From assembly GCA_030324005.1 (NCBI GenBank), contig JARDVH010000025.1, forward strand, positions 74,293,676 to 74,357,675: a stretch of DNA of 64,000 nucleotides. Reading direction: 5' to 3'. The translations under genes and the position numbers were made by a program. The notes beneath the pieces were generated by a model. The model did no database searches and was not told the origin of the DNA. It worked only from the letters and a program-made list of their open reading frames with translations. The DNA comes from Negaprion brevirostris (taxonomy: Eukaryota). Shown piece by piece: positions 1 through 64,000 of this stretch. Numbering within the stretch: position 1 is the stretch's first letter; the number at the start of each line of letters is the position of its first letter.

Positions 1-539
1 CGCCCCCAAAGGGCCATCTTTTATTGAAAAAAAATCTGAATGGCGTATGGGACTTTCATAGGCTGAGATGTGTTTTTTTTCAGTGTATTATTTTACATTC
101 GATATGTCAACCTGCGATATGTCAAACACTTTTATAAAAAAAATCTGCTCTTCGTTTGAATCGCACAGATCAACACACAAAAAGGCACATGGTTTGAGAA
201 AACATTTTAATCCAGTAATGTAATACGTAACATACAATATGATAGGGACATCGGATATTTCAAGGGGATCTGGAAATATTGCTCGACTTTGTTATATATC
301 CAATTGTTTCCACATGTGTGAAGATTAGTTTCCATCAAAGATAGAGCGAAAGGGAATTCAAACAAAAAAAAATTGGTCGGGAGATTCTTTCTTGCCTGTT
401 GAGATACACAGAAAGCAGGGATTCGGGGCTCCTTCAGAGGTGTTGCTGACATGCTTGACGAAGATGAGGCGAAAATGGAAAATGCTGACCGAGCAGAATG
501 TGAGAATGAAACGTTGCCAGCAAAATACAAAAAAAGATG

Positions 540-734
540 CATTTTAATTTGAAAGGGGAGGGGGTGGGGGGTGCGGGAAGGGTCGCTTTCTCCTCTGGCC
601 AAAGCGAGTAAAGCAACAAAATGCGCATTTTGGCACCATGTCAAAACCGCCATGTTATAACAGAGAAAGAGGAGAGGGGGAACACTCAGTGTAAATTGTG
701 GTCTGTTACGGTTTTTTGTGTGAAGGGGAGGCAG
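540..734 (+). promoter_or_regulatory. Promoter-like motif cluster and possible non-coding upstream exon of DNMT3A
   Basis: G-run tract at 555-582 (Sp/KLF-like, G4-capable); perfect 16-bp palindrome CAAAATGCGCATTTTG at 617-632 with an NRF1-like TGCGCA core; YY1 consensus CCGCCATGTT at 647-656; donor-like CAG|GTATGA at 734/735, which would give a 246-nt intron to the acceptor at 980. Function is inferred. Confidence 0.45.
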
Positions 735-980
735 GTATGACAATAATGTTCGAGCAGTTGTCCAAGTGAGGGGGAGCTGGCGATCAGTGATGATCAGCAG
801 CCCAGATGTAAACGATGCTGTATGTGAAAATGGTTGTCAACAACTGTCCAGCACCACTGCCTGCAACGCTTATCATTTTCGCTAAGGTGGCAAGAGCCAC
901 GGGCTGCTAAATCATTGAAGATATTGAGAAATCCACTTCAATTTGATTGTTTGAAAATCATCTTTTTTTTTCATTTGCAG

Positions 981-1058
981 ACAAGGAAAAGCTGAAGGAC
1001 AGAAGGCACTACTCCGCTTTATTTTATATAAAATCTTAAATCTATTCAATCTGATCCC
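981..1058 (+). other. DNMT3A: 5' UTR portion of the first coding exon of DNMT3A
   Basis: Strong acceptor tcttttttttttcatttgcag ending at 980; no ATG in 981-1058; in-frame TAA at 1029-1031 upstream of ATG 1059. Confidence 0.65.
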
Positions 1059-1118
1059 ATGATGCCGTCCAATACCAACACAAACTCTGCCCTGGAAGAA
1101 GGAGTTGAGACACAGATG
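1059..1118 (+). CDS. DNMT3A: DNA (cytosine-5)-methyltransferase 3A, first coding exon (MMPSNTNTNSALEEGVETQM)
   Basis: 60 nt from ATG to the donor ATG|gtaagg at 1119, phase 0; joins in frame to exon 60416-60493; MMPS start resembles the DNMT3A1 start (human MPAMPSS, also a short phase-0 first coding exon, recalled). Confidence 0.7.
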
Positions 1119-1199
1119 GTAAGGAATGACCCCTTCAGATTTTCGCACTTTTATTCTTTGCATTTCTTTGTTTTGCTCCGTAACAAGGTTTGTTTCGGG

Positions 1200-2000
1200 T
1201 GGGCAGGAGCGGGACTCGATCTCGCCAGTTCCCGGCCACATTCTCTGTGTGTCAGTGATTCCCCCTTCTTGTGCTGCTGCAGCTGCTGCCCGGGCTCGGG
1301 CTCTGCCCGGGTTCTTTCCGGGCTCGGGCTCTGCCTGAGTTCTATCCGGGCTCGGGCTCTGCCCGGGTTCTATCCGGGCTCGGGTTCTGTCCCGGCCCGG
1401 GTTCTATCCGGGCTCCATCCGGGCCCGGGTTGTCAGCTTATGTCTCTGGGATCTTGCTGCTCGCGGCCCCTTTGCTTTTGCAGCTGAGCTGATTTGCGGT
1501 GCATTGTGGGATTGTCGCATAGCGCAAGCAAAAGTCAGCAAACTTTCAACCCTCTGCACACACAGGGGACAGCTCCGCAAATCCTCCCGCAAACCCCGCC
1601 CCACATACTGCACAGCGCCCGCAATCCCCGTCCCGCCAGTAATCCGCCAGCCCCGCCCAGCTCCCGCAAACCCCGCCTCCGCAATAACCGCCCAACCCCC
1701 CAGTCCGCAAATCCCCGAATAGCTCCGCCCCGGCCAGTCCGCAAACAGCCAACCGCAATCCCAGTCCCGTACAGTCTGCAAACGTAATCCGCACAATCCC
1801 CGTCCAGCCCCGCACAGCGCCAACATTCCCACCCACGCAATTGCTGCCCGCACAATCCCCGCATCCTCGCCGTCAAAATCCCGCCCGCGCTGCCGCTCAT
1901 TTCCCGCCTGTGGCCTCTTCTTTCTTTTCCAAAATTAGATTTTTCGCCATTTCGCAACCCCATGTCCCTCTCTGCTGACAAACACCGCCCGCGCTGCATC
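1200..2000. promoter_or_regulatory. CpG island just downstream of the first coding exon, including a degenerate CCGCA-rich repeat (about 1570-1890)
   Basis: Very high C+G and CpG density against the AT-rich background; CCCGCA/TCCGCA motifs recur many times. Confidence 0.75.
1290..1431. repeat. GC-rich minisatellite, 28-bp unit CCGGGCTCGGGCTCTGCCCGGGTTCTAT, about 4.5 copies
   Basis: Units start at 1290, 1318, 1346 and 1374 (expanded unit), followed by a degenerate partial unit. Confidence 0.9.
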
Positions 2001-3719
2001 AAGGTCAAGTGGTTTATGTTCCGAGTAAATATGGCCAGGTTGCACCCAGTTCACAAACTTTCATCTCACCCGTTTGAAGACGGAGTGTGTGTCAATTTGC
2101 AATGTGAAGTACATTTGGCTTCCACTCAATGGGAGGTCACTTTAAGAGAATGCCGCCTCCGTCAGCTGGCCGCTTGTTGGGGGACAGAAATAAACCGGAA
2201 TTCAATTGTCAGAAACCTCTGTCGCCTAAGCCCATTTAAAAGCAGGTTAAAGAGTGGACTACAAATGGTGCAAGATACATTTGCTGCATCTTGCTGTTCA
2301 TCTCAACAGACGTTTGGCAGAGAGCTAACTACCAATCCTGAAAGTAATTACTCTTTGGAGGTTTTAAAACACTTCTCAAGAAAATGTGCTTGGGAAGTAT
2401 TAAACCCAAGATTTTGTAATTCAGTGGGTCCTTTGAGAGTTGTTTACAATTGAAGTGGCGGTGTTCTGATTATCGAAGTGTTAACAATATTAATCCAGAT
2501 CACTATTCAAAATAAACTAATCTGGAATTCTGCACTCAAAAAGAAAAAATGGTTTGTCAGTATTAAAGTCCCAAGGTAAAGTCAAATCGTATTTTCTTAA
2601 AAAATACAAACATTCAGACTTGAACACTGGAATAAAACCATTTTTAAAGCCTTTAATCTCTCTGCCCCCCCCCCCACCACCAAAAATCTTAAATTGAACC
2701 ACTTCCTTCAACACAAACCTAGATTCATCTACATGTTGAATATTCTTGCATTACAGTTAGTCAGTAACAAAGCTTTGCATGTGGCAAGGTGAGCACATCT
2801 AACTTTTGTGAAGTGTTTAACACTGAGAACTGGAGGTAGTGTTACAAATATCTGAATAACTAACTGACAATATCAGGCCTACACTTCCTGCAGACCTTTC
2901 AAATCATTAAACAATAACTTTTAACTAGTAATGAAAAAATACAACTTTGCCATTTTCCATCTCTGTCAAACATCTTGGCACCAGTAGTCATTCCTTCAGA
3001 AGGTGTCACTCTCAGACCAGCTACTGGAAGGTATTAAGATTACCTTGGCTCACCTCACCATTTGGTTTTGTTTCCCTTGTACTTAAGAGCCTTTACACAG
3101 CCCTCGGTATCTTTTGTTGGTCTGTACACAATTGGATGCTCGCTGTTTGACCGGGTGCCAGACTAAGTATTTCCACTTTGTCATATCATCTACGTGCAAC
3201 CACAGCTTGTTCCATCAGAGTTTTAATCACATTCAGTCTTAAAATAAGCCTTTTGTGGAATATTACATTTACAAGTTCCATAATATCCTGTATTTCTGCA
3301 TGCAATTATATCACTTCATGCTATCAATCAAAAAGCAGATCTGAGAAATAGACCCTTTTCAAGTACGCAACATTTTTGTTCTGTGGTTATTTGACTTTCC
3401 ATTATAAATCAATTATAAGTACAAATGAATTAGTTGAAAAACATAATCATGACTAATAAGACTAAAAAATAAGATGACTAATATCTGACTCTTTTCAAGA
3501 GATCAATTTATAGAAACTGTACAAAATATTACTGAATGTTTTACATTATTTATAGGTAAACGCTAGGAAAATGTGAACACAGTTTACTTGGATGCTGTGC
3601 AAATTGGTTATTTTTGCTGCCTCTATGAAATTTGCCTAATGGCTAGGTTTAAAACTGAACAAGTGGAAGAATTCCAATCCATATTGAGGCATTGCTCCAC
3701 TCGCTGTATTTACAAGCTG

Positions 3720-3880
3720 TCTATATTCCCTGCATGTTTCTCTTTTCAAATCTTCCATTCAGACTCTCTGTTTTCTTTCTGTCTGTCCATTTACAATTTC
3801 CATTCTGAATACTTCATCTCACAGGTTCTCCTTTCTCTTTATCTTTCTCTGTCTCTCTGACTCCTTGAAATCCCGCTGTC
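3720..3880. repeat. CT-rich low-complexity tract
   Basis: Runs of tctct and ttctc. Confidence 0.45.
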
Positions 3881-6759
3881 TGCATTTTGTGGGACGATAA
3901 TTCTTTTTGTAAATATATGCCTTCAATCATGCCCCTTCGTAACTGTCATCCTGGTTTCCATAAAGAAATCATTTATCTTATACACAATGCTTATCAACAC
4001 AAATGCGTGTGTATTAGCTCAATTGCTGCAGCTATTGTGACACTACAATCACAGCTGTTGCTGTTCCCACCTTTATCACAGTTCCATGTTATACAGAATT
4101 AAAATGTTTCGCTTTATTTCAAATGTGTTAGAAATGACTGATAACTGTCAAAATAAGCAGTTTTATTTTGTGCCACCTACACTGGATCAGCTCTTCAGGG
4201 AAATGATTTAATATGCAAGTTATTCAACATTCATGCAGGCATAGTGATACAAAGACCAGACAGCCACAGTGACACAATGACTCGGGTAGCTAACTAGTGA
4301 TTCCTTGTATTATCAAGAAACAAAATAAATATATTGGTTCTAATTTCACATTCTTTTAGAATTGTCTATCAAATATTACACTACATCAAAAAAATACTGA
4401 AAACAGCACAAGTCACCACACTTGATGAAATGGCCATTGTATTACTCACCATGGCCATTTGACCATGAATCTGCATAAATCAAAAGTCAAATTCTGTAGT
4501 CATTGTCAACAATTCTTGTCACTCATATTGGCATTTTAGCTTTTGTTAATGCAGTACACTACTTGCACATCAATTGAGTTTGAGTTATATAGATAGTTCG
4601 GAGTCAATCAGTTTATTAAAACTAAACATCATAGATCCATTTCTGTTTTATATTAGAAAATGTATTTGAATTCTTGCCAGCTATAAAGTGGATATAAAGT
4701 CAAATAGATTCATCAAAAAATTTACATATATTCCCAAGGGATTTATATTGCCCTTAGTACACTAATGTAGCAATTGTTGCTAGCCAGTAACATGGATGCT
4801 TAGCAAAAGTCACAGCAATTATATGCTTGTTTGGTCTCTCATATTGTGTAATCCCCAGCAATTGATTCCTCTAGGTCATCATATTACATTTTACCAAATT
4901 TAATATACTTTTGGTACTTTTGGATGCCAGTGTAGAAATTTTATTTGGTTAAAAGAGAAAACATTTGCCTTTGCTTGAGATTTTCTCACCAAAATATCAT
5001 AATTGTGATGTACATGTGGTACAAAGGCATTTTTAGAGTAAAATACCTTTATCTGGAGCAATAATTAGAGTTTCAGATGGAATTTGTAACAAAAACCCAC
5101 ATTGCTTGGTTCACACACTTTGGGTTCATGTTTGGGTGAAGTTTCAGAATGGCAGTTTCTATGAGGCTTCATGCAAAATTACCAACTTGTTCACTTAAGG
5201 CTTGGTAATTTGTACAACAACCCTAACTTCAAATATTCTCAATTGTGATTTGTAACATTGTATTGAAACCATACTTGTACAGAGTGAAGCCCAATACAAA
5301 TAATTAAAGTTGTAGCAGGAGATATGAAATAAAAGAAATCTTGATAAATGTAATTTCTTTAAAGCTGAACCAATTGTATCACGTAAAGAGTAAATAAGTT
5401 TCAGTATTATATTTTACTTGGACTTTTTAATTTCCCAGACAGTATTACAAATTACATAACTATCACATTCCTTTGGCAGGTATGTCAGCTTTGGAGAAAT
5501 ATATATTTCATGGAGTTCACTACTCCAGTGGTGCCAATTAGCAGTTTATCTCACCCAGCAGGTTGACCATATCTCCATAACAACCAGCATGTTAGCGTCA
5601 AATGCAGCTGGCTGACTACTAAATTTAGTATTAGGCTTGACCTCGGACGTACCCGGATCACTGTGGCTTGTATTGCTTTAATTTTATTTTTAAGGCAGAA
5701 TCTGTAAGTTGAAGGAAGTATATTTTACTAACCAGAGTGGTATTTATCTAAAACGTAATATAAATTACCCAGTATTAAAATATAATCAAGAATCCAAACA
5801 TCCTTGAAGGAAAAGTGTGCAAAGTTTCTCATTGTCATAAGTGGTTAGTCATTTGTTCTTTAACTAATAAATTCCTATTCCATGATTAAAGAACATTATT
5901 GGATGAAAATAGCATGAAAGATATCTCTGATAAGTCAACAGCATTCAGTATTAATATTGGTGCATAAAATGGGAGAGCAGGGAGTTCTGGTGTCTTGCCC
6001 AATTTTATTGCCCGAGTTTCACAATCAAACAGGAAAAATAAACAAAAATGCAGAAGTGGGACTTAGAGGTGGGACTGGAAGCAAAGTTGTAAAATGGCAC
6101 ATACTGTATAGTTGACCAATGTCTGAACAATCTTTCTGGAGACGGGAGTGAACAAATTGGTTGCTACCCATCCAGCAGCAACAGGTAGCCAATTAGGCCC
6201 ACTAATGAGCTAACTCAGGGGAAAAGTGATGATGATGCCATGATCTACCCAATGGTGAATAGATTCCTGTTGCTCTCCAGCTTTTAATGGAGAGCAATTT
6301 TCTGAAATACGTACAGAGGCCATTAATCCCTCATCTTTCTTACTACAACACAGACCCACTTACTGTGATGGGCAAGAGTCACAAACCATCCTGTAGATAT
6401 TTCCCCTCCACAATGATGGCCTGACAACTATAACTTTCCATGTGTTTGATTTTTCTCTCTCTCAGTGCTATTGAAGGCATATCCATTTTGAGGCGCCATC
6501 AGTCTCATGCCTGCCTCAGGGGTACCTATCTCTCCCAGTGGTGCTGCCAGCTGGATAATCACTGCATGCCCTCCTACTTGGACTCCAACTTTTGTGATCC
6601 ACCCACCATCTTTATATGAACAGACCTCCTGAAAGTGGCTTCTTAAATGGCCATCCCCTGGAAGATCATGACCAAAGCCACTTCTGGGTTCCTATTCAAA
6701 TTTGAGGGCTACATCAGGATTGTGATCCAACTGGGAAAGTTCAACCCACAATCTGATCA

Positions 6760-6905
6760 TGATATAATTGCTTTTGGGGGACCTTGTTATCTGTTTCATG
6801 GTTGTTGTATTTTCCAACATTTCTAAGAGTGGCTACAATTCACAAGTTCTTTGTTGGCTGGAAAATACTTTGGGGTGCCAGGAGGTGTTTTATAAGTGCA
6901 AATTG
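6760..6905 (+). mobile_element. DeuSINE-like (SacSINE1/AmnSINE-type) 3' fragment
   Basis: Degenerate match to the recalled DeuSINE 3' region (ggctacaattcacaagttctttgttggctggaaaatactttggg...ataagtgcaa); related copies at about 12420, 18355, 18640 and 39400. Confidence 0.45.
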
Positions 6906-7371
6906 TTTTGTTTATCAAATTGTGGCTGAAATGTTCTTTTTAACCATTATTTGCCTTGTGTAAAACATATCTATGTAAAATCAATGTTTGCAGCAGAGGC
7001 TATTGTTTTACCATTGTCCCTGAAAAGGTTGATTTTAGTTGAAGTAATATTCATCTTGTTAGGCATCTGAATTCCCCTCAAAGATCAGATAATATACCAC
7101 TTGGTCTCACTTGATACTCTTCATGGACCCTGTTCTCTCTACAAGCAAATTCCACCTCTTCTCCCCCCACCCCCTTCCCACCTTCCCAAGCTGTTTGGAT
7201 GTTGGGAAGTGGGAAAGAGAGAACAGGGCACCATAAAGAGGACCAAGCAATGTGATTCTTGAAGGCTTTTCAGATTTTATGTGCTCTCTTTAATAGTTTA
7301 TGTTTGCATCAAATTAAATTTTGGCAATTGTTAGATATTTAGCAGCAAATTAGTTAGCCAGTGATCTTTTG

Positions 7372-7700
7372 CATAGAACATAGAACAGTAAAGCACAGTA
7401 CAGGCCCTTCGGCCCTCAGTGTTGTGCCGAGCTATGTCCAATCCCAAGATCAAGCTGTCCCCTCCATGTGCCTATCCAATAACCGCTTGAAAGTTCCTAA
7501 AGTGTCTGACTCCACTATCACAACAGGCAGTCTATTCCACACCCCAACCATTCTCTGAGTGAACAATCTACTTCGGACATTCCTTCAATATCTCCCACCA
7601 TGAACCTTATAGTTATGCCCCCTAGTAACAGCTGCATCCACCTGAGGAAATAGTCTTTGCACGTCCACTCTATCAATCCCTCTCATCATGTTATAAACCT
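7372..7700 (-). mobile_element. CR1-clade LINE 3' end
   Basis: (catagaa)n tail; minus strand encodes the CR1 ORF2 C-terminus (EVYNMMRGIDRVDVQRLFP...TRGHNYKVHG). Confidence 0.85.
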
Positions 7701-8749
7701 CGGAGGTGCTTGGTGAATTAATGAATGAATGACATTTAAAATTGGTCACACTGCTGTAATCTGAGCAAGACATTCAGTAACATTTTACAGTGAAACTTCA
7801 ATTTCTGCACAAGATGATTAAGCAAAATTGAGGTTTTTCTATTTTCCCCCCAGTCACAATGTATTTGCTAAATATCATGAAATGATGGCATTCACAGTCC
7901 TCATAACACAATCAGTGAGCCTAAAATATGCCATAGAGCATTTCTTGCTTTCCTTCTGAGCGTGCAACTTGTGGTGGTTTGTAGCAGAGCCCAAAGTTGC
8001 ACAGTAGCCCAAGGATTATAATGTGAGCAGGTTGGAGCACTGCATAATTAGCTTGTAAGCATGCTCCACTGAGCTGCAATCTGCCACAGTTGGTGTCTTT
8101 TAGCTAAGTGAACGAGGTCCCATGATGTCGAGCGTAGATTCAAAAGGGAAAACTTTGTAATAAGAGTAATGTCCTTTATCATGCTAGAGTTTTGTTTTAG
8201 CACTTTAAGGGCAAATTATGGTTCCTAATTAAATTTTTGTGGCCTTAATTAAAGAATCTGCTTGGGTTTTATGATGGTTCCGTTACACTTTCCACTCTGC
8301 TGTGATTTAATTATTCTGATGAATGCAATTAGTATGCTACGGCAATTGTTCATTTCATTTGCATATTATATTGGATAATTGGATGAAGCTGGAATGATTA
8401 AATTACGAGAATGACAGATGAATCCGCTTTTGTTGAGGACAAGAATTAAGTTTGTAAGAATGACCACAGTGGGAATTGGTGACCTTAGCATATTCATTTA
8501 AAAAAATGCATCTTGTTAATTTGTAGAAGTGTTGCAAGGTGCTGACTTACATTGCCCTTGATCTCAGCTGGCAACCAAAAGCAGCAATTTTTTTCACGTT
8601 CCTCCTGTACCCAGTTGTTAAAGAATTATGTGGCAACTTCATTTTTCAAACTTTCTTAACTAATGATAACGCACAGACGTTACAGAGCTAAGCAGCGATA
8701 AACCAACAGTGCAAAAAGATAATGCCCTTTGTTGTTTATCAAAGTACTC

Positions 8750-9050
8750 CTCAGTCAGGGGCTGAATCACAGCTCAGATCCTCACTTAGGTTAGTTGATT
8801 CCAACAAGGGTAACATTGGGATGATACACTTAGCAATGCCCTTCAGCTGGTGAGGCGCAACATTGATCAGTGCTCTCACTGCTAAGTTGTCTGTGCTTAG
8901 CCCAACTGTAAGCCCTCATGTTTGATTAGCCACCTGATATTCAGTGCATTAGCTTACAGATGTCCAAGATAACAGGCAGCTGCTGGCACCCATGGGACCA
9001 TATCCCAGCAAGTGAAAGCTCAGGAGTAACCAACAAGTGAGAGCAGCTTA
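8750..9050 (+). mobile_element. Ancient, highly diverged SINE-like element
   Basis: Shares degenerate motifs with 25955-26330; family not named with certainty. Confidence 0.3.
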
Positions 9051-9182
9051 ATTAGAGATACAGTTTTTAAATTTTAAATGAANNNNNNNNNNNNNNNNNN
9101 NNNNNNNNNNNNNNNNNNNNNNNNNNNNNNNNNNNNNNNNNNNNNNNNNNNNNNNNNNNNNNNNNNNNNNNNNNNNNNNNNN

Positions 9183-9390
9183 GCCCTCCACCTCATCCAC
9201 TACTCCACCAATCTTGGTGTCATCAGCAAATTTACTAACCCACCCTTCAGCCCCTTCTTACAAGTCATTGATAAAAATCACAAAAAGCAGAGGACCCAGC
9301 ATTGACCCCTGTGGTACACCGCAGGTAACTAGCCTCCAGTCTGAAAATTTTCCCTCTACCACCACCCTCTGTCTTCTATGTTACAGCCAG
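9183..9390 (-). mobile_element. CR1 LINE reverse-transcriptase core fragment (defective)
   Basis: Minus-strand translation [57 protein letters not shown] has the RT motifs GVPQGS and FADD, with in-frame stops; abuts an N gap. Confidence 0.92.
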
Positions 9391-9599
9391 CAATTTATAG
9401 GACTTACAATTTTTCTTATGTGTTACTTGTTTGGGTGCTTGTAACTACTTCATTACTATTGCGCCTCCTTAAGTTTCTCCAACAGATAAATAGAAACTTG
9501 TTTGACAATCTGGTATAATTGCAGATATAAGACATTATACCGAGTTAGCATTCAGTGGTGACCAATGATCCTACAATTAATAAGGCAATATTGTTGTTT

Positions 9600-10030
9600 G
9601 TTTTTACCTTCGCTTTATTTGGCCCATTGGCATCATCTTGTTTCTTCACTGGCTTTCTTCAAACCTCCTTCAGTCCAATACTCATCCACCCATCTTCTTC
9701 CATTTCTGTTTTACCCTCCATTTCTCCTTCAATAATTGTCAGGATAGGGCTGTTGAGTTTTTCTTTCCAGTTAGCTGTAGTTGGCAACCCTTTTGATTCC
9801 TGAACTTCTACTTTTGATCTAACCCACTTGTTTTTCTTTGTTCATCCACTTCAGTTAGAATATCACAATTCATGTAAAACAGTTGTAATCCATGCTGCCG
9901 TTGAAGGCTGCCATTGACTTTATTAGTCTCTTTCAATTTCTGTTCATTACTATATTCCTCAGTTAAACTTCCTATTGTAGAAACTTTTGACATTGAGCAG
10001 AGGAAGAAATACATACCATTGTTCAAGTTT
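9600..10030 (-). mobile_element. Degenerate RTE-clade LINE 3' coding remnant
   Basis: Minus strand reads ILTIIEGEMEGK...W, resembling the RTE C-terminal ILEGKVEGKR motif; frame is broken. Confidence 0.45.
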
Positions 10031-10589
10031 CACTGCTGCATTTTTTAACTTCATTCAAACTCATTGATGTATTATACCCCTGTTGCAGGCTTGCAGCTAT
10101 CGTTGTATAATGTAGAAATCTATAAATTGTGAAAAGACAAAATCTTACCTTGAAATTCTGTATCTACTGGTCCTCAGTGACTAACGATAGAATTACCTTA
10201 GGCCATGCGTAGTTTTCATCTCAGCAATCTCAATGGAAAAAAATAATCCCTTCAAGAGCTTGTCACAATATTTCTGATTTAATTTGAATCCTTGAATTTT
10301 TTTCCTCAAATTACAAAAAAACTGAACAAAGAAAATGATTGATTTTCAACTGTCACTTTAACCCCATCTTGTTCCTACACTGATAGGTTTACTGGCGAAG
10401 CCAGCATCAAATGGAGCATTTTTCTTTTATTCTTCCAAATCTTGAGTTTTGAAATTAAAGTCTTGTAGTTACATGCATACTGTTCATCACAACTTGGGCA
10501 TCATATTTTTATGTGCACATTACGCACCTAATAGGCTCAAATTTCATATTCAAAAAGTAACTAATTAAATAGGTAATGTTCTGATCATA

Positions 10590-10868
10590 TCATAGAATCC
10601 CTACAGTGCAGAAGAGGGCCATATGGCCCATTGAGCCGACACTAACAATCCCACCCAATAACTCCACGTGTTTACTCTGCTAATTCCCCTGACACTAAAG
10701 GGCAATTTAGCATGGCCAATCAACCTAACCAGCTCACCTTTGGACTGTGGGAGGAAACCCATGCAGACTTAGAGAGAACATGCGAACACCACACAGTCAC
10801 CCAAGGCCAGAATTGAACCCAGGTCCCTGACACCAAGAGGCAGCAGTGCTAACCACTGTGCCACCATG
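10590..10868 (-). mobile_element. tRNA-derived V-SINE (HE1-like) with CR1/HER1-type tail
   Basis: Minus strand: A box tggcacagtggttagc, B box ggttcaattc, central gggtttcctcccacagtccaaag, tail ctgcactgtagggattctatg. Confidence 0.85.
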
Positions 10869-12419
10869 TAGCTATAGTAGTTACACTTACAAAGGATATA
10901 TGAATGCAACTAATTCTGCAGCAAAAAAAATTATATCTATACACTATACAAAGGGAACCAATAAAGTTCTTTAAAATACTCTTCACAAAGCATTTTTGAC
11001 CACCATATTTGTTTCTCCTCCAAAAGTAGGACTTATTATCGGAAAAAAATTTGTTATGAAACAGTGAATTAATTTACAAGAAAATGATCAGTCGAATAAA
11101 GTAATAGAATTCCGTGTGTTTACAATGCAATGCCTCCAATATTTTCCATTGGAGGCCTGTTCCTGGCTGAAGCCTGAGTCTTTTGTTCATAGATGCTCTC
11201 AGGCCCATTATTCAAAGCTGAATAGACTCAGTGATGTAGCAGCTTACAGCTCCTAGCATGCTTTGAGCCTGCAGATTTTTTATGGTTGACGGCGTGGCTT
11301 GCCATTTGCTGAGCACGGCACATCATATTGTTAATAAGCTTTAAGCACTATTCCAGTCCAGTGTATCAAAAATTAATGCAGATTAAAGTTCCAAAGGAAA
11401 TTATATTTTTATAACTAGAAGTTGTACTTTTTGACTGAAAACTTCAAAACAAAATATAAAATTGACTTCAAAACTTTCTTCTGAGGTAACTTTTAGAAAC
11501 AGTGTGTACTGTACACTAGCTGATCTGCAACTATGATTCACAAGTACAGCAGAGAGTCAAACTACTGAGGAGAAAACCAACAAATGGATAGGATTAGGCA
11601 GAAGAACTTAGTCTTTGTATTCTGTAGTGCATTCTAAATCCCTACCAGCTGCATTTCTTGCATTTATGTTTATCTTAGAATTTAAAAAAAGCCAAAAAAA
11701 ACTAATTGATATGAACAATATCTGTGAAACAAAAAGTGGATGGCTGATTTCCCTATTTCTGCTAGCATGGTGAGGATCTGCTCGACAGTCAGCAATAGTT
11801 TTATACAATTGTGAGCTACTCCAGGTGTTGGATGTGGCCTACTCTGTGGAATTGGATTTAAGGAGTGCCTAGCGGGGTGTATTTCTCATGTTTTTAGTTA
11901 TCCACAAAAAGATGGACTGAAGTTGACCAAAAGGTGATCATGCAATTCCCAGACTCAATATTTAACTACTTCATCCTCTACCAGTCAAAAAAGTATCTAA
12001 AGTACAGCTGAGATCTCAAAATGTTAGTCTTGTTACACAAGTGGTAATGGAATAGCACGAAAAGCAACTTAATTTTAGGTTCACTGTATAGCATACTCCG
12101 ACTGCAGTTTTGATTTTGAGTGCTTTGCAGTATGATTAAGCAAAATGTTCAAATTCTTTGTGGTTCTCTCTGTAAGTTCACCATTCAGAGTCCATTCACC
12201 CAGATAACAATTTATATTCCCAAGCTCAGGCACTAGATGACAAAGCACTTCCAACAGCCCATTGTCCCAATAGTTGCAAATGTAATTCCTACTTTGTTCT
12301 CATTTCAGATAGGAATATTATTCTTTCCAGTTCAATTCCAGTCAACAGGTCCTGTCTATTTAGTGAATTCTGAGTTATTCACTGCTTCATCACTGGCCTT
12401 TGTACATATTTACATCTGA

Positions 12420-12525
12420 TGTATATTTCTTACATTAAACAGCAATTACTCTTGAAAAAATACTTCATTCACTCTGAGATGTCCTGAGGCCATGAAAAGC
12501 ACTACATAACTGCAAGTTATTTCTT
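12420..12525 (+). mobile_element. DeuSINE-like 3' fragment
   Basis: tttcttacattaaacagcaattactcttgaaaaaatacttcatt...gtcctgaggccatgaaaagcactacataactgcaag. Confidence 0.5.
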
Positions 12526-12609
12526 TGTTATCTAAGCGGGTCTCATGTTTAATGAAATCCCATTGGCAAACATTCTATGAATCCTAAAGTGTTTTTACGT
12601 GTTTTTTTC

Positions 12610-12960
12610 TTTTGTGGGATTACAAGCAAAGCCAGTATTTGTTGCCAAACCCTAAATGCCCCTGAGCTGAACTGACTGGCTTGCTATAAGTGTTATTAAA
12701 AATCAAGCACGTTGAGTCACATAAAGGCCAGTCCAGGTAAAGATGGCAGATTTCCTTGCCTAAAGGGTATTAGTGAATCAGATAGATTTTTACAACAATC
12801 AATTATTATTTCATAATCACCATTACCGAGCATAAGTTTCAATTCCAGAAGTTTACAGATTGAATTTAAATTCCACTAACTGCTATGGTGGGATTTGAAC
12901 TCATGGCCTCAGAATATTAGTCTGAGCCTTTGGATTACTAGTCCAATGATATTACCATCT
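12610..12960 (-). mobile_element. tRNA-derived SINE, same family as 49531-51115
   Basis: Reverse complement shows gagttcaaatcccaccatagcag...ggaatttaaattcaat...ttcactaataccctttagg...aaatctgccatc, matching the + copy at 50395-50595. Confidence 0.8.
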
Positions 12961-13088
12961 TGTGTGTGCTTGATGTTGTACTCTGCTAGACTCAAGTACT
13001 TCTCATCATTGGGTTGCTTGGGTGTTTGTTCTCTTCTTGGAGACGCACTTGGAGACAAGAGGAAGAAGTGCTATTCTCCATAGAGTTA

Positions 13089-13228
13089 TAGGCCAGAATT
13101 CTCCGGCATTCAAACCCCACCACTGCTGCCATTGAGAACAGAGAATTTGGCACTGAGCCAAATCTCCGCTCGCTGTAGCAGAACTGGAGAATCCCAGCTG
13201 CGGGCAACGTCGGTGAACCCGGCCTGTA
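13089..13228. mobile_element. Short MITE-like element with imperfect terminal inverted repeats
   Basis: Left end taggccagaattctcc and right end ggtgaacccggcctgta are partially complementary; GC-richer than the flanks. Confidence 0.4.
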
Positions 13229-14029
13229 ATCTTGGGAGAGCTGAGTAGCAGTCATTAATGTCCCCTCAGAGTACAAAGTATATCAAACATTGTCATGGTT
13301 CAACTTATTAGAATGTGCCTTAAATGGGTGTTGATTTGATTTTAAAAAAACAAGATCTGGTGTCTCAAGCTTTTAGTTTTGTAATGTTGTAGTTCTAGAT
13401 GAGCATCTGCCTGGTTGAATACTCACCAATTGTGCATCTGTATTCATCATTGATGTAGCTGGAACCTTGTGTCAAATAAAGCCAAGCTTCAAATTGATTG
13501 CCCCACGGAGGTTAAATTCTGTATGCCACAAATCTGAGCCTCCAACTGACCCAAAACCTACTTAATTCATATTTGTTTAATTAAAAGTATCTGAATTCCA
13601 AAATGTTAACACATTTTGGTGTACAATATGCAGTTTTAAATTTTAAAACCAAAAAATGACTTTGATGTATTGAAGAGATGAACTTTCACCAAGTGGTGGG
13701 AAGTTGGTTGCAACAGTTTATTTCTCACAGTCTGTTATATAACCTGCCACGTGTTCCTTTTCATTGATGAGGGAAAAGTATGTAGCTGTGACAGTGAAAA
13801 TGAAACTCTACCTTGTGTATTGTCAAATATATTCCTTACACAGATACAAACGATGCAGTTTGCACACGGCGTGTTCTTGCTGCGCACTGAAGTGATTTTA
13901 GCACTGTTGGCATTTATCAGAGTTCCTTACTAACTCGCAGCAATCAAGGCTTTGGCCCTCAACAGAAACGACCCAGTTTGTTGGGGGGTGGTGGTGGATA
14001 GCACACGAGGTGGATTTGGTCACTTGAGA

Positions 14030-14125
14030 CATTCTCTCTCCACAGATGCTGTCAGACTTGCTGAGATTTTCCAACATTTTCTGCTTTTATTTCGGATTTC
14101 AGCATCCACAGTATTTTGCTTTTAT
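14030..14125. mobile_element. Penelope-derived (pLTR-like) short repeat fragment
   Basis: ctctctccacagatgctgtcagacttgctgagattttccaacattttctgc; same family at about 36950, 44395 and 44620. Confidence 0.55.
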
Positions 14126-14339
14126 TAGTATAAGGGTGTAAATGTTTGACTGTGTTAATATTCTCCCCCGTAGTAGGGACATCACTCCCTACTCCCTCCA
14201 TCAATCCATTTTCCTGAAAGCAAACCAAGGAGACCGTCAGTTGGTCCAAAGACGTGTGCGGCATGAGGTCAGGAAGAGAGTTCATGCCATCAAGGGAAAA
14301 CCAGCACAAATAGGTAGATGTTGTGCTGATAGAAGTCAA

Positions 14340-14900
14340 ACGTGTGCCAGACTGGTTAGCTGATGTGTGCTGCCGTTGCTCTCTGCCTGCTGTCCGGGGA
14401 GCTCGGCTGCATTGTGAATTGGGGGAGCCGTGCCTCAGCGGCGGGGACGCCAATTTCGCTCGTGTAGGAGGCAATTAACAGTAAGGTTCCCAAAGGCATT
14501 TTGCTGTAGCCGCATGGGAGCCCTGCTGAGTCAGCAGCTTGTGTGTGAGGTGGGGGGATTAGATCGGAGCGCAATGGAAATAAAATGCAATCTACCTAGT
14601 GCAGGTGAAAATGAGCAAGCCAGAGGTTTAGCACCTCCCGGAGATTGCGGTAACAAGCAGGATTAGCAATGAAGCAAGTGGCTGTTGCTGTGCTTAGCTG
14701 TTGTGTGCCTCCATTTTGTGCACCAGGAGCACTCACTGCAAACACATACACTGAGGCTGCTGGCAATTCACTCACCCCGAGCTCAATCGCCCTCCTGCCT
14801 GCTCAACCCACTCGCTATCCCCAGCTTCCTCCCGGAAGTTTAGGCTATTGTCGTGGCTCTCGGATTCGCATCCACTCGAAAATGGTCCCACTTACCAAAG
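14340..14900. promoter_or_regulatory. Intronic CpG-enriched, non-repetitive island (candidate alternative promoter or enhancer)
   Basis: Local rise in GC and CpG; ETS motif CCGGAAGT at 14832-14839; donor-like ACA|gtaagg at 14480/14481; no recognisable repeat. Confidence 0.45.
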
Positions 14901-15479
14901 AAAAAAATAAATGAAAGATAATCCGATCTTTAAGTCTTTGATTCTGATGAGCCTGAGTCGGCTCAGCGACTGCACTCTTGTCATGCTCAAGTGGTTGCCA
15001 CTGCTGCAGTGCAACAGCTCCTGGGAAAAGATCTGTTGAGTGTCCCTTGTGTGCTATCCTGGCTACCCTCTTCCTCCACCCGCCTCGGTCTGATGAACTG
15101 CAAAGTGCTCATCAATAATTCCCAGCGCCAGTCTCTGAAACAGAAAACCCCTTTGTACCACTAGCTTCTGCTGAAGGGTTGACACTTCCACCTTTGTTGA
15201 AGCTGCTCTATTTCTCACCTGGGGTAAATTATTCATTTTTCAAATTGAATCTGCGGATTGCAGCACAAATTCGTCTTTCAATGATTCTTAATAGTCTTGC
15301 CTCTTAACTGTCTCTTTGGAAATTACTAATGTTCAGACCAATTATAAGCATTCTCTGACATGAAGAACCATCCTTTGGCATTCCCTCCTGATATGTTACT
15401 CCCTATTTCTGTTTCATTTTGCTAAAATCAGTGGAGGAGTTCTGTCAGAGTCTTTGTATTATCTCTGTAAAACAACTAG

Positions 15480-15722
15480 ATATGGAATGAGAAGACTTTT
15501 TTTCTGTGAGTCCTGAGTCTTTGGAAATCCCTTCCCCGGGGAATGGTGGAAGGAAGGGCTTTGAATGTTTTTAAAGGAGAGGTAGATAGCTTCTTGACTA
15601 ACCAAGGGAGTCAAAGATTATCGGGGTAGGTGGGAATGTGGAGTTGAGGCCACACTCCGAGCAGCCATGATCTTAGTGAATGACAGGCCATATGGCCTAC
15701 TTCTGCTGTTAATTTCAATGTT
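15480..15722 (+). mobile_element. CR1 LINE 3' end (old)
   Basis: gaggtagatagcttcttgactaaccaagggagtcaaagattatcgggg...atggcctacttctgct, typical CR1 3' UTR. Confidence 0.75.
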
Positions 15723-16011
15723 TGTAAAATTATAAATTACATACAGTGGACATGAAATGCTCTGACACAAATAAAGTATTGTTTTTTAGATCAGTATCTT
15801 GTGTCCTCTCTATTACCTGCATTTGTAATTGAGCAGAGAGCAGTTGGAAGTTTACACATTTGGAATGTTCACTGGCATGACAGGCTTAGCTATAGCAGTT
15901 TTTTTTTTGTCTCTTGTAATTGTAAGCTGCAATCTTGTGTAATACCTTTTTTGGATGCTTGGTTATTTTGGTGCACAAGTTTGTTTCGTTTCATATTGGC
16001 TGAACCAGTGT

Positions 16012-16315
16012 ACATAGAATCACACAGTGCAGAAAAGGCCCTTTGCACTGATACATTAGAAACACCTGAACTCTCATCTAATCCCATCTGCCAGCACTTG
16101 GCTCATATCCCTGAACGTTAAGATGTACCAAGGGCTCATCCAGATAGCTTTTAAAAGATGTGAGGCAACCCACCTCTACCACCCTCCCAGGAAGCAAATT
16201 CCAGACCTCACAGCCATCTCAGTAAAAACATTATTTTTTCATATCCTCCCCAAATCTCCTGCCCCTCATCTTGAACCTGTGTCCCCTCATGACCTATCTT
16301 TCAACTAAGGGGAAC
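16012..16315 (-). mobile_element. CR1 LINE 3' end
   Basis: catagaatcacacagtgcagaaaaggccctt tail; continues into the antisense ORF2 end. Confidence 0.7.
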
Positions 16316-16879
16316 ATCATTTGAGTTGTTGAGGCATGGGAATCTGTTTATTGAAAGTGGTGCCAAGAACATTGTCTCAAATGTCTAATTGGTCCTATTC
16401 CTCATTCAGCAGAAAGGATGATGATGATGATGACCATCAAAGAACATCCTTCAAGGTTGCCACTTGCTGTTGGTTTGACAAATAAATACTTTATCCATTT
16501 AGTGCTAATGGTTTTGACTGATACATTGCAGGCTGTTGGATATGAGGAACTTGCAATGGAATCCACTTAATCAGTTCTCAGTTAATGAATCGCTGATGAC
16601 ATTGCATGTCAGTTCTTTCATGATGGATTGAATTGAGCCAATCACCAGTCCAATGTCTATGTCAGAAAGAGAGTTATGTATTTCAGGCACAGAACCATTA
16701 CCCAGCTCACTTGACCACTGTGAATTTTCTGCTGCTGCTTGAATGTTGTTACTCTGCTGATCTCTGATTACCCTCTCCTTGAAGATACCTCAGCCTTTGA
16801 CTGATAGCTTTCCATTTCAGATTGGCATTGACTAGTTGAGATGTAAGCTCTTCAAGCCAGATGAGTGCTGGAAAACTCT

Positions 16880-17500
16880 GACTCAATACAGGCAAAGCTA
16901 AAGCCATCCTGTTTGAATCTTTCAAGAAACTGCACTTTAGACTCATTCAGTTTTCACCTGCAGTTGTCCATTTAAGGTTGAAGAATTTTCAATGTCGTGT
17001 TTGTTCCTGAATTGAGTTGAAATTTGATATCTTGTTAGTCACGAAGACTGCTTTCTTCCACTCTTGTATCGTCACCACCTCTTTGCATGAGTGACTCAGC
17101 CCCAGCTAAAACTCTGACACCCACATCAGAACTGCATACTGTATCTCACTTGGCTCTCACGCGCATCTCCAGCAACCTTGACTCATTCTCTGGCTGTCAG
17201 ATACTGATTAAAAAATTGTTCTCATTTACACATTCATAGCGGTGTTTTACCAACTTGCCACCGGAAACTTTCCTGGAGGTACATTGCAAGTTGCACCTTC
17301 CAGTACACTCATCCCTGTATAATATATTCTCCAGACAAAACTATTGCAGGCTCCTATATTAGCTGTGTCACATCCTGAAAAGCCATAACACTTTTCTCTG
17401 TCTCAGCGAGTCCTTAGAATTATTGTTACCCTCCTAGATCAGCAATTTATTTCAGATTCCTACCAAACCTTGTTCCAAATTTTTGCCAGCTTGAAGACTT
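16880..17500 (+). mobile_element. Very old L2-like LINE remnant
   Basis: Degenerate L2-type segments (ggcaaagctaaagccatcctgttt; aagactgctttcttccac). Confidence 0.35.
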
Positions 17501-17544
17501 TTTCATCGTCCTGTCACTTCCAAGCCTTTCTTATTGTTTTAATT

Positions 17545-18230
17545 TATTCATGGGAAGCGGGCATTCCTGGCTAGGTATTTATTGTCCATCCCTAATTGCC
17601 CTTGAGGAGATGGTTGTGAGCTGACTTCTTGAATTGCTGCAGTCCATGTTGTCGGTATGTCTACATTTCTGTTCGGGAGGGAGTTCCAGGGCCCAGCAAC
17701 TGTGAAGGGACAGCAATATACTTCCAAGTTGGGGTAGTGTGTGGCATGGAGGGGACTTCCGTGTGCTACTGTTTCCATACATCTTCTGCGTTTGTCCTCT
17801 TAGACATTAATGATTGTATGTTTGGAAGGTGTTATCTTAGGAGGCTTGCAGTACATTTTTTTGATGGCACACATTGCTACCACTGTGTGTTGGTGGGGAA
17901 GGGAGTGAATGTTTGTGGATCGAGTGCTAATCAAGTGAGCTGCCTTGTCCTGGATGGTGTTGAGCTTGTTGAGAATTGTTGGACCTGCACTCATCCAGGC
18001 AAGTGGAGCTTATTCCACCATGCTGCTGATGTGCCTTGTAGATGGTGGAGCGGAGTAAGAGGTGAGTTCCTCACTAAAGGATTGAGCCTCTGACCTGCTT
18101 TTGTAGCCACAATTTTTATATGGCTAGTCTAATAACCTCTAGGATGTTGATAGTGGAATTCAGTGATGGTAATGTCATTGAATGTTAGGGGCGATGGTTA
18201 GCCTCTGTCTTGTCTGGCACTTGGGTGCCT
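17545..18230 (-). mobile_element. CR1/L2-group LINE 3' portion
   Basis: Minus-strand ORF remnants AGPTILNKLNTIQDKAAHLI and WNSLP; tail gggcaattagggatggacaataaat; opposite-strand copy at 45110-45820. Confidence 0.8.
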
Positions 18231-18354
18231 CAAATGTTCTCTGTTTTGTCTTATGTTTTGTGTATTAGGAGTTGAAAACTAATTTTGTTATTCAAGATTG
18301 GGCCTAATTCAGGCTTTGTGAATCTGACCATCCAGTTTTTTTTAATAGAAATAA

Positions 18355-18975
18355 ATAATTTTCATTTATATAACAGCTTTCATGATTTCAGTATATTCTA
18401 AAGTGCTTCAGAACCAGTATTTTTGAAGTATATTCACTGATGTAATGTGGGAAAATTTGTTTGTAAGTTTCTGCATCACATTAGATGATGTATTTTTATG
18501 ATATTGGTTGGGGATAAATTTTGACCAGGGTGCCAGAAAAACTTCCACATTCCTCTCTGATGGGGTCCTAGGTTAGTTTATTTCTACATGGCTTAGGGAA
18601 GGTCAACGTTTAAAGGAAGTGGGGAGGGTGGGGGAGGAGTTGTACCTTTCATAACCATGGGCCTCTCAAAGCACTTTGCAGTCAGTGGGTTCATAATGTG
18701 CATTATGAATACAAGCCTGCCAGTTTGTGCACAGCAAGCTCCCATAAACATCGATATGATAATAGCCAAATAATCTGTTTGTGATATTAATTGAGAAAAA
18801 CACATTTTCCAGGAACCAGGGATAATTCCCCTGTTCCTCCTTGAGATAGTCGAGTGGGATGTTTTATATCCAACTGACCTGCACCTCCGACAATGCAATG
18901 CTACTTCTAGTGCATTGATATGCCAGTATTTTTGATCTAGGCCTGACATAGGTGAATGTGCTACCAACTGAGCCG
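18355..18975 (-). mobile_element. Two adjacent DeuSINE-like fragments
   Basis: Reverse-complement DeuSINE segments (cctctcaaagcactttgcagtcagtg; gcacagcaagctcccataaaca) ending in a tRNA-like head (gctaccaactgagcc). Confidence 0.6.
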
Positions 18976-19297
18976 CTTGGCATGACTTTTATTTATTCGT
19001 GCCTTTATTTGATGAACCCTACTTTTGAAGATATTTATGGTGGTCATGAACATGCAACAAGATTACTGGGATGTAATAAGATTAAGGAAGTGAATGGGTG
19101 GCTCGGGTTGGTGTGGGAGGAATGGGTTTGAATTTATGGGGCATTGGCATCAGTATTGGGGTAGGTGGGGCCTGTTCAGGTGGGATGGGGTTGGTCTGAA
19201 CCGTGCTGGGACNNNNNNNNNNNNNNNNNNNNNNNNNNNNNNNNNNNNNNNNNNNNNNNNNNNNNNNNNNNNNNNNNNNNNNNNNNNNNNNNNNNNN

Positions 19298-19358
19298 GGC
19301 GGGGCAGGCTTGAAGGGCGAGATGGCCTACTCCTGCTCCTATTTCTTATGTTCTTATG
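19298..19358 (+). mobile_element. CR1 LINE extreme 3' tail next to a gap
   Basis: ggcggggcaggcttgaagggcgagatggcctactcctgctcctatttcttatgttcttatg. Confidence 0.8.
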
Positions 19359-19365
19359 TGAAATC

Positions 19366-19655
19366 ATGCAGCACAGTGGTTAGCACTGCTGCCTCACAAC
19401 ACTAGGGGCCTGCGTTCAATTCCCAGCTTGGGTCACTGTCTGTGTGAAGTGTACGCATTCTCCCCGTGTCTGTGTGGGTTTCCTCCAGGTGCTCCAGTTT
19501 CCTCCCACCGTCCTAAGATGTGCAAGTTAGGTGACTTGGCCTGCTAAATTCTCCTTTGGTACCTGAACAAGTGCCGGAGTGTGGCGACTAGGGGATTTTC
19601 ACAGTAAGTTCATAGCTGTGTGAGTGTAAGCCTACTTGTGACATGAATAAACAAA
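19366..19655 (+). mobile_element. tRNA-derived V-SINE with an alternative 3' tail
   Basis: gcacagtggttagcactgctgcctcac (A box), gttcaattcc (B box), central gtgggtttcctccaggtgctccagtttcctccca, tail gtggcgactaggggattttcacagt...gtaagcctacttgtgaca. Confidence 0.85.
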
Positions 19656-19959
19656 CTTTAGAATCATACAGCGTGTGAGGAAGTCATTCAGCCCATCATA
19701 TCTGTGCCATTTCATTAATTTGATAGCCATACTAATATTTTCCCATAGCTTTGTAACTTTGTCCTTGTCCAGTATTAAATTATTTCTTTTTTGAACATGA
19801 CCATTGATTGTCCTCTTAGCCACCCTTTCAGGTGTGCATTCCAGATCACAATGTGCTGTGTTTAAAAACAAAAATGTTCTTCTCTGTTGCCTCTGGTTCT
19901 TTTATCTGCCATAGCAGATGGTCAGGTTATTGATGTTTCTGCTAATAGAAATGGTTTCT

Positions 19960-20820
19960 CCATATTTGTAGTGAAATCCTGATGAGTTGAACCCCAGGGG
20001 TTTTGCCCATAAATTTACATTAAGCGAGGCTTCATAATGGTCAAGGAGGCCCTATTCCCCCATGAATGTATCTGAATATAACCCGATATGCTGCAAAGGT
20101 GGTCCATGTCAAAATCAATAGACTTGGATGCTAAATGTGTAGCAGAAATCATTATTCAGTTTGTTCACACCTTACACCTTACAATGGCACATCATTGCAA
20201 AAGGCCAGACATGATGATGGACAAATTTGATTGTGAAATCCACCAACCCTTAATGATATTCACTTTGTGACATAATTTTCCACTTGCTCTTTGATGGACT
20301 TTTAACTTTTGCACAAATTCAGTCAGATTCGCAGGCTTTGTACAGTCTTTCATAATGAGATCTCAATGTCAAATGATGGCTTGCTCAACACTCCATGACT
20401 TCACGCTGTGATCAAATTCCACTTAAGTTGGGGCTGTCATATGATAAGATTACACAAATTTGACTAATCCTGAGTTACCAGTTCAGAATTTTGGCATATC
20501 ATGGGCATCATTCTATGGGATTTGCTATTCTGCAGGTGGGATTGGTTGCTGACTTTGACAGAACAGGAATTTTGTATCATCTGAGCTTGACTCAATGCAG
20601 TTTCACTTGTTCAATAAGAACTGTGTGAATTGGTTATTGGACCTGGACTGGAGGATTAAGGCAATGGTGTGCAGCCAGGAAAAGACAAAGACTTGCAGAG
20701 CGTAAGAGCCATATGAAAACATGACAAAAACACATTAAGAATCTACAGCCGATAGCAGGGGTGGCGGCAAAGACCAATACCATCCTTCATTGGACGATCT
20801 GTTCTACAATGCTAGAGTGG
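19960..20820 (+). mobile_element. Heavily deleted RTE-like LINE remnant
   Basis: FVQSFHNE peptide near 20335 resembles an RTE RT segment; the region near 20640-20815 resembles an RTE C-terminus and 3' end. Confidence 0.35.
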
Positions 20821-23249
20821 TGATTTCAGGAAGTTCTGTGCAAATCTCACTTTGATAATACAGAAACCTCCGACTCAAAGATTTAAACTTGTGCTGTGCA
20901 TCTTAACGGCCAGCTATATAAAGGAGGATTTTGATCATCTGAGGTTCTGTCTTAACAGCCTAGCTTTTTGGATTGCTGCTGTTTTTCCCATTTCCAAATG
21001 CTGCCAACAAATGAATCATAAAGATGCAAAACTTCAATGGGCGAAACTGCTTTGTAGCCTTCCCCTTTGTTTTAGAAAAAATGAGTTCAACTTCCAAAAT
21101 AAAAATAGAAGCAAAAGACCAATCCAAGTAAAGCCACTAGTCCCTCTCTAACAGCACAATGTGAGAGCCTCTGCCTCTGACCCTGTTAGTGTATGGAGGA
21201 GAATCTCAATTTTATGTTTTTTGGGGTAGGAGGAGGGGGTTACTTACTTCGGTGTGGGTGCTTATGAAGCACTTGCCCTTGTGAAAGAACTGAAAAAGCG
21301 AAGTTGAAAAGCCATACAAAAGAGCCACTGATATTAAAATGAACATTTATAACCTTTAACGTGTCCCTTTTACATAATAATCTGAAGTGCAGATTGACGT
21401 TTTCTTTCACCTTGCAGCTTCTTTCCCCTTGTCTGCCTGCCATTTAATCTGAAGGAAAACAAGATTGGAACCAAGTGCACTCAGGATCTAACCTGATCTG
21501 CAGATCTTTTGCTGCAGTTCAGCCTGTTATTGTTTCTTTATCTCTCTAGTCATCATGAGGAGCGATTAGCTGAGGAGATTGTCTTTTCTTCAGAAAAATG
21601 GAAATGATGGAGATATTTTCACTATCAAGCTAAAATGATACTCTGTGGATTAGAGGCAGTAATCTGTGGGTTTGCTCTTGCAGTTAGTACTATTATCCAA
21701 ATACTCAGTACCTCAATCTATGTATGACCATGAACAACAACTGTAGCTTGGCAAGCCCATTAGTCCAATAGGCTTACAGCAATAGTTGTTAATCATGAAA
21801 ACCAGACTGATTTGTTCATACAAAATCTAGCACTGGAAAAATATCATACTTTAACATATATCAGTTTTAGCAACAATATTATTTTTTCACCTACTTTGGT
21901 CCCTCTCTGGTGTGCACATATTCTGATGTAAGGAATACTGGAATACCTATTGTGTCAGTACAGTTTGTGAAGGATCAAAAATGGCATTTCAGTGAACTGA
22001 AAACAATAGTATAGTCTGAATCTTTGTGTGCTCAGATTCACAAACCAGAACCAACACAGCTCAACTCAATTGCTGTTTTGCCAGCTTCCATTCTTCCAAG
22101 TATACAGTACCTTTAAAAACAATTGAAACATAATTTATACTTTCACAATTTTGTAAGGTCAGTCTAACATTTTTTTCCCCAAAGAAGTGTAATTAGTAAA
22201 GAAAGCAACTGATATGGGTTTATGAATCTGCCAGAGCAATCCATCAATACATCGTTTTAACCATTAGAAAACAGGCAGAGCTTTGTTTGTGAATCCGTGC
22301 ATGAGAGAGGTGTACCTGATTCAATACAGTTTGATTGTTTATTTAGTTCAGTTGACTGAAGTTTAAAGAGGCGATTTCTCAGCTTTGGAATCATGCCAGC
22401 TGATTGTCTACGCCTTTATTTTGGCCTGATTTCTTCTGCTGCTGGATAAAGATAAAGGCTTGATTGTTTCCCAGACTGTGCATTTGACAATCTTCAAACA
22501 ATCTCCAGCATCTCTTGTTAATTATCTTTGGATGTGGTACATCTCCACAGTGCATGTTGCATTCAAAACCAGGTTATAATGAAAAAAATCACAACTATTT
22601 TAGCTTTCAAACATTACTGATGAGTCAGGAGTGAATTGTAAATTTACAATTGAGCAGTTTCTGTGATGGTTGGTTAATATGCAAGACCAATATTACACCT
22701 CACCAACTTAACATGATATTCCCATTTCTTGTTCATTGCTAAAGGTATATATTTTTTCACACCGAACATTCCTCCTCCCCTAACTTGCTAAATACTCAAG
22801 TCTATCTAAGATTTGAATAATTGTAAATGGGAAGACTCTTTATTTTATGCTTCTGCACATGCTAACAGCCAATAAGCAGGGTAGGGGACCAAGCCAGATG
22901 CTCTTTCTGGGCTGACTTGTCCTGGTCATGTGAAGATGAGTTTGAAGGTTGAATGGGGAGGAAATGCTGATATCCAGGTGCCAGGTCATCAACTTGATGT
23001 GGTCTTGCCTCCTGGCATTCAGAAGTGGGTCATCACTGGCAATGGCAATCTGCCCAGCCAATGTGGTCAATCAATTAGAATATTTAACTGTCTAATTGAT
23101 TAGGGGCACAGATAGGATCTCCCTGGTGAAGGACTGAGCCCAAAGCTTGGCAGTGGCTTGGAGCTGGCTGGCCAGCGGGTTATTGTTAGGTTGACAGGGA
23201 GGGTGAGGGTTTGCGGGGGTGGAGGGCTGGACGGAGGTGTGTCACTCCC

Positions 23250-24368
23250 TGTCTATTCCCCATTACCTTCAGCTCTCATATCGATCAAAAATCTATTTAA
23301 CTCCACCTTGAATAAATTCAAAGAGCCAACCTCCGTTGCTTTCTTTGGGAACAGAATTCCATATACCAATCTCAGAAAAAAAAATTCTGCACATTGCAAT
23401 CTTAAAAGCATGATTTTTTTAAAAAATGGCTGTGTTCCCTAGTTTTAGCCTTGCCCCAAATGAGGAAACATTTTCTTGATGTCCACCGTATCAAGACCTC
23501 TCAGGATCTTCTGTATTTCTGTAAATTCAGCTCTCATTCTTCTAAACTCCAACAATAAAAGTCCAATCTGATCAATCTTTCTTCATAAGATAAGCGCTTC
23601 CTTCCACAAATGAGTCCAAGTGAATCTTCTCTGTGCTGCTTCTAATGCTATTACATCCTTTTTCAAATTAAGAAGCCAGAACTCCACTACTCCAGAGGAG
23701 GTCTCACCAAGGCCCTGTACAGCTGCAGTAAAACTTTCCTGTTATATTCCATTGCCCTGTCAATAAACACCAACATTCCATTTGCCTTCCAAATCACTTG
23801 CTGAACCTGCGTGTTAACTTTCTGAGATCATGTATCAGAACACCCAGATTCCCCTATCCCATTAGGTTCTGCAACCTCTCTCCATTTAAATAACATACTG
23901 CTTTTCTATTCTTCCTGCCATAGTGGGCAAGTTCACATTTTCCTACATTATTCTCCAACTGCCAAGTTTTTGTTCACTTACTTAACTACCTGTACCTCTT
24001 CCTCTTGACAACTTATTTTTCTACCTATCTTGGTGTCATCGGGAAATTTAGTTACTCTTCATTCAAGTCATATAAAATTGTAAATACTTAAAGGTGCCAA
24101 CATCTATCCCTGTGGCGCTTCATTAATTACTGCTTGCCAACCCAAAAACAATCCATTTATTCCTACATCTTAGTTAACCTCCATGCTGGTGTGCAACCCC
24201 TACACCATGTGCTCCTACCTGTGTCACATCAAAGGTTACTGCATCTTATCAAATGCCTTTTGGAAATACAAGGACACCACATCTACATGTTCCACTTTTA
24301 TCCAGCTTCTTGTCAGCTCCTCAAATAAATTGAATATATTAGTTAAACGTGATTTCCCTTTCACAGAA
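23250..24368 (-). mobile_element. CR1 LINE ORF2 (RT to 3' end), decayed
   Basis: Minus-strand remnants FEELTRSWIKVEHVDVVSLYFQKAFDK and DDTKI. Confidence 0.85.
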
Positions 24369-25954
24369 ATAGGCCGTCTGCCAGACAAGCATGCTGCTGG
24401 GCATGTTGCCTTCAAGGGCAGGGTCGGGACGCAGGAATGGTCCTGTCCCTCATTTATCTTTCTAAGGGAATGAGATTCCACCCTCAAAGAGGCAGTACAA
24501 ATATATTGGATCAATGGCCTCTTTCTGTGCTTCTCTGCAATTTAGATGCCAGTTATAAACTCTAACTTAGCAGCATTTTAATTATTGTAAACGCAGAAGA
24601 TCAGTGCTTTTACATTTCTATGATTATATGAAGAAAGATATGATTTTATATAGGAAAAACTATTAAGTGTTCCCTTTGTCAACTTTAACCTTTAACCTCA
24701 CTGTTTTCATTGCAGACTTTCTCAGCTGCTTCTATTCAGTATTTGTTTGAACTTTGCAGTCTTGTTCAACCTCAGCTGTAAATGTACCATCCACTTCCTC
24801 CTTTTTGCATTTGAACAGTGTTGAAATGAACCCTTATCACACTTTATTCCTCAAAATCTGAAAACTATGCAACTTCATTCAACCACTTAGCAAGACTTGA
24901 TTCAGAGGAGAAAAATAGGGTGGAATTTAATCTAGTATGTGGTGATTTCTGAGAGCCCTGTTTTGCTTTGTTTGGAGACAATCTGCCATATNNNNNNNNN
25001 NNNNNNNNNNNNNNNNNNNNNNNNNNNNNNNNNNNNNNNNGTTCCCCCCACCTGCCAGCCAGCAGCTCTCCATTGCCTGTCATCATCACTGGGAATGATG
25101 GCACAATGCACCCACCAGATTGCATAGGGACCCAGGCCGTCGGTGGATAGGTGAGGATAGGATGGAGGTTGTTGGGGAGGAAGTCACTAGCTGTTGTCAG
25201 AGGTGGATGGGGGGTATCACCAGGGTTTGCTGTGGTGAGTCCTCTGCCCACAGACAATTGACTATCAGTGGTGGTGGGATGAGACCCTAAAGAAAGCATA
25301 AATTGCTCTGAATGTTCCAGGAGCAAAGAAGATTTCATATTTAAAAAGATCAAAAGAGTGATATCTGGAGTGAGTTATGCAAGTCTTTGTCTTAAGTGAA
25401 ATCATCCACTATTCTCCATTGTGCATCCTATTTGCAATGTGATTATAAAAGACACAAAGAATATTTTTAAGGTACTTTAGTTATAGTTTAGTGGAGAATG
25501 CTCTAGTTTTCCCCAGAGTTTTATCAATGACTTTCATATGGGTGTGTGGCCAATGTAATGGCAATTCCTATTTTTCCTAGCTTTTGAAATTAATCCTTCA
25601 GCTTTTGATTACCGTAATCAGCTATATGAGAAATCGTGGAAGTAATTTTGTATTTTGAGCTCCAACAATTTTTGTGAACTATGTCATCACTTGGCAGCTT
25701 TTCAGGATCTTGTTGCCAAGAGCTGGGGAAGGCATTCCAATCAGCAATTTTTCAGTGGTTATTGTGGTCATATGAGCAGTATGCATTACAGGATTACATC
25801 ACAAATAGACGACTGATGATCAGTGGATCTTTCATCATTTCCTCCAATTGATTAAGCAGCTGAATCAGTAAATTGCTTGACTACAGAATTCAGAACACTC
25901 AGTGATATGCTTTATTTTTATTCATCCTTGTATTTTTTCATCAGTACTTTGTTT

Positions 25955-26330
25955 CAAGTAGCTCAATAGGTAAATGTATCACCTGTTGGTGGTATGGTGT
26001 TGAGTGATACAGGTAGTGAAAGTCCCTTGGTCTCCAGTCATTTAGCTGGTCTCACCTGGGGTGGTGCTGATGGTGTTGTGATTACCTTCAACCCCTTTGA
26101 AAATCCATTTGATTTCCTGGTCTTGATTGCTATCCTGTGGTCTGTGCTGGAAAGTGCGTGCATGTGTGAGGTGAGGCTTGAGCTCACCTATGATAGCTTC
26201 TCACACCTGAATAGCTTGGCATACTTTACTGTCCAGATTTACACATGAAGAATGACCAATTAAACTAAATAGAGGTGGCTGTGAAAATATAACCAATGTA
26301 GGTCAGTTTCAAGGGAAAGGGGGACTGGAA
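25955..26330 (+). mobile_element. Ancient tRNA-head SINE-like element
   Basis: gtagctcaataggtaaa head; internal ctggaaagtgcgtg and actgtccagatttacacatgaagaatgacca motifs. Confidence 0.45.
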
Positions 26331-27439
26331 GTGGAGATATTGTAATGTTTGTACTTGATGAAAAAAACTTCAATTATACATTTTGGAGCGATTTCACACT
26401 CTGTGCTTTAGTACTTGTATGATACATGAGAGTTGTTTATTATTATGTTAATATTTATCATTTCATTATAAGATCTTAACAGCAAAGAACATTCAATAGA
26501 AAAATAATCAAATTTAGCATCAGTCAAGAATGGACCACAGAATTGTTAATAATCCTAACCTTTGCAGTGATCCCTGGCCAGATCTCTAAGTTCTTGTTAA
26601 AAGCTGGTTATGGAACAATAATGTTTAGAAGTGCAGAAAATTTGAGATTCAAGGCACTTGTTCAGTGAATAAAGCTTCAAGATTCCATTGACTTTGATCA
26701 AACAAAAATAAACTTTACTATACTCAGGCAGAAAGATAAAACGATTTACCCTCATTGTTAGAGTGTAAGATAGATACTTATATATGAGATACATTTGAAT
26801 TAATCTATCTGTTGTTTGAACATACCACACAATACAAATGGCAGATGCAACCAAGACACAGTCCATGAATTTCTCAACAACCTCCCCAGGCTTAGTTACA
26901 TTGTGAGTCAGCCAATCTCACTGAAACTCTGTCTCTCTCTCTCTTTGAAGATTTCAGTCTTCACCTTTGAAAATCTAACCTTGGAGTTCTCTCCAAAGCT
27001 CTTTCCAACTCTGGTGGCATCAACAATGGCACACCTCACAGGGTTTCAATCTCTTTCCCTGAGATTCTGCTGCCCTGGATTCCTGACCTATACGCAAGCA
27101 CCAAATCACAAACGCAACTTCAGATCTTTGTCCACGCTGTGCCATGTAGAACACTACAATTCCCAAACTGTACGTTTGTCTTAACTGCCTGCAGTGTGGA
27201 GTCATTGGTCTTAGGATGCCTTCTTCACATAAAGTTGGTTCCCTGCAGCACTTTTCCTGTTTGGGGCCTATTTCTTTGCTCCATTCTTTTTAACTGAACT
27301 GGGACCTTTCCTGTCCTTGTTCTCTCTCTGGCACTCTTCTTTTGGGATCTCTACATATCTCTTCTACCTTTAGGACCTTTCCCTGTACCCTACTTGGAAT
27401 ATTTGCTGGCAATGGTGCATTACAACCCATTATCTTGTA

Positions 27440-27660
27440 AAGAGAAGACTGAGGAGTAGGCTTAGAGGTTTTTCAAAAGTATGATAAGTTTTGAAACATT
27501 GGATTAAAGAAAGAATGTTTCCACTTGTGAGGAAGAGGTCATCAACACAAGATGGTTAACAAAGAAAGCAAATAGGCAATTCAGAAGAAATTCTTTATCA
27601 AAGTGGTGAGAATTCAGAGTAATTAAGATGAGAGAATAGATGCATTTAAGGGGAGGTTTT
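27440..27660 (+). mobile_element. CR1 LINE 3' fragment (old)
   Basis: agaagactgaggagtaggcttagaggtttttcaaaagtatg...caattcagaagaaattcttt...gatgcatttaagggg. Confidence 0.65.
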
Positions 27661-27939
27661 CAGGCATGTGTAGCTGGTCGTTCTCTCAAAAGATGCAGCT
27701 GCCAGCCTCCTGGTGTCCCAGGCAGGTAAGCATGGTTTACAAAATATCTTGCGTATAAAATTAGGTAAACAGATTTAGACTGACAAATATTCTGGGCTGG
27801 GATCTTGTATTTCATTTGCTGCATAACCTTTAGAAACAATTCCCTCCCTATCATCAAGGGGATGGTTGCACAGTTATAAAATGGCCTGAGTTAATTCCCT
27901 GGAGACATGATTCCATCCTGATTTGTGCTAACCTAGCCC

Positions 27940-28574
27940 CCCCTTAATTGTATCTATAGTGTTCATCTTAACTACTCTACATTCTTGCCACTCTGAGTAA
28001 AGAATTTCTCCTAAATCCCCTATTTGTTTCCTTGGTCACTTTGTTGCATTGATGACCTCCTCCCACAAATAGAAACATTCTCTCTTTAATCCAATCTATC
28101 ACAACCTTTCATACTTTAAAAAAACCTCTAAGTTCACTCCTCGGTCTTCTCTTTTCAAGATAAAGGAGATCCATCCTTTGCTGGTCAGTATAACTTTGCA
28201 GTTCTCGTATCATCCTTGAAAATCTTTTTTTTGGCATCTTGTCCAGTGCCTAAGGACATGAGAAATGTGAGCAGTAGACCACTTGTCGAACCTGCTCTAC
28301 CATTCAATATGATCAGGGCTTCATACCTCTATACTATTTGTAAAATATGGCAACCAGAATTGTACACAGCAGTGTGGTTTGATACAACTTTAATTTCGCT
28401 ACTTTTTCATTCTATCCCGCTAGAAAAAGCCTTAGTACTTGGCTTTGTTTTGTTATGGCCTTATTGACTTGGGTTGCAACTTCTATATCTTTTATATATT
28501 TGTATTTTCAGATTCCTTTTGCTCCTGTAACTCATTCAGGTTATCACTTTCTAAGTAATATGTGATCTCCCTAT
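27940..28574 (-). mobile_element. CR1 LINE fragments (old), running into a 900-N gap
   Basis: Antisense CR1 segments (ccactctgagtaaagaatttctcc; aatatggcaaccagaattgtacacag). Confidence 0.6.
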
Positions 28575-29474
28575 NNNNNNNNNNNNNNNNNNNNNNNNNN
28601 NNNNNNNNNNNNNNNNNNNNNNNNNNNNNNNNNNNNNNNNNNNNNNNNNNNNNNNNNNNNNNNNNNNNNNNNNNNNNNNNNNNNNNNNNNNNNNNNNNNN
28701 NNNNNNNNNNNNNNNNNNNNNNNNNNNNNNNNNNNNNNNNNNNNNNNNNNNNNNNNNNNNNNNNNNNNNNNNNNNNNNNNNNNNNNNNNNNNNNNNNNNN
28801 NNNNNNNNNNNNNNNNNNNNNNNNNNNNNNNNNNNNNNNNNNNNNNNNNNNNNNNNNNNNNNNNNNNNNNNNNNNNNNNNNNNNNNNNNNNNNNNNNNNN
28901 NNNNNNNNNNNNNNNNNNNNNNNNNNNNNNNNNNNNNNNNNNNNNNNNNNNNNNNNNNNNNNNNNNNNNNNNNNNNNNNNNNNNNNNNNNNNNNNNNNNN
29001 NNNNNNNNNNNNNNNNNNNNNNNNNNNNNNNNNNNNNNNNNNNNNNNNNNNNNNNNNNNNNNNNNNNNNNNNNNNNNNNNNNNNNNNNNNNNNNNNNNNN
29101 NNNNNNNNNNNNNNNNNNNNNNNNNNNNNNNNNNNNNNNNNNNNNNNNNNNNNNNNNNNNNNNNNNNNNNNNNNNNNNNNNNNNNNNNNNNNNNNNNNNN
29201 NNNNNNNNNNNNNNNNNNNNNNNNNNNNNNNNNNNNNNNNNNNNNNNNNNNNNNNNNNNNNNNNNNNNNNNNNNNNNNNNNNNNNNNNNNNNNNNNNNNN
29301 NNNNNNNNNNNNNNNNNNNNNNNNNNNNNNNNNNNNNNNNNNNNNNNNNNNNNNNNNNNNNNNNNNNNNNNNNNNNNNNNNNNNNNNNNNNNNNNNNNNN
29401 NNNNNNNNNNNNNNNNNNNNNNNNNNNNNNNNNNNNNNNNNNNNNNNNNNNNNNNNNNNNNNNNNNNNNNNNNN

Positions 29475-30003
29475 GGCTTTATTAATAGGAGCATAGAGTA
29501 CAAGAGCAAGGAGGTTATGCTGAACTTATACAATACACTAGTCAGACCTCAGATGGAATATTGTGCACTGTTCTGGGCACCACACTATAGGGAGGATATG
29601 AACGCATTTGTGACAGTGCAGAAGAGATTTACAAGAATGGTTCCAGGGATGGAGAGAGAAGGCAATTTGATAGAGATGCTCAAAATCATGAAGGGGTTGG
29701 ACAGAGTAGATGGGGTGTAACTTTTCCTGCTCATAAAAGGATCACGAATGAGAGTGCACAGATTTAAAGTGATTTGCAAAAGAAGTAAATCTGATGTGAG
29801 AAAAATTGTTTTCAAACAGTGATGGTTTGGGTCTGGAATGCACTATCTGGAAGTGTGGTGGGGCAGCTTAAAGCAAGGCATTCAAGAGGGTAATGGGGAA
29901 AAGGCAGGAGAACGGCACTAAGTCCGAATGCTCGTTTGGAGAGTCAGTACAGACATAATGGCCCAAATGGCCTCCTACGGTGTTGTAACAATTCTGTGAT
30001 TCT
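29475..30003 (+). mobile_element. CR1 LINE 3' end with internal deletion
   Basis: MLNLYNTLVRPQMEYCALFWAPHYRED...VQKRFTRMVPGM; 3' UTR atgggcccaaatggcctcct. Confidence 0.9.
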
Positions 30004-30009
30004 AAATTG

Positions 30010-30480
30010 GTGCAGTCCTAATCAATGTTGTCTCATTCCTTTCAATTTGGTGTCATCCGTAATTTGAAAAATTGTGCTTTTGATTTCAAAATCTAAATCA
30101 TTAATATAAATTGTGAGCAGCTGAGTTCTCAGCACTGACCATTATCACCTTACTTCCCACCTTCTGCCACACTGAATAGCTGCACTTTACCCCTCCTTTC
30201 TGTTTTCTGCCTTTCAGCCAAGCATAGGCCTTTAGAAATTTACATTTAATACATCTATTACCCTCGTCTATACTCTGTCTTCTTTAAAAAGTCGGTAAGG
30301 TTGGGCATGCAAGACTTCCCCTTTTGAGTCTAAGTTGAGGATTCACTATGATGTTTTTATTTTATAGATGGTTTTCTTTCACAGGGATCCCATCATTTTT
30401 TCTATGAATGATACTTGTTCTCATTCCCTTCTTAAATTTTAGCTATTAGTCTCACCTCAGGTTACATCTTTTTCTCATAA
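30010..30480 (-). mobile_element. CR1 LINE RT-region fragment (old)
   Basis: ttcaatttggtgtcatccgtaattt is antisense to an ADDTKL-like motif. Confidence 0.55.
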
Positions 30481-31159
30481 ATAACCAAGTATATGCTTCT
30501 GCTATCTCTTTCCTAGATTCATTTGCTTTCTTTGTTGTAAAGTTGCATGTGTGCCTATCTTGACAATTCAAGAGAACTAAGTACTGCAGCAGGATTAGCA
30601 AATGTCCTTTGCTCTCTGCAATGTGGGTTTGAGTTCAGCTGGACTGATGGAACAAAAGAATTGATAATATGTGGTAAAATTGATTAAAATTATGAAAATA
30701 ATTGTTTGATCTGTGTATGTATCTATTTAAGGTTCTCCTGTTGTTTATATTGACAGAAATCCATCTGAAATGGTTTATTTTACAGTTAAGCTTTGAGTTT
30801 TGACATCCAGTGGGATGGAGTGTATGCAGCTTTAGAATAGTTTCACTGAATCATTAATAAACCTTAACATGTAGGTCTTCCCATGCAAAAATGTTCAGTT
30901 TGCACAAAAAGCGTGTGTGTTATGTTTAACATTTGCTTGAGATGTTGATCTTTAATAACTGATATATGAAACCTTTTTCAGTTGAAAATATGTTGCTGTC
31001 TTTAAGTATTGTTTTGTATTTGGATAGAAATCCATGCTTTCATCAAAGAATTCTTGCTGTGTCACTTGAGACAGGAAGTGATGCTCGTAAGGCCGTCTGG
31101 TCAACTTTAACAAAATGAATTTATGATGTGCAAACAAATAACACTTTTTAGAAATACTG

Positions 31160-31473
31160 GAGAATAAAGAAAATTACAGCACAGGGATAGGCAGTTTGGC
31201 CCTCCAAGCCTGCACTGACCGTGCTGCCCGACTGAACTAGACCCCCTACCCTTCTGGAGACCATATCCTTCTTTCCCCATCCTATTCATGTATTTGTCCA
31301 GACACCCCTTAAAACTCACTATCGTATCTGTTTCCACTACCTCTGCCGGCAGCGAGTTCCAGACACCGGTCACCGTCTGTGTAAAGAAAACTTGTCTCAC
31401 ATATCTCCTTTAAACTTCGTCCCTCGCACCTTAAATCTGTGCCTCCTGGTAATTGACTCTTCCACACTCGGAA
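31160..31473 (-). mobile_element. CR1 LINE 3' end (young subfamily)
   Basis: MRQVFFTQTVTGVWNSLPAEVVETDTIVSFKGCLDKYM; tail aaagaaaattacagcacagg shared with 33425 and 56858. Confidence 0.9.
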
Positions 31474-31573
31474 NNNNNNNNNNNNNNNNNNNNNNNNNNN
31501 NNNNNNNNNNNNNNNNNNNNNNNNNNNNNNNNNNNNNNNNNNNNNNNNNNNNNNNNNNNNNNNNNNNNNNNNN

Positions 31574-31830
31574 CATGGTAGGAGATATAGGAGGAATGTC
31601 CAAGGTAGATTCTTTACTCAGAGAGTGGTTGGGTTGTGGAATAGACTGCCTGCTGTGATAGTGCAGTCGGACACTTTAGAAACTTTCAAGCGGTTATTGG
31701 ATAGGCACATGGAGCACTCCAGAATTATAGGGTGTGGGATAGCTTGATCTTGGGATTGGACATAGTTCAGCACAACATTGAGGGCTGAAGGGCCTGTACT
31801 GTGCTGTAATGTTCTCTGTTCAATGTTCTA
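31574..31830 (+). mobile_element. CR1 LINE 3' end, same subfamily as 7372-7700
   Basis: Near reverse complement of about 7385-7602. Confidence 0.88.
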
Positions 31831-32380
31831 AAGTGGAAATGGTCAAGAGCTTCAAGTTTCTCGGTGTCCAAATCACTAACAACCTGTCTTGATACCTCCA
31901 TGCAGACACTATAGTTAAGAAAGCCCACCAAGCCTCTACTTTCTCAGAAGAATAGGGAAATTTGGCATGTCTGCTACAACTCTCACCATCTTTTACAGAT
32001 GCACCAAAGAAAGCATCCTTTCTGGTTGTATCAGCTTGGTATAGTTCCTGCTCTGTCCAAGACTGCAAAAAAACACAAACGAAACCCAGTCCATCAACAC
32101 AAACCAGCCTCCCATCCATTGATTCTGCCTGCACTTCCTGCTGCTTTGGAAAAGCATCCACATACTCAAGGACCCTATGCACCCCAGACATACTCATCAC
32201 TTTCTTCCATCAGGAAAAGATACAGAAGTCTTAGGATATGTACCAACCAACTCAAAAACAGCCTCTTCCCTGGTGTAATCAGACTTTTGAATGGACTTAC
32301 CTCGTATTAAGTTGATCTTTCTCTACACCCCACTTATGACTGTAACACTACATTCTGCACATTGTCCTTTCCTTCTCTTT
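31831..32380 (+). mobile_element. Rex1/Babar-clade LINE 3' end
   Basis: VEMVKSFKFLGVQITNNLS*YLHADTIVKKAHQ and KRYRSLRICTNQLKNSLFPGVIRLLN, typical Rex1/Babar C-terminus. Confidence 0.8.
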
Positions 32381-32399
32381 CCTTCTCATATCAAAATGA

Positions 32400-33412
32400 C
32401 ATAGCTAAGTTATACCTGCTCAGCGTTTTGGTCCATCTGTAGCCTTTGACTTGGTTTTACTACATCATCTTCCAGTGCCCCTCCACATCATCCAGTTGGC
32501 TGGGACTGCTCTAGCCTATTTCCATTCTTATTTGTTCAATTGCAGCCAGAGAAATTCCCTCATTGGCTTATCTTCCTGCTTCCACGCTGTTACCCCTGGT
32601 GTCCCCCAAGATTTATCCTTGGCCTCCTCCTATACCTTATCTAATTTTTTTCCCTCAGTACCATCATTAATAAGCAGTCAGTTTTGACATAAATGCTGAT
32701 GATATCCACTTCTAGCTCACCTCCATCCCTTTTGAGTCCCACCACTTGTCAGACTGACATCCCCAAATTTCCTCCAAATACGCATTGGGAGGCTTGCAGC
32801 CATTGACCAAAGTTCTAATAACAAATTCTATTCCTTGTCAGCAACTCCATTCCTCTCCCTCAGTTTTCTGAGGCTGGACCAGATTGTTCACAACCGCAGT
32901 CGTACATTTCAGTCAAAGTTGAACTTTCAACCACATATCTGTGCAATCATTATGACTGCCTATTTACAACTCTGTAACATTGCCAGTTCTGGCTTTGCCT
33001 CAGCTTAACTGCCTCTAGACTGGACTTTTCCCATGCATACCTGGCTGGCATCTTCTGTTATATCCTCGCAAATGTACGGTCATTCAAAATTCTGCTGCCG
33101 TGTCTAACTGGCAGTGAGTCCAATGCACTTGTCGCCCCTGCTCTCACTGACTTACATTAGGCAACATCTTAATTTTAAGATTCTATCATCATGGTCTGGC
33201 CCCCTCCTCATCTCTGTATTCTCCACAAACCTTGCAGCCTCCCCAAGAACTCTGCATTCTGCTAATTGAGCACTCTCAATTTTAATCTCTCCAATCACAC
33301 CCTCATTTACCTAGGCCCTAAACCCTGGAATTCTCAGTCTTAATCTCTCAGTCATTCCACCTTCATTTCTTCCTTTAAGACACACCACCAAAATCTCCTT
33401 CTTTCACCAATT
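32400..33412 (+). mobile_element. L2-clade LINE RT to 3' remnant
   Basis: SYLFNCSQR...GVPQD, an ADD motif (aaatgctgatgat) and ccctggaattc near the end. Confidence 0.75.
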
Positions 33413-33424
33413 TCTTTTGGTTAT

Positions 33425-33978
33425 AAAGAACAAAGAAAATTACAGCACAGGAACAGGCCCTTTGGCCTACCAAGTCTGCACCGACCGTGCTGTCGGACTT
33501 AACAAAAACCCCTTGCCCTTCCAGGGACCATATCCCTCTATTCCCATCCTATTCATGTGTGTATCAAGACACCCCTTAAAAGTCACTACCTTATCCACTT
33601 CCATTACCTCCCTCGGCAATTAGTTCCAGGCACCCACTACTGTCTGTGTAAAAAATCTGCCTCGAACATCTCTTTTAAACCTTGCCCTTCGCATATTAAA
33701 CCTGTGCCCCCTAGTAATTGACCCCTCTACACTGGGGAAAGCTTCTGACTATCCACTCTCTCCATGCCTCTCATAATCTTGGAGACTTCTGTCAGGTTGC
33801 CCCTCAACCTCCATCGTTCCAGTGAGAACAAACCAAGTTTCTCCAAACTCTCCTCACAGCTAATGCCCTCTGTACCAGGCAACATTCTGGTAAATCTTTT
33901 TTGTACCCTCTCCAAAGCCTCCACATCTTTCTGGTAGTGTGGCTACCAGAATTGAACACTATATTCAAAGTGCAGTCT
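33425..33978 (-). mobile_element. CR1 LINE 3' end
   Basis: EALERVQKRFTRMLPG...LEKLGLFSLERWRLRGNLTEVSKIMRG. Confidence 0.92.
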
Positions 33979-34469
33979 AGAGATTATGTTGTTTTCTTTC
34001 ACATTCATATTTAAGACAACAACATGATTTTGTGATCATATTTTGAATATACATCCTTTCTGAAATTGAGGTACCAATTTATTTTGTTAGAAACTTCATT
34101 TTAATTTGAACTTTCAAGTTAAATGATTGTAGTAATGGATGGAGCTGGCTTGTTCAGGGGAAAGCAGTCACATCCAGAATGGCCAAATAATAGCTTTGAA
34201 ACTTACAAAAGATGCATGGATTCTGAAGTTCTGGAATGAGCATTCATTTATAGCTATTTATTAACTCTTTTGAGTATAATTATTTATTATGAACATTCAA
34301 TTCTAAACAGACATGCTGAGCATGCTCAATTGGTTCTGGTTTTCTTGGAAAATTGGGTTTTTTCTGAAAAATAAGGCATGGGAATTGTTGTGAGTGGGAG
34401 GAGCAGACTATGCAAAAGTCCGTTGACCCAGGATGGGATTTTCTGTTCTTGGCGCAAGTGTGGCCAGAA

Positions 34470-35060
34470 AGTCCCGCCCAAGTTAATAAAGCATTTAATT
34501 TCTCAGAAAGCAGAGACGTTAGGCTAAACTCTTATGGACCTCTGGTTAGAACACATTTGGCGTTATTGCAGAGAGTTCTAGTTTATTATATTTCAAAATG
34601 GACATGCAGAAGGTGCTGATTTTTATATGGATGATGATTAGAACTGAGTGGCTGTGGACAATCAGCAATATTAGAGCAAGATGGGATTCTTTTCTCCAAT
34701 GAAACAAAGGCTGAAGCTGATCTAAGAGAGGTTTTTCAAATTATCAAAGGGATTGAGAGAGCAGACATTGAGAAGATGTTTGAATTTGTGGGGGGTGGGG
34801 AGGTGTGCTTGGTGGAAGAGAGGACAAACCTGTAAATAATTATAACCAATAACTAATAAATCTAATAAGGCATTAAGGAGCACTTTCTTTTTTCAAAGAA
34901 TGGTTATAATTTGGAACTTGCTACCAAATAGACTAGTTGAGGTCATTAGCATAACTGCATTTGAGGCAGGATAATCGGGGAAGAAAGGAATAGAGAGATA
35001 TGCTAGTTGAGTTAAAAGTAGAGTGGAGCCATACACCAGTTTGGACTATTTTGGGCATAT
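34470..35060 (+). mobile_element. CR1 LINE 3' portion (old)
   Basis: LNSYGPLVRTHL; gctgatctaagagaggtttttcaaattatcaaaggg; ttggaacttgctacca. Confidence 0.65.
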
Positions 35061-36939
35061 GTAAACGTGATGTCAAGGAGTTGTGCAGAGATGGTATCGG
35101 CTATGGTTCCACTGCCAAGCCTATGCCTTTTCAGGAGTTTGCAATTCATTCTGCCTTCTCTTTCAAATGTAACTATTACATTTGATTGCCATGGGATTGT
35201 AGACATTGGGGGTCAATGCAGCTTACGTAAATTGGGCAGGCATAAAATATGCACTACATTCTTTCCACTGCCTCAGTGAATATTATGGACATTTTACTAC
35301 ATAATGCCTTAATTTGGAATTACTGCCATTGGCTTTTGTTGACCATCAATTTGCACATGATAGTGTAGAAAACAAAAACATCAGCAGAGTTACACCACGT
35401 GAGGGAAATAGGCTAAACATTCTGCACTGAACGCATTGAGCAGTAAAAATGCTGAGAACTGGGACAAAGGTCGGACTTTTCCCTAAATTCGGCAAAGGCC
35501 AATAGCTGGTAGGAAAAGCAGCGTTAAAGTCAATGGCATCAATGGTAACTGTGCCGTTCAGGACTTAGGCACAGAAACCTCAAGGGGCAGTTCTCACAAC
35601 GTCACACGAGCGGGACTGGCTCTGATTGAACCAATTCCGCCAGCTATTTAGTTTTCCAGAGGTCTGGGGTACCATTATTAAAGGTCACTATGGAAGTCCA
35701 AGTTAGCTTATTCTGCTTACAAATATGGGATGGGCTAGGTTTTACAAGGGTGGGGGAGGGAGGATGCTGTGGCCTTCTGCTCACTCTCCCTACCTCCAAG
35801 GAAGAGTTGATCAAAAATCGACTGCCTTTTTAAAAAATAAAAGCCGTCCCACAACGATAATAGACTGTGGGTGCCCTTAACAGATGAGGGTTGGATTTCC
35901 AGTCCCGCCCCAAACTGATGACTAGCTGTTCTTGCAGTCTCCGCAGTGCCAGAACTCAGCAGCAGCTGCTATTAGGACTGCAAACAGCGTTATAAGTGCC
36001 ATTGATGTTGGAAACTGGCAAGTTCAGGCTTTTTGGGCAGGGAGGGATTTTGGATCTAGGGAGCGGGGCTGGGGCCTGTTTTGGTGGCTTTGCGGGGAGG
36101 CACAGAAGGTGGGTACTGTCAAATCCAACAATTGTACACGATTGAGGAAATATTGCTGCGATTTGTATCTTTATCTTAGTATGTAATGAAGGAAGTTATA
36201 CTGCAATATGTATCTTATCTTCAGTTAGTTTATTTTCCATCCAACTCAGTAGAGATACAAACTTCTTGTGATTCGCCCCTTATGGATGAAGAAATAGACT
36301 TCTCACACTCATCTGTCTTGCAAACCAACATTTTATGGCAATGGAAGAAGATGGTGAGCAGTAAGGGGCCCAATAGACCTAAGGGTGCACAAGTTAATAG
36401 GCACCTTATCCATCTCATGTGTTAAGGGTGCTGGGTTGGAAGGCAATGGGCTAGCTAGCTGATGTGCCCTCCACCCCGCCAAAAACATGAGTGGTGTGGA
36501 GATGTAAGGTGCAACCCCATATATGAGATTTGTTGGAAAGTTTACTTGAGTAACTTTTTCTTATATCCTTAATACTGGTGTTTACTGTATGTTTGGATAT
36601 TCCTATCAAATATTGATGAGATTGACCCCCCCCCACACCCCGTCCCAAATTCTCCACATTTTCTTCAGGGTTTGTCAATGCAAGTCTGTTGATCACCTGT
36701 GGACTATTGAGAAACAAAACATCAAGCATGTGGAAACATATTCCATATTGAATCTTAGCTCTTTTTTATCACCTGTCCCAAATATTTATGCAACCTAACG
36801 AAAGTCTTCTCATTTTCTTTAATACTTGTGACTTCTGTTGTGTATTTAGACTTTTGATCTGCATTGCTGTTTCAGAAAGGGATATTGTGGCATCTCTGGC
36901 AACGAGCCAATATCCAAATGCCATCTGATAAAGATCACT

Positions 36940-37050
36940 GGAAATTTTAACTTTTTCTCTCCCCACAGTTATTGAGACCTGCTGAGTATTTCCAAAATGT
37001 TCTCTTTTTTCAAATTTCCAGCATCTGATGTATTTTACTCTTGTTTCCAT
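36940..37050. mobile_element. Penelope-derived short repeat fragment
   Basis: ttctctccccacagttattgagacctgctgagtatttccaaaatgttctc...tttccagcatctg. Confidence 0.5.
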
Positions 37051-37689
37051 CAGCCATGGTTTGTGATTAGTTTATTATAATTGTAATTCAGATGGTATAA
37101 AAGATGGGTTCAGGATGAGTGGAAAATAGTTGAAAGTCTAAATTACACAAGGAATGGATCCCACAGGAGATATTGAAAAAGGCAAAATTGTCATACAAGT
37201 TGACAAAATTTTGGAAAATGAAGTAAATCGTAAAGGAGCTTCTTAAAACATTGTTTTGGTGTGAATAATGCACAAAATAGTGAGGTAAAATAAGTTTATT
37301 TGAGCAGCATACAAGAGCAATGATGAAAAAAGTTTAAATGAAGGTTAAAACAAGTTGCATGGGTGCAATCATAAAGTCAAGCTGGTAGTGAAAGGTGGAA
37401 TGCTTGGGGCACATTTACATTCCAAGATTGGCAGGAGTGTTAAGTGTTTTGAGTTTTGCCACAACAATGAATTAGTGCAGTACAGAATTGCTTTTTAGAT
37501 CTGACCTAATTATGGACCAAAGCGCCCTTTAATTTTTTTTTGTTTGCGGCCTATTCATTTCAATGTGCAGCCATGCATGTGAGTTAACTTAAATGGGGGA
37601 ATTTGCACACTTGGAGGGAATGTTGCTCTGAACCAAAGAGAATTGAGACTCCCCTCTTCCACTTNNNNNNNTCAAACTAAAATATATCA

Positions 37690-38525
37690 GGTTTTACAGG
37701 CTCACTGATGTAAACATCTCTCCCTCACCACCAGCTCTCAACCCCCTCCACTGGATCTGATTTCTCACACTGCTATATTGACACCCCACATTGGACAAAT
37801 AGAAATTCCTTCCAACTAAATATTGGAGAAAACTGAAGTTACTGTCTTCGATCCTAGCCACAATACCATCTTTCGCCATGGCCACTGCCTGAGGCCGAAT
37901 TAGAATGTTTGGCACTTTGGTGTCATATTTGATTCCGTGATTAGTTTCCTAATACTCTCTCAGTAATTTCCACCTCCATTCCATAAACTGCCTCAGCTCA
38001 TCTATTTGAACCCTCAGATATACCCGTGTTAGATGTGACTATTCCAATGCATTCTTGACATCTTCCACCCCATATAAAATTGGAATGATCCCAAATTGTG
38101 CCATTTGCATCCTAACTAGCACCAAGTTATGTTCACATGTCGGCCCCATGCTTGCTGAACTACATTCATTTGTAATTCAGCAATAAAATTATCATCCTTG
38201 CTTTCAAGTCCCTCTATTTTCATCCCTCTGTTTCTGTAGTCTCCTCCAGCCTGCACTCTCCCAAATATCTGTACTCCTCCAGTTTTGGCCTCTTGTGTAT
38301 GACTAATTCTAATCACTCTGTCATTGGTGGCCAGGCCTTTACTTGCCTAGGCCCCAAGCTCTGGAATTCCCTCCCTCTAACCTCTCTCTGCTTTGTTAAG
38401 ACACCCCTGAAAGCCTGTCACTTTGACTAAGNNNNNNNNNNNNNNNNCTAGTATCTCCTTATGTGGGTCAGTGTCAAATTTGACTCGCCTTGTTTCTCTG
38501 TGTTAAATGCACTACACAAATGTTG
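37690..38525 (+). mobile_element. L2-clade LINE 3' portion
   Basis: NFLPTKYWRKLK segment; gactattccaatgc; ggccccaagctctggaattccctccct (KLWNSLP). Confidence 0.75.
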
Positions 38526-39399
38526 TTATTCCCTCAAGAATCAAGTTATCTTTGGACTCTGTAGTGAGGTAGAACTGTAACAAACATGATGCTTGTAGTG
38601 TCAATGCAGCTGAAGTTTTTTTTCTTGCTTAGCAATATTATAATATGTGGAAAATAGACACTGAATCCAAGAAGGCCACTGGAGAGGCGATTGGGTTTTC
38701 TTTAGAAAGGGTGCTACATATATAATGAAATTTAGTTGAATGAGAAAAATGATGAATTAGAAGGTTTTTAAGCTAAAATAATAGAAATAACACTGAAAAG
38801 ATATTGCTGATGTTAACTTTGTCTAGAAAATTTTAAAAAGTGGATTAAATATCAGGGAATGATGAAAGCAGCTAGATATAGTGGATCTGAAAAAAAATTA
38901 CAATTTATTTTCTGGCTTCTAATGAACAAGCGTGGAGTGTACCGTTAGTCATACTTTAAAGCAGAGGATGTGCATACAGAGAGAATGTAAACAATAGAGA
39001 GTGTAAACAATCCAGATAAATGTTTAATAAAGTTATAAAAATTATCTATGAGCAGTTACTGGATTGAGTTGTGTTTTCACTTGCGTACTCTTTATGGCTC
39101 TTGGAATGTACTGTGTGTATATTTTGGTTCCAATTTTCACTTTTCTACTAATTAAGAGTTTCAGGTTATTTGAAAATCTGTATTTTCTTGAGCAAATGCT
39201 TTTTGCTGTAGCAGGTCGAGTTTGCCAAATAAGTGGCAGGTTCTAATTTTCATGCATGAGGTGTTCCAGAATCATTTTACAATCTAGTTCTTTGCATTGG
39301 GCAACTTCGTCAATGCACATGTGCCATATTTGGTCAGTTTTGTTTACATGCTTACAATATTGGTTTGATTCAATTGATGGCATTGGTGCTGCTGACTCA

Positions 39400-39720
39400 A
39401 GATAGTGTGCATTTTTAACTTCCACTACATGATCCAACCATATACTCTCAACTGACATCACTGTGCAATAATGAGGGATTGCAGTAGTATTGGAGATGCT
39501 AGGACCTAATTTGAAGTAAAAACATCTCATGGCGCAACGTGAACAGTGTATTGTTTTAGCCAACACTCTGCTGATCACTAAAACCAATTTAACAGGTTGG
39601 TTATCTTCTTTCTGTTTGTGGAGCATTTGCTTACCTAAGACAATTAGTCCACCTCAAAAGTAATTGGTTTGTGGTGAAAAGCTTGGGATGTGCTGAAGAA
39701 ATGATATGGCACTAGATAGG
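39400..39720 (+). mobile_element. DeuSINE-like element (old)
   Basis: actgtgcaataatgagggattgcagtagtattggagatgc...tgtttgtggagcatttgct...cctcaaaagtaattggttt. Confidence 0.5.
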
Positions 39721-40904
39721 TCTAAATTCTCTCCAATAAATCTTTGGAGAATTGCATAACTGGAGATTTTCTTTGCACTTCCNNNNNNNNNNTAATGTTA
39801 ACCTAAATGTTTATATTTGTTTTCAAGTTACATAAAAATATAGACCCCCTTCGCATGGTCTTTGATCTCTCATGATGTGGCCTGAAAAATGAGTGCACAT
39901 TAGGGGCAGTGTAGAAGATGGATTCTTGTTCAACAACCCAAGTTCATGATCAGTTCAATCATTTCAGAAATTAATTTGGACTTGCTGATGCATTGAATTA
40001 GAACATGTCTTGACACTTTAGCTTTAAATGCAGTCTGAAGAAATTGGACTGACCTGTTTGGTATGCAAAGTGTGAAATTATGAAATAATTTTGAGCAGCC
40101 TCAGTCTGATATAAGAGTACATAGTGCACTATTTCATTGTGCAGCTCACGGATAAACACAGGAATGTGATACATGAGCCCAATAAGCCGAAGTCATAAAT
40201 GTGACTTTTCTACCCAAAATGCATTCACTTATTCATCAATGAGCTATTCTTTTGGCGTTAGTCAGTTATTGATTGATCAGTCAATAGTTTGCCAGAGGGA
40301 ACTGCTCCTAGACCCCATGTTGGCAGAATCCAATTCTTAAATTGATTTTCTGGCAAGGCTGTTCTGACTTGAATAGTTGTGTTGGGACTTAACATAACTT
40401 GATGTTAAATTCTCTTATTCTGTACACTCTCCATCTGAATTGCCAAAAACTCTAGCAAGTCGGAGCAACACAGTTTTCCACCATTTAATATGGTAATATT
40501 TGCCAGAATTCTTTGCACAGAAAAATGATATTTTAGACCAAAATTACCAAAACTTTAATATTTCACTCTTGTTAATTGGACACTGGGAAGAAATAAGAAA
40601 CACAAACCATCAAGCAAAACATTAGAACAGTGTCATCACCCGTACAAGGCTAAGTAAGAATTAATCTTGGATTAATTATTTTATATTGAACCAAGTCTTC
40701 ACAACACACAGTGGGAAACATTGGGACATCTAGTTTATCACAATGTGCCCCTCAATTTCTCCTCTGTGCAAAATTATTTTGTTGCCTTCCTCGTGATTCC
40801 TCCTAAATTTATCTTTGGCCATTGGCCAACTCGTTTGCCTGCTGGCTGAATAAAGCCACTGTGAGCCAAGTAGACATATTTAATGATTAAGTTTAAATTT
40901 TTAA

Positions 40905-41203
40905 GTTTATTTATTAGTGTCAATCGTTTGCAGGTAGGCTTACATTAACACTGCAATGAAGCTACTGTGAAAATCCCCTAGTCGCCGCACTGCAGCGCCT
41001 GTTCGGGTACACTGAGGGAGAATTTAGCNNNNNNNNNCACATCTTTCAGACTGTAGGAGGTAATCGGAGCATCCGGAGCAAACCCGCATAAACACAGGGA
41101 GAATGTGCAGACTCCACACAGACAATGACCCAAGCCAGGAATCGAACCTCAGACCCTGGTGTAGTGAGGCAGCAGTGCTAACCACTGTGCCACCATGCTG
41201 CCC
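40905..41203 (-). mobile_element. tRNA-derived V-SINE, same tail type as 19366-19655
   Basis: Minus strand begins gggcagcatggtggcacagtggttagcactgctgcctcac and contains ggttcgattcc. Confidence 0.88.
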
Positions 41204-44200
41204 TATTTCATTCTGTCTAAATAATAACTTCAGCCACAGATATGCTACAATTCAAAGGTAGATCTACTCACATGCATGTGGAAATAAGGTACTTTAGGAG
41301 AATCTTCATTGCTGTTTATAAAACATGAAGTGAATTCGATAAAATAAATCTATGATATTGCTTCAAATTAAGTCAGAAAATAGGGTTAGAAAACCAAAAT
41401 CAAATTAGTGGAAAATAAATACAAATCTGATGTAGGAATAAAGGTTGTGAACATTTTGTATATAGAACAAAAATAAGGTATGGATTTCATGTGCAGCAGC
41501 AGAGTAATTTGCATTGAGGACTTGCACTGACTTCAAAAGAACTACCCACAAAATTTGAGTGATCTCTATGGCATGCATTTCCCCTTTCCCATTGCCATTT
41601 TTAATCTAACACTAAGTTAAGAGTGTATCCTGGTGTTCAGCAATAATTGTCATCAAACAGGATAAGCAGCCAGTCACATTGAAGCATTCTCACATACCAG
41701 GAAATAAATTCACTGAATTTCACTGAGAGCACAATACCTAATTGAATGAGTCGGACATAAGCTGCAATTAAGATTAACTCAGAAAGGTCAGACATTTTAA
41801 TAAAGAAACATCATTTCAACAATGTTAATATTATAATCTTAATGGTGAAATTTTATAGTCCACAAATATAAATTTAGTTTTCCAAATCCGTGAAAGTGAT
41901 TAGCAGTAGTTATGAAATTAGTATGTCATTTCCAAACCCAGTAATACCTCATTCAATAAGGTGTAACTTTTTCAAGGAGTTTTTACAGCAAGATCAGTAG
42001 CATGAAAGGGTAAGCCCTGGGTTACTTCAGTGATTCCTACTTGAGGATGAGGGAACCTAAGCAGCACATTTCTTCTTCTGAAGAAGAGTAGAATCACTGG
42101 CAATAACTTCTGGTTACTCTGCACAAGTGCAAATTTGGAAAAGAGTTGTCAGCTTCAGAGGGGTAATGGTGATGAATAATTTTGCAAAATCCGAGACATT
42201 GGAAATGCCATGACTGCAGCCTAATGCTAAATTGTGCACGTTAAGGCTACAATTAAGTGTGGGTTCGATAGGCCAAATAACCGTTACCTACTGTTAATGT
42301 GTTGATTTATCAAATTGAGTGTTTCTAATGCTGTACAGGTCATTGCACCATGGTACAGTCCATTTGTGGTAAAAATTCACAAGCTGGCTTTTGAAACCTG
42401 AATGGTGGTTCAGTTGATATGGTTGTTTCTCCTTTATGGCACCTGCCTGATTTTTCATTCAGCAATTTTCAATGGAACAAAAGTAGGGCATGTTCTATAA
42501 AAGTCAGTTATCTACATATGCCTGTGTTCACACTGGTAAAACGGGTTTTGTTATCCCGATGGGTCTAACGTGCTGTCAGGAAATGGGAGACGCTTTTAGC
42601 AGTATTTACGTGCATTGCCAGTATTTCGACACTGCTTTCTTGTAATCTAAATACCAACATTAATATAAAAGTACCTTCCGAATAAGAACCTTGACCTGCA
42701 TAAGGTGTTCCCTAATCTTAATATGTCTTGGTGTTACATTTATATGATATGATTTGATCTTCTATGGCCTACTTATTTAATTGCCCGTTGTTTATCTCGA
42801 GATAATTATCTTCCATTTTTATTATTAAATCTTTCAATAATAAAACAGCACTCCACAAAGTGCTGTTTTCATTAATTATTTATATAGCTTCAAAAATAAT
42901 TCTCCGCTGCAATATAAGCACAGATGTTGAATAATAGATATGTTGCTGTGAGCAGCAAGGCCAAGAGCCCAACCAGATAAGTCATATCATGTCATAAATT
43001 GCAAAAGTGCCGTTTTATAAACATTGAACCGCAGGATTAGATTGAATACTTTAACTGACTTCCTAGTGTTTGTTACTGTTGGCAGAAATCCTCCATCGTA
43101 AGGATGCTTGGACACTTCAACAATAAGTACAAACGTTTTCAAAGCAAAAGGATTATCACATTATGAACAATTATAAGCAGAAAAAACAATCCATTTACAA
43201 AGCAAAGATGCTTAGTTTTCCAGCAGAAAAATATTTGGGATAAGAAAATCTAGACAAAACTGGAAGTCAACCCTGAATTTTGCTCATTGATGGTCAGTGG
43301 GATGCAAGGTAAGTTTAGTCATACTTTGCTCTTGCAGGTTGAGAATATCAAGGGCCAAAGCTGCATTGATTCTGACCTACATTTAGGAATACTGAACTTT
43401 TTAAAGTGAGTAAAAGTTGCCAGACAGTTGCTAAAAATAATTAATTGTGTTGAGCAGGTTGGAGATTCGGCGACAACATGATATAGTATTACATAAATAG
43501 ATACCTTTCAAACATATGACTTCCATTCCTTTTGTATTAACTCCTATGCAACGTGCTATATCTACATAGGTGGGTGTTAAAAGGGCCTCATAACTCCAGG
43601 TCAACATATTTGCTCATTGTGCTTCACTCCTAGTGCCAAGTTACCAGGAGCATAGTATTAGACTACAAGGTTGTAGAAGGGCACCAAACATAGGTCATGA
43701 GAGCCTGACACTTGAATGATGGAGGTGGGGGCAACAGATAGTCATCATTGGGTATTTTTCATGAATGCAACTTGCTTTTCAGTCGATAGCCCAGATGGGT
43801 GCTTTATGGTTGGAGTGCAGCTGGGGTGCTGCATTAGAGAGCGGTTGCCAATTTAAATAAACAGCAAGGAACTAGTGAGTCTAGCACAGTACAGCAGTTG
43901 AAGTGGATTGGTTCTCCACTGACCCAGTATCCTTCCCAGATTCTTTGAAATCTTTATAGTTGCTAATGTAGTAATAGAGGGTACTAAATGTAAATCTCTT
44001 TCTAAGTAATAGTGATTCCACCTGCATAAAGTTCAATACCTGCAACATAATATTTGTATTTTCTTCTCGCTCCTGACTTCCTCCTCAGAGCTCTGGCATC
44101 CTCCAAATTGTTGACTTATTTCCAATTTCTCTTCTTTTCCCTAATACTGACATCATCCTCTGAAGTTGTTAACTAATCCACAGCCATTAGTTAAGTCAGA

Positions 44201-44394
44201 ATTAAAACACAGAAGCTTCTTTGCTGGAGAGAGTTTATTGACTTTAGTTTACAGTCAACACTACTCCAACACCCCAGTGTCCCAATGATCCCAAGCTTTA
44301 GGAGTACAAATATCCATCATCTACCATTAAACCTATCCCTTCATATAAGTTACTTTACTGATAAATATCTGTGCACTACTGATCCTTAGCATCA

Positions 44395-44860
44395 CAGACC
44401 TGAAATGCAAACTCTGTTTCTCCACCAATGCTGCCAGACCTATTGAATATTTCAGATTTGCTGTTATCATATCAGATTTCCAGCAGCAGCAATATTTTGC
44501 ATCCAAGTGAAAACCTAACAGGCTGAATGCAACCAGTAGCAAGAGAGACAGATAATTATTTCAGCTATGTTTTTAACACAAGAATACATTTGAAACAAAT
44601 GAGGTTGTTATTTGAGTTCCCAGTAAATCTGAGATACTAAAATAGGAAATGTCATAAAACTCAGTGAGTCTGGCAGAGTCTGTGGCAACAGAAAGAAAGT
44701 TAATGTTTTGAGTTTGTGTGACTCTTCTTCAGAGTCATACTGATCTGAAGAGTGAACTTTTTCTCTCTACAGATGCTGCCATACCTGCTGTGTTTCCTTT
44801 CCACCCTCAGCATTCCCTGTTTTTATTTCATATTTCCAGCATCTGCACTATTTCGCTTTT
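44395..44860. mobile_element. Penelope-derived palindromic repeat cluster (partial copy 44395-44500; inverted-arm copy 44620-44860)
   Basis: Arm gtctggcagagtctgtgg at about 44670 pairs with ctacagatgctgccatac at about 44770; centre gactcttcttcagagtc. Confidence 0.55.
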
Positions 44861-45109
44861 ATTCCAATAATTCTGAATGCTGGACCAAACTGAATCTGAA
44901 CCCTCTAGCACCAGGTCAACTTTGGATAGATTCAGAACAAATCTAGCAACCTAAAACTGGGCAGACCACTCATGATATTTTAAAAAGCTCTATCAAATCA
45001 CCTCCACTCAACCATGGAATCAATCTCATAATCTTTTCTGCACACTTTCTAATGCCTTCCTATCTTGAGAGTTAGAATTGACCAGAAATGTGATTGGACC
45101 AGCCATATA

Positions 45110-45820
45110 ATACTGTGGTTCAAGAGCAGCTGAGAATCCTGTGGCAGATAACCCAGCTCCTGACTCCACAGAAATCTGTCCACCATCTAAGAGACACGCC
45201 TACAGCTCGTGGACTGCTGCAATGCTGGAAGGTGACTCACCATCGCCTTTCCAATTAGAGATGGGCAACAAAATGCTGTCCTAGCTGGAGTCACCCACAT
45301 CCTGTGAAAGAATTTTTAAAAAGTAAGGAGTGTAATGGAATATTCTCCACTCCGAAACAACCCTGAAGAAGCTTTACTCTCTCCAGGTCCAAGCAGCTGC
45401 CTGGTCGGAATCCTATCCCACCTCCATAAAAAATGATTTCCTCCATCACTGATGTACAGTGGCAGTGGTGTGTACCGTTTACAAGATTCACTGCAGTAAA
45501 CCATCAAGTCTCCTTTGAGATTACTTTCTAAATCTGCAACCTTTATCACTTAGAAGGACAAAGGCAGCAGATGCATGGGAACACCACCACCTGCATGTCC
45601 TCCTCCAACCCACACACCATGCTGAATTGGAAACATATCACTGTTCTTTCATTTTCAGATCAAAATCCTGGAACTCCCTTCCCACCAACACTGTGGGTGT
45701 TCCTACAGCACATGCCTGTAACAGTTCAAGATGCAGCAGCTCACCACTACCTTCTCAAGCAGTTAGTTATGGGCAACAAATGTTGATCTTTCCAGCAACA
45801 CTCCTGTTCCAGGACCAAAA
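45110..45820 (+). mobile_element. CR1/L2-group LINE fragments, same family as 17545-18230
   Basis: ggagtgtaatggaatattctccac; SKSWNSLPTNTVGVPTAH; tail gggcaacaaatg occurs twice (about 45262 and 45771). Confidence 0.75.
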
Positions 45821-48379
45821 CAAAAATCCTTGTTCAACCCTGCTGTTTTATAATTTCCATCTGGTTGCTTTTCTCTGTTGGCTAACATTATGCAGTTGTA
45901 GGCTGCTTCAGTTCTCTGACTGAAAGCAGATTCTTGGCGATTATTCCCCAAAGCAAGGCAAAGTGCTGTATTTTTAATACAGTTGGGGTGAGGAGACAAG
46001 TCCAAATGCACCTCTGTGGTAATAGGAGAATCAAACTCTGTGTTGTTGACACTGATCTGATCCACACACTGTAGTGCTGCCAACTGAACTAACTAGCCCA
46101 CCAGTAGTATACTGTCCACTGTTAATGTTTTAAACCTTTCCACTGGCCAGTTTTATTAATTGGAACTTGTCTCTTTAAATTCAATTTGGAGTACTGTTTA
46201 AAACTTATCTGTGAATTGCAAACACCTGAAAATGAGCCAAAGTTGTAATCTAATCAAGGGGTGTGGAGCATGTTGTAAATCATGAGATCAAAACCCGATT
46301 AGCCAACAGATTAGATTGTAGCACAGCCTAGTCTCTCTTAAATGTATAAAGTATCTTTTTTCAGTTGTTAGGGTGGCTTGTAGTTGGCAGTGTGCACCTT
46401 GATGCATGATGACATTCATTAAACAAGATGTAACTCATAAAAGTTTGCTAAATTAATTATCTATCAGTATGTTGTATAAAGAGCACAGTTTCTTGTCTGA
46501 AGCCAGTTCCTATCTTAAGGCTGATTTATATCCTATGCTGCAGAATAAAGAGACAATTCCCCCGCTTTTATACTCCTGTAATGAAGCCCGAACACTTCCC
46601 CACTTGGGGACAGCTGCTTTTAATTATCAGCTGTGAACATGAACCCTACTGCAGCACCATTCCAACATTAACAAAGTTAACCAGCATACAGTGTATTTTG
46701 TAGGCATCACTGTAATTAATTTACAGCTTTACAAAAATTATTTGACAAATATTCCATTCATAAAATGCTATGTGGGTGTGACATTTCATTGTATTGCTAT
46801 CTTTAGTTTTTTAATATAAACAAGCAGAAATCCAGGTTCATGCCATCTGGAGTGCCATCTGTTTTGCACGAAACCTATATTTAGGCTTAGAGAGTGGGTG
46901 AAGTTATAATTGTTACCATTTTAGTGAATGTTCAAATGTATTTTGCTGCTCAGTTGAACATTCCAGAGTCTCTGTGCGTTTCTGCCTAAGATTCTTTTCT
47001 CGTATTATTATTGTAAATTTCTTGAAAGATAATTTTCAGTCGGCTACAGAGGCATTCTGTGTGCAGTATATACCATAATTAAGGCTGATAGATGAGTGGT
47101 TTATTTCTGGGTTAATTATGTTTGATTTTACTTGTAACCTTTATAATAATCAGTACACCAAAATCCTTGCAGGGTTCTACTTACTGATGTTACATTATTG
47201 ATTCATAAAAGTGACAGCACAGAAACTGATCCTGGCTGCATGTGTCACTATTTTTAATAATATCTGGATTTGTACACTTTGATTCTATTGCTCCTTTGCC
47301 ACATTTAGACTTTTAGTTTCAAAGCATTCCTTATTCTTCCTTTTAAAATGTAATATTCCTTCTAAAATTTAACATTCTACATTCATCTCTACTGGAATTA
47401 ATTTACCAATTGTGCAATATACACAGTGCTGCAAATGTACTCANNNNNNNNNNTGAACTTTGCAGTTATAATGATGACAGGAATGTCAGTTCTTTCCACA
47501 ATTATTGTGTGATGCTGACCGTTAATTCTGGCACCTGCACCTGTACAGGTAAATACGGTTGTTGCCAGTGATGGCCCACTCTGCCACATGGTGTGCTGTT
47601 GAAGTATTCATGCTGAAGTATTCATGAAGTTTTCATGCTGTGAAAACCCTTGAAAATGCCTTGTTGATGGAGATGTAATTGGGTTTTTAACACCGTACTA
47701 AGTCATAGTTACTACTAAAATACCCCTCTGGCTGTGAAACCTAACTTTATATTTGTGGAAGTCAAATTTCTCCATTCCATAGTAAATAAAAAAAAGTAGA
47801 TTTTTTAAATGCTAAAAAAATTAAAAGTTTAAGATACTTTAATCCCATTTGTACATCCCAATCTTCATTTAACTTTATGTAAAAATAGTAAGAATCAAAT
47901 CTGCTTGTTACTTCCTGGTTTAGTGTCTGTGAGTGTCTTCAACTAAGCTAGTTAGTCTGGTTGATGACACAACTGTTACTGGAAGCCAGAGATCCCCGGA
48001 ATCTGGCACCAGAATAACATTAACAACAGGAAAGAAGAAATCCATGTCACAGAGCTTATTACATCTTTCTGGAAAGTTTTCTTCAAGGTCAGCGGTGAGC
48101 ATCATCTCTTCATCATTGCGGTCATAATCTAGACCAAGGTTTTTTTTAATATTCAATATATTATTATAAAATCTCATAAATATTGTGCAGAGTGAATGAG
48201 TGCACAATTGATAATGTGCTTGGTAATGAAATGGTATGCATGGCCAAGTAGTGCATGTCACTTAGGGGCAGTGTGCGTAACAACAGGCAGTTATACATGA
48301 CTATAGGGCAGTGGCCATGACTGTGAAGCAGCATATGTAGCTATAAGATAATTGCTATTCCAGATATGGTCCAGCAATG

Positions 48380-48790
48380 ACCCCTTTCAATATACCAATT
48401 TAATTAGTCATATACGTTTGATTAGATTTCCTATATCAGAGAGAGTGGGATGTTATACCAAGTTTTGAAAATGGCATCAAGTCGGAAGTAGGTGATTTTA
48501 GACCTGTTAGCCTTACTCCATTTTTTTGGAAAGTTGTGAGAATCAATGATTAGAGACCAGGGCAGAGTACAGGATTATCAAAGACCTACAGAAAAGCTTC
48601 TGGAAAATAAAATCATGGCTCAAAAACTGGTTTGAATCATTTAAGGAGCTAAGCAGCAGCTTGGATAAAGATAGCTCTGACATGTATCTGGACTTTTCAA
48701 CAAGGCACTGAATGATAACTATCTTCTCAAATGGAGTCATGGTTCTAAGATGTCTGAAAGAAGAACAGCACAAGATAGGGTATTTGGGAG
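48380..48790 (+). mobile_element. CR1 LINE RT N-terminal remnant (old)
   Basis: IPSFENGIKSEVGDFRPVSLT and DMYLDFSTR motifs. Confidence 0.6.
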
Positions 48791-48899
48791 GAGAGTGGAT
48801 AAGCAAAAAGTGCATGTTTACACCAAGTGCAGCTTGTAAATAAGAAAAGATTGATGAAGTTGAAGTGGATGGGGGAAAGAGGATCTTGTGTGGGTACTG

Positions 48900-49528
48900 A
48901 ATGGTTTTTCAGCCCCATTATGGCCACCATCTCAGCCATGGGCTGCCCAATTGATGACCTCCTCTTGTGGTAAGGACCCACAGCTGTGCCTATCATCTGC
49001 TGGTTAGCTGTTGCTGCTGCCTCTGGTTATGTGCCACTTTAATCCTGCAAAAGAGAGGGAAGTGTTGATGAATGAAGTGCAGTGTGTTTGAATGGGTGTC
49101 TTGGTTAAATAGCTGGTGGTATGTGATGTTTTCAGTTGTCTGGATGTGAGGTGAAGCTATGAATATGAGGGATGAATTGTGACAGACAGTGGTTATTGGT
49201 AGATGTGTGTTGGGTGGGTGGTGAATTGAACAGTGTGCGAGGCTAGTGGTACATTTAGGCTGTGGCATTTGAAAATAGATTCACTAACTTTGACTATTGG
49301 TGTGAAGTTGTCGAACTTCTTGCGGCACTGTATCCAGACCCTCTAGCTTGACATGTGACACTTATCACAACAAGGCCTTCAGTGGAACTACTATCTACTA
49401 TGTTGTGTTATTATTCAGTGTTCACCATGTCAAAATCAGTTTTAGAAAGACTTCTGGCTCCTGTTTCAACCTGAACTGCACTGCTCCTTCAAAACGTTCA
49501 AGCTGGCTTTAAGTGCTGGCTAGCTTTA
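48900..49528 (-). mobile_element. PIF/Harbinger remnant with a Myb/SANT-like fragment
   Basis: Minus strand 49343 to 49300 reads RVWIQCRKKFDNF, matching the trihelix WxQCRKKFxDL motif of Harbinger accessory proteins. Confidence 0.55.
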
Positions 49529-49600
49529 AAGGGGAGGTGATGGCCTAGTGGTATTATTGCTAGGCTATTAATCCAGAAACTCAGATCATGTTCTGGGGAC

Positions 49601-50390
49601 TGTTGCTGCACCATTCATACAATATGTTTTAACCCTTATATGGTTACAAAGAATTGTGAGCAGACTTCTTGTTAGTACAATAATATTTATCCTCTCACAC
49701 AATTATTAATTACCCACCCAATCAATGCTGAGTTATCTTGCAGAATACTAAAGTTCAAGTCCAACACTAGACCTTGACTTAACTTTCACGTAACTGGCAA
49801 GTACCCAGGCAGATATTGGCCATTATCCATGTGTTAGTCTCCGTTGTCCTCTGCCTAGCTTAGTCTGATACTCTGGCTCTGGTCTTCCTTCCATTTTTGG
49901 TGAGGTGGCTCTCCTCATGCTAGTCATTGCTGGCAAAGGTTGTTGTTGTGGTTCATTCATTAGGAGAGAGATTCTTCTGTGTGCAGCATCCTCTATATCT
50001 CTTTGATTTTGTGCCCTTTTTGGCCATTGCCAATCATTCGATCAGGGCTTGATCACCCTGATCGATAAAGTCCAATTAGGTGCTGCCACACCGATCTCTG
50101 GGTGTGTACCCAACGGTCATGTCTGTAGGTGCTGGAGGCACATAGGTCACATACCTCCCTCCCAAAACAAGGGTTAAAGCGCTCCTGTTTCTGGTAAACA
50201 ACCCAGCTTGACCAGAAAGTGTCCTTTGTCATTGAGATGGCCTATATCCAGTGTATTCCAACGTCTGCAGATGCAGCCTTTTTCTCTCAATCCAATTTCT
50301 TTTGAGGCTGCAGCCTGTCTGTTTTAGTGTTTTCCAATTATCCCAGCGTGCTCTTGCAAACCACCATCTTAAGCGGCCCGTTTGGCCACA
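49601..50390. mobile_element. Solo LTR, 790 bp
   Basis: Starts TGTTGC, ends GCCACA; flanked by 4-bp TSD GGAC (49597-49600 and 50391-50394); interrupts a SINE cleanly. Confidence 0.85.
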
Positions 50391-50595
50391 GGACCCAGGT
50401 TCGAATCCTGCCATGGCAGGTGATGGAATTTGAATTCAATAAAAACAATCTGGAATTAAGAATCTATTGATGATCATGAAACTATTGTCGATTGTTGGAA
50501 AAACCTATCTGGTTCACTAATGTCCTTTAGAGAAAGAAATCTGCCATCCTTTCCTGGTCTGGCCTATATGTGACTCCAGAGCCACAGCAATGTGG

Positions 50596-51022
50596 CTCTG
50601 GAGTCCGAAGGATAAGAGATGACCTGATAGAGGTGTATAAGGTGTTGAGNNNNNNNNNNNNNNNNNNNNNNNNNNNNNNNNNNNNNNNNNNNNNNNNNNN
50701 NNNNNNNNNNNNNNNNNNNNNNNNNNNNNNNNNNNNNNNNNNNNNNNNNNNNNNNNNNNNNNNNNNNNNNNNNNNNNNNNNNNNNNNNNNNNNNNNNNNN
50801 NNNNNNNNNNNNNNNNNNNNNNNNNNNNNNNNNNNNNNNNNNNNNNNNNNNNNNNNNNNNGGTGGTGGAGGCAAACTCGATAGGGTCTTTTAAGAGACTT
50901 CTGGATGAGCACATGGGACTTAATAGGATTGAGGGTTCATAGGTAAGCCGAGTAGGTAGGGATGTGATCGGCGCAACTTGTGGGCAGAAAGGCCTGTTTG
51001 TGCTGTAGTTTTTCTATGTTCT
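50596..51022 (+). mobile_element. 5'-truncated CR1 LINE inserted in a SINE (contains an N gap)
   Basis: RRIRDDLIEVYKVL; (ttctatg)n tail; candidate TSD aatgtgg (50589-50595) and aaagtgg (51023-51029). Confidence 0.85.
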
Positions 51023-52971
51023 AAAGTGGTTGACTCTCAACTGCCCTCCAAGGGTAAATAGGGATTGGCAATAAATGCTGGTCAGCCAGCAATGCCAATG
51101 AATGAATAAAAATCAAATTTGCCTTTCACAGTGTTGTGAAAGCCCTTACTTAGCCACTCAACAGCACGCATAACTTTGGCTGCAAACAAATGCAGTTTGT
51201 GTGTCGTGTGCATTGGAAGCAGTGTTGCTCAGGTAATCCCACAATGTATTTCCCACAACTAATTTTAGGGGCCAAGGTTGTTTATTTGGGATTGGAAATG
51301 CATTTCAATTCATGACTAGCCACAATTTTTCAGGAATGCCTCCACGTTCCCAACTCTGCAGCATTCTCCTCTGGTCTTTCTGTGCATTGGGAATGCCTAG
51401 GGCTGAATCTCCTTCTGGGCTTGAAAACCTGACCTGCTCACTTTTGCAGCTTATAAGCTACACATCTGACCCGTGTTTGATTGCGCCAGTTTTGTCTTTT
51501 CACACTGAAGTTAGGTTTACTCTGCGGTTTGCTGGAGCGCATAGGGAGTGTGGGTGTGGAGGCAGGTTGGTTAGAAGTCCTGCCTCTGCCATCACAGTAT
51601 CCCAGTTCCCAAAAATTTTTAAAGGCTGCTTAACTTTTACACATGCTTCCACCCATCCCTGATGCCAGCTCATGCTCCCTTAGATCACTCATGCCTCCCA
51701 CACATTCTCCATGCTCCCTCAGATCACTGATATCATCCTATGACACCTCTCTGCTGCCTATATAACCTCCATAGCCACCCCCCAATATGCACCATATTAA
51801 TGAAAAAGAGAGACTGTCTATGAATGTAACAGACCAGGTGGTTAGATTTTTCAAGTGTAGAGTTTTGTTTTTCAAATCTGATTTTTTTTTAAATCAGCAA
51901 GAAAAATCACAACACAAAAGGTAGCAGCACATGTTGACAGGACCTTTTGTAGTAATTTTCATTGTGTTATGGAACTTTCTCCATTGGGAAAGCACTGTAA
52001 TCCATCTGAACAAACACAACTTCCTAGTTAGTGTAAGGATCAATTTACCATTAAAGGACAGTTCCTGAGGATGAATCACTGCATTTAAACACATGTGCAG
52101 TATATTACAGCACCTAATAGTGACATTTCAGAATGCTCCAGACTTAGCAAACTGTTCATTTTTTTTCACAAGCTCTCGTGCTTTGGGCTTCCGCAATCCA
52201 GAAAATCCATTTTTTTTCCTTTGTTATCGTAGTGGTCCACTGTAGCAACGACAAGTTTATTGTTTAAAAAGTGTCTTCTGGTCTCAGAATAAACAAATAA
52301 GTGCAAATAAATGAACAGTGTGAAAATAAACCTATATAACAATGGATTCTTTCAGATCCATCTTGAAGTATTTTCTCTAAAGACATTTGTGTGGTTCTAA
52401 CGTAGCTGATGTTACTGAAAAAACACAACATATTTGTACAAAATGATTCTTGTTGCATCATCTTTTTCTGAACCTGTAAACCAATTTAAAGCCACCAAAA
52501 TCTGTCAGAACAGAAGAACTTTGAGAATGATTGTTTTGGTTATAAGATTGAGGATTTATTTTGAAGAGTTGATTTGACTTCATTCACACTCATATCCAGA
52601 TCTATTTGGGTTAGCTCCAATGCTGGCTTCAATTTTATGTCAACTAACAAAGTAACAATCTTATGAATACTGGGCAACTTGATTGTCATGTAATGATTAC
52701 TAAAGTCAAAACCCACTTGTTTAAGAGAGTTTACCTTGTATACCTTGTGTATTCAGACAGTGCATATCGAGCTGCAGAGAAAGTGTGTGTATTTTTAGCA
52801 GCTGAATGCCACAGGTGAATTATACTCATTTTGGTCGAACAAAGAACAGAATGCACAGGAACAGGTCCTTCAGTCTACCAAGCCTGCACCAACACATGAT
52901 GTCTTGAAAAACTAAAGACCTTTTGCTTCCACGCAGTCCACATGCCCCTATCCCTGCCTATTCATTTATCT

Positions 52972-53184
52972 AGTAAAAAGTCTGACAACACCAGGTTTAA
53001 GTCCAACCAATTTATTTGATAGTACACTCACTAGATTTCGGGTTAGTTATTCACCTGACGAAGGAACTAACCCGAAAGCTAGTGAGTCTACTATCAAATA
53101 AATCGGTTGGACTTAAACCTGGTGTTGTCAGACTTTTTACAGTGTTTACCCCAGTCCAACGCTGGTATATCCACATCATGACTA
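52972..53184 (+). mobile_element. Penelope-like mini-insertion with 76-bp inverted arms and a 14-bp TSD
   Basis: TSD CTATTCATTTATCT at 52958-52971 and 53185-53198; arms 52973-53048 and 53065-53140 are complementary at 73 of 76 positions. Confidence 0.85.
53050..53086 (+). ncRNA. Minimal type I hammerhead ribozyme motif (Penelope-associated)
   Basis: Stem I TCAC (53051-54) pairs with GTGA (53082-85); core CTGACGA (53055-61); stem II GG/CC; GAAA (53074-77); palindromic stem III AGCT; predicted cleavage after A53081. Confidence 0.65.
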
Positions 53185-56100
53185 CTATTCATTTATCTGT
53201 CAAGATGCCTCTTAAACATTGCCATTGTATTTGCTTCTACCACCTCCTTTGACAGCGCATTCCAGGCACTTACCACACATTCAGTTTAAAAAAAACTTGC
53301 CTCACACATCTCCTTTAAACTTCCTCCTTAAACCTATGTTCCCTTGTAATTGATATTGCTACCCTGGGAAAAAGACTCCGAATATTCATTCTATCCATGC
53401 CTCTGATGATTTTGTAAATTTTATCAGGCCGCCCTCAGCCTCTGATCTTCAAGTGAATACAAGCAAAGTTTGTCCAACTTCTCCTCATAGCTAACACCTT
53501 CCAAACCTTTTCTGTACTCCCTCCAAAGTCTAAACACCCTTATGATAGTGTGGTGATCAGAACTGTATGCAGTATTCCAAATTTGGCCTAACTAAAGTTC
53601 TATACAGTTGCACATGACTTGCTAATTTTTACATCTGTGCCCTGAATGATGAAGGCAAGCAATCCATATCCCTTCTTGACCACCATGTCTACTTGTGTTG
53701 CCACATTCAGGGAACTGTGAAACTAAATGCCTAGTGTATAATGGTTAAATGAAAAGAATGACTTCATTTGACTTACGGCCATTATATTTTAGAATTAATT
53801 TTCAGACTTTTCAGTAACGATAAGGAGCTTTGAATACCAATATGACAATACAAAATGCCAGTGCACACTGCTCTTGATTTTTCAGTTATTCCTCCAAAAG
53901 GTTGGAAAATCGAGTACCATGAGGCAAAATTTCTAATTGCTAGTAAGACTTCTCCCTGAACGCACAATGCCAGAAAATGAATACTTTCAGCCAAATAGCT
54001 GGGTGTTTGCATTCCATTCTGAGGAAGGTCTGAACTAAGTGTCAAACTACACAAAAAGATGTGCAAATGTCATACTTCAACACCGTGAAATTTGGAGTAA
54101 AGATGATCTTTCGTCTGCCCAAGCTATTTGCACACACAAATAATGCATGCAAGGATTGAATCCAAATATTATTGCCTCAGTGAAATGTAGCAGCAAAAAA
54201 ATGCAAATTATTGCACATTGAATTTGCAGCATTCTGTTGTTCAATACTGCAGGTTATGTGCAACTACACTGTGGTAAAGGAGATGATGTTTCAGGTCAAA
54301 GTTAGGCACCATCTGAATCAGCATCTGAGGCCTGATGTGATAAATGCAGAATTTTTCCCACTCCCTATTGACAAAAAAAAACTTCAACACAGAATAAATT
54401 CACCATTGATCTATTTGGCTGTGAGAGTTGAACACGTGCAAATTGTATTGATGTCATTTAACACTTCAAAACAAATTGTTTTTCACTCATGCTTTGAAAA
54501 TCTCTCTCAACACAGAGGTTCCTTTCTTTGGAATTGTGGGAAGACATGTAAATTTTCAGCCTTGTTGCTGGGGTTTCTTTAAAGGACATTACAGTGAACC
54601 CATTGCTAAAGGATTTGTTTAACACTTTGAAGTAGCAATGTATTCAGTGTAGTTAATTGGAATTTATCAAACTAATAAGCATGTAATCATTGCAAAAGTT
54701 TTGCAAAAATGCTCTCTGATATAATTTTTTTGTTCAAGTTTTCTTTGGTTGTAATATTTGGTCAAATATTAATTTCCATATGTTATTAAATGTGGCCTTT
54801 TCTCATTGTGTGCAGTAAAGGGTTTTTGATAAGCATGCAAAATGTAACCATTATGTACCTTTGTGGAACTGTCAGAGAGTAATGTCAATGTCTGATGGTG
54901 TTATAACCTTGTATTTCTTTAAATGTAGAAAAATTTTATTGACCATCAAATTTTTCAGACCATTGTTGAAACAAAGAAAATAGGAGCAGAGTAGGCCATT
55001 TGGCCCCTAAAGCCTGCTCTGTCATTCATTATGATCATTCATCATTATGCCTGTAGTTACAACTGGATTGTGCCCTGTGGTGTCCCCCAGCCCCACTAGA
55101 CCTTGCAGGGTTAGTGGGAGATCAGTCAAACACTTTGGATTCCTCAATAATACCTATCTGCCCATACCTGCTTGAACCCTATGCCATGATTCTCTAATTC
55201 CAGTCATGGTCATACTGCTTCTTTGCACAATTGGGCTTATTGATGATTGTTTTAAAAAAAAAATCAGATCCCACTCATGGACATCCACTCTCTCAGCATA
55301 TTGTGAACATTATAAGTCAAGATCCTGTCTGAGACAAAGGAATGTGAACAACTAGCTTAGGGAGACCATGCCATGCCTTTTTCGTGACCATTGCTATGTA
55401 AGGGGCAGACAAAGATTTTGTCCCTTTTATAAGGCACTCCAAACAATATGGCAAAAATCTAATACAATGGGTCTCCAGTCTTCCTGAGGCCTCCAGTGGG
55501 GCCTCCACTGATCTCTGCCTGAGGAATCTGCGGGACAGTGTATCTAGTTACCGCAATGGCCTCCTTCCAAAATGTAGGCAGAAGTACGTCCATGCACAAT
55601 GCATTTATTTATTATTGCTAGATTTGTGAACTTTCAGGCTGTCATGCAATTATATTCTACTTGTGTGACTTTACATAGCTAATTACTGTTGTCTTGCTGT
55701 CATTTATAGGAAATTGTTAATTTTTTTTTAAGATTTGAAGAAACTCCTTAGCAAACAAATATGAAACGAAGCCTAACAGCATGTTTATTAAAAAAACAGT
55801 ATTTAATGAATGATAAGCCATCAGAAACATGTGTGAAATGTAAAATAGATGTAGTTTTAATAAGATATTGTGGAATGAAAGTGAAAGATAACAGTTGGTC
55901 CTTTCAAGGACTATATTAAAGTAATTTCATCTAATCTAGAACCAGTTTGCCCACATAGCAACTATGATTGTCTTGGAAAATAATTATTGTGAAATGCGTC
56001 TGAGTGATTGGGTGCCATATAATTACAAATCTTTTGCAGGTTGTAATTTCTTCGTGTGCACGTACAACGATTGACTAGAAATGCTGGGTTTCTTTCATTT

Positions 56101-56748
56101 CCACTTTCCATTAATCACCTTTTGAAGAGTTATACTTTTAAAGATATGCACAAAGTTTAATCAATACCACAAACAAAATTTAATTACATTGTACAAAGTC
56201 GTAAATGGTAATGGAGAATAATCGAAAAATGTTCACTTTGATAAAGCTGCCACAAGCATTGGTTGTTTACAAGCCATCAAAGCAGCCACAGTTTATCCAT
56301 CCAACTGAAAATGACCATTTCCCTATCAGCAGTTCAAAGTTTGATAGAAGGCATGGATTTATATTCTGTCCAATTGTGAAAGATAATGGGGCCGCTTTTT
56401 AATTCCTGCGGCCTAGCCAGTGATTGGCATGTCTGGGAGGATCAGCGGGGAGGCTCAGGCAGTTTTAATGGCCAGGTCTCATTGGCCTGCCGTGAGCCAA
56501 CTTCCCAAAACAAAGCAGATGAGAAGTGGCTACTCGGCCGTTAATGTCAGGCAGTAGGAAACTGCTGTTGGGAACCAGAGGAAATGGTTCCTGGTATGAA
56601 GGTAAGTGGTCAGGAGGGGATCAAAATTAAGAAATGGGAGCATTGCAGGGGAGGCCCACATTTTCCTTGTAGGGCCCAGAGGAGCAATCCTGCTTCACCT
56701 GGAGTGCAAGGAAACAACAAAAATTTAAAAACAACTTCACCATCCTGG

Positions 56749-57869
56749 TGTAAGGACCAAATCAGAAGGTCCAGTGTATTTTATGAAGTTAGTCTAGTCC
56801 CTAAATTTTACGTTTTGATTTTGGCTTTAGGGTGAGCATAAGGCATTTCACTCCAAGAATAGAACAAAGAAAATTACAGCACAGGAACAGGCCCTACGGC
56901 CCTCCAAGACTATGCTGCCTTACTGAACTAAAACCCCCTACCCTTCCAGGGCCTATATCCCTCTCTTCTCATCCTATTCATGTATTTGTCCGGACGCCCC
57001 TTAAGACTCACTATCGTATCTGCTTCCACTACGTCCCTTGGCAGCAAGTTCCAGGCACCCATCACCTGTGTAAAAAAAAAAAGCTTGCCTCATACATCTC
57101 CTTTAAACCTTGCCCCTCGCTCCTTAAACCTATGCCCCCTAATAATTGACTCTTCCACCCTGGTTCAAGTGACCCATTAGGAGGCTTTTATTAAAACAAA
57201 CTTTATTGAAGAACAGAATTAGAATATAATGAAAAGAATTACTGTAACTTTTTCCAATTTAAATACTTAAACATGACAAAGTATAATTTTTAACAGCTAG
57301 CTATCTCTACTGTTTCAATTTAGCAGTAGCCCCTATAGACATAAAACCCTGCTTTAGGACCACTTAGCGCAGAAACAGAAGATGTTTACATAGGTAGTGC
57401 ATTTCCAGCCTTTTGACAATCTGGACAGTGATCTAGTTGGACATTTGTCTTCTAATTCTCATGCAGCAACCTCCAGAGAAAGTTTCACCCCCAAAAAGGC
57501 TTATTTCTTGGAAGATTCCAGTCTCCAGACCTCAGTGAGGGAAAAAGAGAGGCCACTTCTTCTCCCATAAAGCAGACTGACCTTGAGTTCTTTGTATAGG
57601 CCTACCTGTACCAGTCATATGATCTTACTTGTCAACTTAATGGAGCACTACTCTGCAATATCCTAGGAAAAAAACCAATCAACAGAACACTGCACTAGTG
57701 CAGATTAAACAAACATTGGAGTAATTAAGATCAATTATGTTGCTGCAGTAACAATACCATGCTTCTGGATCCAGACAAAATGGCTCAGATAAAATGGAAG
57801 GGACTAGTAAATATATTCAGCACAGAAACATGAGTAAAATACATTTCTTAAAGGCTTGGTATTGTCGCA
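56749..57869 (-). mobile_element. Probable solo LTR containing a CR1 insertion
   Basis: TG at 56749 (tgtaaggacc) and CA at 57869 (attgtcgca); AATAAA twice on the minus strand near 57187-57206; no clear TSD. Confidence 0.55.
56858..57163 (-). mobile_element. CR1 LINE 3' end (young subfamily, like 31160-31473)
   Basis: agaacaaagaaaattacagcacaggaacagg...aattgactcttccaccctgg. Confidence 0.9.
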
Positions 57870-58211
57870 GTCGGCCTCTTCTGGTCCAGAATCTGTTACC
57901 TACAAAGTTTGCCTTGTGGGTAGCCACCATGTAGATTGCTATTGATTCAAGGAGATATCTTTGAGTGATATCTTCAAGCTTAATCTGCATATTTGAAAAA
58001 GGAAGCTGGCTTCAGGCAGATAGCCTAGGTGTTTGCAGTTTAAAATTTCCATTCACCAGATCAGAGTGAGAAGCCAGCTGGTGTACTTCATATTTCTTTT
58101 TAACTGCCCTTCCACTGAGAGTCTGCCAGGAGAGAAGAGTTAGAACTCTGCCCAAAGTTTGGTGCTTGCCTGAACTGTGTTTATAACAGGGGGAAAGCAG
58201 TATGATAAATA

Positions 58212-58272
58212 ATTCACAGTAACTTCATTGCAGTGTTAATGTAAGCCTACTTGTGATATCAATAAATAAATT
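58212..58272 (+). mobile_element. Isolated SINE/LINE 3' tail
   Basis: ttcacagtaacttcattgcagtgttaatgtaagcctacttgtgatatcaataaataaa, same tail as the SINEs at 19366 and 40905. Confidence 0.75.
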
Positions 58273-58724
58273 TTACACTTATTCCTATTCTTTAAAAGCA
58301 TAGAAGATTTAGTATATATAAATGTAATGCTATTCAGTAAAAAAGTTAAAATTCTACAAAGAGCAACGGGGAAGCCCAATACACTTTGTAACTGAGAAAA
58401 ATCTACTTATTAGGCTACAATATGTTTCACCTGAATGAAATCAACGTTTTACTTCAAGATTTTGAAAGCTGAATTCTTCAACCAGTTTGGAATATTTAAT
58501 ATTGGAATGATGTTTAAAATTGCAGGTTCTTAAAACTATCATCCCTTAAACAGGTGCCACCAAAGTATGACACCTCTTCCACCAACCCCTGTTTGAGTCT
58601 TTCTAATTTGGTTTCCAACAAACACATGGTGTCAAGACAGTTCCACTCAAAAGTCAGTAGGACTATCTCCACTTCACTGTATTCCTGTTGGCCTCTCCAC
58701 CCAACCAACACATTGACAGATTCC

Positions 58725-59053
58725 ACAGAATCACAGAAAAATCACCAGAATCCCTACAGTGCTGAAGGAGGCCATTTGGCTCATCAAGTCTGCACCGATA
58801 ACAATCCACCCTATTCCCATAGTCCGAACTTATTTACCCTGCTAGTCTCACTTGACACTAATTTAGCATGGCCATTCAACCTAACCCACACATTTGTTTT
58901 GGACTGTGGAAGTAAGCCGGAACACCTGGAGGAAACCCACGCAGACATGGGAGAATGTGCGAACTCCACACAGACAGTGACCCGAGGCCAGAATTGAACC
59001 TGGGTCACTGGCATATGAGGCAATAGTGCCAACCACTGTGCACCATGCTGCCC
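58725..59053 (-). mobile_element. tRNA-derived V-SINE (HE1-like) with CR1/HER1-type tail
   Basis: Same structure as 10590-10868. Confidence 0.88.
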
Positions 59054-59099
59054 TTAAATCCCATTTTCCTGGGATTTAAGGGCAGCATGGTGGCACAGT

Positions 59100-59420
59100 C
59101 ATAGTCCACCTCCTAGTCACCATGTTGTCCCCATATCCGTACCAACCCAATCAGTACATCTCTTCAAAGGGTTTCTCTTGCCTTATATGTGCAATCATTT
59201 TTTGTGTGCCTTAAGCTTCCATCTTTTGTCCCTCTCATTTTTGGTTGGCAAAACATGGACGTAGCTACAGCCGACAACATCCAAATATCCAGCAGAACCA
59301 TTGATTTCGTACACCGAGTGCATTGTTAAACTATCTGTCTGATATCAAGTCCTGGATCAGGATTATCTTCCAGCAGCTCAGTGTTGAAAAAACTGAAACC
59401 TGTTTAAATTTCTTTGGTAA
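59100..59420 (+). mobile_element. Old L2-like RT remnant
   Basis: LSDIKSWIRIIFQQLSVEKTE resembles the L2 LSDIKxWMxxNFLQLNxxKTE motif. Confidence 0.5.
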
Positions 59421-60415
59421 CTTATCAACTCTGCTTATTCCCTAAAAATGAAATCCAGTGGTACGCAACATTGGGTTTCTCTTTAATGATGAGTGGAACT
59501 TTTTAATTCCATGTTTGACCATCACCATCACCATGATGTCTTTGTTTCACACATGTCTATAACACAGTACCCCCACTGATGAACGCTTACTCCACATCAT
59601 CATCGTCTTGAAGACTTAGTTCTTAGGTGCACTACACACTGACTTCTAGCTTCATTCTTTGGACGGATGTTNNNNNNNNNNNNNNNNNNNNNNNNNNNNN
59701 NNNNNNNNNNNNNNNNNNNNNNNNNNNNNNNNNNNNNNNNNNNNNNNNNNNNNNNNNNNNNNNNNNNNNNNTCAATACAAAGAAGCAGGTACCCTCAGAT
59801 TAACTGTACTGAATCGGTGTTTCCCGGCTGATTAACTTTAAGCTCCTTTTCTAGCTGTGTAATATTTTACAGTCATACATGCCAACCAGCCTCGTTTATT
59901 CTTCAAGTTCTTGTCTACTGCTTATTGCTTAATTTTCCACTACCACTACCCTTTGGAGCTCTCTTTCGTAACCATTTTTCATTGCTACCCCTCTCCCTAT
60001 CTTCAAAAAACTGTAAAGACATAGATGTCATTGTATTCTTCACCCACCCCGGTTTTCAATTCTTTATTCCTTCTAGGTGTCCACTTGCCCTTTAAATTCT
60101 CTCTCAAATTGTCTTTTATTTATTGGATACACTTTGTGTAGGAGAGATATACCAACAGTTTACAATATTACTTCAGTGATGAATGCTCACAAATCAACCT
60201 TGATGGAAAAATGTTCATATTGTGGAAGAAATTTTGTTAGAATCAACAAATTGCCAAAAGAGTTTAATCAAAGATAAACTAAACTGCCCATTACAGTAAG
60301 TAATAAAAATGGCAAATAAAAGATTTTTGCCCTGCTGATCATTCTAATAACCTGCTACATCCTTGTTTATTAAAAAAAATCATATGGTTGTCTGTACCTT
60401 GTTTTTATGATACAG

Positions 60416-60493
60416 AATGATGAGCAGCCAGAGAAAAATAGAAACAAGGAGAAAAGACGAGGCAGGCCAGGGAGAAAACGCAAGCAAACAATG
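60416..60493 (+). CDS. DNMT3A: DNMT3A second coding exon (NDEQPEKNRNKEKRRGRPGRKRKQTM)
   Basis: Acceptor ccttgtttttatgatacag, donor ATG|gtaagc, 78 nt, phase 0/0; GRPGRKRK matches the recalled human DNMT3A1 KVGRPGRKRKHPP, which also lies at the end of a phase-0 exon. Missed by the ORF track. Confidence 0.85.
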
Positions 60494-62989
60494 GTAAGCA
60501 CAGATCCTGTTGTTAAATGTCCCATGATTTTCAAATGCAGTGAGTCCTCTGGTTGCTGGTAGGGATGTACAAATGGAATGTCAACATTCTTATAAGAGTA
60601 TGAATTGATTGGCTGCCTTTATTTTCTACAACTGCTCCCAAGTTTTTTTTAACAATCCTTCCTAGCGACTGTTTTACATTTAGCTCTTCTTTCACCATGC
60701 AAACCAATTATTGGTTGTTTGACTGTCTCAGCTAGGCACCAATGCACAGAATTTGAGAGATCATTCCATATGGCCCCAGGAAGCTTTTCTTTCCCAGATT
60801 CAAGTTTTTTATTAAGATGTTAGCTTTGTTTCTCTCATTCCTTCCAGTTTTTCTCATTAGGTCCAATCTACTTTCAGCATGCTGGTGCTGAAAGGCCAGT
60901 GTAATGTCCAATGTTTTATTTAATCTAACCCCAAAAGGATCATCAACATCAGAGTTGTTGATCTCAACATCAACATCAACTCATTGTACTTCATGCAGCA
61001 AAACCCAATTTTTTAAAAATACATGCACAGCTTTGTTACACATAGCACACACAGGAAACCTATCTGTCCTTTCCAAGTTCTCCATTCCAGACACCAGCAA
61101 GTCAATTTACTTATGAATATGGCTCTAATTTAACAATAATTACTGCAGAATTAGAATTTGTGAAATTATTCCGTTAGGCACCTCGTTGATACTATCCAAA
61201 TATTTTTCATTTGAGGTTACTGCACATTGGGAAGGTGTTTCAATTGAGTTAAACACAGTTCCAAAGATTTTCATCTCATTATTTATTTGCATAATTTTGT
61301 GTTATAACAATATTGTACAGACATAAACATATCACTATTTCATGTATTAGGAGAGACATTTAATAGTATCATTATTGTTTAGGATTGAAAATGCTACCTT
61401 TTGAAATCATCATAGTCATATGGCTAATCTTCAGTATATAGTTAGAGTCACAAAAGCAGTTGACCATACTCACCTCTTGTCACTATTGTCCAAATGTGTG
61501 TTGAGTCAACCTTCTTCTGGACTGTTCTGCACATTTATGAAAATGTTGAATTATTCTGAAAGTTAACTTAATGCATTTATTCTTGCCAAGTTCTAATTAC
61601 TGATATGCCCAGAGATAGCAGGACCCTTCTTATGTGTTAGTCTTTGCATCCAAATAGATGATTTGGCTGACATCTCAACATTATTACCTAAATATTATAG
61701 TTAAAAGCAGAAGGCTGCATATCTGAAACTTGCTGTCTGTTAGACTTTGCCAATCGCACTTAATAGTGCATTGGAGTTGGCTTTAAAGAGTGTATGTACA
61801 TAAATACTTAATGTGATATAAATTTAATTTACTTTCTAAATAGCTTCCCAGAATTATGTCAGTAAATACATCATTGTTTTCGCAATGATGGGAAGGGCAG
61901 CTTGCTTTGCATTGTGCTTTGCTTTACATTGTGCCAGCAGTCACATATGTACTAAGTTTGAGATTCTTGGATCTCCTATATAAGATATCTTGAGAAGAAA
62001 AAGAGAATACTTGAGCAAAAGATCAAAAACAAGAGGGCTGAAACATCAAACTCATTTCAAACTCAAAACAGCTTTGAGCTTTATGCAGAAGCTACTGCAT
62101 GACTTGCTAAGAGTTTCGAGCACTGCTTTAAGGTGTTTCAGATTCTTCCTCTTCTCATGTTGGCCAGGTTGTTAGTAACTTGGAATAGTTTTGTGTATGT
62201 TTAATCAGGTTATTTATCTGGAGAGGTAGAAACTGTAGCCATCCTTCTGTAAAAGATAACATGCATAAAGTATCTAGGATTATATTCCAGACTCTCATGG
62301 AATGATTCAACCAACTGCATCTTATAGTCAAATACAGATTTATGATAGCCATACTATTTTGTGTAATGAGTTGGCTCAACCTTTTGATTTATTAAATAAA
62401 ACTGTAAAACAGTTTTGATATTGGAAAATAGTACCCTTTTTTGTTAGGAACCAAATATTAAGTTGATCAGCATTGCCTAGCAGCAACATTAGCAAAGATG
62501 ACACTCAACTGGAATATACTCAGTAAATCAATAGCATTTGGCTAAGTAGGCAATGTCTGTTGCTTCAGTAACTTGCTTTATCAGTTTGTGGGATATAAAT
62601 ACAAAAATATGATTCCGATTAATGCATCAAATCCTATAAATATCTCATAATTATGAAAATATATTCATTATTACGGAAAAATAATAAGGACATTTTTAAA
62701 TGTCCGTATTTTCTAAGAGTGTGGTAAAGTTGAGGTCAACTAATAAAAGGTTGAACTGGGGAGAAAACAGAAGAGAAACAGCAGGTTGGGAATTCAGAGA
62801 ATTTTAAATGACTCCAATTTAGGCTGGCAATCTATAGTTGCCTCCTTTGATGAATGTTTTAGATCAGTACTGTATAAACATATTCATGAAATAAACGGAC
62901 TTACATTCATAGTAAACTTTGGACAGGAAAAGACTGCTCTAATGACCCTGTCCCAAACAGTCAATATTCAGTTTTCTTGTGATGAAGAA

Positions 62990-63620
62990 AGTGCCAAATG
63001 TTTGAACTTTTTATTGATATCTATACTCTATCATTTATGTTATCCTTCTGATGAGTTCTTCTGAACCTTTGGTTTAATACATTTCCTGTAATTTTGGTGT
63101 CAAAAACTAGATGCATTACTCCAGCAGTGGCCTCACCAATCTCTCTCAGAAATCCAGTATTATTTGTTTTTAATGTAGTGGGTATAAAATCCAGTCTCAC
63201 TTGTTATTTAGTGGGCTTTTCTACCTGCACTGCACTCCCACCTCCTCCCTGAAAGATCTTTTTCCATCCTTCACCTTTTAGGGCATGCTTTCACTTTTTT
63301 CTCCCTAACGAAACTACTTCACATTCCTTGTATCCAACTTGCCAACTCTAATCGTTCCCATTCATTGATCCCTAAACCTACCCATTCACTGATCTCTCTA
63401 AACTTGCCCATTCACTGATCTCTCTGTCTTCTTGTAGCCTCTTGTGTTTCTGTTCAATTAATCTTAATCCCTAAACTGAGCAAGATTGTCAGACAATTAA
63501 TATAATTCCTCTTCTGCCCAAGCTGAAATAAATTGTATAACTTAGACACAAACCTATGAACAGTGACACACAGGAAGGACCCTCTGGCTCATCTAAGCTG
63601 CGTATCACAATATATACACG
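62990..63620 (-). mobile_element. Old CR1 LINE remnant
   Basis: ggtgtcaaaaactagatgcattactccagcagtggcctcacca; actacttcacattcc. Confidence 0.55.
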
Positions 63621-64000
63621 CTCCACCTCACTGGAAAACATGCAATCTCTGGGGAGAGACAAAAAAAGCTCGGATAAAAAGGCCAGTTTGGGGGAAAATT
63701 ATCTGGTAAATTCATTCCTGATCCGTCTAGGTGATCAAAGCTAATGCAGGAGATCACTTTAACCCTAAATTCCTTGCAGGACCTCACTTCTGGAATTCCT
63801 TGATGCAACATGAACTGCCACATGTTTCTGAATAGTACCAGTTATCCATTATTGTCCTGAAATGTAACAATTTCGTACTGTTAATTTACATCCTGAGATT
63901 CCTATTTAAACCACCAAAATTCCATGCATTTTATTTAGGGAGCAGGTGTTAATGTTGCAGCATTTTAAAGCCTTTAAATTGCACAATGGAATTGTTGCGC

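Follow-up and report, generated by a model that had tools for sequence, protein, structure and literature searches.

The 213-bp insert within the 64,000-nucleotide stretch of shark DNA analysed here (the window) is likely a very short head-to-head pLTR insertion that was made on site by two separate reverse-transcription starts, and was not derived from a master hairpin. On the basis of its sequence relationships, the insert is assigned to the pLTR of a Penelope-like element (PLE) of the Penelope/Poseidon type that encodes a reverse transcriptase (RT) and an endonuclease. The features to which we refer below are as follows.

1059..1118, plus strand: first DNMT3A coding exon found, upstream of the insertion (match to shark protein)
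52837..53565, minus strand: remnant of an old LINE (C-terminal part of ORF2 with the 3' end), split by the insertion (alignment of the joined flanks)
52958..52971, no strand: left copy of the TSD, 14 bp (exact repeat)
52972..53048, minus strand: inverted 5'-truncated pLTR arm, tail-less, running from end-point A, some 37 nt before the ORF ATG (about -37), to about -111
53049..53184, plus strand: 5'-truncated pLTR arm in direct orientation, from about -129 to +7, comprising the hammerhead, the 5' UTR, the tail and the opening bases of the ORF
53051..53085, plus strand: putative minimal type I hammerhead (sequence motif, comparison of 113 copies, folding)
53141..53177, plus strand: one-sided PLE "tail" of about 37 nt between end-points A and B (hairpin survey; PMC8557442 and PMC11167929)
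53178..53189, plus strand: start of the element ORF, M-T-T-I; the ORF runs on into RT in copies L063 and L068
53185..53198, no strand: right copy of the TSD (exact repeat)
60416..60493, plus strand: next DNMT3A coding exon, downstream of the insertion (match to shark protein)

The two TSD copies, identical at 14 of 14 positions, bracket an insert in which hairpin arms of 76 nt each (52973-53048 and 53065-53140) flank a 16-nt loop and are mismatched at 3 of 76 positions (53009, 53025 and 53035). A folding energy of -129.5 kcal/mol (z = -21) was calculated for the hairpin, and none of 200 shuffled sequences was equally stable. Relative to the ATG at 53178, the plus-oriented part of the insert spans -129 to +7 and is collinear with copies L063, L068 and L045, while the inverted part spans -37 to -111 and extends beyond the ribozyme cut site. 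The last 4-5 bases of the ORF-start stretch are at the same time the first bases of the TSD, that is, a microhomology at the junction. Each structural element listed in the preliminary description (the 213-bp insert, the 14-bp TSD, the 76-bp arms with three mismatches, the 16-nt loop and the hammerhead core) was found in the sequence.

Matches to shark DNMT3A proteins from the database identified DNMT3A as the host gene, with coding exons at 1059-1118 and 60416-60493 on the plus strand and later exons, also on the plus strand, up to C25:74.80 Mb, so that the gene spans approximately 0.5 Mb. Short DNMT3A motifs gave no exon within the window. The insert is thus located in the 59-kb intron that separates the two most upstream coding exons found, with the ribozyme in sense orientation as originally proposed. 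For both DNMT3A and the element proteins, the top database matches were from sharks and rays. When the flanks of the insert were joined with one TSD copy, they aligned without a break across the insertion site to a paralogous LINE near window positions 33430-33950 (68% over 538 columns, E 2e-43), and their minus-strand translation gives the C-terminus of a LINE ORF2. An insertion into a LINE had been proposed, and this alignment bears it out; judging by its motifs, the interrupted LINE is probably CR1-like.

The Penelope-like origin with an inverted partial pLTR, likewise part of the preliminary description, gained support from links to RT and endonuclease sequences in related copies. The right end of the insert is prolonged in other copies as M-T-T-I-D-T-A-N (30 of the 35 pattern matches examined), and the ATG at 53178 corresponds to that of an ORF which aligns to P0015 in L063, L068 and L072; in L063, the ORF, lying in three frames, aligns to P0015 residues 1-450 with an E value of 1.8e-118. 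P0015 is an 881-residue RT protein (Pfam RVT_1, E 3.8e-10). Its last 75-90 residues (aa 790-880) were found in L092 and L095, where they end approximately 220 nt upstream of the hammerhead, and this C-terminus aligns to P0032, a Pfam GIY-YIG protein (32%, E 2e-15). The Pfam search of P0015 did not detect the GIY-YIG domain directly, and a Pfam scan of six broken frames of L063 and L076 gave no meaningful match. An intact full-length element in a single frame was not found in this gapped assembly, and RT and endonuclease are tied to the pLTR via separate broken copies. Taken as a whole, the family displays the structural features of endonuclease-bearing (EN+) PLEs, with an RT ORF at the pLTR junction and a C-terminal endonuclease upstream of the 3' pLTR, as well as the insertion layout of this group, with an inverted 5'-truncated pLTR, a one-sided tail and a TSD. 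The "Poseidon type" label, as opposed to Neptune or others, is presumed from the domain order.

The insert is one of a very large class. We obtained at least 2733 candidate genomic matches, of which 40 were scored; the exact 33-base tail occurs 779 times (0 for the control), and a second pattern identified 392 hairpins whose two arms lie close to the ribozyme (again 0 for the control). Among the first 100 of the 779 exact tail matches, 42 were flanked by an exact TSD of 11-16 bp (12-13 bp in 25 of these), and in 29 of these 42 TSD-flanked inserts an inverted arm at site A comes first. In 55 of the 100 copies the tail arm runs into an assembly gap at its inner end, and the resolved copies are therefore biased to short or diverged ones. 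The 25 gap-free inserts were 34-302 bp long. One copy, L209, lies in a tandem repeat, which makes its insert length uncertain. The inner end-points differed in all 25 gap-free inserts and none matched those of the window copy; similarly, the centres were all different in the first 50 of the 392 long-arm hairpins, the window copy included. In these 50 hairpins the tail was on one side in 43, on both sides in none, and was not seen in seven. Loose ends also recurred at 52972 and 53140 in four sequencing runs. The outer ends are fixed at two sites and the centres are free.

These counts bear directly on the proposal that the insert is a non-autonomous, MITE- or SINE-like hairpin that is transcribed and reinserted whole, with an antisense arm that silences its own ribozyme. 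The abundance of the copies and the uniformity of their outer ends are as this proposal would have them, and the arm does prevent the ribozyme fold; the other copies with the same ends for which the preliminary description had asked are present in thousands. No centre was shared by any two sampled copies, which argues against a unit that is copied as a whole hairpin. A complete core was absent from 20 of the 25 gap-free inserts, and in 43 long-arm hairpins it lay in the tail arm in 10, in the tail-less arm in 17 and in neither in 16. Furthermore, in a set of 30 copies chosen by their sequence on the 5' side of the ribozyme, the end is at site A in 23, five have the tail and two are cut off; since the fixed ends are seen here too, they are those of the parent element. 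The unique junctions largely refute a mobile hairpin, which we now regard as very unlikely, and the variable position and frequent absence of the core do not support the idea that the arm exists to silence its own ribozyme.

In the favored reading, that of two separate starts, we infer the nicking, priming and joining steps as follows. The element endonuclease would nick both target strands with a stagger of 14 nt. One nicked strand would then prime at RNA site B, at the ORF start, aided by the 4-5 nt of microhomology, and the other would prime at site A, approximately 37 nt upstream of site B. Both cDNAs would copy through an uncut hammerhead and stop early, and their joining centre to centre would yield the inverted arms; the ~37 nt separating the two starts would constitute the one-sided tail. 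Microhomology with the TSD is a property of the class: it averages 1.6 nt over the right ends of 42 inserts and 2.0 nt over the left ends of 29 inserts, compared with about 0.3 nt by chance, and it is 4-5 nt in the window copy.

An inverted 5'-truncated copy with a one-sided tail has been described in PMC8557442 and PMC3846280, and variable inverted termini were reported for Drosophila (PMC2377424). Self-priming on an antisense template is the origin proposed instead in PMC3846280, and a single priming at site B, followed by fold-back of the cDNA (or self-priming by an antisense transcript) and copying out to site A, would account for source alleles common to both arms. In the 20 gap-free inserts with two arms, however, the arm that reached further 5' was the tail-less one in 13 and the tail arm in five, with two equal, and a longer tail-less arm is not obtainable by fold-back copying of the tail arm without later loss; most copies would thus need later central deletions. 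Site A is also an independent end-point, and the loops are often asymmetric and hold sequence unique to one arm. We therefore consider fold-back copying unlikely.

Comparison of alleles between the two arms gave a largely concordant picture. At site -65 the arms agreed in 29 of 29 copies, as against 43% expected, and at four diagnostic columns they were discordant in 2, 5, 3 and 4 of 36 copies, as against approximately 50%; at a CpG, 10-11 of 36 were discordant. Concordance was lower near the ribozyme (12/16 and 12/15), and the stem II variants differ between the two arms of L015, L233 and L234. It should be noted that assembly collapse or later conversion between arms may have inflated the concordance. 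The stems vary in reach, from 7 nt short of the cut to 27 nt beyond it. They exceed the cut site by at least 3 nt in 37 of 47 copies, and in four the distance to it is no more than 1 nt, counts that leave out one copy with N and two without a scorable cut site. Arm ends did not accumulate at the cut in these 47, and this spread indicates that the 5' ends are not set by cleavage. A jump between templates precisely at the cut was also considered as a rule and rejected, because in most long-arm copies the two arms have the same type of stem II, and discordance also occurs at a site 3' of the cut.

The closest parallel to two separate starts comes from Poseidon_Ac of the green anole, for which PMC11167929 reports that both target strands are cut and extended, that the main template is uncleaved RNA and that insertion is independent of ribozyme cleavage. 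As in the shark stubs, two adjacent RT starts bound the tail. The anole starts lie 111-118 nt inside the ORF, whereas those of the shark lie at about -37 and at 0 to +12; the anole ribozyme overlaps the start codon, whereas the predicted shark cut precedes the ATG by 96 nt; and the short target microhomology of the shark stubs contrasts with the lack of RNA-target homology in the in vitro assays described in that text. Together, the stubs may constitute an in vivo record of a Penelope enzyme for which both nicked strands serve as primers, at two fixed sites on uncleaved RNA and with a few bases of target microhomology, with an arm-discordant minority that arises as if a dimeric enzyme had used two RNAs or two different pLTRs; in our estimate, this broader proposal is evenly balanced between right and wrong.

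The hammerhead core at 53051-53085 was recognized by its motif elements, as the preliminary description had it: a 4-bp stem I, CUGACGA, an extra A after A9, a G10.1-C11.1 pair, GAAA and a palindromic helix III, together with the required U16.1-H17, for a predicted cut after 53081. That description had looked to Rfam hammerhead models for support, which was not forthcoming: a scan of 52000-54500 gave seven matches at E values up to 10, none to a hammerhead family, so that the identification is motif-based and has no covariance-model support. Among the Rfam matches were miRNA models, far below gathering scores, which reflect a generic hairpin likeness. In a comparison of 113 copies, whose search pattern had fixed part of the core, the extra A was present in 110 and U16.1 in 111; the 10.1-11.1 pair was G-C in 88 and G-U in 19, and the 10.2-11.2 pair was G-C in 71 and A-U in 28. 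Stem II is 3-5 bp in the typical family member and at least 3 bp in 93 of the 113 copies. In the window copy it is 2 bp, a length found in no other of the 29 copies that share its loop type.

When the full insert was folded in silico, G12 (53074) and positions 53080-53085 were paired to the left arm with a probability of ~1.0, and the probability of stem I fell to 6e-22. Since the left arm pairs the 3' half of the core, the hairpin and ribozyme folds are predicted to be mutually exclusive, a point on which the earlier reading holds. Without the left arm, however, the probability of stem I was still just 0.04. A single minimal hammerhead motif gave no detectable cleavage in vitro (PMC4209133), and the anole hammerhead did not cleave without the element protein (PMC11167929). 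The inactivity of lone minimal motifs, the 2-bp stem II and the poor folding in the absence of the arm suggest that the left arm is probably not needed to silence the ribozyme. The arms are mirror copies and hence every pair that reaches past the cut site masks it; masking is probably a by-product and not a design.

We also considered that the copy has been retained in DNMT3A because the arm keeps the pre-mRNA from cleaving itself, or because editing or dicing of the stem tunes the gene. A survey of this one gene (507 kb) revealed eight pLTR clusters and three cores, of which the sole sense-strand core is the masked one and the other two are antisense, and retrozymes are depleted in Xenopus introns according to a 2026 preprint (10.64898/2026.07.22.740005). 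In addition, the left junction is present in sequencing runs of related organisms: contigs from three runs, with flanks 1-3% different, cross a junction with 23-28 element bases, which falls below the bar of 31 element bases set for a junction-crossing contig, and no empty site in relatives was seen among the joints listed from four runs. These data hint that the insertion is shared with relatives and fixed. Three cores are nonetheless insufficient to show a bias, the arms have drifted at 3 of 76 positions with no compensation seen, and the same properties that make a lone core weak (inactivity in vitro, a need for the element protein in the anole, the 2-bp stem II and the low probability of stem I without the arm) count against a cleavage from which the pre-mRNA would have to be shielded. 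We consider retention for either reason very unlikely. Processing of any 76-bp intronic stem by ADAR or Dicer is plausible in principle. The window copy itself is probably dead intronic DNA that carries a weak, lone ribozyme.

Among known systems, Pen2a_Av and other EN+ PLE insertions (PMC3846280; PMC8557442, Fig. 2) resemble the insert in their head-to-head inverted pLTR and one-sided tail (30-40 bp in those elements), in a pLTR that reaches the first ORF codons, and in TSDs of approximately 9-14 bp, 5' truncation and microhomology joins. The shark insert differs in that both halves are shorter than 140 nt and the body of the ORF is gone, and such stubs are very numerous in the shark genome. 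The minimal type I hammerheads of metazoan PLEs (PMC4209133) have the same core, short stem I, extra base between 9 and 10.1, G10.1-C11.1 pair and palindromic helix III, as well as a high variety of stem II; stem II is 7-8 bp in Schistosoma, compared with the 3-5 bp of the shark family and the 2 bp of the window copy. That paper also records hammerheads that occur in pairs, one on each strand, with a separation of 100-700 bp. Non-LTR retrozymes (PMC7229834; 10.64898/2026.07.22.740005) are likewise short, non-coding and PLE-derived and bear a type I hammerhead, but they are head-to-tail tandem units with at least two ribozymes. The insert is a single head-to-head unit with one core, and no second sense core is present in 507 kb; we therefore rejected a retrozyme identity.

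The layout, the tail, the two start sites and the minimal ribozyme have all been published already, and the layout of inverted pLTR plus tail has been in print since at least 2013. In our literature search, no paper dealt specifically with these shark stubs, nor with the fate of shark intronic hairpins (editing or dicing). As a single locus, the insert carries little weight, being one among thousands of dead Penelope stubs. As a class, the stubs fit the two-start priming model demonstrated in vitro for the anole element, and they argue against fold-back copying and against ribozyme cleavage as the process that defines the 5' ends. They also supply the shark genome with many long intronic hairpins. 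If the stubs are indeed a record of two-site priming, a census of arm lengths and arm alleles would bear on the origin of the inverted pLTR and tail, which the literature has called undefined.

The DNMT3A gene that hosts the 213-bp hairpin spans about 0.5 Mb of the shark genome (G000; C25 is contig JARDVH010000025.1), and another of its introns holds a further head-to-head Penelope insertion, which is older and longer and matches the reference at 72-74%:

G000:C25:74294734-74798401, DNMT3A
G000:C25:74582743-74583609, older Penelope insertion

The first two DNMT3A coding exons found are separated by a 59-kb intron, and a GC-rich short tandem repeat (window positions 1260-1440) lies shortly after the first. 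Two more DNMT3-like loci were found on C121 and C45.

Comparison of 113 hammerhead copies showed that the same 5' UTR and tail are common to many subfamilies, and that stem II is strongly variable with compensatory changes, pair 10.2-11.2 being G-C in 71 copies and A-U in 28. Among the first 100 of 779 tail matches, 55 loci were interrupted at the hairpin centre by an assembly gap; long-armed copies are therefore undercounted in short-read assemblies.

Some centres of related copies elsewhere in the genome (L125, L148, L184 and L204) contained additional pieces, namely the ribozyme 5' half re-copied in short tandem, a second piece of tail, unrelated DNA, or a switch to pLTR sequence farther upstream, which suggests template jumps at the join. 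At three other centres (L015, L233 and L234) the two arms of one insertion bore different stem II variants, with N17 also unlike in L015 and L233, and alleles nearer the priming sites were common to both arms. These arm differences possibly reflect two RNA templates, or two pLTRs, per event.
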